Source: Candidatus Gracilibacteria bacterium S5_H10
GTDB taxonomy: Bacteria; Patescibacteriota; Gracilibacteria; Absconditabacterales; Absconditicoccaceae
Direction of reading: 5' to 3'
NCBI GenBank assembly: GCA_019248075.1
Contig: JAEHHG010000001.1
Span: 9,294-73,293, forward strand
Length of the DNA: 64,000 nt
In this document: one piece after another, positions 1 to 64,000 of the stretch
Numbering within the stretch: the stretch's first letter is position 1
Layout of the letters: each line of letters opens with the position of its first letter
Position numbers and translations under genes: made by a program
The notes under the pieces: generated by a model
Database searches by the model: none
Told to the model about the DNA's origin: nothing
What the model saw: the letters and a program-made list of their open reading frames with translations, nothing else

Positions 1-1422
1 CATTTTGCTTTTTTTTAAGTTTAGTTCTTCAAGAAAATCTATATCGCCAATATCACCATAAATACAAGGAATTTTGTTTTTTTGTAAATGAGAGATAATC
101 CCTGGATGTTCGTCGATTACTAAAATATTTTTATGTGTTTTATTGAGTAATGTATAGATATTACTTCCAAATCTTCCATATCCAAAAAGAACAATTTCAT
201 ATCCTTTTTTATTTATTTTTTTCGTCTCTTTGTTTCGTACTCAAGGCAATATCCTTAGCACTGGTTTGAAAAAATGATAGATTTTTTCCCCATATACTAC
301 TGAATAACTTGATCCTGCAATACTAATAAGTCCTACTAAGGTGATCATAGAGAGAATTACTGGATCTTTGATATATCCTGAGCTTATTCCCATGGTAATT
401 ATCAAAAACGAAAATTCACTTATTTGTCCCAAAGATATTCATGTAAGAAAATTATTTTTTCTCGTATGTCACAAAAATCACAAAACAACCATAGTCACTA
501 TCGGTTTGATGACTAATACAAAAACAACAAATAGTATCAACGGCAATATCATCGATAGATTGCTTGCTCAAAAATTCACGTGAGATCACAGCAATACAAA
601 GAATATGACAATAAAAAAATCTCTCAATGGTTTTATTCTGCTTGTTATCTCAAATCTATATGAAGAATTTGCTAGACTTATTCATGCAACTAATGTGCCT
701 ATTTCTATTCCAAATCATAATCGATAAAATATCGCTCCGAGGATGAAACATCGTCCTATCGAAAACAAAAACAAATATTCTTGAGATTCTGCGATTTTTT
801 TTGTTATCATAGGAATAAAATATTTGCTCAGAAAATAGATTCCTATTCCCAATCATATTACTTTAGCTATCAAACTCACGATCACGATAGCTGATGATGT
901 TTGTTCTATACTTTTAAAGGTTGCCATTCCTAGCATAAAAAGCATCACGATCAAATCTTGGACAATCAATATCCCTATACTTAATCTTCCAGGTGTAGAC
1001 TCCATTTGATCTCTATCACTCAATAATTTCAACACTACGATTGTACTACTAAAGGCAAATCATATCGACAAAAATATTGATGTCATGATATCAAATCACA
1101 ATATTGTAGCGAGAAAATATCCCAATCCTCCTGTAATAAGCACTTGAAATACTCATGCAAGTGTTGCTGTTTTTCAAAGATCTTTGATTATCGTAGGATT
1201 TAATTCCATACCAACGATAAAAAGCAACAAAGCGATACCTATGTTTCAAAATGACTGAAAAGCTGTATTTGCTTGCAGTAAAGAAGGAAAACATAAACTG
1301 ATAGCGGTACCTGCAATAATATATCAGATAATCATTGGCTGTTTGAATGCTTTCATCATTCCTACACTCAAAAGCACAATTCAGATAATAACACTAAGTG
1401 AAATAAATATTTGTTCTGCCAT
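1..1422 (-). CDS. Kef-type cation:proton antiporter (CPA2) with C-terminal TrkA-N Rossmann domain; the 3' end runs off the window
   Basis: ATG at 1422. Track ORFs 853..1035 and 241..432 share one frame once UGA is read as Gly. Multi-TM sequence with LLSDRDQMESTPGRLSIGILIVQDL, typical of KefB/KefC. GYEIVLFGYGRFGSNI (GxGxxG) lies at about 1..240. Confidence 0.8.
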
Positions 1423-1697
1423 ACTATAATGACTAAATGACTAAAGAGATTCATGATTCATGATTCAAGAACTATTTAGTAATATGATTTATTAGTTCAT
1501 GCGTCGTGTATCTAGTATCTATATCCAATTATACCTATAATTGCTATATTTGTCAAATATTAGACAATTATTTGACTTATTTTTAAAATATATCACTAAT
1601 ATACTGAATCATATCGCTGAATTTCTAGATTTTCTTGATTTTTCTTATAAATTTCGTATTTTTTTGCTATCTTTTATATTATAACAAAACAATAAAA

Positions 1698-1934
1698 ATG
1701 GCAATAAAAAGCACTTTCCAAGGTAAATTTATGTATTATGAAAACATTAATGGTAAGGAGAAAAAAGTAGCGAAGGAATTTACTGATCCAAAAAAATTCA
1801 ATGAATTCGCTAAAAAGTATCCTATGCCAACATTGAGTAGTATGTTGTGACTTACTTCACCAGTCAAAAAAGCGCTTCCTACCAAAAAAACTATCAAAAA
1901 ACCAGTCAAGAATTTACCTAAAAAGAAAAAATAA
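1698..1934 (+). CDS. small Lys-rich hypothetical protein (78 aa with one UGA read-through)
   Basis: ATG at 1698 inside track ORF 1635..1850. The frame continues through UGA at 1848 to TAA at 1932 and is followed directly by a hairpin terminator. Confidence 0.4.
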
Positions 1935-1952
1935 CATCCAAATTTTTATATA

Positions 1953-1982
1953 GAAGAACGAGAGCATTTCTCGTTCTTTTTA
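1953..1982 (+). terminator. rho-independent terminator
   Basis: Stem gaacgag/ctcgttc with a 7-nt loop, followed by a T-run. Confidence 0.6.
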
Positions 1983-2314
1983 TAAAACATTGACTTTTCT
2001 CAAAAACTACAAACATTTCTACAAACAATTCTCCTATTTTTTACTTTTTTTGCCGTTTTTCTTAATTTTTTTTACTTTTTCTTAGATACTTTCATTGGCA
2101 AAAACACGTTTTTGTATATATATTGTCATAAATATATATTCTATTTTTCTATTTTTGTCAACTAGTGATACAGCAAAACCATTGAATTTTTATTAGCTTT
2201 TACTACTATCTATTGGTAAAAATACATCTAGACTCTTGGCGTATTTGCCTTGAAGTTTTTTTGTCTCTATGGAGAAGAGAAATTTACTTATTTATTTAGT
2301 TTATTCGTATATCT

Positions 2315-4945
2315 ATGAAGAACGAACAAGACAGTAAAATTATTGCTACATGAACTGTAGTACCACATTCTATCGAGGATGAAATATCTAAATCGTATAT
2401 CGAATATGCGATGTCCGTTATCGTATCTCGTGCCTTGCCTGATACAAGAGATGGATTTAAACCCGTATTGAGGAGAATTCTCTTCTGAATGTATCAGATG
2501 AATAATTTTTTCAATCAGAAACATAAAAAATCAGCGAGAATTGTCTGAGAAGTTATGGGAAAATACCATCCACACGGAGATAGTAGTATCTACGAAGCTA
2601 TGGTGCGTATGGCACAACCATGGGCTTTCAGATATCCATTGGTTGATGGACAAGGTAACTTTGGATCTATCGATGGTGATGGTGCGGCGGCTATGAGGTA
2701 TACAGAAGCGAGATTAACGAAGATAGCTGAAGAAATGCTCAATGATATAGAACAAGATACTATTGATCGAAGAGATAATTTTGATGGAAGTCTCCAAGAA
2801 CCTATTATGCTTCCTACTAAATTTCCTAATCATCTCTGTAATGGTACGATGGGTATCGCTGTAGGTATGGCAACAAACATGGCACCACATAATTTAGGTG
2901 AAGTCCTTGATGCTTCATTATTACTTTTGGAAAAAGAAGGAAAACCTCTTACAGAAAAACAAAAACTAGCAGCTGAAAAAACTCTAGCAGCACAGGAATG
3001 AAGTAATGACACAGAAAATACCGAAAGCATTTCTACTACATACAAAGTAAGTATTGATGAAATCATGGAAATCATCAAATGACCTGATTTTCCTACAGGA
3101 GGAATTATTTATGATTCAAACAATATCAAAGAAGTCTATAAAAAAGGTAAATGAGGTATTGTTATGAGAGGAAAAACACATGTAGAAGAAGATAAACATG
3201 GAAATATTATCGTTATTGATGAAATTCCTTACTTAGTGAATAAGTCTAGTTTAGTTTCAAAAATCGGTGAATTGGTAGTAGATAAAAAAATAGAAGGAAT
3301 CACTGACATGAGGGATGAATCCAGCAAAAATAAAATCAGAATTGCAATTTATCTCAAATCTGGTGTAGATGCAAATAAAATTCTCGTAGAACTTTATAAA
3401 TATACAGAATTGCAATGTGCATTTAACGTCAACAATGTATCACTTATAGAAGCCGGAAAACAACCGAGGCTTTTGAATATCAAAGACCTTTTGATGGAAT
3501 TTGTTACGTTTAGAAGATCAGTTGTCTACCGTAGATCTATATTTCAGCTTAATAAAGCAAAAGATAGATTACATATTCTCGAATGATTAAAAAAAGCTAT
3601 TGATGTCATTGATGAAGTAATTGATACTATCAAAAAATCAGATACAAAACAAGATGCAAAAGAAAATCTGATCAGCAAATTCGAATTTTCTGAAATGCAA
3701 GCAGAATATATTTTGATGATGAGATTACAATCGTTGGTTGGCTTGGAAATCAAAAAAATCGCTGATGAAATAGATGAAAAAAAGAGAATAATCGAAGAAC
3801 TTGAATCAATTATTAATGATTCAGACAAACTTGATGGAGTCATAAAAAATGAATTTGTATATATGAAAAAACAGTATGGAGACGAAAGAAGAACAGATCT
3901 TTCGCAAGATCTTAGTGTATATAATGTCTCTTGAAGCCTCAAGGCATTTATGGCAACTGCTGACAAAATAAAGGAAGATGTTATCGTCTGGATCTGAAAT
4001 GATTATAGCATTAGAATATTGTATCAGTCTAGAATTCAAGCGATACCCGAAGAAACTATGGATCTTATTTATACGCACAATCAAGATAAATTGATCGTTA
4101 TCACTGATATTGGCGAATTAGTCGTACAAAGATTGAAAGATCTCGGAAGTTTTGCTATGAAACAAAATGCAATAAATTTGAATGAATATTTCTGACTTAA
4201 GGGAAAGATTGTTTTTGCTAAGACGCTTCATTTTGATTATCATCATTTGGTATTCCTAACCAATCAAAATAGTTGTAAAAAAATAAAAAAAGAATTAGTC
4301 TTATCATTCAAAAAATTTCCGACCGTTATTATGAAACTTGCAGACAAAGAAAAAATCTTGAGTGTGGAAGCGGTAAACGATAGTGATAATATATGAATTC
4401 TCACAAAACAATGATGGATGTTGCTTTTCAAGAGCAGTGATCTGAGACCTATGGGAAAAACAGCAGGATGAGTTAAATCTATCGAACTTCAAGAAGGTGA
4501 TGAAGTAGCAAATATGTTTTTACATAAAGGTGAACCATTTATTCTTATCCATGCGAATAAAAATGGTAAATTACTTAATCTTGAAGATCTAAAAATACGA
4601 AAGAGAGCGAGAAAATGACAGGTAGTCATGACAGGAAAAGAAAATCTTGAAGGTGGAATAAGTATTATCGAATGAGCGATCAGGATCAGATTCAAAGATA
4701 GCACTATCAAAACACTCCACTCCAATGATATCCATCTTGATGAAACAGAAACACCGTTAGCAAAGATGGTTGATAAAGATATCGACGTCATTTATAGACC
4801 TCGAGAAGAAAAAGATGAAAATCTCAGATACAAAGAAGAAAGAAAAAAAGCTGAAAAAGAAGCTGAAAAAATGGAAAAAAATGTAACTGAAGCATCTGAA
4901 CAACCTGAAGAGGTCTCTGAAGACGAAGAGACTATCACTGAGTAA
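2315..4945 (+). CDS. gyrA: DNA gyrase subunit A
   Basis: Track fragments 2555, 3164 and 3695 share one frame. Motifs [20 protein letters not shown] and [37 protein letters not shown] are present. The UGA at 2546 falls on the Gly of [16 protein letters not shown]. The gene has an acidic C-terminal tail and ends at TAA 4943. Confidence 0.95.
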
Positions 4946-4972
4946 TATTTATCATTATATCGTTTTTGGATC

Positions 4973-6136
<1,164 letters not shown>

Positions 6137-6271
6137 CCGATAAACAGCTATTTATGTCATTATTTTTATAAATGTAAATCTAAATACTTTTACTAGACTA
6201 ATAAAACTTGAAAATAGGCAATTTTTGGGATAGACTTGAATATCAATGTATTTATTTTATGAATAGATAGT

Positions 6272-6892
6272 ATGCCTAGCTATATACCTGATTCACTTAT
6301 CAATGAAATAGAAGAACTCAAGGACTTGTGAAAATTTGATGAGGCTATCAAAAAGGTCAATACGATCCTTTTTAGAGATCCAAATAATGAAGATGCACTT
6401 TTGCAGGTGACAGATATTCAATATAGAAAAGGTGAAATCTGAAAAGCAGCTAAAGCTATAGACTTTCTTAATGCAAATAAAAAAAATTCTGATCCGTTGG
6501 GACTTTATATCAAAGGCGTCCTTGAAATGGAAAAAAACCATCGGATGGAAGCTAAAAAGTATCTTCAACAAGCATTAGAGCTTACCAAAGCTGAGAATCA
6601 TGAAATACTTAGATGTTACGGACTTTGTGAATATCGATATGGAAATAGAGAAAAAGGACTCAACTTCATCAAAGATGCATTTTATATCAATAATACTGAT
6701 GCAGAAGTTGTATATAATCTTATAGAGCTTTATATCCTTGAACACAAATACAAAAAAGCAAAAGACATGATCAAATATTTTTATAAACATCGCGAAAAGT
6801 TACAAACCATCGACAAAGAGATTGATTTTTATGACAAAAAGATTTCTTTGTTTGAAAAGTTTATTACTACTCAGCACATGTTCAAAAAATAA
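6272..6892 (+). CDS. TPR-repeat protein
   Basis: ATG at 6272 is in frame with track ORF 6497..6892. TPR-like helices are repeated (GKFDEAIKKVNTIL, EAKKYLQQALEL, KYKKAKDMIKYF). Confidence 0.6.
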
Positions 6893-6928
6893 TTATGCAT
6901 CAGTCATTTATCATCTTCTTCCAATACC

Positions 6929-7867
6929 ATGCTAAAAAAATCACTTACAAAAATCTTTAAAAATGATCTTTCTTCCCTACTTAAAACATCATGGAAGAAT
7001 GTATTAGGAGTAAGCATCTTCATAGGATTTTTATTATTTCTCTTAAATATCTTTTTGTGAATATCTCTTTATGCCAACCAATTTACTGGTGAACTCAAAG
7101 ATAGACTCGGTATGTATTTCTATATAAAAGAAACTACTGACGAAACTAATGATACCTATAAAAGAGTCATCACACTAAAAGATGAATTAGAAGCAAAAGG
7201 ACTAAAAGTAATGTTTTCATCTAAAGATGATGCTTTAGCATTTTTACAAAAAAAGATTCCTGATGTCGTAAATAATTTTGAAAAGTTTGGTATAGACAAT
7301 CCATTACCAGCGACATTATATGTAATGTTTGATAGTGACAGCAAGTATGAGTCCCTCAAGACTATTATCCTTGCCAATAAAGATATTATTCTCAATACCA
7401 AAGATATTGATGCATGATCGACACTTAAGCAACAAGAGAATAGAGTCCTTACTATCATAAATTTAAGTAATTTTGTTGTGGGACTTTCTTATGTAATCAT
7501 TGCTATATTATTTCTCATAATCGTTTCATTCTTATGATTCCTTTTGAAAAATATTTTTCATACCTTTCATAGAGAACTTGAAGTCAAAAAAATCTTATGA
7601 GCAACGTACAACCAGATCATCCAATGATTTGTATCTCTTACGCTAAATGTGCTCTGATTTTCATTCCTTATTTGTTTAGCATTACTTTTGTTTAGCTGAA
7701 TAACTGTCAATTTCTATATCTACTCTCTTTTTGATATAACGCTTTGGAATGTTTTTAATAATATCGCCTTGATTATCGGTATCTTTATAGGTGAAATCGT
7801 TATTGTTACTTTATTTGGATTTTGATTCTCTCATTTCTTTGCTCGTGCCTTAAACAAGAAATTATAA
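6929..7867 (+). CDS. ftsX: cell-division permease FtsX-like
   Basis: N-terminal TM segment, a periplasmic domain (track ORF 7112..7417) and three C-terminal TM segments, once four UGA codons are read as Gly; ends at TAA 7865. The partner ftsE is not adjacent. Confidence 0.75.
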
Positions 7868-7885
7868 TATTTTGATTATATTAAC

Positions 7886-7925
7886 AAAAAAAACAGACGC
7901 ACATCATCAGCCGTCTGTTTTTTTT
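7886..7925. terminator. bidirectional rho-independent terminator between ftsX and rplA
   Basis: An A-run, stem acagacg/cgtctgt, then a T-run. Confidence 0.7.
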
Positions 7926-7945
7926 ATATGTATGATATTTCATTT

Positions 7946-8620
7946 CTAATATTGTATTTGTATTCCAGGTCACATAGTAGGAGCTATATATATTTTCTTG
8001 ATCAATTTTCCTTTGACTCCAGTTGGTTTATTTTCTTCTAGTGCTTTAAGGAATGCTTTGATATTTTCCTCTATCTGTGTTTCAGTAAATGACATTCTTC
8101 CTATAGCTGCGTTTATATTTCCTGTCTTATCAAGTTTAAATTCTATCTTTCCTTTTTTGAATTCTTCTACTGCTTGTGGAATATTTGTTATTACTGTTCC
8201 TGCTTTTGGAGATGGCATAAGTCCTTTTGGTCCAAGCTGTTTTGCAACAGGTGCCAAATCTCTAATATGTTCTGGAGTAGTAAGCAATATATCAAATTCA
8301 AATTTTCCTGCTTTGATATCAGCAATCAATGTTTCAGTCCCTACGATATCTGCTCAAGCTTTTTTTGCTTCAGCTTCATCTGAAGAGAATACAGCGATTC
8401 TTTTTGTCTTTCCTGTTCCATGAGGAAGAATAGTTGTTCCTCTCATCATTTGATCATTGTACTTAGCATCAGCAAAAGTTTTTACTGCAATTTCTACTGA
8501 TCCATCAAATTTTGTATATCCAGTTTTTTTAAGCAAATCAATTGCTTCTTTGAGTGGATACGCTTTTGTAGAATCTACAATTTTAGCAGATTCGCGATAC
8601 TTTTTTCCGTGGTTTGCCAT
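7946..8620 (-). CDS. rplA: 50S ribosomal protein L1
   Basis: MANHGKKYRESAKIVD...GTGKTKRIAVFS...GPKGLMPSPKAGTV. The UGA at 7970 is read through, giving the conserved C-terminus TMGPGIQIQY; ends at TAG 7946. Confidence 0.95.
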
Positions 8621-8702
8621 TTTTTTGATAATAAATAAGTTAAAAGTGGTATAAACGCTCAAAAGAGCTCCCACATATAATGATTAGTTCATAACAAATA
8701 AA

Positions 8703-9146
8703 TTACTTTTCTACTTCTATTCACATATTTTTTGCTGTACCTGCAACAGATTTCATGATTGATTCAATATCATTTGTATTCATGTCTGTCTTTTTAAGAT
8801 TAGCAATTTCTTCCAAGTCTTTCTTTGAAAGCTTTCAGATTTTATTCTTATTTGGTTCCGCTGATCATGATTTTAGGTTAAGCTTCCAAAGAATCAAATT
8901 TGAAGTAACTGGGCTTCCGATACTAAGATCAAAAGATCTATCTGCATAAATAGTCAACGTACATTTTACTTTTACGTCTGCTCCACCAAATTGTTTCATG
9001 ATATCCATAGTTTTATCATTGAATTCTTTGATGAATTGTCCAATATTCACTCCATTTGCTCATAGCATAGGTCCAAGTGGAGGTGCTGGTTGTGCTTTTC
9101 CTGCTGGTATTTCCAGATTAAGAATGTTAGTAATTTTTCCTGCCAT
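8703..9146 (-). CDS. rplK: 50S ribosomal protein L11
   Basis: [43 protein letters not shown], with three UGA-as-Gly codons; ends at TAA 8703. Confidence 0.95.
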
Positions 9147-9155
9147 TGTTGTTTA

Positions 9156-9839
9156 TTAATCAGTAAATAAAGATTTTAAATATGTTTTAGATTTGTGATA
9201 TAGTGTATAATCTATTTGGATTAACCATATACCATCATTGAGATATATAAGCATAAGCACTCGTTGATCTTTATATTCAGGAAGATTTATGAAGACTACT
9301 TTATTTCCAAATAATTTGTTTTGGAGAATATCTTGTTCTGTAGCTAATGTATATAAATCTCCTTTGAGTGCTCTAGCTATACTTGCAAAATCGTAACTTG
9401 GCGTACCGAGATATATATATCGCGTACCGTTTTCGTCAGCTAATGCATATTGATATTTTATTCATAATTTTTCTATAATTGCTATCGATCCATAATATAC
9501 ACTCGTTCCCGAAAGCAATGTTATACCTGTAGTATTTTTTACTGTTCCTGTAAACTGAGGAATAGTTATTCATGTTGTATTCTTTGTTATTCATGTATTT
9601 GTCCATGTTTCTGTCATAGTACCTGTATTTGTTGTTTGATTGGTTGTTACTGGACGTATAGTTGCCATATCATCTCAAGTCTTGCTGAGAATCTGTATAG
9701 TAGATCATGAGTTTTCTGATTGAGGATTTTTTTTGACATCAGATCATTTTACTTGGTATCGTACGATATATACAATCATTAGCGCCAAAAAGAGTAGCAT
9801 CATCGAGAATCTGAGGATTTTTTGCTCTTTAGTATACAT
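9156..9839 (-). CDS. hypothetical membrane-anchored protein (227 aa) inserted between nusG and rplK
   Basis: I checked the frame codon by codon. It has an N-terminal TM helix (FSMMLLFLALMIVYIV) and a Thr/Asn-rich linker with TGITKNTTGIT repeats. I recognise no family. Confidence 0.5.
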
Positions 9840-9929
9840 CCAAATGATCATCAAATAAAAGCTATCTACAGAGAAGCGACAAGACTAATGGAATATTCCA
9901 CTCACCTGTCCTGTAGTATATATATATGA

Positions 9930-10520
9930 TTAACTCATGAGCTCAACTTTGTCCAAATCGATCACTACTGGAGTAAGCCTTCATAACATTTCTATATTTA
10001 CTATTGCTGTTCACTTTTCTGCATCAATATTTCTTACACTACCTTTCATTCATTTGAAGTCTCCTGTCTTTAGCAAGACAACATCACCTTCTTTGAATGG
10101 AATCTTGAGTTCCGATCTTTCTTGTGATTTTTTGATTTGTTCTACAATCTTTGTAAATTCTTCATCAGTCAATGGAATAGGGCGTGTTTCAGCTCCAACA
10201 ATCAATCTTACTCCCGGAGTGTTTCTTATAACATACCAAATTTTTTCATTCATTTTGGATTTTATAAACACATATCCAGGATAGAGTTTTTTTTGCTTGA
10301 TTATTTTTTCTCATTTTTTGAGCGAAGATTCGTTTACCATTGGAGACATATAGTCTTCTACTGTTTGTTCGAGATCTTGTTTTTTCATCCTTTCTTTCAA
10401 GTTCTCTATTACAAGTTCTTCTTGTCCGGATACAACACTTAGTACATACCATCTAAAATTATCATCTTCAATCTGTCTTTTGATTTCTCACGTATTTGTT
10501 TCTGCTTTTTGCATACTCAT
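9930..10520 (-). CDS. nusG: transcription termination/antitermination factor NusG
   Basis: WYVLSVVSGQEELV (NGN domain) and a KOW motif FKEGDVVLLKTGDFKGMKGSV; ends at TAA 9930. Confidence 0.9.
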
Positions 10521-10572
10521 ATACAGTAAAACAATAAAACGGGCAAACGCTTAACGTTTGTCGGGTAGTTTT

Positions 10573-10755
10573 TTATTGCATGATGCTATAGAATCGTTTG
10601 TAGACACCAGAAAAAACAGTATCTGTTGCAATAAAATACATTCCTGCAAATACAATAGCAACAAAAATCGCAATTGTAAGATTGATAAAATCTTTTTTGG
10701 TAGGATGCTTTAATTTTTTGACAGTTTCTAGACTATCATAGATAAATTTCATCAT
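10573..10755 (-). CDS. secE: preprotein translocase subunit SecE
   Basis: A 60-aa protein with a single C-terminal TM helix, VKKLKHPTKKDFINLTIAIFVAIVFAGMYF, in the conserved position upstream of nusG. Confidence 0.8.
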   Translation of the reverse strand: MMKFIYDSLETVKKLKHPTKKDFINLTIAIFVAIVFAGMYFIATDTVFSGVYKRFYSIMQ

Positions 10756-10927
10756 GGTCCTTTTTTTCAACAATAAAAAAAAAGTTTGGTGCCATCATAC
10801 TACTAAAGTACATCGGTTTTTCAAGGGGAAATTACTCCAAAATACTTTTAGAATATGTACTGACAAATCCCCTTCTCCAAGAGCAATATTATATACGATT
10901 TTCCTCCAGACAGGATCTGCAAAGTTA

Positions 10928-11662
10928 TTATGCTACAGCACAGACATATCTCATAGTTAATGAATGTACCTTACCAAAATCACTAGGATTTACATATGCG
11001 ACTATGTTTGCTTTTTTCTTTTGTACTTTTAGCAAATGTTGAAAAATTGTAAGCAAAGGTGTAGAAGACGATGGTTTTTGTATGATTTTTGCTAATTGTC
11101 ATTGTTCATCAGTTTTTTTGGATACTGTCGGGAAAAAAAGTTCAATATTAGTAAGTATCACAACGTTATATGTATCTGCGTGTTTGTTGATCCGATGTGT
11201 TGTTTTTTTTATTTTTGACTCTGATAGTTTATCTCCTATACTGATATGTATTATTTTATTGGTTTCTGTTATCGTACTTATAAAAGGCAATTGTTCCAAT
11301 AATGAAATATGCTCTTGTGGAGAAAATTTTGCACCTAAAGTACTAGTAAGTGTTCTTAGTTCCTCATTATTATTTTTCCATTTTTTTCCAAATATAGGGC
11401 CATACTCATTACTATCAAGCAATATATTTTTAGCATCGTATGATTGCTGTGAAATAATAACTAACTTTTTTTTGTGATTATCAAGCAAAAGATATCCAGC
11501 AGCTTGCAACAATCATGTATAAAAGTGCGGCCCTTGAGGAAGGATTGCAATAGAAAAGGTAACATCTTGAGAAGGCTGTAATGTCGGTATAAGTTCTGAT
11601 GCTCAAACTACATATCCCATCACCTGCTCTGCGAGTATTTCAGGACTTATTGTCATTGGCAT
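10928..11662 (-). CDS. hypothetical protein (244 aa)
   Basis: Track ORF 11099..11512 extends in both directions by UGA read-through. The start overlaps the upstream stop as TAATG. No family recognised. Confidence 0.45.
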
Positions 11663-12201
11663 TATTTTTTTGAAACTAAACTTTTTTTGATCTGGATAAC
11701 AAAACGATCTGCTAATCTATCACGTTTTTGCCATTCTTCTGCGCCCATAAACACTACAGACGCCATTTCTATAAAATATGCTCTAAAGATTTCATCGATA
11801 TTTTGTTTGATCATATCTATCTGCGGTTTTTCGCAATTTTTGTAAATAACGACCAAATCCATTTCTAAATCAATATTGAATCTCTTCCCGAAGTAGAATT
11901 GATCGATCATCACTTCATACGTTGTGAAAAGGTTTATCAAATCATTTTGCAGTCAGAAATAGAATACATTTTTCAATATATCATAAAATTCTGGTTTGAT
12001 TGATATTGCCCATCATTGGCCATCTTTGTTTACGGTAATTACCTTAGATTCATTCAAAGAATCCACTTGTTTTTTGATAGCAGGAAATGTTCGTTCAATC
12101 TCACTTTCAAGCGCTCTCATAGAAATACCCTGTCTCTTGAAGAGTAGGTATTTGAGAATATCCACTTTTGTTTTACTGCCGAAAAGTTTCTCGAGATTCA
12201 T
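11662..12201 (-). CDS. winged-helix (ArsR-like) domain protein with a degenerate nucleotidyltransferase-like C-terminal half
   Basis: Track ORFs 12013..12201 and 11662..11940 join through one UGA. The N-terminus KTKVDILKYLLFKRQGISMRALESEIERTFPAIKKQVDSL is wHTH-like. The C-terminal FYFGKRFNIDLEMDLVVIY resembles the G[SK]-x-D-x-D motif of minimal nucleotidyltransferases. Confidence 0.45.
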
Positions 12202-12235
12202 ACTTCAATGCTAAAGCGGCTAAAATGATGAAATG

Positions 12236-12268
12236 ATAAAAAAACCACTATCATCGATTTGATAGTGG
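12236..12268 (-). terminator. rho-independent terminator
   Basis: A 9-bp stem ccactatca/tgatagtgg followed by a T-run on the minus strand. Confidence 0.6.
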
Positions 12269-12347
12269 CTACTGTAGGGATTTTACTAGAAATTACAAGT
12301 GCAGGGGAAATATCTTATAAATTATTTCACTTCTTTGGCTCTTGAGC

Positions 12348-12563
12348 TTATTTTTTTCCGTTATACACAAGATTTATAACAGCTGCATATATACTATCCA
12401 AGGTATTTTCCTGAATATCTTCTTGTCCTTTATAATACTTTCGAAGATCTGCAAAAAAAGAAGATTTTTTACTCAAAAGCTGTAAAGTTTCTTGTACTTT
12501 TTTTAGCTTTTTTGCATGCGTCAATGAAATAAGCTCCGTTTTATTTTTTGTAGCATCAAACAT
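12348..12563 (-). CDS. hypothetical protein (71 aa)
   Basis: Intact ORF ending at TAA, with a terminator downstream. Confidence 0.4.
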   Translation of the reverse strand: MFDATKNKTELISLTHAKKLKKVQETLQLLSKKSSFFADLRKYYKGQEDIQENTLDSIYAAVINLVYNGKK

Positions 12564-12673
12564 AAGCTATGTTTACTATATAAATATATTTTTATTATAT
12601 ATAAAATAGTTATTTTGTCAATAGATAGAAATATATACTTTAGAGAGAAAAAACCAGAATCTTTTTTAAAAAT

Positions 12674-12702
12674 TTGCATTTTTTTGGTTGTCTGAGTATA
12701 AT
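12674..12702 (+). promoter_or_regulatory. sigma-70-like promoter
   Basis: TTGCAT, a 17-nt spacer and TATAAT, lying 33 nt upstream of the K+ channel ATG. Confidence 0.4.
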
Positions 12703-12734
12703 TATGTATATACTTTAGTCGTTTATCTCGCAGT

Positions 12735-13214
12735 ATGCATCCTATAAAAAAATTTCTGAATCATATGTTAGCAAACTATTCGATTTTATTTTTTTGATCT
12801 ATAATCGTATTGGTGGTTATTCTAGGAACTCTTTGTTTCCATTTTGTGGAAGAACGAGATATGTTCCATTCTTTCTATTTTACTACCGTTACCATGGCAA
12901 CAGTAGGATATGGAGATATGGCTCCGTTAACAAATTGAGGAAAAATATTGGCAATACTTTATGGATTTATGGGTGCTCCTCTCTTTATAGGCTTGACTGG
13001 AATCATCTTACAATTCAAACTTCAAAAAATAGTAAAATGAAGTATCCATGAATACCACAAAGAAATCAAAGAGACACAAAAAGAAGCTGAACAATTATGA
13101 GAAAATTTAAAACAACAACATGAAATTCAGCAAGAAACTATCAAAAAAATAGAAGAGATTTCTCCCGCCATCACAGATATCCGATGGAAAAATTTCTTCA
13201 AAAAGAAAAAATAA
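12735..13214 (+). CDS. two-TM potassium channel
   Basis: Selectivity filter TMATVGYGD flanked by two TM helices, then a coiled-coil tail; three UGA-as-Gly codons; ends at TAA 13212. Confidence 0.85.
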
Positions 13215-13219
13215 TATCT

Positions 13220-13684
13220 TTATCTAGAAGCTATATACGCCAATCATAACGCATCAGCCGCATCATTAAATTCTGGAAAATCCTTGAGATTGTATAATTT
13301 CATGATACAATTTTGCACTAATTTCTTTTCTGCTTTTCCATTTCCTGTAATAAACTTTTTAAGTTCGATGGGAGAATATTCCTTTACCGTAATATTGTTT
13401 TTTAAACATAAGGTAATAAGTATGGCTCTAATACCGTAGACAAATTCTGCGTTGTTTTGATTAAATTTCGTGAAAAAAAGTTTTTCCATACACATGGTCT
13501 GGATAGTATGTTTTTTTATGAGTTGAGAAAAATATTCATATATCTCCCTCATTCTCTCAAACTGATCTATTCTGGTCGGAGATTTTTTTTCCAATAACAA
13601 AATACCTGAATCTACAATATTGAGATCTTTTTTGATCAACGCATATCATAATTTTCTTACTCATGGATCTATTCAGAGAATCAT
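13220..13684 (-). CDS. ruvC: crossover junction endodeoxyribonuclease RuvC
   Basis: MILGIDPGVRKLGYALI, with three Gly encoded by UGA, then ...TGNGKAEKKLV...NDAADALGLAY; ends at TAA 13220. Confidence 0.9.
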
Positions 13685-13742
13685 GCACCAATAAAATACA
13701 ATATAAAAACACCTATCGAAATCCTTTCTCTCGTCTTGGCCT

Positions 13743-13869
13743 CATGCCGGTGTTATTGTTTGCAACCGGCATCCATACAAAAGTGCGTTAGTAGCATAGA
13801 TGTGGATTCCGGCTGCAATTTCTTAACGCCGGAATGATGTACATGTATGAGGATGCCGGAATGATGTCC
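13743..13869. repeat. cluster of GC-rich palindromic miniature repeats (family 1)
   Basis: catgccggt-N13-accggcat; tggattccggctgcaatttcttaacgccggaatgatgt; gatgccggaatgatgtcc. Near-identical copies occur at 42317 and 21358. Confidence 0.65.
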
Positions 13870-13876
13870 TGCATTG

Positions 13877-14659
13877 TTAAAATAGGTCTTCAGTGATTCA
13901 AGACAATATTTCGTATCCATCCTTGGTTATAAGAATAGTGTATTCTCGTTGCGCTCAGATATCTTTGTTTTTACAATATAAGTTCCAATCATTTCCTGGT
14001 CTATATCAAAAATCAGTCGAAGTTACCGCAGTTATCGGTTCAAATGCTAAAACCATTCCTGGCTGAAAAAATATTTTTTTCATTTCTGGATTTGGCGTAT
14101 TGTAAATATAGGGTTTTTCATGTATATAATTTCCTACGCCATGTCAGGTAAGTTTCCCTAATACGGAGAATCAGGCATTGGTAATTATTTGATGTACACG
14201 ATGAGAATATTCAAAAATAGCTTGTCCCGGTCCAATATTTTTGATTGATTCATCCAAAGCTTTTTTGGTGACCTTTGCCAGTGCATATCATAACGGATTT
14301 GCAGCTTCTCATCAGACGACTACAGTAATCGCTGAATCAGTCACTCCGCCATTGTAGGTAATTCCACAATCAATCTTGAGTACATCTCCATTTTTCAATA
14401 CATAATCATCAGGGATTCCATGAACGACACAATCATTTACAGATAGACAGAGATTTGCTGGAAATCATTCATATCATTTAAACGATCATTTGAGATTGTT
14501 TGTCTTGATATAGTGCTCTGCTACGAATTCGAGTTCTATAAGAGAGATACCTGCTTTTACTTTTGTATGTAGCAGACGCAAAAGCGTTGTCAGATGCTTT
14601 CATGCTATCCTGATATTTTCAATTTGTTTAGCATTTTTTATTACTATTTCCTTTTGCAT
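13877..14659 (-). CDS. map: methionine aminopeptidase type I
   Basis: [24 protein letters not shown]...DVLKIDCG...GHGVG...FEPI...EYTILIT, which covers the metal ligands; many UGA-as-Gly codons; ends at TAA 13877. Confidence 0.9.
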
Positions 14660-14719
14660 ACTTCTGAAAGATTACTATAATAAATTGGAGTTTTTATATT
14701 CAATTATCTAACAATAGCA

Positions 14720-15253
14720 ATGAAAAATATCGAAGTAGAACTTAGATCTTTTGTAGATGAAGAAAAATATAATCAGCTGATATTTTTTTTTGAGCAGAAA
14801 GCAAAGTTCCTCAAAGAAGATAATCAGATAACTCATTATTTCACTTGAGCGCATGATTTAAGGATACAAAAAAACAATTATTTTTCTAAAATATGGATGA
14901 AAAAATGAAATCTTCATGATGACTACAGAGAAGAGATAGAAATCAAATTCGACAAAGAAGATTTTGAAAAATTGCAAGGATTGTTTCTCAGTTTATGATA
15001 TGATATTGAAATCACTCGAATCAGAAAACGTTTGCAGTTTGATCGAGATAATATAGAAGTAAGCATAGATTATACTAAAGGATATGGATATATTATTGAA
15101 CTAGAGATACTTTCTACTGATTTCGAAAAAGATTCCAATCTCGAACTTTTACGTAAAAAATTTGCTGAACTCGAAATACCTATTACACCAAAAGAAGAAT
15201 TTACAAAAAAATATGAACGATATAAAACTAATCGAAAAACACTTATAGAATAA
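14720..15253 (+). CDS. CYTH-domain protein (CyaB/thiamine-triphosphatase-like)
   Basis: Starts with IEVELR (ExExK-like) and ends with GYIIELEI. Size and pattern fit a CYTH fold. Confidence 0.65.
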
Positions 15254-15276
15254 GATATTAATTTAGGAAACCGACA

Positions 15277-15708
15277 TTATTTTCAGGTAGATCACCATCA
15301 TCATTCTCCTCTTTGACTTTCTGGTAACTCACTGATTTCTTGCCATTCTACGTAATGGCATTTTTCTATAATGAATTGTGCTATTTTGTCTCATTCATTA
15401 ACAACAAAATCTTCACTTCAGAAATTGATCAAGATAATACCAATATCTCCTCTGTATCCAGAATCTATTACGCCAGCTAATACATCAATTCCATGTTTAT
15501 ACGCCAAACCTGAACGTGGAGCAATCCTTCCATAATATCCATGAGGAATTGCAGTCGATATATTAGTCTTAAATAATTTTCTTTCACCATGTTTCAATAC
15601 ATAGGATTCTGTGGAAAACAAATCATATCACGCGTCGGAAAAAGTAGCCTGCGTAGGGATTTTTGCCTTGTCGGAAAGTTTCTGGAATGGGATAGTAATT
15701 TCTGCCAT
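15277..15708 (-). CDS. dut: dUTP diphosphatase
   Basis: AGYDL...[26 protein letters not shown]...RGEGGWGSTGK. Four of the Gly in the final motif are UGA. Confidence 0.9.
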
Positions 15709-15731
15709 GAGAGAATATAAAGGAATAAATG

Positions 15732-16139
15732 TTATTCATATTTTTTCACTAATTTCTTACCAGCAGTATTAAGAAACAAAGTATTGTTTTCAACATAATC
15801 TAACAATTCTGGCGGTTGAGAGAGTCTTAATACATCAATATTCCCGTTTTTGTAGCATGTCGTATACAATCATTCCATTTTACCATGGACCCTACAGAGG
15901 ATAGGTCTTTCTTCATAAACGACACATTTGCCATCCTTATCTAGATATTCACAATACTGTATTCATTTTCCTCTAGGCGCTTCCTTGTATCATTTCTTTG
16001 CAAGCAATTCCAAAATAGCAGCAAGTTCCTGTTGAGTCATCCTAGTAGCTCCGCAACATGATTCTTTACAACCCTCGCAATTTACTTCCGGTCATTGATC
16101 GAAATATTCTCTGAGATATTGAATAGTCTTATCCATCAT
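15732..16139 (-). CDS. YkgJ-family Cys-cluster (zinc/iron-chelating) protein
   Basis: CEGCKESCCGA...CEYLDKDGKCVVYEERPILCR. Confidence 0.65.
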
Positions 16140-16300
16140 AGAGCAAGAAAACTATAAAAGGATATCGTTCCATGTATCCACTTTGATGATATTCGGATGT
16201 ATGCTGTTTTGATATTTTCTATTCCGTGGTTTAGCCAGCAGATAAACTTTGATGCAGTTCAAATATTATTTCTTATATTTATTTATCCTTTTTTGTCAAT

Positions 16301-16334
16301 AAAAAAAACTCCTTATACAGGAGTTTGTGTTTTA
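16301..16334 (-). terminator. rho-independent terminator
   Basis: Stem aaactcc/ggagttt followed by a T-run on the minus strand, directly after the stop codon at 16332. Confidence 0.6.
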
Positions 16335-16742
16335 ATCTGTACAATCCTGGCTATCCGCGGATAATACTGGAATTTCTTTGAGTAAGTAAGAAAAAAATAT
16401 TTCACTTTTTTCTCTGGGAATATATCGTATTCCTTTTACTGTGCCATCATCAAAGATAGCATATTTGCATTGGAAATCCAACTCCTCATATTCCATTTTG
16501 GAAAACGGAGTAGAAATTAACATTACTGAGAAGAAAAATGTTGAGTCAGTAAAAGTAAGTTTCGCAGATTTCACATAGCCAGCGTTTACCGTATCTATCT
16601 CACAATATACTAGGTAATAGTCGCTGAATAGCGAATGGATATATTCTATCTGTTTCTTTTCTGAAACAGAAAGATTTAAAATGTTTTGAGCTCCTGAATA
16701 TAAGCTCATAAATATCATCAGCACAAAGAATGTTTTTTTCAT
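16332..16742 (-). CDS. secreted hypothetical protein (136 aa)
   Basis: Signal-peptide-like MKKTFFVLMIFMSLYSGAQN. The ORF is intact under the standard code (no UGA) and ends at TAA. Confidence 0.5.
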   Translation of the reverse strand: MKKTFFVLMIFMSLYSGAQNILNLSVSEKKQIEYIHSLFSDYYLVYCEIDTVNAGYVKSAKLTFTDSTFFFSVMLISTPFSKMEYEELDFQCKYAIFDDGTVKGIRYIPREKSEIFFSYLLKEIPVLSADSQDCTD

Positions 16743-16836
16743 GGGCTTTTTGTTTTTTTGTTTTTTTGTTTTTCTTTTATATTTATTTACAGATATAAGT
16801 CAATCTTAAAATAATCTTAAACTTTATATGTAAATT

Positions 16837-17853
16837 TTACATGTTTCGATCCTTTTGGAATTGGGAAGAAAATTCGTTGATGATAGTCGGATCAGTGAGT
16901 AAAATTCAGATTTCTCTGTTTTTATCCAAAGAAGTAAAAGAAAGATTCATACTCCCAAGCAGTAAGATTTCGTGATCAATTAAAATCATTTTAGTATGAT
17001 TATAATATTTTGTAAACTTTCTCGCGTATTCATTTCCAAAAAAACGTATAAGTTCATCATTATCATCTGTATCCGCTACGAGTAATTTTAATTCCGGCAG
17101 CGATTTTTTCGTTTTCAAAATATTCCGGATGGCATCATCGGTGATATATTGTGTCTGGATGATAATCGATGTTTTTGCAGAGTTTAAAAGATTTTCAATC
17201 ACTCCCCTGCAATTGATATTGCAGACAACGAGATTGGGATGGATATCTTTTATACTCATTTTTTCACCATTCCGATCTTTTTCGAATATTGTCTGCAGAC
17301 TCTTCCACACTCATGAATCATAACTCTGAAAAAAATGTTCACGATTGGATGTAAATGAGCTTTTGGTCAGATTCGCAGTCTGGATAATAAATCCACTATC
17401 AATGAGATTTACTTTGGCGTGCATATATTCCGTGCCCATCTGTTTATCAGATTTGAGCTGAATATGAGTATATCAAGAAAATTCCTGACTGAGCACTTTC
17501 AAGGTATTCTGATATTGCTGATATTTATTGTCTTCGACGATAATCCTGATATTCACGTCATTTGTCGCTAATTTTTCTAAAGCAATTTTGAAGTCTTTAT
17601 GTGTAAATTCATAGGTCCACAAGTCCAATGATGTTTTTGCAGCAGAAAAAGCAGACAATTCTTTGGGCAAACTTTCTCCTGGAGAACGGAAATATATTCC
17701 TGATATATCCTGAATTTGTTCTAATTGATTGGTAATGCTTTTGGAAGATACCTTTCCTCACATAGCAGGAAATACAATCTGCACGTCCCCCAAAAAGATT
17801 CCTAGGATAAGTATAGCTGCTGCAATAATTCGTCAGAAATGTCTTTTTTCCAT
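16837..17853 (-). CDS. phospholipase D-family protein with two HKD motifs
   Basis: YMHAKVNLIDSGFIIQTANLT and NHTKMILIDHEILLLGSMNLS; an N-terminal TM helix; fragments 17473 and 16906 join through UGA codons. Confidence 0.8.
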
Positions 17854-18041
17854 CAAAAAAAATTATGTAAGTAAAATAAGATGAATTACATACATGTTTG
17901 CTGGCAACTATTTGATTTTTTGTATTTTGGGGATATAGATGGACAAATAGGCAATAGCCGAACTTTGTCTTAATTTTTGACAAATAAATTATTTTTGATA
18001 TAATAATTATATACATCCCTTTTATTTTTTCAAGGGCTCCT

Positions 18042-18641
18042 ATGACAACACAAGCACCAAAAACTCATTTAAATCTCCCTAACAGGATCGCTTATGATTC
18101 TACCATTTATACTGCGGTAGATACATATATCCAAAAACATAAGCTTGAAAGTATACGAGAGAACCTTTCTTCTACCAAACACAAGATAAGTAGAGCTAAT
18201 CCTTTGGTAAGCATGATTAGTATACTGGAAGATACCGATAGTATTTACGGTAACAATTTTGGTAAAATGAAGCAAGATCTCATATCGCTTATTCCTCATC
18301 TCAAAAAAGCAGTATCTTTCGATACATGAGCAATGAAATGAGAAATATCTAGTCATACTGATATACGAAAAGACCTTATCACGCACAATATTTCACAACA
18401 AATTAGTCTTTATGAAAATCATAGAATCAAAAATCGAAATATTGTTGAGATCTTATCGACAGAAGAAAAAAAATCTATCCGCAAAGCAAAGAAATGAACT
18501 CAACTTAGACTTCCTTTGGTTCCCTGAGATGCAGTAAAAAGTACACAACACTTTATCCAATTTCATAGAATAGATGAAAATCGTACTAGATATCTTACTA
18601 GACTCTTAGTATTCCTTCTTTTAGAAAATGAATTACAATAA
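18042..18641 (+). CDS. hypothetical protein (199 aa)
   Basis: ORF read through three UGA codons. It ends at TAA 18639, immediately followed in the same frame by the ATG of the next gene. Confidence 0.4.
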
Positions 18642-19988
18642 ATGTCACGAGTAGAAAATCTTCGCCCAAACAATATAGATAAAAAAACAACAAATCTGAA
18701 AAAATCTACCAGAGAGTCTTTATTCTGATTAAAAAAAGATATTTTATTCAATAACACACAACAACTAGAAACAGAAAACCTAAAAAAATCCACCAAAGAA
18801 TTATTATTCTGATTGAAAAAAGATATTTTATTCAATAGCAAAGAAACCATTTCTCTCGATATAGAAAAACAAAGAACATGATTTGGAACATATCTTAGAG
18901 AGCATGGTGTCGATAAGAATCTTTTCCCTAGAAAAAGCGGGATAGGAAAATTTCTCAGAACATTCAGATACTATGAAGATATCAAAACTATCTCTAAAAA
19001 AAATGATGTACCTTTCCGTTATTTTTTCTGACTTAAGATGATCGAAGGAGAAGGTGATCCTACCAACATCAATATCTCTGATGGAGGCGCATGAATATCA
19101 CAGATCCAACCAGATACGTTCAAGTGGTTTTCTTCTCAACATCTCAAAAAAAACTATAAAGTCTTTTACGATTCTCCAAAATATTCTGCATACAATTATG
19201 ATACGTTGATCAAGCAAGGGAAAAGCAGAAAAGAAGCAAATAAAATCATTGCAGACAAATTAGTACAAATAAGAAAAAACTATGGATATGATCTCAATAA
19301 GCTTATGAAACTGGATGATAGATTCAATCCCTCAATCGCTTTAGACTTTTCAGCTAAATATCTTCTTTTTTGCAAAAGCAAAGTGAATACAAAAACACTT
19401 ACTAATACATCACGAAACAAATATAAAAATGACCCTAAATATGATTTTGAATGGATGCTTGCGTTCAATGGGTATAACAAAGGACCAAAAAGCTTCGCAA
19501 AAAATTTTGAATGATCACACATTAGCAATCTCAAAAAAAGAATAGAACAATATGACCTTTATTCCAAAAGACTTACTGACTTATTGAAAGCAGGATACAG
19601 CTACGATGATATCATGACTAATATCACTATTGAAAATCCTCAACAACGGACAAAAAAAACCAAACAAAAGGAAATATCGTTTTTTAGCAAAGAAAAAAAA
19701 CACACTTCTTTTTCATCATTTGAACGTTTAATAAAAAATACAAATATTCCTCTTACCTATATTAACAATAGCAAAGATGGAAAACGAAAAGTTTATAAAT
19801 ATATCCTTCCTACCAATAATAATTTTTTTGCACCAAAAGATCTGATGCAGTTTTTTCGTATTTCAAAAATATTTTTATGAAAAACAATTCAGATTACTGA
19901 CGAAGATTGAGTGCCTTTGGCAAATCCCCTTAACTTTCCCAACAAAAAATGACAAGCTATCTATGTCAAAGAAAAAATAGCAAAATAA
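18642..19988 (+). CDS. lytic transglycosylase (SLT-domain) protein
   Basis: MIEGEGDP...GAGISQIQPDTF...NPSIALDFSAKYLLF...AFNGYNKGP matches the ES / GLMQI / AYNxG signature of SLT domains. Confidence 0.7.
18693..18838 (+). repeat. 84-bp tandem duplication inside the SLT gene
   Basis: NLKKSTRESLFGLKKDILFNN and NLKKSTKELLFGLKKDILFNS lie 28 codons apart. Confidence 0.7.
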
Positions 19989-19989
19989 T

Positions 19990-20658
19990 TTAATTTTTTA
20001 TTCCTACGACAAATTCCCCCTTGATTGGGAGTTTTTTTGTCGCGATCATTTCGATTGCTTCATCCAAAGTTCCCGTGAAATATTGTTCGAACATTTTACT
20101 GAGTTCTCTCGCGATAGCAATTTTTCCCATGAATCCATTCAATTTCAATTCTTCCAATAATTTTTCCATTCTATGAACAGATTCATAGACAAAAACAGGT
20201 ATTTCTGATTGTAGAATTTCTTTGATTTTGGTCTGTCTTCCTTTCTTTGTTGGCAAAAATCATAAATAAGTAAATTCCGATGTATCGAAGCCTGCGCCTA
20301 CGACCGCAGGAACCAGCGCATTCGCACCAGGCAAAACAGTAAAAGGAATCTGATATTCATTGCAGAGTTGAATTAATGATTTTCCTGGATCAGATAATCC
20401 TGGTGTTCCTGCTTCGGAAACCATTCCGATATCACTCACTTTCAATATCTCCACATAATGAGCCAATTGGGTATTTGACGTAAAACTAGTCAATGAAAAA
20501 AATTTTTTCTCCTTATAAGGAATATCGTACATTTGCATGAGCTTCATGGTTGTCCTGGTATCTTCGCAAATGAATATTTCAAGCGACTGCAAAAGTTTCA
20601 TTGCACGGACCGTGATATCGTCTTTGTTTCAAATAGGAGTCGGGATAAAATAGAGCAT
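19990..20658 (-). CDS. rsmI: 16S rRNA (cytidine1402-2'-O)-methyltransferase
   Basis: MLYFIPTPIGNKDDIT...EDTR...VSEAGTPGLSDPG...LPGANA. Confidence 0.9.
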
Positions 20659-20864
20659 ATTATACAAAAAAATAAATAAACCAGTTGAAATATATCTTTT
20701 TTTTTATAAATTACCAACAGATCGGTTTAGGTTAGTACGGATACGTCACAGAATATTCTGGTTGATCTACCAACACTAAAAAGGGAACCGTCATTCTGCA
20801 GGCATGACCTCCAGAAACAAAATCTGCTGATTTGAGCAGTACCCTCGCCGAGCGGGGGTTTTTT

Positions 20865-21716
20865 CTATTCTGCTATAACAAGTACTCATTTCTTTAACTG
20901 AATCAAACCTTCTTGCTGAAGACCTTTCACGATATTTTTCACTTCTTTGTGTGGGAATTCTTCTTGAACGTCTTGGACATGCAATGATCATTTTTTTACT
21001 AATTGTTTCATTATTCGTCAGCGGACTTGTCTATCAGAGCCTTCGAATTTTGATTGCTTAGATAATGATTTTATCTTGGTTTTTCTTGCGGTCAGCAATA
21101 ATGCTCATTGATCCATAAGTGCGTTGTGTCGATCACGAGACTTTCCTTTTGGAATGACTTTGAGTGCAAAAGCTTCAAGTTCTTTTGCTGTAATAGTTTC
21201 TGGTAGTTTGAACAAGAAAATCAAGACTCTCCTGATATTCGTATCGATCACCGGTACGGGTAAATTCCATGCAAATGCCATAATGGCTGCTGATGTGTAA
21301 GGGCCTATTCCTGGAAGCTTTTGTAGGGTATTTCTTAGTTGGTTGATCTGATTAGTGTGGATTCCGGCTCCAACACTTAACCCACGCAGTTCTGCGGGGC
21401 AGGCTGCCGGAATGACGTCGGAGACGATAGTTTTTGCACATTCTTGTAATCTTAGCACTCTCGAGTTGAATCATAATCCTGATCGATGACGGAGCAAATC
21501 TTGTTTTGAAGCATTCGCAAGTGATTGATAATCAGGAAAATCTTTCATTCGTTTATGAAAATAAGGAATCACCCTATCAACTTGTGTTTGCTGGAGCATT
21601 ACTTCAGAAATATGGATAGCATAAGGATTTTTTGTCTGCCTTCGAGGAAGTTTGCGGCCATTTTTTTCATATCAAGAAAGAATGCTTTGTTGTATTTTTT
21701 TGATATCTTGAGACAT
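20865..21716 (-). CDS. HhH-GPD base-excision glycosylase (MutY/Nth-like, without the Fe-S Cys cluster) with a C-terminal winged-helix-like extension
   Basis: PYAIHISEVMLQQTQV...LPGIGPYTSAAIMAFAWNLPVPVIDTNIRRVL...HNALMDQGALL. The UGA at 21105 is read through; ends at TAG 20865. Confidence 0.8.
21358..21420. repeat. family-1 palindromic repeat inserted in frame within the glycosylase CDS
   Basis: tggattccggct...ctgccggaatgacgtc has the same termini as the intergenic copies at 13803 and 42317. Its length is 63 nt (21 codons), encoding DVIPAACPAELRGLSVGAGIH. Confidence 0.6.
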
Positions 21717-21719
21717 ATG

Positions 21720-21995
21720 TTACAAAGAGAATAATAATATAATAGAAAATATAATCCGTGCACCAACGACCAATCGGAATCTTGTAAGAAATTTTCCTTT
21801 TATGGTTTTATGACGGAAAGCTTGCATTCCAAGAATAGCCCCCAATCGTCATCCAAGTGCTGTACATATTAGTAAGTTTTTTTCTGAGATTCTTCGTTTC
21901 TGAGCAGTAGCTTTGTATTTATCTACTCATCGAATCACAAAAGTGACAAGATTTATAAAAACAAGGTATCGTATAAGTAAGCTGGTTCGTGTCAT
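21720..21995 (-). CDS. DUF1294-like small membrane protein
   Basis: DKYKATAQKRRISEKNLLICTALGGRLGAILGMQAFRHKT. Confidence 0.6.
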
Positions 21996-22035
21996 ATTTT
22001 ATTCATACAAAATATAAAACAACATAAGGTCGATA

Positions 22036-24006
22036 TTATTCTCCTCTAGCCACCATTTTTATAAAGACATCACTAGGTACATTAACTGCTCCTATGGCTT
22101 TCATTTTCTTTTTTCCTTCTTTTTGTTTCGCTAATAATTTTCTTTTTCTGCTTACATCTCATCAATAACATTTTGCAAGGACGTCCTTTTTCATGGCAGA
22201 AATATTCTCTCTTGCAATCATTTTATTTCCAATTCCTGCTTGCAATGGAATAGCAAACATATGTTTTGGAATCAGTGTCTTTAATTTTTCTACTACTTCC
22301 TTTCCTAAATAATATGCTTTATCTCTATGAATAACTCGGCTCAAAGCCTCTACTTTTTCATTGTTGATATATACATCCAATTTTATCAAATCTGCTGGTT
22401 GATATTTTTTGAATTCATAATTCATCGTTGCATATCCCTTGGTCGATGATTTTAATCTATCATAAAAATCGATAATGATTTCTCCCATCGGCAATTCATA
22501 ATGCCAAACAACTCTTGTTTCATCGATATAATCCATATTGATAAGCTTACCTCTATATTCTTGACAAAGTGCCATAATATTTCCTGCATATTCTTGTGGT
22601 CAGACAACTTCTACTGCTGCAATAGGTTCTCGGATTTCATCTACCAATCATTGATCTATCATATCTGATCATGACTTCACTACTAACCAAGGAATAAGTT
22701 CTTCTTTTCTTTGAAGAGCTTCTTCATTAGTTGTATTCGATCCAAGGATCTGCTTATATAATCATGTTTTGAGTAATGTCGTGATATTTGATCAGGATTT
22801 AATTTGTTGTAAAGAAAAATTTTTGGATTTGATCAGATATATTACTGTCGGTATCGTAAAGATCGTTTCCATGTTATATTCTCTAGATAATCTTTCTTTG
22901 ACAATATCCATATGCAACATTCACAAAAATCCACAACGAAATCAGAAGCCAAGTGCTTTAGAATCTTCCAATTCATATTCAATTGCACTATCGTTGATAG
23001 ATAATTTTTCTAAGCTATCTTTGAGTTTATCATATTCCGTGGTATCGATAGGATATACTCCAGCATAGACAAATGGCTTTACTCTTTTGAATCATGGAAT
23101 AACAAAATCCTGCATCACAAGATCATTTTGTATTTTTCCTCTTTCATCTTTGATCATCGTATCTCAAATACTGATATCTCTTACCGATTTTTCTCCAGTA
23201 ACAATATATCAGATCTGTCATTCTTTAAGCATTTTGTCTGATTTATATTCTGGAGTGAAATATCCTACTTCGGTCGGAACTATATCATTTTCCGTATAGA
23301 TAAGATGAAGATTATCTCCTGCCTTTATTTCTCCATCGACTATTTTTACATATGCAAGCACTCATTTGTAGGGATCATATACTGAGTCAAAAATCAATGC
23401 TCTGGATAATCATGGTATCTGTGTTTTATCCTGTCCTACCGGCCAAAATTTTTTGCTATGAGATTTTTTGAAACTTTCTGGATCCTGAATTCTTTCTATG
23501 ATAGCATCCAATACTTTATCTACATTTTCTCATGTTTTCCCTGATACCTGAATGATCTCTGATTTATCTATTCCGATAATATTTTCTATCTCATGAGCGA
23601 CTCTTTCGGGATTTGCTGCAGGAAGATCTATTTTATTCAACACCGGAATAATAGTAAGATGTTGATCTATCGCTTGATAGAGTGTAGAAAGTGTCTGTGC
23701 TTGAATTCATTGACTTGCATCAACAAGCAAAATTGCTCACTCAGCTGCTGCAAGTGAACGAGAAACCTCATACTGAAAGTCTACGTGTCCTGGAGTATCT
23801 ATAAGATTAAATTCGTGATCTTTTCGTTGCATCCTGGCGGGCGTCAATTTTATTGTAATACCTCTTTCTTGTTCGATATCCATACGGTCGAGCATCTGTG
23901 CATGATCTATTTTTCTCACAGCTCATGTAATCTCTAGCATCCTATCTGCCAGTGTCGATTTCCCGTGATCTATATGTGCTATAATACAAAAGTTGCGTAT
24001 ATTCAT
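22036..24006 (-). CDS. lepA: elongation factor 4 (LepA)
   Basis: [20 protein letters not shown]...[18 protein letters not shown]...NKIDL...GFRCGFLGMLHM...; ends at TAA 22036. Confidence 0.95.
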
Positions 24007-24149
24007 ATCAAAAAACAACCCATGAAATGATAAAAGTGATGAAGCGATTGTATAAAATCACTTATTGAATTCAAGAAAGACTTTTGTATCTTTGACAAAA
24101 AAGCTATTTTTGAGTATCATTGTAGTATATTTATTTCTTTTGGAGTTCC

Positions 24150-25031
24150 ATGGACAACAAAGACAATAATGGCAATGTATATAAGGATGCTAGTAAAGAT
24201 CTCGTGCAAAAATTTCTCAAACAAGAATGATGCAAATCTCCAGAAACCAGTAATGTATCTTTTTTGCAACAGAAAATTTGAAAAAATATTTATTCAGATT
24301 TACATCATAACAAAGAAATTTTTGTAAAATATCTATCATCTACACTACATCACAGACCAGAAAGGCAACATCAAGACGTCCCGGGAAGATTAGAAGAAAT
24401 TGAAGATTATTATAATGCATGAAAACAAAGAGGACTATGTGTTCTTATCCAAAAAGTGCTCCAAGAATTCAAAGAAAGTATTTCTTTTGAGACGACAACA
24501 AAGCTTTATTTTCTCCTTGCAGAAAACTATCTATGACATGCTATGCGAGAAGATGCATTACATATCCTTGATAGTATCCAAGAATACGAAAAATATCTCT
24601 CAACAGAACAACAACAGAGGCTTTCATTCCTTTTTGGGGAAACATATTATTTTTTATGAAAGAATACGAGAAATAAAGAATATTTTACTCGCGCTTTGCG
24701 CTATATCATTAGTCCTATAAACAAAGAAAATCTTAATAAGATCGAATATGAGACCATGTTAAATATAGAAGCAAATATCTATTTGGAATTTGAAGATTAT
24801 CATCACTGTTTACTTACGCTCCAAGAATATTTCACTACATTTCCCAATAAAAATATTGGTAGCAATACTGAGATATTAGCCAGTATGCTATGTATACAAT
24901 GAACAGTCTATATGGAACAAAGACAATATGCTAATGCTATCAACAGTTTCAAAGCATACCTAAAATACAATCCAAATGATGAAATCACCAAACAACATAT
25001 AGCTATGTTAGCTAAAAAAAAATCTAAATAA
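24150..25031 (+). CDS. hypothetical TPR-like protein (293 aa)
   Basis: Open in frame 0 through UGA codons. The C-terminal half has TPR-like pairs (YMEQRQYANAINSFKAYLKYNPND). Confidence 0.45.
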
Positions 25032-25154
25032 TCTGACTATCCATCATCTCTTATATTTTTTTTGCACACTCCTGCTATATTCTAGCTGGAGTTTTTTTCT
25101 TTGCAAAATAATTCCAAAAGATTCCATATCTATATATCGAAATAAAACCTCTAT

Positions 25155-25514
25155 CTATAATTTGATTTTTGTTATCTTCTTGAATGATTCATTTCGTCTA
25201 TTTTCACCGATATATGCTATCGGTAATGATAATTCTTCAAGTAATCTCAGTATTTTCTTAGCTATTTTTATTTTATCGAACATCACGTAATAAGAAATAA
25301 TATCATATAATTCTATACAAAAAGCATTAAATATTTTTTTATTATTCATTCATTTTTTTACACGTTTGATTATCTGGAGAAATTTTTTGGAAATATCCTG
25401 AGACTGTTTTTTATGGAACAACGAAAAAACACTACTTTTTGTAGGAATACGATTATTTAATACTTGTAATAGTTCCATTTGTATATGCACATGTAAAACT
25501 TTTCAACCTATCAT
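25155..25514 (-). CDS. hypothetical protein; the start is uncertain (25514 or 25478)
   Basis: Track ORF 25155..25349 extends upstream through one UGA. Confidence 0.3.
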
Positions 25515-25646
25515 ATTTTCATTGTAACTTGACTATATAGTTACCAAAAAAGAAAAAAACTGACAAAACTAGGAAAAAAGTTCTGTCAGTTCTTATAATG
25601 TTTTTTATGGCCTGCTCCCGGGAGCAAAGTTTATTTTCTTTTATTT

Positions 25647-27455
25647 CTATTTTTTTTGATGCGTGAGTTTATCTATGATTGCAATATCTATATCAGAAGG
25701 ATTTAGTTTAAGATAAAAATCATAAATACTTCATTTACAAATAAGCGGAAGTTTTTTTCCTATCTCTTTTTCTATGAGCTCTATAAGCGGAATTACTATC
25801 TTTCCTAGCATATCATTTTTATTTTTTGAGTAACTGGAAACAGACAATTCTTTGTTTGCTATATCTTTTCCTATATTTTCTATCAGTATCTTGAGAATAT
25901 CTACTGTTGCTGTTTGAGAATGAAGATCTTCAGAAGTTAGTCTGCGTCCATTGATATAAATCTTATTGTTGATCATATCCAGGAGGATTCATTTTTTATA
26001 ATTTTTTATCGTAGTCTCACAATTTCCTAATCTTACTTGTCCATCTGCCATTTTGAGAATACAACTACTAGAATCCAAAAATTCTGAATATATTCATTGT
26101 CCCAGATCCTGTTCAAATTTAATTCCTTCATATTCTCCTCCATCTACCCAATTGAGATAAATCATCTTTGATCCTATAAAATCTACATTTATCTTATCTG
26201 CAGCATCAACGATTATTTTTCTGAATCATTCAAGTGGCATAGCAAAAATTAGTGATCATCACATAATTGTACTATCATTTGGTGAAACAGAGATATATTG
26301 CTGAGGTCCATGAAAATTCTCTAAAAATGATTTAATAAATTTCAAAAAATTTGTCGAGCTATTTCTTGTTACACAATCAGCTTGTCTTAATTTTCTTAAG
26401 GAATCAAGAAATTGCAACATATGTGTCTCTTCATATGCTTCAGAATAAATTTTTGACATATAATATAAGATTTTAAGACTTATCGTTCCCATAAGTTTAC
26501 CATATGTCATATCAAATTCATCTGTCTCTGGAGCAATCAGATATTTATAAAATCTCGGAATCTTATTCGGATGAAGGTTACTGAAATATTCGCCCATCAA
26601 TTTTTTTATATCAGATTTTATAGTTTTTGTTATAGTCTGATTTGCTTTATAATTATTCCCAGCTATCTGTTCGAGCAATACCGGTTTCCCTGAATAGATA
26701 ACTCCATAATCTATAGGAATATAAGGATTCTCTCTCAAACCTTTAAAGAGATGATTGAGTCTAAATCCATAACATCTTTTAATTATTTCATCTTCCGACA
26801 ATAACGATTTATCTCCATCTTCAGAAAATGAAACTATAGGATAATATCCATCAAAAAACGTAGCTAATTTTGTTGCTGTAGAGATCATTCCATAAATTGA
26901 TTTATCAAAATGCAATGCATCTACAAATATTTTATGAAAATCACTATAATGATCGTTGATCACTTCATTGATATTTTTGCCTTTGAGTTCTTGGAGCCCT
27001 TTTCCATCAATATTTCAAAATATTCTCTGAATCGCAACTGCGAGCAGAAATGCTAACAAAGAACCGAATCATAATCATACTCCCCTCGGCAATTCAGAAA
27101 GAATGTTTATTTGAATCCCTTCATGAGGCGGAAGTAATTTTCCATATTTTTTTTCCAATTCTTTGTTGATGTCAGCAAAATATGGTGCATATTCTATAGC
27201 ATTAGTTTCGATATATTGATATTCATTGATATCAAGATGATATATTTTATTTACAAAAATTCATGGTGTAGAACTTTTTGTATATCATATATACATACGC
27301 AAAGGAATCTTTTGCTTAATGGACACTCCACTATAATTATTCAAGATATCGCCTGATCGATTGATAACAAATGGAGATGAAATAACTGTTTGATTTTCTA
27401 GAAAAAATCTCTCGTATGTTTGTACATACGTCTTCTTGAGGTTTTTAGAATTCAT
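25647..27455 (-). CDS. GHMP-kinase-like domain fused to an OmpR/PhoB-type winged-helix DNA-binding domain (602 aa)
   Basis: Track ORFs 26259 and 25731 and the upstream fragments share one frame. ILSELPRGVGLGFGSLLAFLLAVA resembles GHMP motif II, and TIMGGSLIFAMP resembles motif III. The C-terminus KIYINGRRLTSEDL...ILKILIEN.GKDIANKEL...KGSIYDFYLKL fits the Trans_reg_C pattern. Confidence 0.55.
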
Positions 27456-27504
27456 CAATTGGGAGGAAAAAATAAAAAATTATAAATATTTTTTGTTTTT
27501 TTGT

Positions 27505-27534
27505 TAAAAAAAAAGCGTGAAGGAATTTTCACGC
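27505..27534 (-). terminator. rho-independent terminator
   Basis: Stem gcgtgaa/ttcacgc followed by T9 on the minus strand. Confidence 0.65.
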
Positions 27535-27700
27535 AATTTATTTTCTCATTTATGAGCGGGGTCGAAGAAATATTATGATCACATGATCAATCATTATATA
27601 GTTTTTCTTTGGAGCAAATTTTTGATATACTCATAATGAGGAATAAATAAAAACAAGTTTGCTGATTCAACGAAAACCTAAAAAATACGGCGCATTATTG

Positions 27701-27733
27701 TCGTATATATACATTATTTAACATTATTGTCAA
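27701..27733 (-). promoter_or_regulatory. strong sigma-70-like promoter
   Basis: The minus strand reads TTGACA, a 16-17 nt spacer, then TATATA. Confidence 0.45.
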
Positions 27734-27762
27734 TAGAAATTTATTATATTATTGTTTTTCTA

Positions 27763-28314
27763 TTATATCTGCGAGATAATCCATTTTATCACCTCTGGAA
27801 TATTGTCTTTGGAGACTGTTCCCTCATATTTTTGTAAAGTGGCTTTGATCTGATCTGCACTGTAGCCAAATCATTTAAGTGAAGTGACAATATTTTTGTA
27901 GAGTTTCTGATCAATATCCATTCTTTGCAAATCCTCAACGTCAAATGTCCCTCTCAGTTGGAGCACAATCTTTTTCGCTGATTTTGGTCAGATTCATGGA
28001 ATATTTTGGAAAAATTTAACGTCAACATTTTTGAGCGCTTGCTGAAGGTTCTCTTTGGGAAGCTGTGATATCTGAAATGCTGTTTTTGGTCCTACTCCGC
28101 TTACTTTGAGTAAGTTTTCAAACATCCCTTTTTGGTCTATCGTATCAAATGCATAATAGACCACGGTTTTTTTGTTATCATCAAGATATGGATACAAAAA
28201 AAATTCTCACTGATTTTGTTTGCCGATATAATGGACTTGGATACCGAAAATATCGTTATTTAATAAGGTTTCTCACCCTATATGATTAATTTTACCAACA
28301 AAATAATGAAACAT
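27763..28314 (-). CDS. ruvA: Holliday junction DNA helicase RuvA
   Basis: MFHYFVGKI...LLKVSGVGPKTAFQI...FFQNIPGIGPKSAKKIVLQL, which contains two HhH motifs. Confidence 0.85.
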
Positions 28315-28736
28315 TTTTTATATAGAATATAAAATCTTGAATTTAGAAAGTTTGCATATGCTTTATTATTACTGTTTTGCGGAGCGCTTACCACAGACAA
28401 ACTTTATTGTATTTATGATAGCATATACCAGACTGATTTGTACTTATTTATTTGTTGTTTTCAATAAGTTTTTGTGTTGATATTGGGTAATAAATTGTTA
28501 TTCTCTCTTTGTCATTGGACTATCAGTGATTATTTTTTGTTTGCTTATAACAATCAAAAAAGGACCATATCTTTGGTAAGATAGAGCCCTTTCTCATTGC
28601 TTTATACAAGCATATGGATTCACTACACATCTATATTATATATATATTATATAAAATGTCAAATATTTGAATCTCTACTATCACATATATTTAAAAACCG
28701 CTTATATCCTAGTTTTTATCATATTTTTAGTCCTCT

Positions 28737-29996
28737 ATGCAAAAACTTCAAAAACAATTACGAGATAGTTTTCAAGATGATATTGGAGAGCTCAGTAAAC
28801 CACTCCAAGAACTCTTAAAAAATGGACTGGGAACCAATACGATTAACGAAGAAGATGTTATCTCAGATGTAGATGATATGGATTTGAGCATCAAAATGAT
28901 CGAAAAATTTTATGAATTGGCGGAAAAGCTCAGCATCAAGATGATTACTATCGAAGAAGTCTTAGAAAAAGAAGCTGAAGCAGCAAAGAAAGAGACTAAA
29001 TTGGGTAAAATAGAACTTTACGACACCAAAAAAAACACTTCTGAATCACAACACAAAGATTTCATCAAACTTTACTTCAACGAAATATCTAAGATTCCTC
29101 TCCTTACTTCCGAAGAGGAAAGAGATGTTTCAAGACGTGTAAAAAAAGGCGATGATGAAGCAAAAAAAAGATTAATAGAATCCAATCTCAGATTGGTTAT
29201 TAGTATAGCAAAAAGATTTTTCTGATCGAGACTGAGTTTTTCTGATCTTATCCAAGAAGGTAATATCTGACTCATCAAAGCTATAGAAAAATTTGATCCA
29301 GACAAAGAATTTAAATTTTCTACTTATGCAACTCGATGGATCAAACAGAGTATAACAAAAGCAATCGCAGATATGACCAAACATGTAAGGATACCTGTCC
29401 ATCTGATAGATGAAATTAATTCGTATAATAAAACGTATCAACTGCTCTTCCAAAAACTTTGAAGAGAACCAACTTCAAAAGAAATATGACAAAAACTCTG
29501 ATTTCCTATCAAAAAGATCAAGAAACTGGAAGAAGTAATATTTTGAAATGTATCACTTGATAGAGAAGTCGGTGATGAAGGAAGAGACACACTCGCTGAT
29601 CTTATCGAAGATGGAAACACCCTCAGACCAGATCAATACGCCGAAAAAAATACCTTAAGAAAAAATCTCGATATGATCTTGTGAATGCTTGATGATAGAG
29701 AAGCAAAAATCGTGAAAATGAGATATGGAATCGATGGTCCGAGATATACCCTCGAACAAGTCTGAGAAGAATTTAATGTCACAAGAGAAAGAGTCAGACA
29801 AATCGAGCAAAAAGTCATCCAAAAACTCAAAGAACATGCTGGATTACAAAAAATACTTGGAATTGAGGATGATATTGCTAAACTTGAAGCCAACGAAGGA
29901 AAAAAGAAGAAAAAATGAAGAAAAATCAAAGATGATGATGATGAAGAGAATGATTACATGAGCAGGTTTGATGATGATGATTATATGGATGATTAA
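28737..29996 (+). CDS. rpoD: RNA polymerase sigma-70 factor RpoD
   Basis: LIESNLRLVISIAKR...DLIQEGNIGLIKAIEKFD...FSTYAT(CGA)WIKQ...TLEQVGEEFNVTRERVRQIEQKV; an acidic tail; ends at TAA 29994. Confidence 0.95.
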
Positions 29997-30048
29997 TTCG
30001 CAAGACAAACACTGCTATACATTTTAATTAATTTACTACTACAACAAA

Positions 30049-31950
30049 ATGGGAGATTTGAATTCAAAAGATTATGATGCGTCGCATATCAAAGTGTTGG
30101 AATGATTGGAACCAGTCAGAATGAGACCATGAATGTATATCTGATCTACTGATGCAAAAGGATTACATCATCTTGTCCAAGAAATCGTTGATAATGCAGT
30201 TGATGAAGCGTTGGCAGGATATTGTACTACCATCACTACCGCTTTGAATGAAGATGGATCAGTCACTATCCATGATAATTGAAGATGAATCCCTGTAGAC
30301 AAACACGAAAAAACAGGAAAATCTGCATTAGAGACAATATTTACTGTCTTGCATGCTGGAGGTAAATTTGATAAATGAGCATACAAGATTTCATGAGGAC
30401 TTCATGGTGTAGGAGCTTCTGTCGTTAATGCATTGAGTGAATGGCTAGAAGTAACCGTATATAAAAACGGAAAAAAATATTTCCAAAGATATGAAAGAGG
30501 AATTCCCAAATGAGAAATCCAAGAAATGGGAGAAAGCGACAAAATTGGAACAACAGTTAAATTCAAACCTGATGCAACAGTCTTTGAAACTGTGGAATTT
30601 TCTCAATCGATAGAAGTTACTAGGATGAAGCAATCTGCCTATCTTTCTCCTGGTATTACCTTCAATCTTGTAAACAAGAAAACATGATATAAACAAAGAT
30701 TTTACTATGAATGAGGTATCAAGACTCGATTAAAAAATCTTGTTGGTACGCAGCAAGCACTTTCTTCTGCACATCATTTTAAAATAGAAGGAAAGGATTG
30801 TTTAGCAGAAATAGCTTTTGAATTTGTAAATACAAGTAATGATCACATCCTCTCTTTCGTGAATAATATTCCAACCATTGATGGAGGAACTCATGTCCTT
30901 GGATTTAAATCAGCATTGTTAAATATTATCAATGAAGTAGGAAAAGAGAAAGACAAAATCAACAAAAAAATATGAGAATTCCAATATTCTGACGTAACCG
31001 ACGGATTGTATGCTATCGTCACCGTTAAGATTCCTGAACCACAATTCGAAGGACAGACCAAAGGAAAATTATGAAATAGTTATGTAAGAGGTGAAGTAGA
31101 AAAAATCGTATATGATTATCTCAAAGACTATTTTATACACCACGAAGACGAATTTGATAAAATATTTGAAAAAATTGAACTTGCCGCAAGAGCTAGATTA
31201 GCAGCAAAATTTGCTAAAGAAACTGTCTTAAGAAAAAATATATTGGCTGGATGAGTCCTTCCTGGAAAATTGGCAGATTGTGCAAGAAAAAGCAAAGAAG
31301 GAACTGAAATGTACATCGTGGAGGGAGATTCAGCGTGAGGAAGTGCAAAACAATGACGTGATAGTAATTTTCAAGCAATCCTACCATTGAGAGGTAAAAT
31401 ATTGAATACTGAACAAGCTGCTATACAAAAAATGATGGCTAACAATGAAGTCAAAGCTTTGATCACAGCTATCGGAACATGAATAAAGGATAATTTTGAC
31501 TTCGAAGGATTGAGATATGATAAGATTATCATCATGACAGATGCCGACGTCGATGGTGCACATATCAGAACATTATTACTAACATTCTTCTTTAGATTTA
31601 TGAGACCACTGATCGAACACGGTCACGTTTACGCAGCATGTCCTCCTATCTATAAGTTCTCTCAAGGAAAAAAAGAAGAATATGTTTATGAGGAAGAACA
31701 CACTCCTGATATGTATGGATTTGATAAAGAAAAAACTGAGATCCAAAGATATAAAGGTCTTGGAGAAATGAATCCAGAACAACTACGAGATACTACTATG
31801 AATCCAGAAAATAGAAGATTAAATCAAATTACTGTGGAAGATGCTGAAGAAGCAGATAGATTATTCAGAATATTGATGGGAGAAGATGTCCAATCAAGAA
31901 AACACTTCATTCTGACTCATGCAAAGACTGTAAAAGAATTGGATATTTAA
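30049..31950 (+). CDS. gyrB: DNA gyrase subunit B
   Basis: [18 protein letters not shown]...[15 protein letters not shown]...[27 protein letters not shown]...[20 protein letters not shown]. Confidence 0.95.
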
Positions 31951-31954
31951 AAGA

Positions 31955-32075
31955 AGCATTTCGAGATATGTGGTTAGTTATTTCGACCCCGCAGTACTGT
32001 ATGGGGAGAAATCAACGCTTGTATAGTTAACAAATAGCGTAGATTTTTCGGCTTCGCCTCGAAATGACTCTTAAT
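31955..32075. repeat. family-2 GC-rich hairpin repeat (copy R1)
   Basis: It shares atttcgacc, ccgcagtactg and cttcgcctc with 47335..47460, and tcgaccccgc with 27560..27575 on the opposite strand. It is flanked by a 9-bp inverted repeat catttcgag/ctcgaaatg. Confidence 0.5.
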
Positions 32076-32080
32076 ATAAT

Positions 32081-32107
32081 AAAGCACCTGAAAATAGGTG
32101 CTTTTTC
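32081..32107. terminator. bidirectional terminator between gyrB and the Elp3-like gene
   Basis: Stem agcacct/aggtgct followed by a T-run. Confidence 0.7.
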
Positions 32108-33948
32108 TATTTTAATTTCTTGACCATATACGTTCCTTCTGTCTTATATCCAAGCTTTCTGTAATATGCTCTGACTCAGATACCGGAGATAACGGAAAGC
32201 TTTTTGTATTTATGTCACTTGGAGATCTGTTCTGTTATTTCCATGAGTTGTTTACCAAATCATTTATGCTGCGTTTTAGTATTTTTTTTCAATTTTTTTT
32301 CTAATCACTCCATCTGTCCATAAACATGAAGTTCTCTAATAATAGAGGTTGATTTCCCTAATCATGGAATATTCACAGTATCCTTTTCGTTGGGCAATAA
32401 GAGTCTTGTGAAACCATAGAGATAGCCCAATTGATCTTCAAAGGAAATAAAGTATTCCACTCCTCCGCTACTCAGATATTTTCTGATGATAATATTCGCT
32501 TGTCCCTTGTCTCTTGTCCCTTTTTCTTGATGTCTGATTTCTCTACTTCTCGTATCAAGAGAAACAAAATTTCTGAATGATTTCACGTCAGGATTTTTTC
32601 CGATGATGTATGTTTGTATTTCATCATTTTTTCTCACAACTTTTTCTAGTTCGTCTTTGAGTGCTTTTTGCAAAGACATAAATAAATTATATTTTCCGTA
32701 CAATCTTTGGTAAAACTTTTTTCGCTCTCATTGATTTTTTTTCTGCTCTTGGAGTAATTGATTGTGCATCAATTGAGAAAGATTTGTTATGGTACTTCAT
32801 GCAATAATCTCATTTGCAGGAATATCGCGGATAAGTCTTTTGATTCTCGTGTATGGAGGAATAACGTCCAAGAAGGTCTGTCTGATAAGTTTTTTAATAT
32901 CATCTGTCTGAAGTGGTGTATATTTTCCTTGTTTGTATAATGTACACAATTGTGTATTGGGAATGACGGATGTAGGATAAAATTTGATTTCATCCGGTTT
33001 GAAAAATGGATCCGTATATAATTCTTTGAATGTTTCCAAATCTTTTTTAGCGTCTGATCCATATAATCATGGCATAATGTGGAGAGAAATCTTGAATCCA
33101 TATTGTCTCATTTTGTGGCACGCTTCGCGCGCTTGCTCCACTGTATGCCCTCTTTTGTTGAGTTTCAATACCTCTTCATCCAATGACTGCACTCACATCT
33201 CTATTCTCGTCACTCCGAGTTCGCGCCAAAATTGACAGTTTTTATCAGTCACATATTCTGGTCTAGTTTCTACAGTCAATCAGATGATTCTATGTTTCGC
33301 TGATTCGTTTTTTTTCAGTGCTTCAGTAAAATTTGCTGAATACTTTATTTTTTTGCTCGTATCGACAATCGCATGAGAATATTTTTTCTCGGTAGAAACC
33401 TTGATATTCTTAAAATATTCTTCGAAGGTATTGCAGGCATCATACAGTTGTTTGATGAATTTCTCCTTGTACGGTTTCGTATATACATCGAAGGTTCAGC
33501 CTAAAACTATCATCTCGATCTTATCGGTTTCATGACCGGTCAAAGTCAAAGAAAGCAATCTATTGTAGACTTGTTTGATCGGATCGAAGTGATTGAGGAA
33601 TGCTCTCATAGCGCCCGGCTCGGATTTGATGTAGCTCTTGGGCATATTCTTTTCATTGGGACAAAAAATACATTTTCCCGGACACGGAAAAGGTTTAGTC
33701 AGAACTTGCACGGAAACAATTCCAGACTGCGATCTGATTGCTCTCTTTTTCAATAATTGCTCTATTTGAGGATCTTTTGTAATTTCATTTACTTTGATCA
33801 ATTCGTAATATGCTTGCAACAACTGGATATTGGAAGGAATATCTTTTAGTTTTTTGGTTCTGGCAAAATCTCTCTTGAGACTAGTAAGTAAGTCTAGATT
33901 ACGTTTCTTCGGATTGGTTTTAACTAATTGTAAAATGATTTTTTTCAT
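32107..33948 (-). CDS. Elp3-family radical-SAM plus GNAT acetyltransferase enzyme
   Basis: CPGKCIFCPN (the radical-SAM CxxxCxxC variant found in Elp3), a long TIM-barrel-like region, and a C-terminal GNAT segment ELHVYGQ...GFGKQLME; 613 aa. Confidence 0.85.
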
Positions 33949-34087
33949 GATACTACTATATATAATCCTTTTTATTTTTCCACACGGAAAATAAGAATAT
34001 TTACTATTGAAAATTTATCTCCAACTGCTACAATTACTTTTAGCTTGAAGTAAAAAGCATTACCCTTTTATTTCATAATTTATACTC

Positions 34088-34669
34088 ATGATTACTTTAC
34101 CATTACTTCCTTATGAATTTACTGAATTAGAACCTATAATTGACGCTCAGACTGTAGAAATTCATTATACTAAACATCATCAGTGATATGTAAACAAATT
34201 AAACGAACTTATCGCTGACACAGGATTTAAGGATCGAGAATTGAAAGAAATCATCAAAACTGCTGATTGAGCTATATTCAACAATGCAGCTCAAACATGG
34301 AACCACACCTTTTACCGACAAGGACTTCAATCACCAAAAGAAAATAATGAACCAAGATGAGCGCTCTATGATGCTATTATAGCGCAACGATGAAACTTTC
34401 AGACTTTTGTAGAGACTATGACAGCAAGTGCAGTAGCAAATTTTTGATCAGGACGAACACGGTTAGTAAAAAATCCTGATAATACACTTGAAATCATCAA
34501 TACAAGCAACGCATGATGTCCGCTTACTATGGAAAAGATTCCCTTACTTACTATAGATATTCGAGAACACGCGTATTATCTCAATTATCAAAATCGCAGA
34601 ATAGAATATGTTAGCAATATCCGAAAATGTATCAATCGAGACAAAGTCTTAAAAAGGTATGGAGGATAA
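34088..34669 (+). CDS. sodB: Fe-type superoxide dismutase
   Basis: [22 protein letters not shown](CGA), NFGSG(CGA)T(CGG)LVKN and TIDI(CGA)EHAYY. From memory, this is nearly colinear with E. coli SodB. Confidence 0.95.
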
Positions 34670-34717
34670 TCACTTTATTATTTACGATGACTACCCATTA
34701 TTATTTAAGCACTTGAT

Positions 34718-35071
34718 ATGACATTAAACACTCAATACAAGAAAACGAAATGAGATGAATGAGAAAAACTTGTTGCTGAACATTATCAGAACCAATGATA
34801 TATACTTATAAAGCAGAATTATACGATCCCGTGATGAGAACTCGATCTGATTTTTCAAAAAAATAATATTCTGACTTTTGTCGAAGTAAAAGTTGTCGAT
34901 CATATAGAAGGACTTCATGACTACATCACCCAAAAAAAACTCTGACATCTCAAACGCACTATTGACCATTATTTATTCAATAATCCTACAGATTGTGAGT
35001 ATATACTTGATATTGTATTTGTGAGGAATAATTCTATATTGAGTATCCATGAAAACGTAACAAATATGTAA
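34718..35071 (+). CDS. yraN: YraN-family (UPF0102) endonuclease
   Basis: GDEGEKLVAEHYQNQGYILIKQNY..PGGELDLIFQ..NILTFVEVKV. Confidence 0.75.
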
Positions 35072-35093
35072 TTTATACCTTATACACCTCTTT

Positions 35094-36374
35094 ATGAAAA
35101 AAAGTAAATTAGTTCTTCTGTTTCTCTTATGAGCACTTTTTGGCTGATTTGTTTTTCAAATTGGTCATGAACGGAATGACTTACATCAGCCGATTATCCA
35201 GCAATGAAAACTCAACATAGATTGACTAATTTCCTCAATAAAAAATGTCGTAAATGCTGAAAATATTGGATTGGGAGGAAAAACCTATGAACGTTTTGAT
35301 ACTATATATACTATTCTGCAAAGTTCTTATGACGATGTAGATAAGCTCAATACAGGGAAAATGCTCAACAGTGCAATTAAAGCTTATGTAGATGCAATAG
35401 AAGATCCTTATACCGTATATATGGACAACGAAGAAAATTCAGGTTTTCAAGAAGAACTTAAGGGTTCTTCTGAATTTGAAGGGATCGGTGCAATAATCAG
35501 CAAAAAAGATTATTATATCCAAATCGATGAACTCATCAAATGATGACCAGCATTTACTGCATGACTTAAAATACTCGATAGAATCGTCATGATCAATACC
35601 TGATCAACAAAAGCACTCGATGTTAATGATGCTGTCAACAAAATAAGAGGTCCAAAATGAACGACCGTAATGCTTACTATAGAAAGAGTTTCAAAAGACG
35701 GTACCAAAGAAATCATCGAAAAAACGATTATGAGAGACAAGCTGATTATTCCTTCTGTTAACGGAAAGATCATTACCGGAGCAAACAATACGACAATATG
35801 ATATATCAATATATCAATCATAGGAGAAGAAACAGAAAATCTTCTCAAACAGACCTTGGATGAATTGAAAACAAAAAAAATCCAATGAATTATCATTGAT
35901 CTTAGATGAAATTGATGATGATTACTTCCTGTAGCAGTACAAGTCGTTTCGCACTTTATCCCCAAGGGGAAATTAGTAGTAAGCACAAAATATACAACAT
36001 TTGAAGATGAAAAACTCTATTCTGAATGATACGAATGATATCAAAATCTCCCTATAGTTGTATTGGTTGACGGAATGACGGCATCCGCTGGAGAAATCAT
36101 TGCTCTCGCATTGCAAGAACAAGTATGAGCACAACTCGTAGGGACACAAACATTCGGAAAATGATCTATCCAAACTATGACAGATTTTGCTGATTGAGCA
36201 TCTTTGAAATATACTGTAGGTAAACGATACACACCAAATGGAGAAAATATACATACTGTTTGAGCTACTCCTGATGTTATCATAGAATTTGATCCAGATA
36301 CATATCTCGCTGATACTACTGATAATCAACTTCAAAAAGCACAAGAAATTTTGACAAATATGATCAAAAAATAA
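35094..36374 (+). CDS. S41 carboxy-terminal processing protease
   Basis: FEGIGAII (PDZ region), IIDLRGNGGGLL, and VLVDGMTASAGEIIA...GTQTFGKGS (Ser/Lys dyad region). Confidence 0.85.
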
Positions 36375-36400
36375 ATACGATTTATATTATCTTATCTACA

Positions 36401-36733
36401 ATGAGTGTAACTATAACTCTTCAAAAGACTGATGGAACTGTAATCTCTAGCTTTTTGGCTGAAGATCATCAAAGCATTGCTCAAATGACAAAAAAACAAG
36501 GAATAAATTTTCCCATATCTTGTGGAGTTGGACTTTGCGGAATATGCAAATGCAAAATACTTGCAGGACATGAATATATCCAAATAGATAAGATTTCACT
36601 ACCTATAAAACCCCTTGAAAGAGACGAAAACTGAAATTTTACAGAAGTCTTTGCGTGTGTTTGAGGAGTAAGCTCTGAAGCAATCAAAGATACAGAACAT
36701 CACGAGATCATTCTAGAAAAAGACATAATATAG
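36401..36733 (+). CDS. 2Fe-2S ferredoxin-like protein
   Basis: SCGVGLCGICKCKI...FACVGG; ends at TAG 36731. Confidence 0.6.
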
Positions 36734-36779
36734 TAGTATTCCCAAAACATCTAAATATTTTATCTTATTATATATAGTA

Positions 36780-37340
36780 GTGCTTGCGCTTGATAAAGAG
36801 CACATAAAAAAATTGCAACAGCAAGATCAAAATGCATTCAACCAGTTTTATCTACAAACCGTTGATATGTTTTTCCGTTATATCAACGCAAATTATTTCA
36901 TCGCGAAGCAAGATGCCGAAGATATTATTTCAGATTTTTATGTAAAATTTTGGGAATGAGTGAAATCGTACAAAGAAGATAAGTCTTTCTCTGCATACTT
37001 CTGGACTATATTCAAAAATACACTTAAAGATTTTTTCAAAAAAAATTCTGACACACCATTTACGGATTTACAACAAGATGAAGAATGAGAGCTCTTTGAA
37101 GATACACTCGTAGATGATATTGATATAACCGTCCTTTTGGAGAACAACTTTAAATTCGAACAAATAGAACACGCTATGAAAAATCTCGATGACATCAGCA
37201 AAGAAGTTATTTATTTCAAATTTGTCGAAGAAAAAACATACGAGGAAATTTCCTTAATTACCTGAGTATCGAACGATCTTATCAGACAAAGGCTTTCTAG
37301 AGCGATCAAGCAACTAAAAAAACTTCTTAACATATCATAA
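36780..37340 (+). CDS. ECF-type sigma-70 family factor; the GTG start is tentative
   Basis: Region 2 (DAEDIISDFYVKFWE...SFSAYFWTIFKN) and region 4 (VIYFKFVEEKTYEEISLITGVSNDLIRQRLSRA). Confidence 0.7.
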
Positions 37341-37387
37341 ATATATTTTACTATTATATGGTATATAAAGGTCTGACCCCATTTTTG

Positions 37388-37412
37388 AGCCCCGCACTTT
37401 GTGTGGGGTTTT
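37388..37412 (+). terminator. rho-independent terminator
   Basis: Stem ccccgcac/gtgtgggg followed by TTTT. Confidence 0.7.
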
Positions 37413-37629
37413 AAAAAAACCATATATTTTTATTGTACATATTTATTCAAATGTCAACCATAAATACTTAGACCCTACCACAAAAACACGAATAATACCA
37501 GTTCTTAAGTACAATATATATTTATTACAAAAACAAGCTTTTTTCATCAATAATCTCTTGAAATACAGTTCCTATATGATAATATCTTTGTTGTACACAG
37601 TACTTTTTTATTTAGTAATTATTTGTACA

Positions 37630-37911
37630 ATGACTAAAACTGCTCTTATTGCAAGTCTAGCTGATCAATTAGGTGTTTCTAAAAAATTAGCTTCTGAATT
37701 AGTTAACTCTTTCATCGACACTGTTATTGCTGGTGTTAAAAAAACTGGTGAAGTTAGAGTTCAAGGTTTCGGAACTTTCAAAGCTTCAAAAAGAAAAGCT
37801 AGAGAAGGTGTTAATCCACAAAACCCAAGTCAAAAAATCAAGATTCCTGCTATGAAAGTAGTTACTTTCAAAGCTGGTTCTGAATTTAAAGGTGCTATCA
37901 AAAAATCTTAG
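37630..37911 (+). CDS. hup: DNA-binding protein HU
   Basis: MTKTALIASLADQLGVSKK...GFGTFKASKRKAREGVNPQNP..IKIPAMKVVTFKAG. Confidence 0.9.
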   Translation: MTKTALIASLADQLGVSKKLASELVNSFIDTVIAGVKKTGEVRVQGFGTFKASKRKAREGVNPQNPSQKIKIPAMKVVTFKAGSEFKGAIKKS

Positions 37912-37933
37912 TCTACACTATACGTAGTACTAC

Positions 37934-37961
37934 AAAAAAACCTGCTTCGGCAGGTTTTTTT
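37934..37961 (+). terminator. rho-independent terminator
   Basis: acctgc-ttcg-gcaggt followed by T7. Confidence 0.8.
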
Positions 37962-38037
37962 ATTATGTATTTTCTTTTGATTTTTCCTACTAAACTACTA
38001 TATATACTATTGTTTCTACATTTTACATTCTCTATTT

Positions 38038-38437
38038 ATGATTATGATCTGATATATTATTTTATCTGCATTAGCTGGCGGACTTATAGGATACTTTATT
38101 TTTTATCTCAGATATCAACATAAAGATACCGTAAATCAACTAAGATCTAATCTCAAAGACGCGGGAAAAGAAGTTGAATACCTCAGCAATGAACTTGATG
38201 AATACGTTCAGCAAAATGCATTATTGAAACAAAAAACTACAGAATTATTGGAAAAAAAATGATGATCTCTCTGATGTCGTAGCAGAACTCAGCAAATATT
38301 ATGTCCATCTCAAAAAAGCCGCAGAAAAAACTACAGAATTGAGCAAATATCTCCATACGCCTAATCCTAATATTGAAGAAAAAATGCAGCCTTTTCTAGA
38401 AAAAGCAAAAGAAGAAACTAACAAAACATTTTTCTAA
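38038..38437 (+). pseudogene. TM plus coiled-coil protein interrupted by a +1 frame change in an A8 run
   Basis: The N-terminal frame (ATG 38038) gives a TM helix and a coiled coil up to ELLEKK. After A8 (38252..38259) the sensible coiled-coil continuation NDDLSDVVAELSKYY...KTFF (TAA 38435) lies in the +1 frame. Confidence 0.5.
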
Positions 38438-38451
38438 TCTTACAATTTTTC

Positions 38452-39075
38452 ATGTCCTACAATCAGAAACACATTCTCATCAACGATCCAAAAACCGGTT
38501 ATAATGCCATAGCCGAACAATACGGACAACATCACAAACACCTTGATAGCTTTGACAAAGGTGTTTTTGTGAAATATCTTCCCAAACAGGAAGATATTTC
38601 GCTCATTGATTTATGATCTGGCGACGGTAGATTATATAAATTTCTTACACCATTAAAACCTGTAAAATACGTTGCCTGTGATATCGCCGAAAAACTTTTG
38701 AACAGACATCCCAACAATGCAGGCAGAGTAGAAAAAGTCGTTTGCGATCTAGAGCAGCCGCTCCCCTTCGACGATGAATCCTTCGATCTCGCAACGAGTT
38801 TTTTCGTACTCGAGCATATAGAAGATATAGAGAGTTTATTCAGCGAAGTCTATAGGATATTGAAGATGTGATGAGTATGGATCATTGGACATTTCATCCA
38901 GAGACGTGAATTTATCTGGAAAAAAGATAAAAATCAGTTTAAAATCCAATTTTTCAATCATAGAATCCAAGATCTTGAAAAGATTGCTCATGACTGCTTT
39001 TTTGATATACATCTGATTCCAATTTATGAAAATGCTTCGCTTATCGGACATCTCCTGGTTTGCAAAAAAAGCTAA
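38452..39075 (+). CDS. class I SAM-dependent methyltransferase
   Basis: LIDLGSGDGRL (motif I), ACDIAEKLL, and FDLATSFFVLEHIEDIESLFSEVYRILK. Confidence 0.8.
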
Positions 39076-39146
39076 GACTTGAAAAAACAAGCGTATTGTA
39101 TAAGGTGATAAGGAATTATCGCTTTTTTATATTTACAAAATAAATA

Positions 39147-40715
39147 ATGAAAAAATTTCTAATCACAACGCCTATCTATTATCCTAATGGCTATCCACAC
39201 ATCGGACACGCATATAGCTCGTTCATCGCTGATTTCTATGCGAGATACAAAAGACTTTTTGGATATGACGTAAAATTTTCTACCGGTAACGATGAAAACA
39301 GCCAAAAGATCGTCCAACAAGCGGAATCTGAAGGGAAAGATGTTATGGAATATCTCAATGCGATGGGCAAAAAACGAGAAGATGTCCGACAGCACCTCCA
39401 GATTTCCTATACTGATTTCATTAGGACTACTCAAGAAAACCATAAAAAGTTAGTCCAAGAAATGCTTCAGAAGTCTTATAATCACTGAGATATCTATGAA
39501 GGAGAATATAAGGGATATTATTGTATAGGATGCGAAGGATTCAAGACAGAAAAAGATTTGATCCCAAAAGATTGAGAAATGGTCTGTCCTGATCACCTCA
39601 AAAAGCCTGATCTCATCACCGAAAAGAATCGATTTTTCAAACTTTCAAAATATGAAAATCAGATAAAAAAATTCTATACTGATCATCCAGAATTTCTCGT
39701 ACCGGAGTATAGATACAATGAAATAAAATCCTTCGTCAACGGAGGTCTGATAGATTTCTCCGTCTCTAGGGAAACTAATAAATTTTGAATACCCTTACCT
39801 TTTGACCCAAGCCAAGTGACCTATGTACGATATGATGCTTTATTCAATTATGTAACTGCAAGCAAAGACGCATGATTCCGAAATGAAGACACTGAAATCG
39901 TCCATGTTCTTGGGAAAGATATCGTAAAATTTCATGGAATATTCTGGCCAGCTATGCTGATGAGCGTACAAGAAAAGTTGCCAAACAAAGAATTCATTAC
40001 TGGGTTTTTTACCGTCGACGGACAAAAGATGAGCAAATCGCTCGGCAATGTCATTGATCCCGTAAAAGTCGTAGATGACTATGATAGGGATGCTGTTATT
40101 TTCAATCTTCTCTACGATGTACCTATCGGCGCTGATGGAGATTTTTCTGTAGAGAGATTATGACATCTGTATGAAAGTATGCTCATCGGATGATGGGGAA
40201 ACCTGGTCAATAGAGTAACGAGCCTTTGCAAAAAATACGGAATCACTAGTGGAAAATTCAACAAGCAAAAATGGGAGACATTCAAAGAAGATAACGAAAG
40301 CAAGCTCCTTCATTACTTTGAAGAATGACGAGACAATGCGAAAATAGAAGAGCAATATCTTAGAAAAGCGGAGATCAAATCCTATCTCGACGACCGATAT
40401 CAATTAGTCCAAAGAGCCAACGAATATATCACGAGAGCTGAACCACGAGCTAAGTATAAAAATGATGATACGAAGAATGAAGCCATTGCTGATCTCCAAT
40501 TTCTCTTGTATATAGTCAAAAATATCGCTTTGATTTCCGCACCTATCCTCATCAATGGATTCAAAAAAATCCAAGATATTTTTGGTAACGAGGAATTTGG
40601 CAAAATCGATTCCAGCAAGAACGGCAACGAACATCAATTCAAATTAGTCTTTGATCAGGAAGATTTCACAGTGAATCTAAATCCTGCGATTATCTACAAA
40701 AAGAAAGAAGAATAA
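39147..40715 (+). CDS. metG: methionine--tRNA ligase
   Basis: TPIYYPNGYPHIGHAYS (HIGH), YV(CGA)[14 protein letters not shown] (KMSKS), and EP(CGA)AK in the anticodon-binding domain. Confidence 0.95.
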
Positions 40716-40736
40716 TTTTATTGAAATAATTATAGA

Positions 40737-40763
40737 AAGGCGATCTTTTGGTCGCTTTTTTTA
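40737..40763 (+). terminator. rho-independent terminator
   Basis: ggcgatc-tttt-ggtcgc followed by T7. Confidence 0.7.
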
Positions 40764-40898
40764 TAATACCGCATAGCTTTCTCTCCTATAATATTTCTCA
40801 GTATTTTTATTACATACAGATATTATTGCTATATCTATTTTTTTATGTATAGTAATTTATAGAAATTATTACTACATTTATTTTTTATTTGTAAAACC

Positions 40899-41297
40899 AT
40901 GGCTTTAGAAAAACAAGAACATATTGCCATAACTAACAAACCTGAATTTATACATATCATAGATAGATGCATAAAGAGTCTCGAACAAAATTTTAATTCA
41001 ACAGACTCTGAAACAGCTCGCGATATACTTATTTCAAGAATGATCAATGATATCAGATTAGGAAATACTGACGTCATGATTAGGTTGTCTGCGCTAAATA
41101 CTATATTTGAGCATAGACACTTATTCAAAAATCCCAATTCCGATCTTGTTCATATACAATACGCATATGAAGATCTTTTAAAAGAAACTACAGATGAAGC
41201 AATTAGCAAACAGATAAAAACAAACTTAAACATTTTGAAAAATGAACTCGTCACTTCCTATTTTGACCATTGGGATAGTGACCATTGGGATAGCTAA
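40899..41297 (+). CDS. hypothetical protein (132 aa)
   Basis: Intact ORF. The C-terminus ends in a perfect 15-nt tandem duplication encoding DHWDS-DHWDS. Confidence 0.45.
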   Translation: MALEKQEHIAITNKPEFIHIIDRCIKSLEQNFNSTDSETARDILISRMINDIRLGNTDVMIRLSALNTIFEHRHLFKNPNSDLVHIQYAYEDLLKETTDEAISKQIKTNLNILKNELVTSYFDHWDSDHWDS

Positions 41298-41323
41298 TAT
41301 TTTAAAGTGAAACTACCCTATCT

Positions 41324-42292
41324 TTACAATACTGCATTAAAGAAATATCATAATATCATTATCGCCAAGCCCACCACTCCAAAGAAAATGAGTAATAATT
41401 TTGTCTTCATGACTTTTTTGAGAATAAGAAATTCTGGCATAGATAAGCCAACGACGGCCATCATAAATGCTAGTCATGTGCCTAGCGGAATTCATTTTGC
41501 GATTAATGCTTGGACGATAGGAATTACGCTGGTGGCATTGGCGTACATAGGAATTCCAACTATCACGGCGATAGGGACCGCGAATGGATTGTTTTTGGTG
41601 ATGTATGCTTCAAAGAATCCCGTAGGGACGAAGCCGTGAATAGCTGCACCCACCGCCACTCAGAGCAACACATAGGGAGTGACTTTTTTGGTAATGCTCC
41701 ACGCTTCTCTGATAACTTCTTTGATTCTCTGTGAAAACAACATTTTTTTCTGGATTATTTCAACGGATATACTTGCTCTTTTGGCTTGGATAAAATCCGC
41801 GAGATATCTTTCCAATTTGAGTTTTCCGAGAAATCGTCAACCAACCATTCCCATAACTATACCACTAATCATATAGATTGCAGTGACTTTGATTCAGAAA
41901 ATTCAGAGAAACATCGCTATAGCTACTTCATTCACTAACGGCGAAGTAATGAGGAAAGCAAAGGTAACACCTAGTGGTATTCATGCTTTGAGAAACCCTA
42001 CGAATAACGGAATCGATGAACAAGTACAGAAAGGAGTGACTGCTCCGAACATGGATGCGAAAAAATATTCCAGTCAGAATAATTTATTTCTGGCTAAGAA
42101 GTTTCTGATTTTCTCTATCGGTAGATACGAGTTTAAAAGTGTCATCAGAAATGTAATCACCAGCAAGAGCAAAATAATCTTGATACTGTCATAGAGGAAA
42201 AAATTGAGCGCTTGGGCCAATTGCGTCGTAGCGTCGAGGTTGAGTACCGTGTAGGTAAACCAGTTGGTGATAGTTTCTATTCGTGTAAACAT
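41324..42292 (-). CDS. COG0701/ArsP-like permease with a CxC motif
   Basis: [43 protein letters not shown]; about 8 TM segments; the plus-strand track ORFs in this region are shadows. Confidence 0.75.
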
Positions 42293-42316
42293 TTTTGGTG
42301 TAAAGTAAAATTAGTA

Positions 42317-42353
42317 TGGATTCCGGCTGCATTTCCTTGGCGCCGGAATGAGG
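42317..42353. repeat. family-1 palindromic repeat
   Basis: tggattccggctgcatttccttggcgccggaatgagg is nearly identical to 13803..13840. Confidence 0.65.
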
Positions 42354-42363
42354 CCAAGACGAA

Positions 42364-42675
42364 TTAGTGGCATCATCCACAGCATCCGCCATCGTCTCCA
42401 CATCCTCAGTCACCACAGCACTGGTGACCTTCATGAGCAGAAATATCTTGTAAGATTTCTAGCATTTCATCTGGCTCTGGAGATCATCATGCAAGTACCA
42501 ACATATCATCGATAATCAATGCAGGCAAAGTCATAATATCGTATTCAGCGATTTCTTTTATATCTTCTATTTTTTCAATTTCGTATTCTAGCTCCAATGT
42601 TTTGGCAGCGTTTTCTACTGTTGTGTAGAGAAGTTTACATTTTGGGCATCATGTGCCCAGAATCTTTATAAGCAT
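42364..42675 (-). CDS. thioredoxin-fold small protein (redox-active disulfide protein 2-like) with a Cys/Gly-rich tail
   Basis: MLIKILGTGCPKCKLL...TLPALIIDD; the tail reads HQCCGDGGCGDDGGCCGGCH and includes UGA-as-Gly codons. Confidence 0.7.
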
Positions 42676-42698
42676 AACAAATAATTACGAATTAAAAA

Positions 42699-43919
42699 TT
42701 ATGAATTAACAATACTTTCCCTTTTTTTAGTATTTACAAATCTGAACATGATCATAATAATCACGCCGATAGCGAATGCAAACAAGAAAGTTGCCTGAGG
42801 AGAAATTTTATCTCGAAGCATTCAGAGAATATATCATCCAGGTAATGAAACTATTCAAATCGCTGTATGAAAAACGCCCAAAGCTGTTCCTTTATGCTCC
42901 CCTGCTAAATCTACGACCATTGCCCTTTCTGTTCCATCTATGATAGCAAACACGATGCCAAAAAGCACAAAAAAGAATATTACTCGTCCTATTTGTGTCA
43001 TCAATGCCAGTCATAAAGTAACCACCAAAAACAAACTATATGCTATCCAGAGTATTTTTTTTCTTCCTATACGATCAGACAATATTCCTAGAGGCGCTGA
43101 CGCAATCGTATATATCCCGTAGAATAAGACATAAAATAATATTGATCTTTCATCACTTGCGCCGACGCTTTTGGCTTTCAACAACATAAATGCATACCCA
43201 AAATTCACGAGTCCAAATAATGCTGCGACTACGATGAAGAGTTTGAGATTTTTTGGTAGCAATTTGATTGCTTTGTCCAATGATGGTATCTCTACTTTTG
43301 GTTTTACCTGCACATGTTGCCAATGATTTTCCTTTTTCATCGTCTTCGCTTCTTTCACAAACAAGATAGCCAATACCGCTATAAGTCCTGGTATAAACGC
43401 GAAGATAAATAGTTTTTCATATCACAAATATGGAAACAACACCAACGCTAACACTGCACCCAATACTGATCCTGTCCCGTCCATCGCCCTCTGGATACCG
43501 TAGGCTTTCCCCATATATTCCGGGGCGGTAGAATCTGCTACTAATGCATCTCTCGGTGCATCTCTCAATCATTTCCCTATTCTTTCGATCACTCTAAACA
43601 CGAGCACCACTGGCCATGTATGCGCCAAAGCAAACAATGGTTTAGTTATTGTAGAAAAACCATAGCCAATCAAAATAAATATTTTTCTTTTATGAAATTT
43701 ATCTGACAAATATCACGAAAATACTTTCAACAATGCAGCTGTCGTATCCGCTGCTCCTTCTACGATTCCTATCACCGTCGCTCATGAACCCAAACTCACC
43801 AAAAATAATGGTATCAAAGGGAACACCATCTGCGAACTCAAGTCCGTAAGTAATGAAACCAGACCAAGCAAAAGAACATTTCTAGAAATTCATTTGAGAA
43901 AGTATTTGAGATTTTTCAT
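42699..43919 (-). CDS. MFS transporter
   Basis: About 12 TM segments, with GYLSDKFHKRK and LSDRIGRKK (MFS motif A in both halves). Confidence 0.85.
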
Positions 43920-43937
43920 AGACACGACTCACAACTA

Positions 43938-44546
43938 TTAAAAAAGTTTTATATATTTCTTCTCTATAAGCTTCAGCACAAAATATACTATAAAGATAAT
44001 ATAATGTTGAGCATATTCTCAGAAATTTAGGAACGCAAGATGAAGTAACGCGAATATCAAAGCGATATACGCAGTGTATTGAATCAGTTTTCGATTTTTT
44101 TTGAAGAGTCTGATAGAATAATTATTGGACGTTATGTAGCCGACAAAGAGCATAAGCAATCCTATATATCCTGCTAGCAATCGAAATGTTTGCAATTGTG
44201 TCCGTAGTGAAAAATCTATTTGCATCCATTGGATAATTCGAAGTCCTGCATGTACCGCTATGATAAGAAAACTCGTAATTCCTAGTTGTCTCCTCCACTT
44301 CATTCCTCGTCTGGAAATAGTGTAGAGTATATTGAAAAATATTTTTACTATTCCGCTTCTCTTACGTGCAAGATATTTTGTCATAATCATAAATACTGGT
44401 TTTACCAACAATGTCACCCGAAGAAATGCTATCCCGATATTCGCCGTCAATCTGGGCAATTCGTGCAAGAAAAAATCATTGGGCATCACTACCGATAATA
44501 CAAGTACAGCGATAGATAGTAAAGTAATAATAATGTAATAGAGCAT
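43938..44546 (-). CDS. ferric-reductase-like transmembrane protein (YedZ/MsrQ-like)
   Basis: Six TM helices with paired His residues (IIAVHAGL, FALLHLAF). Track ORF 44019 extends through a UGA to TAA 43938. Confidence 0.45.
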
Positions 44547-44574
44547 CTGACTATTTTACATAATCATATAAAAC

Positions 44575-45828
44575 TTATATCACAGATATTTCATTTTTCC
44601 ATATATCAGATAATTGTTCCGCATTTCTAATTGTTACAAGAGATCAATCCTCTCTCACCAATATTTCTGCGATTACAGGATATGAATTATAGTTGCGAGC
44701 AGACATGCTAGCACAATATGCACCTGTTCATTCTACGACCAATATATCAGCTATTTCAGCTTTGTTAAGAAGTCTCGGACAAATTTCTTCTGAATTTCCT
44801 GGAGCAGGAGTTAAAATATCTCAACTTTCACAACAAGGACCTACAACAACATATTCCTGAGTTGCTGTTTGATCGTTTACTACAATGATTGGATGTTGTG
44901 CTCCGTATAATGTCGGTCTCAAAATATCTGGCATACCGATATCTGCTTTGATAAAATGATTTCACTGGTTTCCGGTATCTACTATATCTTCTATACATCC
45001 TACTATTGCTCCTGCATTTGCTACTAAATAACTTCCTGGCTCGATTTCTAGATGTAATTTTCTTCCTGTTTTTTCAAAAAATTGCTGAAAAGCGGTTTTT
45101 ACTTCAGCGCCAATGTCTTGTAAATCTGTAGCTTTTTCGTCTTGCATTCTCGCAACTTTAAAACCACCACCAAGATTTACTGTTGTCACATCAGGAAACT
45201 GTTCCACAAAAGATAAACTCTGCTGCGCTATTTCTTTCCAGACTTTTGGATCTGATCCTGATCCTATATGTATGTGTATTTTTTCTATGACAAGCGAATA
45301 TTTTTTAACGATTTCATGAACCTGATCTACATATTCATATCGGATTCAAAAACTAGAAGTCACTCATCACGTAGATGTTCTCTTCGTTCATCATGATCAT
45401 TTTCCTGGATTTATTCTAATAGAAAGATTGGTGTTTGGGTATTTTTTTCCATATTCTTCAAGCTGATATATACTTGTCGCATTATAGTGTATACCCAATT
45501 TCATCAATGGTCACAATTCATAACGAATTTCTTGTGTAGTAAGTTGTATTTTTTTAGGATCGATATTAGCGTTTTCCATAGCTCTATACACTTCAAAACT
45601 ACTGCTAGCATCTATATGGATTCACATTTTATCAAATAGTTTCAGAATATTTACATTGGAATTTGCTTTCATAGCATACCTTACCGTCAAGCCAAATGCA
45701 TGAGGAAAATTGAGACAATCTCTCGCCTTTTCTTTCAATATTTTTTCAGAATATACATATACAGGCAAAACATAGTTTTGTTTTATCGTATCAATTTGTT
45801 CTCTTGTCAAAAATTTTAATGTCTCCAT
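44575..45828 (-). CDS. PLP-dependent Orn/DAP/Arg decarboxylase family enzyme (LysA-like)
   Basis: TVRYAMKANSN (PLP Lys), HIHIGSGS, EPGSYLVANAG, GPCCESGD, and SSFGI(CGA). Confidence 0.8.
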
Positions 45829-45848
45829 ATATAAGTAACAAACAAATA

Positions 45849-47279
45849 TTAAAGTTTACTTATTTCATAGCTATCCTTAGTATCTTTTACCTGGAATCAT
45901 AATTCAGTAATCTTACTCCTCAATTCATCAGCCAACGCAAAATCTTTACTTTTCTTCGCTTCAACCCTCTGGTCTGCAAATGCTATAACTTCAGCTGGGA
46001 TATCAAACTTTTCTTCTACGATAGTTTCGAACAATCAGAGTTTTAGGAAATTATCTTCCAACCAAGTGATGATCGCATAGGTAGTTTCGGTTGCTGTATT
46101 CAATGCTCATTGTACCGCTGCTAATAATTTAGGTGTATTCATATTGTCGCAGATGGCTTCCATGATTTGTTGAAACAATGGATCAGATTCAAAATCTTTT
46201 TTATCTTGTATCGTCTTTTTTCATTGAAGTTTTTTTATTAAGGAATGTCTGGTATTTTTGGCAGCTTCTAATTGATCCCAAGTAAAGTTTTGGAAGTTTG
46301 AATATTGGGCCATGAAGTAGAAATATCTGAGATCGAGTGGAGAAAATCCTTTAGCTTCTATGTCTTTCAAGTTGTAAACGTTACCCAATGACTTGCTCAT
46401 TTTTCCGCCATCTACCTGCAAGAACTCATTGTGAATCCGATATTTTACTCGAGGATGAACGTCGAAACCACACTCAGATTGTGCTATTTCGTTGGGATGA
46501 TGAATCGTGATATGATCCGCTCCTCCATGATGAATATCAAACTGGTGTCATAAATATTTAGATGACATTGCACTACACTCTATATGCCAACCAGGAAATC
46601 CTCTTCCCCATGGCGAGTCTCGCTCCATCTGTCTCTTTTCGTTTTCGGGAGCAAATTTTCGTAAAGCGAAATCAGTCGGATGTTTTTTTCCTCCCATCTC
46701 CACTCTTTCTCCTGCGTTCAGATCCGCCAAACGTTTTTTGTAATTTGGTCACATAAGCTCTCCATAATTTTCTACTTTGCTCGTGTCCATATAGATTCCA
46801 TCTCATTCGACAGTATAGGTATATCATTTTTCTTCTAACGTTTTGACTAATGCTATCTGTTCCTCAATATGTTCGGTTGCTCTCGGCATCACATTGAATT
46901 CGTCTATATGCAAAAGTTTCATTCCTTCTTTGAAAATTTTCTCATATTTCTGAGCCACTTCTCGAGCGGTAATTCCTTCACGTTTCGCTCACTTTTCCAA
47001 TTTATCTTCTCCATCATCAGCATCTGAAACCAAATGTCCGACATCAGTAATATTCATCACTGCTTGTACGTTGTAGCCAAGAAGTTTTAACGTATTTCTA
47101 ATCAAGTCTGCCGTGAATGTTGCTCTATAATTCCCAATACTAGGATCTCGATAAACGGTCGGTCAGCATGAATACATTCCCACAAAATCTTTTTTAGGAC
47201 CTTTATAATTAGGATCTTCCATCAAGGGAATAAATTCTTCCTTCTGACGAGTGAGTGTGTTGTAGATATATAATTGCAT
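45849..47279 (-). CDS. cysS: cysteine--tRNA ligase
   Basis: [21 protein letters not shown](CGG)IHNEFL, and [10 protein letters not shown]. Confidence 0.95.
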
Positions 47280-47334
47280 TCAAAATATACAAAAAAATAA
47301 AGTCTTATATAGTAGTAATAAAGCTGAGAGTAAT

Positions 47335-47460
47335 TTCAAATGAAATATGCCGCAGTACTGCGGCATAATTTCGACCTTATGAAAAAACCTCGATACTTCG
47401 GTTTTTCATTGGGTCTCAATTTAAAAAAGAGGCGAAGAAAACTTCGCCTCCGTAATGTAA
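47335..47460. repeat. family-2 hairpin repeat (copy R2), including a minus-strand terminator
   Basis: A 20-bp perfect palindrome atgccgcagtactgcggcat; atttcgacc; and gaggcgaag-aaaa-cttcgcctc followed by T6 on the minus strand (47422..47451). Confidence 0.55.
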
Positions 47461-47468
47461 TAATGTTT

Positions 47469-48101
47469 TTACTGGCCCCAACCAAAGTTCATAAAACCAT
47501 TTCGTTTGTACTTGGCTTTGTGATTAGGATTTTGAGCAAACTTTAGGAAATATTCCACAAGCCTGTCGTAATACTGCCAGAAATAATCTGGATCCTCATC
47601 AGGATTGAAAACAAAAAGATGTATGATTTCATCTTCAATCCATGGAATCCTTTCTCCGGATGCCCAATCAATACCACCATTCACAACAGATTCACAATAA
47701 TTATGAAGCCGTTGCAAAGCTTTTTCTGAATAATCGGGACAAACTCTGTACAATTCAGCATTAACACCAACATCGATACGTACCCAAACAGTCTTCTGAT
47801 GTCGTGGAGAATGTTCTCTCCAGTATTCATCATAGGTACCTACAACCTGATCAATGGCGCCCGGCAATTCTTCTTGTAATACAAGCATGACTTCGTTCGC
47901 CCAATATCTGGCTAAGGAATCATACGATGATGGATCATTGGTTGATCGGTCAGCATCAATTCGATTCTCAGCTTCCACAATTTTGTTTCCGGTATTTTTC
48001 AGTATTTCTACCTTTATATACCGTGGCTGTTCATCATCTGAACAGCTTACAACAATCATCGAAATGATTGCAATCATCAAAAGAAAAGTAATTTTTTTCA
48101 T
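47469..48101 (-). CDS. lipoprotein of foreign appearance (210 aa)
   Basis: Lipobox-like MKKITFLLMIAIISMIVVSCSDDE. It is intact under the standard code, with 10 Gly codons, none of them UGA, and it is visibly richer in G+C than its neighbours. Confidence 0.7.
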   Translation of the reverse strand: MKKITFLLMIAIISMIVVSCSDDEQPRYIKVEILKNTGNKIVEAENRIDADRSTNDPSSYDSLARYWANEVMLVLQEELPGAIDQVVGTYDEYWREHSPRHQKTVWVRIDVGVNAELYRVCPDYSEKALQRLHNYCESVVNGGIDWASGERIPWIEDEIIHLFVFNPDEDPDYFWQYYDRLVEYFLKFAQNPNHKAKYKRNGFMNFGWGQ

Positions 48102-48287
48102 ATGTTTGTTTTTTATTGTGTTTTACTTTTTGGTTTCTACTGACTATCCTACTAATTTTAATAAAAAAGTCAAGTTTAATCTTTAAAAAAACCATTTTTA
48201 CGATATTCATTGATTTTTAGTGGATTTTCTGTGAATTTTCCGTATATCACACGATGAACTATTCATTTTTACTTTAGGTACTACACT

Positions 48288-50756
48288 ATGGTAAATTTTG
48301 GAATCCTCGGTAACAATTCGAGGAATCTCCTCTATATAAAAAAATTTAACGACAAAAAAGGTATTCGTCTAGCAAACAATAAGCTTCAGACGAAAGATTT
48401 TCTCGTAGAAAGAGGAATTCCGTTTGCAAAGACTTACGGAATTATTTCCAATCGTACAGAACTCTATGATTTTGATTTTGCTTATCTTCCCAAGAAAAAT
48501 TTTGTCGTGAAGCCCAATCATGGAAGCAAATGACAATGAGTCTATATTGTAAAGTATATCGAGGAACAGCATCCAGATGAAAATAATAGTAAAGAAAAAA
48601 ATATCAGTAAAAAGAAAAATACATTTCAAAAGCGATGAGAGCAATGTAAAAAAATATTTTTGAAAAAGTTTGAAGAACATCAACATCACGGCAACTACCA
48701 GATAGGAGATGAAGTACTGACTGATCAAGATTTTAGAAGACGTTTGCTAGATATCATTGATGGAAAGCATTCTATGACACTTGGTGGAGACAAAATCATT
48801 ATAGAAGAAAAACTCATCGCCGGAGAATTATTCAAAGAATTTTGTGACTATGGATTGGCTGACATTAGAGTCATCGTCTTCAATCTCGTGCCTGTCGCGA
48901 CCATGATCAGAGTACCGACAAAACAATCCTGAGGTAAAGCAAATCTCGCTCAGTGATGACTGTGATTTGGTATTGAAGTCGGAAGTGGTAAGATTACTTC
49001 CCTACTCCGAAAAAATAAAATATACAAAGTTAGATTTCCCAAAAAATTCGCTCATTTCCAAAATAAAAAACTTCCCTACTGGAATGACATTCTTTTTCTT
49101 TCTTCCAAAGTACAGTATTTTGTCAATCTCTGATATCTCGCACTTGATCGAGTAATAACCAATGAATGACCAAAACTTCTGGAGATAAATGCAAGAGCGT
49201 GATTAGAAGTACAAAAAGTAAGTGATACAAAATTGAAAAATATTTTGGATAAAATAGCTGATCTCAAAATAGTCGATCCAGAAAAATGAGTAGAAATAGC
49301 AAAAAGTTTATTCACTTCTGAAAAATCAAATCTCCTCTGACAAAATAAACTTCTTTACCTTTCTCAATATGCAAAGCTCATCATCAAAGAAAAAGAAGAA
49401 GAGGAAAAAATTGATGTTATCGTAGAAGTAGATCTGAATAAATCATGAAATTATATGTCACAAAAATTGTTTAATAAAATCAAAGAAAATAAAAGAGAAC
49501 GATATCTTGATCTCTACGAAAATGAGATTACCCTCAAAAAATCAAAATTTTCTAATCTGGAAAGTCTAGCTGATAATAAAATAATTCTTGGTAACAAAAC
49601 TGCAAGCAATTATCTTATAAAACCTATTCATAAAACTTTTGATGTCGTTGATATCGTCAATCCAAAATATATTTATCCATTGGAAACTGCAGAACTTCAT
49701 AGCATTGATCAAAGAATAGAAAAAATCAATAAAAGACTTAATCTCTCTGCAAGACTAAGACCACTAAATTATTTTAGTGAACTCGATAAATTCATCACGC
49801 TTCACGGAAAATATAATCCTATTTTCCATTATAAACGACCAAAAGAAGATAAACTGAATCAGACCAAGAACGAAATTATCAAAATCCAAGAACACCTTCT
49901 CAAGCTCAAAAGCCCGTTTACTAAGATATTTTTGGACAAACTTGAAGAACTAGAAACGAGAAGAAATCTCATTCTTGCGTATACACAACAAAATTTTGAA
50001 AATATAGCATTGTACAATAAAAAACTTTTTGGTGAGTTCGATGATGAACTTTTGAAGATAGCAAAAGAAAAGGTATTAACACTCAAGGAAGATAATCAAA
50101 AGCTTTTGTGAGAACCGTTGACTCTATCGGAAATAGAAAAAACCATAGAGAAATATCTCGCAGAAAAAAAGATTTATGGTGTAGATATTGTTTTCAGTTA
50201 TACTAATCTTTCAAGAATTTCTGTGATTATGGGAAAACAGATTAAAATAAGCATTTCCAAGCATGGAGTATTCAGAGAAAAGGAATTGCTTTCTATTTTA
50301 GCCCATGAAATCGATACTCATCTCGTCAGATATCTTAATGGACTCAAATCTGGATGGAACATTTTAAAATCAGGAACTGGATTCTATCTCAAAGATGAAG
50401 AAGGGCTCGCCATCTATAATGCCGTCAAAATACTTCCTGAAGATTATGAAAAGAATAGTTTCTATAAAAAATATTTTTTAGTCAAAGAAGCAGAAAATAT
50501 AGATTTCAAAAAACTTGTAAATATGATAGAATTTCTTTATCCTAGCTATTCAAGAGAATTCCATTTTAAAACTGCATTGAGAATCAAAAAAGGAATTATA
50601 CATACATCAATACTCCATCCAGGAACTGTTTTTATGAAAGATAAAATCTATCTAGAATGATACAAAAAAATCAAACAACTAATGGAAGATTGAAAAGAAA
50701 ATGCTAAAATATATAAATGAAAAATTAAAAGTGAAGATTTAGATTATATAATATAA
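48288..50756 (+). CDS. fusion protein: RimK-related alpha-L-glutamate-ligase-like ATP-grasp domain (N-terminal) plus DUF1704/QEGLA MATCAP-like metallo-carboxypeptidase domain (C-terminal); 822 aa
   Basis: Track ORFs 48288, 48660, 49455 and 50118 are all in frame 0 and join through UGA. ATP-grasp signatures: FVVKPNHGSKGQGV, DIRVIVFNLVPVATMIRVPTKQSGGKANLAQGG and GPKLLEINARAGLEVQ. C-terminal domain: HEIDTH (50304..50321) and DEEGLA (about 50396). Confidence 0.8.
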
Positions 50757-50757
50757 C

Positions 50758-51726
50758 ATGGCGGCAAAACTATGATTTCAACAAATTTCCAAATATTTTT
50801 TGCAAGAAGAAGCAAAAAAAAGGTGATATACTATAGAAACTATTCATGAAAATAAAAATATTTTTTTTATAAAGCACAAAACAAAAAACATCTTATTTAA
50901 ATGAATCGATGCTTGATTAACTACTAGACTTGGCAAATATTTAAGCGAAGACAAACTTTTAACCTATACATTATTACAACGTAATAATATAAACATACCA
51001 GAATGTATAGTGATACATAAAAAAAACAAGATAGATCTTACAAATATAATAAAATTATGATTTCCATTGGTAACGAAACCTCTCAATTGAAGCTTATGAA
51101 GATGAGTTGTTGTATGAATCAAGACTAAAAAAGAACTAGAAAAAGCAATTAATTATAGCTTTGGTTTTGATAAAAATATCATCATACAGAAATGCGTTGA
51201 ATGAAAAAATCTAAGAATATTAGTCATCAATCATAAGGTATTTGCGTGATTAGAATGGTCAAGACATCATATAGTATGAGATGGAAAATCCTCCATCAAA
51301 GCATTATTAGAAAAAGAAAATCTAAATTCTCGAAGATGAGAGAATATTCTTATATCCACACTTCCAAAAATCAATATCAATCAAGATTTAGAAGATTTTT
51401 TTAAAGTACAATATTGATATGCATTTACTCATCGTCCTAAAAAGGATGAAATAATTTTTCTCAAAGGAAATGGATACAATAAAGTAATAGATATTACCGA
51501 TGAAATTCCGAAAAAGATTAAAGAAAAGTGTGAACAAGCAAGTATTGTTTTTGATTTAAAGGTTACAGGGATTGATGTGATATATAATATATCATCTTCA
51601 GGGGAAATGGATTATCGAGTATTGGAAGTAAATTCTCAGCCAGGAATAAGAACACATCATCTACCCATGTGATGAAAACCGAGAAATGCGGCATGAGCTA
51701 TTTTGGATCTTTATTTTGACAAATAA
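50758..51726 (+). CDS. ATP-grasp ligase resembling the N-terminal domain of cyanophycin synthetase
   Basis: The ATG lies 1 nt after the upstream stop. FPLVTKPLNGSLGRGVVVGI...RILVINHKVFAG...VLEVNSQPGIRTHHLPMGGKPRNAAGAILDLYF. Confidence 0.7.
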
Positions 51727-51760
51727 AGCATACAATATATTTATTTTTTCACTATCATCT

Positions 51761-52714
51761 ATGGAATTCGGATCATATGCATCTAATCAAATCTATAAAT
51801 ATGCTAAATCATACGATGTAAAAGCAACTGCGATTTCTTATGCAGACAACCTTATCCTGTTGGAGCACAAAGGAAAAAAAGAATTAATAAAGCAGACAGC
51901 AACTCGTTTCACTAATCTTATCCAAGGAAGAATCTGCGACAATAAGATTTTGACAACACAATATTTAAAAAGGAATTGAATCGATAATGTACCCAACAAC
52001 ATAGTGATCAAAGATTTTGAAGAGATAAAAAAGTATAAAATAAATTATCCCGTAGTCGTCAAACCATTAAAATGACATTGATGAAAAGGGATATCTGTAT
52101 GAGTCAGGACAAAAAAAGATTTGGAATCAGCATATAAAATAGCTAAAAAAGTTTATTTTCGCGTATTGGTGGAAGAACATATAGAAGGCGATGATTATAG
52201 ATTCTTGGTGATTGATAAAAATGTCCGAATATGCAAAAGAATGCCGCCAAAAATAATGGGGAATGGAAAAAATACCATTAAAAAACTTATAGACAACGAG
52301 AACAAACTAAGGGCAAAAACAAAAATTCTCGTGAATATCAAAATTGATAATGAGCTTAAACAGCAAATAAAAAAACAAGGATATACTTTGGATAGTATTC
52401 CTGCTAAGGATGTAGAAGTAGCACTTAGAAAAAACGCCAATCTGAGTACGTGAGGTACAACTATTGACTATACAGACCAAACACATATACAAAACAAAAA
52501 ATTAGCACTCAAAATAGCCAAGATTATGGATATGAAAATCATAGCCGTAGATTTTCTCTTTAAGGATCCAACGAACCCCTATTCTAAAGAAAATGGGATA
52601 ATTATAGAGATAAATGATACACCATGAATAAGATTACACCATCCAAGAGAAAAAGAGATTGTATATAACATATGTAAACTTTTATTCCCTACTCTTAGAA
52701 AATGAAAATATTAA
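51761..52714 (+). CDS. second cyanophycin-synthetase-N-like ATP-grasp ligase
   Basis: YPVVVKPLKGHGGKGISVGV...YRFLVIDKNV...NLSTGGTTIDYTD...IIEINDTPGIRLHHP. Confidence 0.7.
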
Positions 52715-53571
52715 TAGTCCATGCTATAGAAAGACCCACACTTAATTTATTAGTACAGGCAGCCAAAAAAAGATGACATACTGTTCTTACGTGTAAAATA
52801 TCGGATATTGAAATATATGATGGAAAAATATTCTGCAACAATCAAGATATTGCATCTTTTGATATTGTACTTTTTAGAGAAATCAGAAACAATAACGAAG
52901 AAGCAAAAATGATAACAACATATCTTAATGATTATAAAAAAATCATCATAGATGAAAGAATACGTGATGGTAAATGATGAAGTAAAATAAATACTTATCT
53001 GACACTTTCTCAGGCAAAAATCCCATTCCCTAAAACGATGTTTTTTTCAACAATCAAAGGCAAAGGATATTCATTTATTTCAGAGATATTATGAACACCC
53101 TTCATAACAAAGACAATAAATGGACAACAAGGGAAATGAGTCTATTTGACAACAAGCGAAGACGAATTTGAAATACTCAAAAAAGAACATACGGAAGATA
53201 AATTTTTGTTTCAAGAATTCATACCTAATGATTGAGACATCAGAGTGTTTATAGTATGAGACAAGATATTATGATCTATCAAAAGAACAGCACAAGCATG
53301 AGAATTTAGGAATAATGTAGCATTATGATGAAGTGCAGAAACAATAGAGATATCAAAAGAAATAGCAGAAATAGCGTTGAAAGCTAGTAAAATATTATGA
53401 TTACAAATAGCATGAGCAGATGTAATCATACACAAAAATACAGGCAAACCATATATTTTGGAAGTAAATCGTTCGCCGGAATTTGAATGATTTATGGAAG
53501 CAACACATATAGACGTAGCTACCGAAATCATCTCTTTTCTTGAAAAAATATGAACACCAGAACTTACATAA
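52702..53571 (+). CDS. RimK-type alpha-L-glutamate ligase
   Basis: It overlaps the upstream gene by 13 nt. PFITKTINGQQGKGVYL...GDIRVFIVGDKILGSIKR...FRNNVALGGSAE...GADVII....GKPYILEVNRSPEFEG. Confidence 0.8.
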
Positions 53572-53607
53572 CAACATCATATAAAATATTTGCAAAATAA
53601 AAAAAAC

Positions 53608-53637
53608 AGGGTAAAATAATATTACCTCTTTTTTTTA
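53608..53637 (+). terminator. weak rho-independent terminator
   Basis: A short stem gggtaa/ttacct followed by T8. Confidence 0.4.
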
Positions 53638-53654
53638 TTAAACACCATTAGCGT

Positions 53655-55343
53655 ATGAAAAAAAATACCGATCAAAACGAATCCCTACAACAAAAAGAAT
53701 TCATGAATATCGCTAAAAAAATAGAAAATATCAAATCTAATATTGAAAAACCTATTTGAGGTATTTTACAATATACTCCAAACGGAATTAACAAAAGTTT
53801 TTTTTCTGAAAGTATAGAAAAAGTAACTCAGAGGGATATTGATAACGCGACTATTTTTCTTAATAGCTATTTACAAGAATTCAAAAGATTGGCAAAAGAA
53901 GTCCAAGAAAGTACTTTTCTCAATGATGTACAAAAAAAACTATTTATATGAACACTTAAAGCATTTGGTTTAAAAATAATACTCTTTAAATCTGCTGTGT
54001 ATATAGAAGGAGAAAAGTGATGATATGAACTCAATCCCAAAGATAAAGAACAATATCTCAGAAATATTGAAAAAATAGAAAAACTAGTCTATTGACCAAA
54101 TATATCTGAAAAAAAAGAAGAAGTAGATGTAATTATGACTTGATTAGATAGTCTCTATCAAAAAAATAAAGATAAAATCACTCTCGAAGAGCAAAAATAT
54201 TTTTCTCATTTTTTAGAAAAGTTTCCATGAAGAATATCAGAGACGAAAGAAATAGATATCGATAAAAATAAATTATGAAAACTTAACCAAGAAAATCTTG
54301 CTAAGATTTTTCAAAAAGGACTTAATATGTACAATATACAATCCAATATAGTTAAAATAAGTGATAAAATATCAGAAATTAAAGATGAAGATTGAATTCT
54401 TTATCTTCCACTACAAAATCCTAGCACCTGAGAAGGACGATTGAAAAAAGATTTGGATACTATATACGAAAAATTTTGATATAAAAACAATATATTGAAG
54501 ATAAAAATACACAAATGTGCTGCGATAGAAGTAGATATTCCTGGATATGAAATAAATATACCATCTAGCACTAATTACTATTCTGTTATCAGATCTTTGG
54601 AGCTATTATCACATGAGATTGTTACTCATGCATTTATCTGAACCAATAAAAAAAATAAATTTAATTTAGAATCTGATAGCTATCTCGAACTTCAAGAATG
54701 AATTGCTATGCTCAACGAAAAAGCAGTAACTACTGATATCAAAAACATATCTGTTGGTCCAACTATACATCATATATCAACATTTATTTGAGAAAATTAC
54801 AATATTACAGATACAAATAATATTTTACAAATATATTATAAGTTAAATGGTAAGAAAAACTTTCAAAGTTTAGCAAAAAATAGGACAGAAAGAGTTAAAA
54901 GATTTCATGCTAATGATCAGGAATGAGCCAACAGAAAAGATACAGTATATCGAAGAGGTATGGTAGATGGATTAAATTATATAAAAAACTTAGATGAAAA
55001 AAGCATAGAAGACATAGAAACACTACAAACAGATATTTTCAATTTTCATGTCGGGAAGTTAGGTAAAGAAGAGGTAAAAAATGTTCCACAACTCATAGAA
55101 TGATTTGATATTACACCGAAAAACATCATTTTACCTGCAGATATTGGAAAATTATTACTTTGGCTGTTGGAAAAAAATTCGCCAGATGGAAAATGAATCA
55201 AAATAACCAATGAAGCATTAGGGAAAAATGATATAAGATTTAAAGCATCGTTACCAGAGCAAAAATTAAATTATACACAGAAAAAATTACTCTTAGAAAT
55301 GAGAACATTCATCCAAAACAACACAGAAATAGAAAAAAAATAA
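53655..55343 (+). CDS. DUF1704/QEGLA-family (MATCAP-like) putative metallo-carboxypeptidase; 562 aa
   Basis: Open in frame 0 with many UGA-as-Gly codons. HEIVTH lies at 54612..54629 and QEGIA at 54693..54707, where the Gly of the motif is itself a UGA codon. Confidence 0.7.
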
Positions 55344-55382
55344 TACATAGTTTCGCTTGAATCCTATTGTTAAATCAGTTTA

Positions 55383-55412
55383 ATACAGACGATTTATTTG
55401 TCTGTATTTTTC
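55383..55412 (+). terminator. rho-independent terminator or attenuator
   Basis: An 8-bp stem atacagac/gtctgtat followed by a T-run, only 3 nt upstream of the next ATG. Confidence 0.55.
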
Positions 55413-55414
55413 TT

Positions 55415-56716
55415 ATGAAAAAAATCATCGCCATTATAGCATTACTTGCGGGAAGCATATTCCTTTTTACCACTACTTCAGCACAATTTACTTCCACCAC
55501 TTGTGAAGGACAAAGTCACTGCTCTGCTCCTACAAAATGAGTAAATTATAGAAATACTATTATCTATCTCTGAGAACAATGAGAAGAATTCGATCTCGGA
55601 TTTCAACAAAATTTTGATAAACAAAAAATTTTACTCCAGGAAATTTTTATCTCTGAAAATAAAAGTTTTTCTGAAGAAGAGCTATCAAATAAGATATTGG
55701 ACAATCTTGAGGAAATCAAAAAAGCAAATACGTTGATTATCAATACTGCAAATTTTGATATTCTTTTCCAATCGCTAGGAAAAATAGATGCTATAACTCC
55801 ACTTAATTTAGAATGAAAAACGATATATCTTGTAACCAATAGTAATAAATTTTTTCTCAAAAGAACCCTTGCTAAGCAAATCAAATCCATAAAAACAGAA
55901 AAAATATATACGCTATCTCAGAGTAAATTGCTCAATTTTCTTTCTACCCTTTCATTGGGAAAAATAGATAATAATGAAGACTATATAACGTCATTTTCGC
56001 TTTCATTTCATGAAACACCAAAATTTCTTATTATTTCGTATCTTGTAGATCATCTTATCTATAACTGATTTCCTATCGAGCTCATTGGCATGTTTTTATT
56101 ATTATCAATATGAGCATTGGTGATAAGTGTCCTCAGGCAAGTTGTTTGATTTTCTGTCTTTGGTATTTATATTCCGCTTTTGTTTGCACTTTCGTTGTTC
56201 ATGCTATGAGTACCATTAGGATTAACTTTATTAGCGATAGGATTGATTGCAAAAATACTTGTAAGACTTTTCACCAAAAAAATGTATCTGCTTCACAACG
56301 CCAAAACATCACTACTGGTTATGCTTTATTTTTTTATTCTCTTGCTGTTTTTGGGACTCAATACAATATTTGATCTCCCCTTTATAGATATGAATATTTT
56401 CAATAATGTATTTATCATCTTACCACTCGTCTTTGTAATCATAATCAGTGATAAAGTATTTAACGACTGATTCAAACTTTTTAGCAAAGGACGATGGGTA
56501 GCATTTATAGAATTTTTAGCTGTTTCATTCGCTGTATTCGGGCTTTTCTATCGAACTGGACTCAAACATACCTTATTGGCTTTCCCAGAACTTTTGATTC
56601 TGATCTTCTTTCTCAATATCGCTGTCGGAAGATTTACCGGACTTCAACTTCTCGAATATTTCCGTTTCATGCCATTACTAAAAAACTCCTCATGGACTGA
56701 GGAGGAAGAGGAATAA
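55415..56716 (+). CDS. signal peptide plus extracytoplasmic domain plus 7-TM module, resembling the 7TM domain that accompanies RimK-related ATP-grasp ligases; encoded C-terminus is EEEEE
   Basis: MKKIIAIIALLAGSIFLF signal sequence, about 200 aa of soluble domain, then seven hydrophobic helices (track fragments 56243 and neighbours); ends ...LLKNSSWTEEEEE, TAA 56714. Confidence 0.6.
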
Positions 56717-56837
56717 ACCATTCCAGCGTCATTCCGTTTCCTTTATTTTAACGTCATTCTCGCGAAAGCGGGAATCCATCTTGCTCTATAGCCCCAATTG
56801 GATTCCAGATCAGGTCGGGAATGACGTAATGTGGTTT
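56715..56837. mobile_element. MITE-like element, about 120 bp, with imperfect terminal inverted repeats (related to family 1)
   Basis: Left end ataaaccattccagcgtcattcc; the reverse complement of the right end is ataaaccacattacgtcattccc. An internal hairpin is acgtcattctcgcgaaagcgggaatcc. No ORF. Confidence 0.5.
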
Positions 56838-58215
56838 ATTTAAAATATCTTTTTTTCGTAGCTAACCATCGATCTGACTGTCTGGTGAGCTCTTGTTGGT
56901 CTTCAGCGTTTAAAAGGAAATGTTTGACTGCTTCTTCCAAGAAGATAGTATTCTGACTTCATTTGCAGACAATAAGAAATTCATCACCAGCTTCTTTGAG
57001 TATCTTCTGAATATGTTTTCCAGCGATATTTGCATCATAGAATTTTTCTACATTCTTCGGATCGTATCAAACCTTTTCCAGCTCATCCGCTAAATAGTCC
57101 GCCATATATTTCCCCACGAGAATCACACGATCAGCGACTTGTGAAACATATCCTGCTATCATTCTATGTTCTCTTTCGGTCAAATCACCCAGTTCTCTCA
57201 TATCTCATAGTACGAGAATAATTTTTCTGTTTGGGAACAATTGCGATTGTATATTGTGCGCCGTGTTGATAATTTTCCTGACACTGAGTGGTGAAGCATT
57301 ATAAGTAGAATCTATGATGACGCTATTCTCTATACCATGGAAAATAGAAAGTCTTCCTGGCTGTAATTGATACTTGAGTTGAAGCTGTTCATGAGAACCA
57401 TTTCTCAAGATAGGATCTTCTGGTCTAGATTCCAGCTTAGCATATTTATAGTCTAGAATTCATGCAATAGCGAGTCATACTCCTATATAGCCATAATTTG
57501 CTTTTCCGAGAATATTGGTACTGACAGCATATTTTTTTTCTTTGATCCACGTATGGAATTGTACTCAAATTCATCCTTTGAAATCGGCGAGATAGAATTG
57601 TTCATCCTTGAAATGGATATCCGCGGTGATATCATTACCTTCCGTCTGATAGGTCAGATAATCTATTTTCAATTGATCTTTGAGCTGGAGTGCATAAGCG
57701 TCGTTAGCATTGAGGAATCCTATTTCCAATGTATTTTGCAACATCTTCACTTCTTCTTTTGCTATCTCTGCGGGATTACCAAATTGCTCTGAATGGACGG
57801 AATCTATAGCCGTAAAAATACCGATATGCGGTTTTGCTATAGTCACAAGAAAGTCCATCTCCCCAGGACGATCAATCCCATATTCGAGAAGGATAATATC
57901 GTAAGGTTTGGATCAGAAAAATCTTTTTCGGATAAGTTTCAAAAGTGTTGTAATGAAATTTATGATCGTCGGTTCCCGCTTTTCTATCTGAAAAATAGAG
58001 AGCGACATCCCGAGTTCTCCGTTGAAGTTTTTGGGTGAAGTATATATTTTTTTGTTGGGAATAAATTTTTGCAATGTCTGATAAACAATCATACGGCAGG
58101 AAGTTTTTCCTACACTTCCGTTGATTCAGATAATCTGTGGATTGTGTTTGTTGATATATGCATGTGCCAACTTTCCCAGCATTTTATAATATCATCGTAA
58201 TAACTTTTTTTTCAT
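56836..58215 (-). CDS. murF: UDP-N-acetylmuramoyl-tripeptide--D-alanyl-D-alanine ligase
   Basis: GINGSVGKTS (P-loop), the Mur-ligase middle domain, and VLGDMRELGDLTEREH, which is a MurF hallmark; ends at TAA 56836. Confidence 0.8.
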
Positions 58216-58265
58216 ACAATAAAATTTTTATAGTGTAAATACGAAAAAGTTATACTGTTATATAC

Positions 58266-59525
58266 TTATTCTTCAAATGTTTTTTCCAGGATAAGCGTTA
58301 TGATTACTGCGATAGGTACAGCAAGCAATATTCAAACTATTCATAAGATCAAAGCTCATATAATCATACTAATGAAAATCACGACAGGATTCACTCCAAG
58401 CGTTTTATTCATCAATAATGGAATCAATACATTATTTTCCAATCGTTGTAATAAGAATACTACACCGACGACAATCAATGCTCAATATATTCAAAAGTTG
58501 AGAAATGCAACCAATGCAGCTGATAATCATCCAACAAATGGTCAAATATATGGAATAAATTCTGTCATTGCTACAATAGCAGCAAGCGCTCATTTCTGAG
58601 GAAGATCAATACCAAAAATTGCTAATATCCACAATGCAGCATACATTGCAACTCCCATAATAATACAAAGCAAAAGCTGTGATTTTAATCGAATACCAAG
58701 TTTTTTATAAATCCTTTCGAGTTTCATGTAGACAAATTTATATTTTTTTTCTCCCCCAAGTCTTGCGATAAATTTCATCACTGAGTCTTTTTGAATAGAA
58801 AACAATACAGAAAGTGTTAATACAATAGACGTCTGAGTAATAAAGCTAAAGAACGTACCGACTGCTGTCACTGCCATCGTACCGATATTTTTTGCATACG
58901 TTGTTCCTATACTTACTATTTGAGAAATGTTTTGTTGTAACTGTGTTTGTACACCAGCTACTACACCAGGATTGCTAAACGAATCCAAAAGACCAGTCTT
59001 TAAACTTCATGGTAACCATCTAATATCTTGAATAACTCCAATCAATGATTTTGTGGTCAAAATATCTTGAAAACTAGCGATATTGTTGATACATATCGTA
59101 ATGATATCAGAGATCAGATTCAGAACAAATGGGATGATAAATACCATAGCTCATAAAAATGCAACGATCATAAGCAAATATGCTAACGCAATAGTTATCC
59201 CTCTGTATGGGATTTTTTTATGGAAAAAATCTATAATAGCTTCCATAGCAAGCGAAATGACATATGCCATGAAAATAAGATAGATAATGTTCAATGATTT
59301 ATAGACCAATAATCAGATAAAAATAATCAATATTCCAAATATCCAAAATTTCATAAACATTCTATTGGTGAACACAAAAGGAGCGACAGAAGTCTTTTCT
59401 TGTTTTTTTTGTTCATCAAGTTTCTTCTCCAGTTTTTCCAATTCCAAAAGCTGTTTTTTGTTGTCAGACTTTATAGACTTAAAAAACTCAGATCCGCTTT
59501 TTATGATTTTTTGAATAATGGTCAT
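58266..59525 (-). CDS. AI-2E family (PerM/YhhT) transporter; the start is alternatively at 59678
   Basis: Eight TM segments, with the typical C-terminal EFIPYIGPFVGG...ENNVLIPLLMNKTLGVNPVV. Confidence 0.8.
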
Positions 59526-59577
59526 ACTATTGGGACTAAATGAGTAAAAAGTTTTTTGTGTATATATTTTGCATATT

Positions 59578-59940
59578 CTATATTTTTTTTTGTTCCAGCT
59601 TATCGGCAAATCATTTTCGTGCTTGTTCAAATTCTTTTTGTATATAGACAATTGTATCTTTTTTTGAAAAATTTGCAATTTTTTGGATTATTTCTCAGAC
59701 ACGAACCTTAGACACTACAATGAATACTTTATAAAACACATCATTGATAGGCATTTTTATCAGATTATGCTTTTGGATGTCCTGCATAATAGCTCTTTTG
59801 ACCATATGCCTCATCACAGCCTTTTTGGACAATTTTATGGTAACATGAGAAGAAATTTGATTGTATTTGATACCTGGATATTGCCTGATATAAAAAAAGC
59901 CAAACAATCCCTGGCTAAGATATTGCCTTTTTCTTGTCAT
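59578..59940 (-). CDS. rnpA: RNase P protein component
   Basis: KLSKKAVMRHMVKRAIMQ matches the KK.AV.RN..KR RnpA motif. The UGA at 59695 is read through to TAG 59578, giving 120 aa. Confidence 0.65.
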
Positions 59941-60025
59941 AAATAAGACATCCTTTCATGTCAAACGATGTTTTTTTGCTAACACGATACACTATCATTA
60001 GATAAAAACTTTGTATATTTACCAC

Positions 60026-60523
60026 CTATTGAGAAGATATATCAATATTTCTGAATTTCATTACGCTTCATTTCACAATATCATTTTTACTTGCCATTCC
60101 TGCAGCGATTTCCAAAACGTATGTTGATCATGTTTGTGGAGTATATATAGTACAAGGATCTGTTATGCAAGGCTGTGCATTTACTACTTGGACCACAGTA
60201 AAATTATCATCAATCCATACAATATCCAAAGGAATGAGTGTGTTTTTCATCCAGAAACTATGAAGTTCTGCTCCTGAAAAGACAAATAACATACCATATT
60301 CTTCATCCAAAGTTTCACGGAACATAAGTCATTGTTGTCTTTCCGCTGGCGTACGAGCCAATTCTACCGTAAAACATGATGTTTCACTGCATACTTTTGG
60401 TGTGATTGTATTTATTTCGTAAAAATAATTATTTACGATAATATACAAAATAAATACGAACGGAAGGTAAATCACGATCCATATCCAGGGATTTCTTTTA
60501 AAAAAATTTCATTTGTTTTTCAT
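60026..60523 (-). CDS. DUF192-domain protein
   Basis: TM anchor; ELARTPAERQQGLMFRETLDEEYGMLFVF....SFWMKNTLIPLDIVWID....YVLEIAAG. Confidence 0.75.
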
Positions 60524-60626
60524 ATTCAATTAGGTATATACGTTAAACGGTTACAAGAGACAAATTAGTATCTTTGTTTCTTACTATTTTTTATCTTCTA
60601 TTTTTTATCTTCTATCTTTTTTCATT

Positions 60627-61256
60627 ATGAAACGCTTATTAAAATATCTTGTTATTGTTTTTGTTGCGCTTATCTGTGTATATGGTTTTTGGCTACGGTT
60701 GCAATATAAATGAGCTACTGTCATCAAAAAGACCACTTCATCTATCATGACTGAGTTAGCAAAAGTAGAAAAACTTGAAACAGTTACTAAAACATTCACG
60801 ACAACTATAGAAGGAGAACAAAATCTTTCTTATCTGATTCCTGACATTGGTGCAGACGAAATCATCAGCAGTGCATTATTCAGAGATACACTTTCATTGG
60901 ACGTAGAATGAATAGTAAACGCAGGATATATTATCGCTAATCTGACTACCTGAGATATTGTCGTCTCTCGTGATGGAACGGTTAGTATTACACTCGGAGA
61001 ACCTGAAATATTTTGAGTCACGCTTACCGGAACAAGTAAAGCAGTAAAACTCGGTATAACAACACAAAATGAAATAGACATGGAAAATATGTTAAGAGAA
61101 AAGGCTCGTGATCTCATTTGGCAAGAAGCGCTCAGCGGAGATATCCTCAAAGAAGCAAAAAACAATGCGCAAAACGTTCTACAAACACTATTACTCAATG
61201 CTAATATCCAAATCAAAGAGGTAATTATCAAAGGAACAGGCGATTTACAACAATAA
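60627..61256 (+). CDS. DUF4230-like membrane-anchored protein
   Basis: TM anchor followed by the pattern KVEKLETVTKTFTTTIEGEQ...VNAGYIIANLT... Confidence 0.55.
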
Positions 61257-61419
61257 GTCTATTTTCATTTGAAATTAGTATCTGGATTCGTATATAATAG
61301 ACCGCACATTTTTTGTGTATTGCTCAATTATTTGATTATAGATCAAAAAATAATGGAGTCAAAAAAACAGTTATTATATCAACAATCCCCTTATTTTTAA
61401 TCATTTAAGCATAATAAAA

Positions 61420-62070
61420 ATGCCAAGAAGAAAAGTAGAAAACAAGACAATAGAAGTCATCCTTTTACAAAACGACAAACATCTCGGAGAAAAATTTGAG
61501 ATTGTAAGAGTAAAGCCTATTTTTGCTAGAAATATTTTGTTACCACAAAATATCGCTGTTTTAGCTGATCCTGACAACAAAAATAAATTTGCTCAAAAAA
61601 TGGCAGCAGCAGAAACTGATAGACAAAAGAAAGCTTCTGGTCTAGAAGATCTTTTTGCTAAGCTTAATGCTGATGGAGGTATTGTCCTTGTCAGAAAAGC
61701 TAACGCTGATGGAACATTGTACGCAAAAGTAGATGAAAACGATATCGTAGCAAAAATCAAAGAAACATATACTGTTGCTTTAGAACCTCATTACTTAAAA
61801 CTCAAAAAGAAAATAACTGCTCTTGGAAACTTTACTATACCATTCTTATATAAAGAACTCAAAAAAGATATTGCAATAAAAGTAGAACAAGATCCTGAAG
61901 AAGCAGAAAAGATAGCTAAGCACAAGAATGCAAAGATTGCTAAAGCAACTCCAGATGAAGAAGTAAAAGTAAAGAAAACAAGAGAAGAAGTTATGGCTGA
62001 AAAAGAAGCTGCAAGATTAGCTAAGAGAGAAGAAACAATCAAGAGACTCAAAGAAAAGTTTAAGGATTAA
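61420..62070 (+). CDS. rplI: 50S ribosomal protein L9 with a Lys/Glu-rich C-terminal extension
   Basis: IEVILLQNDKHLGEKFEIVRVKPIFARNILLPQNIAV. Confidence 0.9.
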   Translation: MPRRKVENKTIEVILLQNDKHLGEKFEIVRVKPIFARNILLPQNIAVLADPDNKNKFAQKMAAAETDRQKKASGLEDLFAKLNADGGIVLVRKANADGTLYAKVDENDIVAKIKETYTVALEPHYLKLKKKITALGNFTIPFLYKELKKDIAIKVEQDPEEAEKIAKHKNAKIAKATPDEEVKVKKTREEVMAEKEAARLAKREETIKRLKEKFKD

Positions 62071-62193
62071 ACTTTTCGATAAAATGATAAATGGCCTTTT
62101 GCCGATAAAATGATAAAATTTATCGCGAAGCATTTATCGACAAAGTCATATTGAAGCATAACCATGCTTATCATATCCCGCAATCCTGCGGGA

Positions 62194-62222
62194 TAAAAAA
62201 ACTCGCCTAGGCGAGTTTTTTT
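62194..62222 (+). terminator. rho-independent terminator
   Basis: actcgcc-ta-ggcgagt followed by T7. Confidence 0.75.
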
Positions 62223-62285
62223 ATTACCAGTGGACTTCGGGACCGAATTTCCTATAAAACTACTATTTATTTGTCATGAAAAAAT

Positions 62286-63842
62286 ATGCTATTTGAATTG
62301 CAGTCCAACTATAAACCAGCCGGAGATCAAATCAAAGCGATTGAGGAGATCAAGAAGCTTTTTGAAAGTGGAAAAAATAAGGCTACCTTGCTCTGAGCTA
62401 CGGGTACGGGAAAGACCTTTACCATGGCGAATATGATCCAGCATCTTCAGAAACCGACGCTTATCATTTCCCACAATAAGACCTTGGCTGCACAGCTTGC
62501 GACAGAATTCAAATATTTTTTTCCTAACAATGCTGTACATTATTTCGTTTCGTACTTTGATTACTATCAGCCAGAAAGCTATCTTCCTACGCAGTGAGTA
62601 TATATAGAAAAAGAAGCTACTATTAATCAGGAAATAGAGATGTATAGACTTGCAACCATGGCTTCGCTCTTGAGTAGAAACGATGTAATTGTTGTTGCAT
62701 CAGCTTCATCACTCTACGGTCTGGGACAAAAAAGATTTTTCCAAGAAAACTGTCTGCAATTTGAAGTAGGGAAGCAATATGATTTTAAAGCACTCAAAAA
62801 GCAACTCCTCCATATGCAATATAAACCTATTGTTGCCAAGATAGAACATGGAATGTTTGAATTCAAATGAGATATTCTGGATATATTTTCCAGTACAGAA
62901 AAATTTGTATACAGATTACATTTCAACGAAGAAATACTTGAATTGATCGAATTCAAAGATTCATTGACCTTTGAACACAAAGAAAATAAAAATAAAGTTA
63001 CCCTTTGGCCAGCAACACAATTTTTGCAAGACGTCTCTGATATAGATACTATCTTGGAACAAATGAACGCTGAAAAAGAGCTCAGAGTAAAAGAGTTTGA
63101 AAAACAATGAATGTTGGTAGAAGCCGAAAGAATCAAGAAAAGAGTGGAATATGATATCAGAATGATCAAGGAAACAGGATTCGTTAATGGTATCGAGAAC
63201 TACTCTCTCTACTTTGATAATAGACTTCCTGGTGAACCACCTAACACGATTTTCGATTATTTCCCCGATGATTTCTTATTGATCGTCGATGAATCACATA
63301 TGACATTACCACAGCTCAGAGCTATGCCTGGAGGTGATAGATCAAGAAAAGCAAATCTGATAAAATACGGTTTCAGACTCCCTTCAGCGGTCGATCATAG
63401 ACCATTGAGATTCGAAGAATTGGAAGGAATTTTGGGACGAAAGGATTTGAAAGATATAGAATTGGATCAAGCGTTTGATATCAGTTCAAATGTGTCGAAT
63501 ACGCACGTAGAAATTTTCAATGCGTATAAAAAAATGAAAACAGCGCGTGGAGAAAATCAGTTAATCACGTTGGTAAAAAAACATAAAAAAGATACCAAAT
63601 CTATCTTTCTCTCAGCGACTCCCGCTGAATACGAATTGAAATTATCCGACAAAATAGTCGAGCAAATCATCAGACCGACAGGACTTTTGGATCCAATCAC
63701 CTATGTATATCCAAAGTCTGGAGATTACGATTCACTGATTTTAAGTATGGAAACCTTGATGAAGAAAAAACCACATCTGAAAGAATTTATGGATGGTTAT
63801 AGCCTAAAAGATGGTGTGGAAGAGGTTTTTAGCAATGAGTAA
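62286..63842 (+). CDS. uvrB: excinuclease ABC subunit B, N-terminal two-thirds only; it ends at TAA 63840, before the helicase C-terminal domain
   Basis: [11 protein letters not shown]...[15 protein letters not shown]...[11 protein letters not shown]...[37 protein letters not shown]...[10 protein letters not shown]...[10 protein letters not shown]. Confidence 0.85.
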
Positions 63843-63869
63843 TTTTATATCTTATTATCTGGCAAGTAT

Positions 63870-64000
63870 ATGATCAACAATATCGATATACCATCACCTG
63901 AAGAAAAAAACCAGAAGCTCAATATTGCCGATATTGAACTTTCTGCCGTTCTTGATACGGATGAATCATATGATATGGCGCTCAAAAACATCGACAAAGT
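63870..64000 (+). CDS. start of an ORF of unknown function, in the same frame as uvrB; runs off the window
   Basis: ATG at 63870; MINNIDIPSPEEKNQKLNIADIELSAVLDTDESYDMALKNIDK; not UvrB-like. Confidence 0.25.
   Translation, partial: MINNIDIPSPEEKNQKLNIADIELSAVLDTDESYDMALKNIDK

What the first reader, a model, noticed from the sequence alone, without database searches (positions are those of the whole stretch)
48288..50756. Writer and eraser domains fused in one 822-aa polypeptide
The frame stays open (UGA read as Gly) from the ATP-grasp domain, which ends near GPKLLEINARAGLEVQ at about 49200. It passes through a Lys/Glu-rich linker (KEKEEEEKIDVIVEV) into the DUF1704 domain. Ligase and carboxypeptidase activities on a single chain are unusual. 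The arrangement implies either length control of an added tail (add and trim) or proofreading of the added residue.
Basis: seen in the sequence. Interest (0 to 1): 0.65.

Follow-up and report, generated by a model that had tools for sequence, protein, structure and literature searches.

The report
Ligase–dead protease–MATCAP carboxypeptidase fusion
One real 822-residue protein of an Absconditabacteria (SR1) genome joins an amino-acid ligase, a dead protease relic and a tubulin-detyrosinase-type carboxypeptidase, and its membrane-protein partner almost always ends in Glu-Glu, hinting at a bacterial add-and-trim cycle on a protein tail.

Summary
Window 48288-50756 (+) is one 822-codon frame with 17 in-frame TGA and no TAA or TAG. 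Orthologues show Gly at the TGA sites, so the genome uses code 25.

The fusion is not an assembly artefact. More than 110 SR1 clusters have it, and so do dozens of standard-code Peribacteria and Gracilibacteria, where it is one uninterrupted ORF.

The N-terminus is an intact RloC/RimK-like ATP-grasp ligase. The C-terminus is an intact MATCAP-type Zn carboxypeptidase with HEIDTH and EEGLA.

The "Lys/Glu-rich linker" is not a linker. It is a degenerate RimB/RloA-type retropepsin domain (hhalign E 4.5e-22) that has lost its D-T-G-A motif. Other Patescibacteria carry the same ligase fused to an active retropepsin, and a few intermediates keep both peptidases. So MATCAP appears to have replaced the older eraser.

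A 7TM_transglut (RloB-like) gene accompanies the ligase almost everywhere. Beside MATCAP fusions its cytoplasmic tail ends in -EE in 47 of 51 loci (window: -TEEEEE). Beside active-retropepsin forms the count is 0 of 12.

Best reading: an add-and-trim cycle on that tail, analogous to RimK/RimB on RpsF-EE and to TTL/MATCAP on tubulin-EE(Y).

This is a new variant of a known writer–eraser kind. It is present in databases but apparently undescribed. The mechanism is inferred, not shown.

The parts
48288..50756 (+). Full coding sequence of the 822-aa three-domain protein (code 25; 17 TGA=Gly; stop TAA at 50754)
   Evidence: Orthologues of 46-82% identity and 800-840 aa all carry PF14397+PF08014.
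48321..49256 (+). ATP-grasp ligase domain (ATPgrasp_ST / TIGR02291-like, RloC/RimK-like). Motifs: VVKPNHGSKGQGV 48504-48542, LADIRV 48855-, KANLAQGG 48936-48959, LALDRV 49137-49154, LLEINARAG 49176-49202
   Evidence: Pfam E 2.5e-42. TIGR02291 175 bits, below its cutoff. Invariant catalytic-type residues in 38 orthologues. Foldseek to RimK, ArgX/LysX and CphA1 at E 1e-7 to 1e-5.
48567..48704 (+). Lys-rich, low-confidence insert inside the ATP-grasp (aa ~94-139), variable among orthologues
   Evidence: pLDDT below 50 for the equivalent 94-139 of P0002. Gapped and variable columns in A1.
49335..49631 (+). VDLNKS (49428-49445) replaces the catalytic IDTGA(Y), and the ~45-aa flap-containing insert is deleted
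   Evidence: Collinear alignment with 14 ATP-grasp–retropepsin proteins. hhalign probability 99.4%, E 4.5e-22. All-beta, pLDDT ~75-88. No direct Pfam hit. Pfam does see Zn_protease at this position in the intermediates P0182 and P0230.
49707..50750 (+). MATCAP/DUF1704 (TIGR02421 'QEGLA'-like) gluzincin carboxypeptidase domain. HEIDTH 50304-50321 and DEEGLA 50394-50411
   Evidence: Pfam E 4.8e-16. phmmer to human MATCAP 7z5g E 3.6e-13, with HEIDTH aligned to HEIGTH and EEGLA to EEGLA. Foldseek E 5e-12, TM 0.61-0.66.
50758..51726 (+). ATP-grasp ligase paralogue G2, similar to the cyanophycin-synthetase G domain; its start is 2 nt after the fusion's stop
   Evidence: TIGR02068 E 1.8e-58, partial and below cutoff. 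Pfam RimK.
51761..52714 (+). ATP-grasp ligase paralogue G3, similar to the cyanophycin-synthetase G domain
   Evidence: TIGR02068 E 4.2e-77, partial and below cutoff.
52702..53571 (+). RimK-family alpha-L-glutamate ligase (289 aa); overlaps the end of G3 by 13 nt
   Evidence: TIGR00768 169.5 bits, above its 143.4 cutoff. Pfam RimK E 7e-39.
53655..55343 (+). Second, stand-alone and highly divergent MATCAP paralogue (562 aa). HEIVTH 54612-54629 and QEGIA 54693-54707
   Evidence: Pfam MATCAP E 1.8e-7, 30.9 bits against a cutoff of 27. Homologue at the same position in Absconditicoccus L083.
55415..56716 (+). RloB-like 7TM_transglut membrane protein (signal peptide, ~190-aa outer domain, 7TM). Its C-terminal tail ...SSWTEEEEE (56699-56713) is the proposed acceptor and substrate
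   Evidence: Pfam PF14402 E 9.4e-10. Adjacent to the ligase in ~70 of 80 GTDB loci. -EE tail in 47 of 51 MATCAP-fusion loci against 0 of 12 retropepsin loci.

Best explanation
The gene encodes one cytoplasmic three-domain enzyme. The N-terminus is an active RloC/RimK-type ATP-grasp amino-acid ligase. The middle is a catalytically dead retropepsin (RimB/RloA-type) relic. The C-terminus is an active MATCAP-type zinc carboxypeptidase.

It works with the co-transcribed RloB-like 7TM membrane protein, whose cytoplasmic C-terminus ends in -EE(E)n. The ligase extends that tail by ATP-dependent addition of amino acids to the terminal carboxylate. Glutamate is the most likely residue, given the RimK/Rlo lineage. 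The fused carboxypeptidase removes residues one at a time from the new C-terminus. Tail length is therefore set by the balance of the two activities on one chain.

The dead retropepsin domain is probably kept as a ligase-activating or tail-binding module. In SR1 the extra ligases (two CphA-like, one RimK) and the second MATCAP probably elaborate the same or a related tail.

Shown: single ORF, domain identities, intact catalytic motifs, decayed D-T-G, synteny, and the -EE correlation. Inferred: the identity of the substrate, the residue added, and the antagonism between the two activities.
For: Single conserved ORF.

Ligase: Pfam and NCBIfam hits and invariant K75, E180/E181, D199/R201, N226, D294, E306/N308 and R310 in 38 orthologues. 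The closest solved folds are RimK (including its complex with RpsF), ArgX/LysX (with LysW) and cyanophycin synthetase. All of these extend a peptide or protein carboxylate.

Carboxypeptidase: HExxxH plus EEG aligned to human MATCAP and fold TM 0.61-0.66. The MATCAP/TMCP family trims C-terminal residues sequentially from acidic tails and deglutamylates (PMC10499314).

Retropepsin relic. D[TS]G is lost in 209 of 216 scorable fusions and kept in the intermediates P0181, P0182, L034 and L052.

Rationale for keeping the relic: RimB raises RimK ATPase activity fourfold (PMC11957791 section 8).

Partner and substrate: 7TM_transglut lies immediately upstream, or in the operon, in ~70 of 80 loci. The -EE tail occurs in 47 of 51 loci against 0 of 12, Fisher p 7e-10. 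The three SR1 loci that carry the 7TM gene, including the window, end in -EEE to -EEEEE. The background for other ORFs is ~0.5%.

Writer–eraser antagonism in the homologous Rlo operon: deleting rloB or rloC rescues the triple rloA protease mutant, and RloA cleaves polyGlu (PMC11957051).

Recurrent genomic linkage of MATCAP with ATP-grasp genes in Proteobacteria.
Against: There is no biochemical or expression evidence for any member of this fusion family.

The -EE correlation is confounded by phylogeny, because nearly all fusions belong to one clade. It may amount to a single evolutionary event.

One fusion locus (L045) has a -FKK tail and two others end in a single E. About 10 fusion loci, and Vampirococcus (L084), have no 7TM gene within the fetched flank.

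The cytoplasmic location of the tail rests on a signal peptide, the Pfam '7TM' name, crude hydropathy and the RloB topology reported in PMC11957051. No dedicated predictor was run.

The residue added is unknown. A carboxypeptidase could also erode the encoded -EE itself.

AF2 pTM of 0.52 gives no reliable inter-domain geometry.
Confidence: 0.45

Rival explanations
1. Free-polymer model. The ligase, helped by the CphA-like and RimK paralogues, makes a free acidic peptide or polymer such as poly-alpha-glutamate or a cyanophycin-like product. This is handed to or exported by the 7TM protein. The MATCAP domain limits length or recycles the polymer. The -EE tail is only a docking or priming mimic, not the substrate.
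For: RimK makes free poly-alpha-Glu, and RimB both stimulates and degrades it (PMC11957791 section 8). The Rlo authors consider free polyGlu a possible RloA substrate (PMC11957051). The operon has two cyanophycin-synthetase-like ligases. The retropepsin-type modules have no -EE tail on their 7TM partner and must use some other acceptor.
Against: It does not explain why the terminal -EE appears with a C-terminal exopeptidase and is conserved while the preceding residues vary. The extra ligases are absent from most Peribacteria loci, which still have the fusion and the -EE partner.
Confidence: 0.25
2. Sequential-pathway model. The two activities are not antagonists. MATCAP first removes a C-terminal residue, or cleaves a precursor, to expose the carboxylate that the ligase then uses (or the reverse order). 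This would resemble a cell-wall peptide salvage or remodelling route.
For: Flanking cell-wall genes: murF-like beside the window cluster and inside the RAAC1 cluster, and PBP1A next to the unfused modules. Rlo mutants have envelope and morphology phenotypes (PMC11957051). A YdjC deacetylase is fused to or clustered with the ligase in some genomes.
Against: The encoded tails already end in -EE with nothing to remove. The eraser swap (retropepsin decays once MATCAP arrives) implies that the two peptidases do the same job, and for the retropepsins that job is removing ligase-added Glu (PMC11957791). The murF and PBP adjacency is not consistent across loci.
Confidence: 0.15
3. Artefact model. These are two separate genes, or a pseudogene, joined only by reading UGA as sense or by a sequencing error.
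For: Under table 11 the frame breaks into 18 pieces. Some database entries are fragments of 200-570 aa.
Against: Standard-code Peribacteria encode the same collinear 770-816 aa protein as a single ORF with no TGA. More than 110 SR1 clusters are full length. The TGA sites align with Gly. The middle domain is conserved and folded.
Confidence: 0.02

Closest known systems
RloABC operon of Pseudomonas (RloA retropepsin, RloB inactive-transglutaminase 7TM, RloC ATP-grasp; PMC11957051)
   Same: The ATP-grasp clade matches by family hits (PF14397, TIGR02291-like). The 7TM_transglut (PF14402) partner is adjacent. A peptidase opposes the ligase, and genetics show that ligase loss rescues protease loss.
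   Different: Here the peptidase is fused to the ligase, cytoplasmic, and of a different fold (MATCAP gluzincin). The retropepsin survives only as a dead internal domain. The 7TM partner has no recognisable transglutaminase domain and carries a conserved -EE tail. I did not compare the RloC sequence directly.
RimK/RimB and the RimBK hybrid (PMC11957791)
   Same: An ATP-grasp Glu ligase is paired with, or fused to, a peptidase that removes the added Glu. The acceptor RpsF ends in -EE. RimB also activates RimK.
   Different: RimBK has the order retropepsin–RimK, an active protease and a different ATP-grasp subfamily. It has no MATCAP and no 7TM partner. Its target is a ribosomal protein.
Eukaryotic tubulin tyrosination/glutamylation cycle: TTL/TTLL (ATP-grasp) versus MATCAP/TMCP (PDB 7z5g; PMC10499314)
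   Same: The eraser family is the same, by sequence E 3.6e-13 and by fold. The writer has the same fold class. The substrate logic is the same: a protein C-terminal tail ending in -EE that is extended and trimmed.
   Different: The writer here is not a TTL-family member (no PF03133 hit on the fusion). Writer and eraser are on one chain. The proposed substrate is a membrane protein rather than tubulin. No activity has been shown.
ATPgrasp_ST–retropepsin two-domain proteins of other Patescibacteria (Saccharibacteria, Moraniibacteria, Kerfeldbacteria, Paceibacteria; L063-L080)
   Same: Orthologous ligase, the same 7TM neighbour, and a homologous middle domain.
   Different: They keep D-T-G-A (14 of 14) and the flap insert, and they lack MATCAP. 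Their 7TM partner does not end in -EE (0 of 12).
Proteobacterial TIGR02421 'QEGLA'/DUF1704 proteins (Photobacterium, Sinorhizobium pSymB)
   Same: A MATCAP domain is genomically coupled to an ATP-grasp ligase.
   Different: The genes are separate. The ligase is of the glutathione-synthetase type. MATCAP is associated with an FGase amidohydrolase (fused in Photobacterium, an upstream overlapping ORF in Sinorhizobium). There is no 7TM partner.

Membership tests
ATP-grasp, ATPgrasp_ST (PF14397) | Pfam score above the gathering threshold | tested here: met
   145.4 bits against 31.4, aa 12-323.
ATP-grasp, ATPgrasp_ST (PF14397) | ATP- and Mg-binding residues: Lys in beta-strand VVKP, Gly-rich loop, hinge EE, and D...E-x-N | tested here: met
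   K75, S80/K81, E180/E181, D294, E306/N308 and R310 are invariant in 38 orthologues and present in the window protein.
TIGR02291 alpha-L-glutamate ligase-like (RloC-type) equivalog | NCBIfam curated cutoff | tested here: not met
   174.9 bits against 314.2. It is related but not an equivalog.
MATCAP / DUF1704 (PF08014) | Pfam score above the gathering threshold | tested here: met
   59.1 bits against 27.
MATCAP / DUF1704 (PF08014) | HExxxH zinc motif plus a downstream EEG third ligand | tested here: met
   HEIDTH and DEEGLA align to HEIGTH and TEEGLA of human MATCAP. Both are kept in nearly all fusions.
MATCAP / DUF1704 (PF08014) | MATCAP fold | tested here: met
   Foldseek to 7z5g and 7z6s, E 5e-12, TM (target) 0.61-0.66. 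The model is of the 82%-identical orthologue P0002.
MATCAP / DUF1704 (PF08014) | C-terminal carboxypeptidase activity | not testable with these tools
   Needs an enzyme assay.
TIGR02421 QEGLA equivalog | NCBIfam curated cutoff | tested here: not met
   72.3 bits against 338.65.
Retropepsin-like PF05618 (RimB/RloA) | Homology of the domain | tested here: met
   hhalign probability 99.4%, E 4.5e-22 against the domain of 14 ATP-grasp–retropepsin proteins that hit PF05618. There is no direct Pfam hit on the window segment.
Retropepsin-like PF05618 (RimB/RloA) | Catalytic D-T/S-G-A motif | tested here: not met
   VDLNKS occupies the aligned position. The motif is lost in 209 of 216 scorable fusions. 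This is a relic, not a functional member.
RimBK hybrid | N-terminal active RimB domain fused to RimK | tested here: not met
   The order is reversed, the protease is dead, and the ligase is of the PF14397 type rather than the RimK family.
RloABC-type operon | 7TM_transglut (RloB-like) gene beside the ATP-grasp gene | tested here: met
   PF14402 protein at 55415-56716 in the same operon. It is immediately adjacent in ~70 of 80 related loci.
RloABC-type operon | Secreted, active retropepsin (RloA) | tested here: not met
   No such gene lies in the cluster. The only retropepsin homologue is the internal dead domain.
Tubulin-tyrosine-ligase family (PF03133) | TTL family signature on the writer domain | tested here: not met
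   The fusion has no PF03133 hit at E<=1. The cycle is an analogue, and the writer is not a TTL member.
Code-25 (UGA=Gly) Absconditabacteria/Gracilibacteria | In-frame TGA at conserved Gly positions | tested here: met
   The closest named orthologues are from Candidatus Absconditabacteria/SR1.

The most novel reading that the evidence does not exclude
Gracilibacteria-class Patescibacteria run a true protein C-terminal tail code. A single-chain ATP-grasp writer and MATCAP eraser reversibly extends the conserved cytoplasmic -EE terminus of an RloB-like 7TM membrane protein to regulate envelope or transport functions. This bacterial ATP-grasp/MATCAP pairing on an -EE tail would then be the prokaryotic antecedent of the eukaryotic TTL(L)/MATCAP tubulin tyrosination–glutamylation cycle.
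Probability: 0.25. Interest if true: 0.85.

Novelty: new variant of a known kind. Interest (0 to 1): 0.6.

Why it matters
MATCAP/TMCP enzymes are known only as erasers of the eukaryotic tubulin code, and their bacterial homologues (DUF1704/QEGLA) have no known function.

In this case the MATCAP domain is covalently tied to an amino-acid ligase. It has apparently displaced an older polyGlu-cleaving retropepsin. It also co-occurs with a membrane partner whose tail ends in -EE, the same end as detyrosinated tubulin and the RimK substrate RpsF.

That yields a concrete, cheap biochemical hypothesis with a defined peptide substrate. It would address three open points: the function of bacterial MATCAPs, the still-unknown substrate of the Rlo/7TM-transglutaminase systems implicated in Pseudomonas antibiotic tolerance and biofilm formation, and the evolutionary origin of the tubulin tail-modifying enzyme pair.

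It is also a clean example of non-orthologous displacement of an eraser that leaves a dead domain inside the protein.

Tried and rejected
(1) Table-11 reading, i.e. two genes or a pseudogene. Rejected.

(2) The middle segment as a low-complexity linker. Rejected by alignment, hhalign and the AF2 beta-domain. A direct Pfam scan of the segment gave only noise.

(3) tRNA search for a UGA-decoding tRNA-Gly in the window. None is present, so this is uninformative.

(4) Literature searches for DUF1704 + ATP-grasp, MATCAP + bacterial + ATP-grasp, QEGLA, and DUF1704 alone. These returned 0, 0, 1 and 1 papers, and the two returned were not examined. The key comparative paper (Iyer et al. 2009, PMC3268129) is not held. 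I therefore cannot exclude that it already mentions this architecture.

I used the 82%-identical NCBI orthologue P0002 instead, so the structure is of the orthologue, not the window protein.

(6) Plasmid records had no annotation under the MATCAP hits. I scanned the ORFs myself.

(7) Promoter and terminator scan. Promoter-like sites were fewer than in shuffles and terminators were not enriched, so operon status rests on spacing and strand only.

(8) Whether the two active sites face each other could not be assessed. No coordinates are returned, and pTM is 0.52.

(9) My first tail parser mis-read L001, L027 and L029. I corrected these by direct translation.
Full report
OBSERVATION

Window 48288-50756 (+) is a 2469-nt frame of 822 sense codons ending in TAA. 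It contains 17 in-frame TGA and no TAA or TAG. Under table 11 it falls into short ORFs.

The whole window behaves the same way. Long housekeeping ORFs (gyrase subunits, an elongation-factor-like protein, tRNA synthetases) appear only when TGA is read as sense, and each carries 5-21 in-frame TGA. G+C is about 32%.

Reading TGA as Gly restores the ATP-grasp loop GSKGQGV. At the conserved TGA positions, 112 full-length orthologues show only G, or W in database copies that were translated with code 4. The window's own database entry P0001 is one of those code-4 copies. The genome is therefore code 25. The nearest named relatives are Candidatus Absconditabacteria/SR1. The ATG at 48288 matches the orthologues' N-termini.

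IS THE FUSION REAL?

Yes. A word-indexed search returned more than 110 clusters at 46-82% identity, all 800-840 aa and all PF14397+PF08014. They include the closed RAAC1_SR1_1 genome and Vampirococcus lugosii.

An exhaustive search of 1.84 billion representatives found 1671 relatives. About 90 of the best 150 are collinear full-length proteins, down to 29% identity. Many of these have normal Trp and Gly content, so they come from standard-code organisms. All of those keep HExxxH and [Q/E]EGLA.

A scan of GTDB species genomes names them: Peribacteria/Peregrinibacteria, Gracilibacteria, Altimarinota, and a few other Patescibacteria bins. In those standard-code genomes the protein is a single table-11 ORF of 770-816 aa. 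This excludes a stop or frameshift between the halves.

NCBI already labels some members 'tyrosine/phenylalanine carboxypeptidase domain-containing protein' or 'DUF1704 domain-containing protein'.

THE DOMAINS

N-terminus, aa 12-323: ATPgrasp_ST (E 2.5e-42). The best NCBIfam model is TIGR02291 'alpha-L-glutamate ligase-like', but the score is below its equivalog cutoff. The residues expected for ATP and Mg binding are invariant in 38 orthologues.

C-terminus, aa ~474-821: MATCAP/DUF1704. The best NCBIfam model is TIGR02421 'QEGLA', again below cutoff. It hits human MATCAP (KIAA0895L, PDB 7z5g/7z6s) directly by sequence at E 3.6e-13. HEIDTH aligns to HEIGTH and DEEGLA to TEEGLA.

An AlphaFold2 model of the 82%-identical orthologue P0002 has mean pLDDT 79.5 and pTM 0.52. 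It matches human MATCAP (Foldseek E 5e-12, TM 0.61-0.66). For the N-domain it matches RimK (including the RimK–RpsF complex), ArgX/LysX (with LysW) and cyanophycin synthetase. From established knowledge, all of these ligases extend the carboxylate of a peptide or of a protein's C-terminal glutamate.

THE 'LINKER' IS A DEAD PROTEASE DOMAIN

In Saccharibacteria, Moraniibacteria, Kerfeldbacteria, Paceibacteria and similar bins, the orthologous ligase is a 450-480 aa protein. Its C-terminal extension hits PF05618, the retropepsin-like 'Zn_protease' family of RimB and RloA. It carries D-T-G-A in 14 of 14 complete cases.

The window protein's aa ~350-448 (49335-49631) aligns collinearly with that domain:
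- beta-1: 'LLYLSQYAKLI' against 'VIGTVEKVKLI'
- catalytic strand: 'VEVDLNKSGNY' against 'AKIDTGAYSTS'
- C-terminal strand: 'IILGNKTASNYLIKP' against 'MIVGKRDLKKFLIDV'

Independently rebuilt profiles of the two sets match at 99.4% probability, E 4.5e-22. The AF2 model shows an all-beta unit there.

In the fusions the D-T/S-G motif is gone in 209 of 216 scorable sequences, and a ~45-residue insert that contains the flap region is deleted. A few proteins are intermediates. P0181 and P0182 keep DTGA, L034 and L052 keep DSG, and Pfam itself reports ATPgrasp_ST + Zn_protease + MATCAP for P0182 and P0230.

The simplest history has three steps. An ATP-grasp–retropepsin ancestor existed. It gained a C-terminal MATCAP domain. 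The retropepsin active site then decayed. This is non-orthologous displacement of the eraser.

The same ligase–retropepsin core has also acquired a second ATP-grasp (P0217) or a YdjC domain (P0244).

CONTEXT

In the window the fusion heads a same-strand, tightly spaced cluster:
- two cyanophycin-synthetase-G-domain-like ligases (50758-51726, 51761-52714)
- a RimK-family ligase that passes the curated cutoff (52702-53571)
- a second, very divergent MATCAP (53655-55343, with HEIVTH and QEGIA)
- a PF14402 7TM_transglut protein (55415-56716)

Absconditicoccus has the same set. RAAC1 has a reduced one. Vampirococcus has only the fusion within the contig held.

Across 80 GTDB loci, a 7TM_transglut gene lies immediately upstream of the ligase on the same strand in about 70, whether the ligase carries MATCAP or an active retropepsin.

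This trio of peptidase, 7TM_transglut and ATP-grasp is the architecture of the Pseudomonas rlo operon. There RloA retropepsins cleave polyGlu, and deleting rloB or rloC rescues the protease-null phenotypes (PMC11957051).

The related Rim system adds Glu to the -EE end of RpsF with RimK and removes it with RimB. RimB also raises RimK's ATPase activity fourfold, and a natural RimB–RimK hybrid is proteolytically active (PMC11957791).

In Proteobacteria, MATCAP/QEGLA domains sit next to glutathione-synthetase-type ATP-grasp genes and are associated with an FGase amidohydrolase. This holds on the Photobacterium plasmid pDA100 (fused) and Sinorhizobium pSymB (an upstream overlapping ORF). Linkage of MATCAP with ATP-grasp ligases is therefore recurrent.

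A CANDIDATE SUBSTRATE

The window's 7TM protein ends ...SSWTEEEEE.

- Of 51 GTDB loci with a MATCAP fusion and a neighbouring 7TM gene, 47 encode a 7TM protein ending in -EE. One more (L029) does so once my parser error is corrected. Two end in a single -E. One (L045) ends in -FKK.
- Of 12 loci with the active-retropepsin form, none end in -EE. Their tails are -KEM, -KIK, -KHIK, -KKLS, -PSKK and similar.
- Fisher p = 7e-10, not corrected for phylogeny.
- The residues just before the -EE vary (HLQEE, HIEE, HAEEEE, GEEE, DTEE). This argues for selection on the terminus itself.
- The other two SR1 genomes examined that carry the 7TM gene also end -EEE.
- Among 655 ORFs of at least 200 aa in these loci, 51 end in EE, and roughly 48 of those are the 7TM proteins.

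With a signal peptide, an outer domain and seven helices, the C-terminus should be cytoplasmic. This agrees with the RloB topology described in PMC11957051, but here it rests only on crude hydropathy.

MATCAP/TMCP enzymes sequentially trim C-terminal residues of acidic tails and deglutamylate (PMC10499314). Detyrosinated tubulin and RpsF both end in -EE.

MECHANISM PROPOSED

The ligase extends the cytoplasmic -EE tail of the 7TM partner, most likely with Glu. The fused MATCAP trims it back. The dead retropepsin is retained as an activator, or as a tail-binding or dimerisation module.

I put confidence in the whole statement at about 0.45. A generic add-and-trim relationship is more secure than the identity of the substrate.

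Rivals:
- a free polymer product, with the tail serving only as a docking element (0.25)
- a sequential pathway rather than an antagonistic one, possibly linked to the cell wall (0.15)
- an artefact (0.02 or less)

COMPARISON AND NOVELTY

The protein is a member of PF14397 and PF08014. It is not an equivalog of TIGR02291 or TIGR02421. Its middle domain is homologous to PF05618 but fails that family's catalytic criterion.

The protein works like RimK/RimB, RimBK and RloABC. It parallels TTL/MATCAP in logic, but the writer is not a TTL-family member.

The architecture exists in public databases under automatic names. I found no paper describing it in the searchable library. Iyer et al. 2009 could not be read.

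I classify it as a new variant of a known writer–eraser kind. The genuinely new elements are the eraser replacement, the fossil domain and the -EE-tailed partner.

LIMITS

- There is no experimental evidence.
- The structure is of an orthologue, and the inter-domain geometry is unresolved.
- The tail correlation may reflect one evolutionary event.
- Operon status rests on spacing and strand only, because the consensus promoter and terminator scans were uninformative.

Noticed in passing
window 55415-56716 (tail codons 56699-56713): The RloB-like 7TM_transglut protein ends in ...SSWTEEEEE. A terminal -EE is conserved in 7TM partners of MATCAP fusions (47 of 51) and absent from partners of active-retropepsin forms (0 of 12).
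   Followed up: yes
window 53655-55343: A second, stand-alone MATCAP paralogue (562 aa; HEIVTH, QEGIA). It is so divergent from the fused one that BLASTP finds only the motif region (E 0.011). Its ~300-aa N-terminal region has no family hit. A homologue sits at the same place in Absconditicoccus (L083).
   Followed up: partly
window 50758-53571: Three further ATP-grasp ligases lie in the same operon: two like the cyanophycin-synthetase G domain, and one true RimK-family member. This suggests a more elaborate, possibly hetero-residue, tail or polymer in this lineage.
   Followed up: partly
window 47469-48101 (-): A 210-aa lipoprotein-like ORF (signal peptide plus Cys) has zero in-frame TGA. It lies in the window's highest-GC stretch (0.377 against ~0.32) and has no Pfam family. 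It may be foreign or recently acquired.
   Followed up: no
database orthologues P0001-P0120: Many public copies of SR1 proteins are translated with code 4. At conserved Gly sites 28-84 of 112 orthologues show Trp (GSKGQG becomes GSKWQW). This corrupts motifs and profile building for code-25 lineages.
   Followed up: partly
window 56836-58215 (-); L081 13346-14596: A murF-like Mur ligase abuts the cluster. In RAAC1_SR1_1 a Mur ligase sits inside the cluster on the same strand. In the unfused Patescibacteria loci L063 and L068 the module lies between yebC-ruvC and a PBP1A-type gene. This may indicate a link to the cell envelope.
   Followed up: no
L085 4086-7080; L086 4397-8198: In Photobacterium and Sinorhizobium meliloti pSymB the MATCAP/QEGLA domain lies next to a glutathione-synthetase-type ATP-grasp gene and an FGase amidohydrolase. 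FGase is fused to it in Photobacterium and is an upstream overlapping ORF in Sinorhizobium.
   Followed up: partly
P0217, P0244, P0230 (representative proteins): The ATPgrasp_ST–retropepsin core also occurs fused to a second ATP-grasp (926 aa) or to YdjC (688 aa). P0230 (916 aa) has ATPgrasp_ST + Zn_protease + a MATCAP domain that lacks an HExxxH match.
   Followed up: no
window 48567-48704: A Lys-rich, low-confidence insert (aa ~94-139) interrupts the ATP-grasp domain in SR1 orthologues. It is variable or absent in Peribacteria.
   Followed up: no
window 55382-55408: A terminator-like hairpin (11-bp stem plus a T run) lies between the MATCAP2 stop and the 7TM start. It may attenuate expression of the 7TM gene.
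   Followed up: no

Follow-up and report, generated by a model that had tools for sequence, protein, structure and literature searches.

A doublet of CGTC-tagged hairpin repeats, probably a gene-less derivative of a GIY-YIG nuclease cassette, between two convergent genes of a Gracilibacteria genome

The 119-nt spacer between murF and the gene of a 7TM-type membrane protein, which converge in the genome of Candidatus Gracilibacteria bacterium S5_H10, holds a pair of inverted hairpin repeats that we identify, with a probability of about 85%, as a non-autonomous CGTC-REP doublet, likely derived from an ssn nuclease cassette by loss of the open reading frame (ORF) and probably persisting as an orphaned passenger. 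Judged from its sequence, the element is a further member of a known and widespread group of hairpin repeats, i.e. those of the CGTC/NTS type, residing in a tiny TGA-recoded genome; it is not, as had first been posed, a mobile element that rewrote the ends of two essential-pathway genes. Its bearing is on a question left by the 2013 and 2025 papers on these repeats (cited below), namely how they multiply: doublets align to nuclease cassettes minus the ORF, and a cassette locus that is filled in same-genus genomes is gene-less here.

The window, i.e. the whole stretch of 64,000 nucleotides that was analysed, belongs to an assembly of 0.95 Mb in 258 contigs that is 74% complete. The features to which a sequence-only reading had drawn attention between 56700 and 56850 (9-nt inverted repeats, a central hairpin and the TAA stop codons of both genes) are all present there, and the locus is laid out as follows, where A, B and C denote hairpin types and G-numbers denote same-genus genomes (congeners).

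55367..56716, + strand: upstream gene for a 7TM_transglut-type membrane protein of 449 aa (ORF in code 25; stop TAA at 56714-56716)
56686..56704, - strand: terminator-like hairpin CTCCTCAGTCCATGAGGAG with a T6 tract after it, read on the murF strand and located inside the 3' end of the 7TM gene (consensus scan)
56712..56720, no strand: left arm AATAAACCA of the outer inverted repeat, containing the 7TM stop; flank DNA, outside the repeat family
56727..56750, + strand: solo head CGTCATTCC (56727-35) with a 15-nt linker; recurs in the family, on the 3' side of the A-type hairpin in the case of the G011 cassette
56751..56778, + strand: left hairpin unit, A type, matching the NTS consensus at 26/28 positions
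56779..56798, no strand: 20-nt spacer between the hairpin units (alignment to the G011 cassette)
56799..56827, - strand: right hairpin unit, B type, ACGTC-ATTCCCGA-CCTGA-TCTGGAAT-CCA (sequence and alignment)
56832..56840, no strand: right arm TGGTTTATT of the outer inverted repeat, containing the murF stop
56836..58215, - strand: downstream convergent gene for a MurF-type Mur ligase of 459 aa (ORF in code 25; stop TAA at 56836-56838)

The core of the element (56727-56828) is a tags-outward doublet of CGTC-tagged REP hairpins. The left unit consists of the CGTC tag (56752-55), the stem arm ATTCTCGC (56756-63), the loop GAAA (56764-67), the stem arm GCGGGAAT (56768-75) and the tail CCA (56776-78), with one T.G pair in the stem; its hairpin ACGTCATTCTCGCGAAAGCGGGAATCC lies at 56751-56777. 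The 20-nt core fits the consensus of the Neisseria repeat dRS3, ATTCCC-N8-GGGAAT (PMC1797815). The right unit, with its CGTC tag at 56826-23 on the - strand, has a stem of 8 bp in which one position is mismatched, a loop of 5 nt and again the tail CCA; it is one base off the genus consensus. Both units show an unpaired CGTC, a stem of 8-9 bp that starts with A-T/T-A, a loop of 4-5 nt and CCA, i.e. the features by which such REPs are recognised. The inner repeats CGTCATTCC (56727-56735) and GGAATGACG (56818-26) are complementary at 9/9 positions, and CGTCATTCC occurs five times in the window versus 0.2 expected, a count that 0 of 100 shuffles reached. In G014, the head that is orthologous to the solo head of the window starts a full C-type hairpin. 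An Rfam scan of 56500-57000 with E values up to 10 returned only chance-level matches to eukaryotic miRNAs and snoRNAs.

Hairpins containing CGTCATTC recur across the genome, and the build of the family can be written as (A)CGTC - ATTCC.. stem - loop - ..GGAAT - CCA, with variable stem interiors and loops; compensatory pairs (CCCGC/GCGGG, CCGGC/GCCGG and CCCGA/TCGGG) are found among the 350-odd genus units listed. The units pair with their tags outward and their CCA tails inward around a related spacer, most commonly CCA-gtttgctttgta-TGG, and a search of the genome for copies yielded at least ten doublets of this same build, all of them intergenic. A strict pattern finds 11 units in the own genome and 0-49 units per genome in 30 congeners (49 in G010, 40 in G005, 36 in G011 and 5 in G001), the reversed-pattern control giving zero. 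The distribution extends well outside the genus: the exact 25-mer core GTCATTCCCGCGAAAGCGGGAATCC is present in at least 120 stretches from many phyla (Proteobacteria, Chloroflexota, Planctomycetota, Acidobacteriota, Omnitrophota, Nitrospirota, several candidate phyla and a Rickettsia endosymbiont), with an inverted partner 31-84 nt away in about one-third of the 25-mer stretches listed. The own genome also carries a second hairpin type, GTCATTGC..GCAATC, in at least 24 copies.

The proposal that the terminal repeats would recur in other copies thus holds in part: the inner CGTCATTCC is a feature of the family, and the outer ATAAACCA is found with no other copy. Similarly, the flanks of the 11 copies share no common direct repeat that could represent a target-site duplication. 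The description of the element as MITE-like is apt in so far as it belongs to a dispersed, non-coding, hairpin-forming family and looks like a gene-less derivative, and fails with respect to the private outer repeat and the lack of a consistent duplication.

The origin of the doublet is suggested by cassettes in related genomes. In Neisseria, NTS (CGTCATTCCCGCGMAVGCGGGAATCYRG), which is a subset of dRS3, is the target of SsnA, a single-domain GIY-YIG enzyme of 94 aa (cd10448) that binds NTS solely in single-stranded DNA (ssDNA), cuts a few bases upstream of it and has been shown to restrict incoming transforming ssDNA; such motifs (SRM) lie on both sides of the gene in 42% of the Ssn homologues, and the NTS-ssnA-NTS build has been likened to an insertion sequence (PMC11893778; Chenal et al. 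2025, Nat Commun 16:2388). A corresponding arrangement exists in G011, where two hairpins bracket an ORF of 94 aa with a GIY-YIG domain (Pfam PF01541, E 2e-13) whose product also weakly matches the UPF0213 protein structure 1zg2. Eleven closest homologues of this nuclease (at least 60% identity, from 10 congener genomes) were compared: in 10 of the 11 a hairpin ends 32-37 nt ahead of the ATG and another, inverted, starts 9-39 nt past the stop, the eleventh being cut by a contig end. No such hairpins flank seven distant GIY-YIG paralogues. In three MAGs, one gammaproteobacterial, one of Omnitrophota and one of Anaerolineales, homologues of the nuclease are bracketed by hairpins in this manner. 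We had considered the pairing of hairpin and GIY-YIG gene as novel, a view that was dropped since the pairing is published (PMC11893778).

Read in cassette orientation, the window element aligns with the G011 cassette at either end, the ORF excepted, and for that reason the term MITE-like is a fair one. The alignment covers the B unit at 28/29 positions and, on the other side, AGCAAGA-TGG, the A unit, the linker and the solo head. The spacer end ..tagagcaaga matches the stop-proximal junction TAG-caaga of G011, with 7 nt after the stop included, so that the window spacer ends with the bases that follow the stop codon of the nuclease gene. Within the genus, cassettes occupy 2-3 syntenic loci, a distribution that speaks for vertical inheritance and against active hopping. 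One of these, the cassette locus of G009 and G017, is orthologous to C1:22797-23309 in the own genome (~13740-13870 in the window), where two hairpins lie 27 nt apart with no gene between them. Together, this gene-less locus and the alignment to the cassette ends imply that doublets can arise by ORF loss. G011 (36 units) was also set against G001 (5 units) to find filled and empty sites, but with a coding identity of only 76-80% and unalignable spacers the comparison revealed neither a target site nor a duplication. No NTS-type ssn gene was found in the own genome (74% complete), nor was a close ssn homologue found in the assemblies of the REP-rich G010 and G005. The only ssn homologue detected in the own genome lies partly at the end of contig C1 and partly on contig C225, and is flanked by hairpins of the second type, GTCATTGC..GCAATC.

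The course of events that we favour would be as follows. Two CGTC-tagged REP hairpins with their tags outward and CCA inward, of the same type as Neisseria dRS3/NTS and as SRM, would have bracketed the gene of a 94-aa single-domain GIY-YIG nuclease (ssn) in an ancestral cassette, whose ORF was then lost. By analogy with the Neisseria enzyme, each hairpin would, in ssDNA, be bound by its cognate Ssn, which would cut a few bases 5' of the CGTC tag, so that the two cuts would fall immediately beyond the ends of the element, one on each strand. If the doublet affected transcript 3' ends at all, this would be incidental. The copy in the window is probably orphaned and slowly decaying, because both hairpins have a stem defect and an NTS-type ssn was not found.

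More tentatively, SRM doublets in general may be REPIN-like non-autonomous offspring of SRM-ssn-SRM cassettes that arise through precise ORF loss and spread in trans by way of Ssn cutting ssDNA just outside each CGTC tag, with a preference for convergent gene ends, which are prone to hairpins. Two SRM families might then have colonised the murF/7TM spacer independently, namely one of the ATTCC type (present here as well as in G010 and G014) and one of the ATCGC/ATTGC type (in G011), and the ATTCC population of the own genome might have been orphaned by loss of the nuclease gene. Binding and cleavage of the hairpin as ssDNA are known for the Neisseria and Wolbachia enzymes only (PMC11893778).

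The closest described relatives of the doublet are the CGTC-1 and CGTC-2 REPs of Di Nocera, De Gregorio and Rocco (2013, BMC Genomics 14:522; PMC3733652), which include Neisseria dRS3 and Rickettsia RPE-6. These REPs have a CGTC tag, a stem of 8-9 bp starting with AT, a loop of 4-5 nt and a CCA tail; tags-outward (head-head, HH) dimers with conserved spacers predominate among them, the distance to the 3' ends of convergent ORFs is mostly under 20 bp, and they have no dedicated transposase (PMC3733652). The present repeats resemble them in tag, stem, loop, tail and the formation of HH dimers with related spacers, in their intergenic position within 20 bp of convergent ORF 3' ends, in the absence of a link to a Y1 transposase, and in that the host genome also has in-frame intragenic copies. 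They differ in their host, which is a code-25 member of the candidate phyla radiation with a genome of ~1 Mb, outside the five phyla listed in 2013 (PMC3733652), as well as in the occurrence of A/B/C hairpin heterodimers and of many copies with extra solo heads every ~20 nt.

To the NTS/SRM-Ssn system the element is linked by the 26/28 match of its left unit to CGTCATTCCCGCGMAVGCGGGAATCYRG, by the NTS-ssn-NTS cassettes with a 94-aa GIY-YIG gene in congeners and by the fact that the repeats far outnumber the gene. It departs from that system in having no gene between the window hairpins, in the loss of the gene at one cassette locus and in the pairing of the own genome's only detected ssn with the other hairpin type. 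With REPIN-RAYT systems (Bertels and Rainey 2011, PMC3116915; bioRxiv 10.1101/2021.07.10.451892) it has in common an inverted REP doublet folding into a long hairpin, a large number of non-autonomous copies, and a gene that is present in one or a few syntenic, vertically inherited copies and flanked by the same repeats; however, the flanked gene encodes a GIY-YIG nuclease and not an HUH/Y1 transposase, and the tag is CGTC and not GTAG. Like classical IS-derived MITEs, finally, it is short, non-coding and hairpin-forming and is probably a deletion derivative of a gene unit bounded by inverted repeats, but unlike these it has no consistent target-site duplication, its parent unit is without a known transposase and its outer repeat is not family-wide.

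The history of the insertion site was followed in the genus, where murF was found in 24 genomes (63-88% identity), 20 loci of which were fetched. In all 20, the C-terminus of MurF lies at the same position, plus or minus one residue, and is followed by TAA; it reads ...KK(K/R)YF(K/G/S/A/E) in the congeners and ...FFTS/FFKQ in the two most divergent ones. In the 14 loci that keep the convergent gene, the 7TM protein terminates in several glutamates, after which comes TAA or TAG (...NSS(G/E/D)xEEEE(E)), so that the C-terminus of the window gene, ...NSS(G/W)TEEEEE, and its stop are conserved there. Between these unchanging stops the spacer varies from 79 to 1213 nt, and where it contains 0.5-1.2 kb of additional DNA the C-termini and stops are the same. 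Its content varies as well: in G011 it is an unrelated hairpin doublet of the second hairpin type with ATCGC and ATTGC stems, in G001, G007 and G013 there are AT-rich palindromes, with similar tracts in G004 and G003, in G021 there is another palindrome, and G008 and G009 have two extra genes. Among the congener loci compared, a related element occupies this site in G014 and G010 only; its right flank GACGTAATGT(G/A)GT-TTA is common to the window, G014 and G010, and its left flank to the window and G014. In a murF tree, which represents one gene and has modest support, these three element-bearing genomes do not form a clade. The stop codons of both genes are thus ancestral, and the murF/7TM spacer is a permissive site in which palindromic elements of several kinds replace one another. 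What the comparison brings out is the fast turnover of palindromic DNA between stop codons that do not change.

Such a position next to two gene ends raises the possibility that the doublet was co-opted as a 3'-end element and is maintained by selection, whether it terminates transcription in both directions, stabilises the transcripts or stalls ribosomes. The RNA of the + strand folds at -46.6 kcal/mol (z = -4.5; 0/200 shuffles were as low) and that of the - strand at -39.8 kcal/mol; a T-rich tract follows the long composite hairpin, on the + strand only; some palindrome is present in every short congener spacer; REPs, which for the most part are located within 20 bp of convergent ORF 3' ends, are thought to act as RNA (PMC3733652); and E. 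coli REPs near stop codons can stall ribosomes, as cited in a passage of PMC12306157. Nevertheless, we regard this explanation as possible but unlikely, given that the spacer sequence is unconserved across the genus, that two of the ten doublets of the genome lie between divergent ORFs and that Ssn is inactive on RNA (PMC11893778). A simple terminator consensus scan, moreover, calls no site in the window element; the site that it calls, on the murF strand, lies within the 3' end of the 7TM gene (56686..56704). This hairpin is a candidate murF terminator that would be independent of the repeat, although one site versus 0.6 expected is weak on its own. The underlying coding sequence is kept in congeners.

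More doubtful is the idea that the doublet serves as a working site of a host-domesticated Ssn, which would cut incoming ssDNA there and lower recombination at murF/7TM. It would be in line with the published function of NTS and SsnA (PMC11893778), and it is favoured by the presence, in both window units, of the critical bases, i.e. GTC in front of the palindrome and C behind it, and of one ssn homologue in the own genome. That homologue, however, is flanked by the other hairpin type, the NTS-type cassette locus has no gene in the own genome, both window hairpins have stem defects, and natural transformation is unproven for this uncultured lineage.

Very little speaks for a REPIN mobilised by a RAYT, as Bertels and Rainey proposed for the same Neisseria repeat. 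Two inverted REPs with a short spacer forming one long hairpin do correspond to the definition of a REPIN, and the Neisseria REP ATTCCCGCGCAGGCGGGAATC has been assigned to a Group 2 RAYT (bioRxiv 10.1101/2021.07.10.451892), but the own genome is without Y1_Tnp, and searches of it for RAYT (PF01797) and IS110 (PF01548) found none. Y1_Tnp genes occur in 16 of the 30 congeners, and 11 of the 12 inspected have no REPs of the CGTC type nearby; at the twelfth, in G006, a hairpin array lies ~1.2 kb from the gene. The REP-rich G011 and G043 (97-99% complete) are without Y1_Tnp, and in five distant genomes with the 25-mer the Y1 genes are unflanked in three while two have no Y1 gene. CGTC REPs are likewise unlinked to a dedicated transposase in the earlier survey (PMC3733652). 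We conclude that a RAYT is uninvolved.

The sequence-only reading, according to which the insertion of a MITE replaced the original 3' ends of both genes, so that its terminal inverted repeats now supply the stops, has next to no probability: both TAAs do fall within a perfect inverted repeat of 9 nt by which the hairpin of the element is lengthened, and in another REP superfamily (GTAG) the termini often supply TAG stops (PMC3733652), but the element did not supply the stops here, since related species that lack it have the same stops and C-termini, and these ends stay the same whether the spacer holds unrelated palindromes or extra genes. The preferred reading, a passenger doublet derived from a cassette, leaves the outer repeat itself to be accounted for. 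Its arms AATAAACCA and TGGTTTATT are complementary at 9/9 positions, and an inverted repeat of at least 9 nt in the flanks has p ~0.0004 under a null of random 25-mer pairs of the genome. Five of the nine bases, however, are fixed because both genes end in A-TAA (GAA-TAA and AAA-TAA, i.e. the last codon base plus TAA), and only ACCA/TGGT needs explaining, the chance of which we put at roughly 0.6% from base composition. The complementarity of the outer flanks is unusual and not fully explained. The flanks of the other 10 doublets of the genome lack ATAAACCA and show complementarity of at most 4 nt, and we take ATAAACCA to be private to the window copy. A remnant of a palindromic target was considered as its source and given low weight, the ACCA/TGGT pairing being kept in neither G010 nor G014, which have the element at the same site.

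As to the flanking genes themselves, the 7TM product matches Pfam PF14402 (E 9e-10) and the MurF product matches Mur_ligase_M and Mur_ligase_C. Both frames stay open only under a code in which TGA specifies an amino acid, and in murF TGA falls on conserved glycines of the P-loop (IGINGSVGKT) and of GDMRELG, positions that fit code 25 (TGA = Gly).

The spacer between the convergent murF and 7TM genes, which in the window holds the CGTC-tagged hairpin doublet, undergoes very rapid turnover, since the two congeners that are closest on the murF tree (G011, locus L010, and G001, locus L013) carry wholly different palindromes at this position: the former has a GTCATCGC/ATTGC-type doublet, whereas the latter has an AT-rich palindrome. 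In two further congeners, G008 (L012 = G008:C6, 2920-4053) and likewise G009 (L011), the spacer contains two additional genes:

232-aa ORF, Rossmann/epimerase-like
127-aa ORF, SET-domain-like

On the murF strand, a terminator-like structure lies within the coding sequence of the neighbouring gene, and the congeners keep the coding sequence that forms it:

56686-56704, minus strand, terminator-like hairpin followed by T6, within the 3'-terminal codons of 7TM

Throughout the window the gene frames are open only if TGA is read as an amino acid, and the fact that TGA codons coincide with conserved glycines of MurF is consistent with the use of code 25 (TGA = Gly) by these genes.

At a second locus of the window the hairpins occur without a gene:

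13740-13870 (G000:C1:23033-23163), gene-less hairpin doublet plus solo head, with a 27-nt spacer

Its flanks are orthologous to those of the SRM-ssn-SRM cassette, i.e. the small GIY-YIG nuclease gene bracketed by two hairpins, in G009 (L246) and G017 (L221), and the S5_H10 genome (G000) has lost the nuclease ORF at this locus. That genome does encode a homologue, whose portion on contig C1 lies about 2.8 kb beyond the window end:

G000:C1:76069-76204 plus contig C225 3514-3656 (reverse strand), ssn-like GIY-YIG gene, split by a contig break

This gene is flanked by a second type of hairpin repeat (GTCATTGC..loop..GCAATC-TTA), of which the genome holds at least 24 copies.

Cassettes of G006, G007 and G023 are also flanked by arrays, in this case of solo heads spaced by about 20-30 nt, and at the G011 nuclease cassette a tandem array follows the B hairpin:

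L198 (G011:C13) 8113-8225, four tandem 23-nt units, GGGAATGACGTAAGAGACGGTTC

The same locus carries a separate palindromic repeat of about 125 nt (7084-7208), with some 30 matching places on both strands of G001; it represents a MITE-like family that is unrelated.
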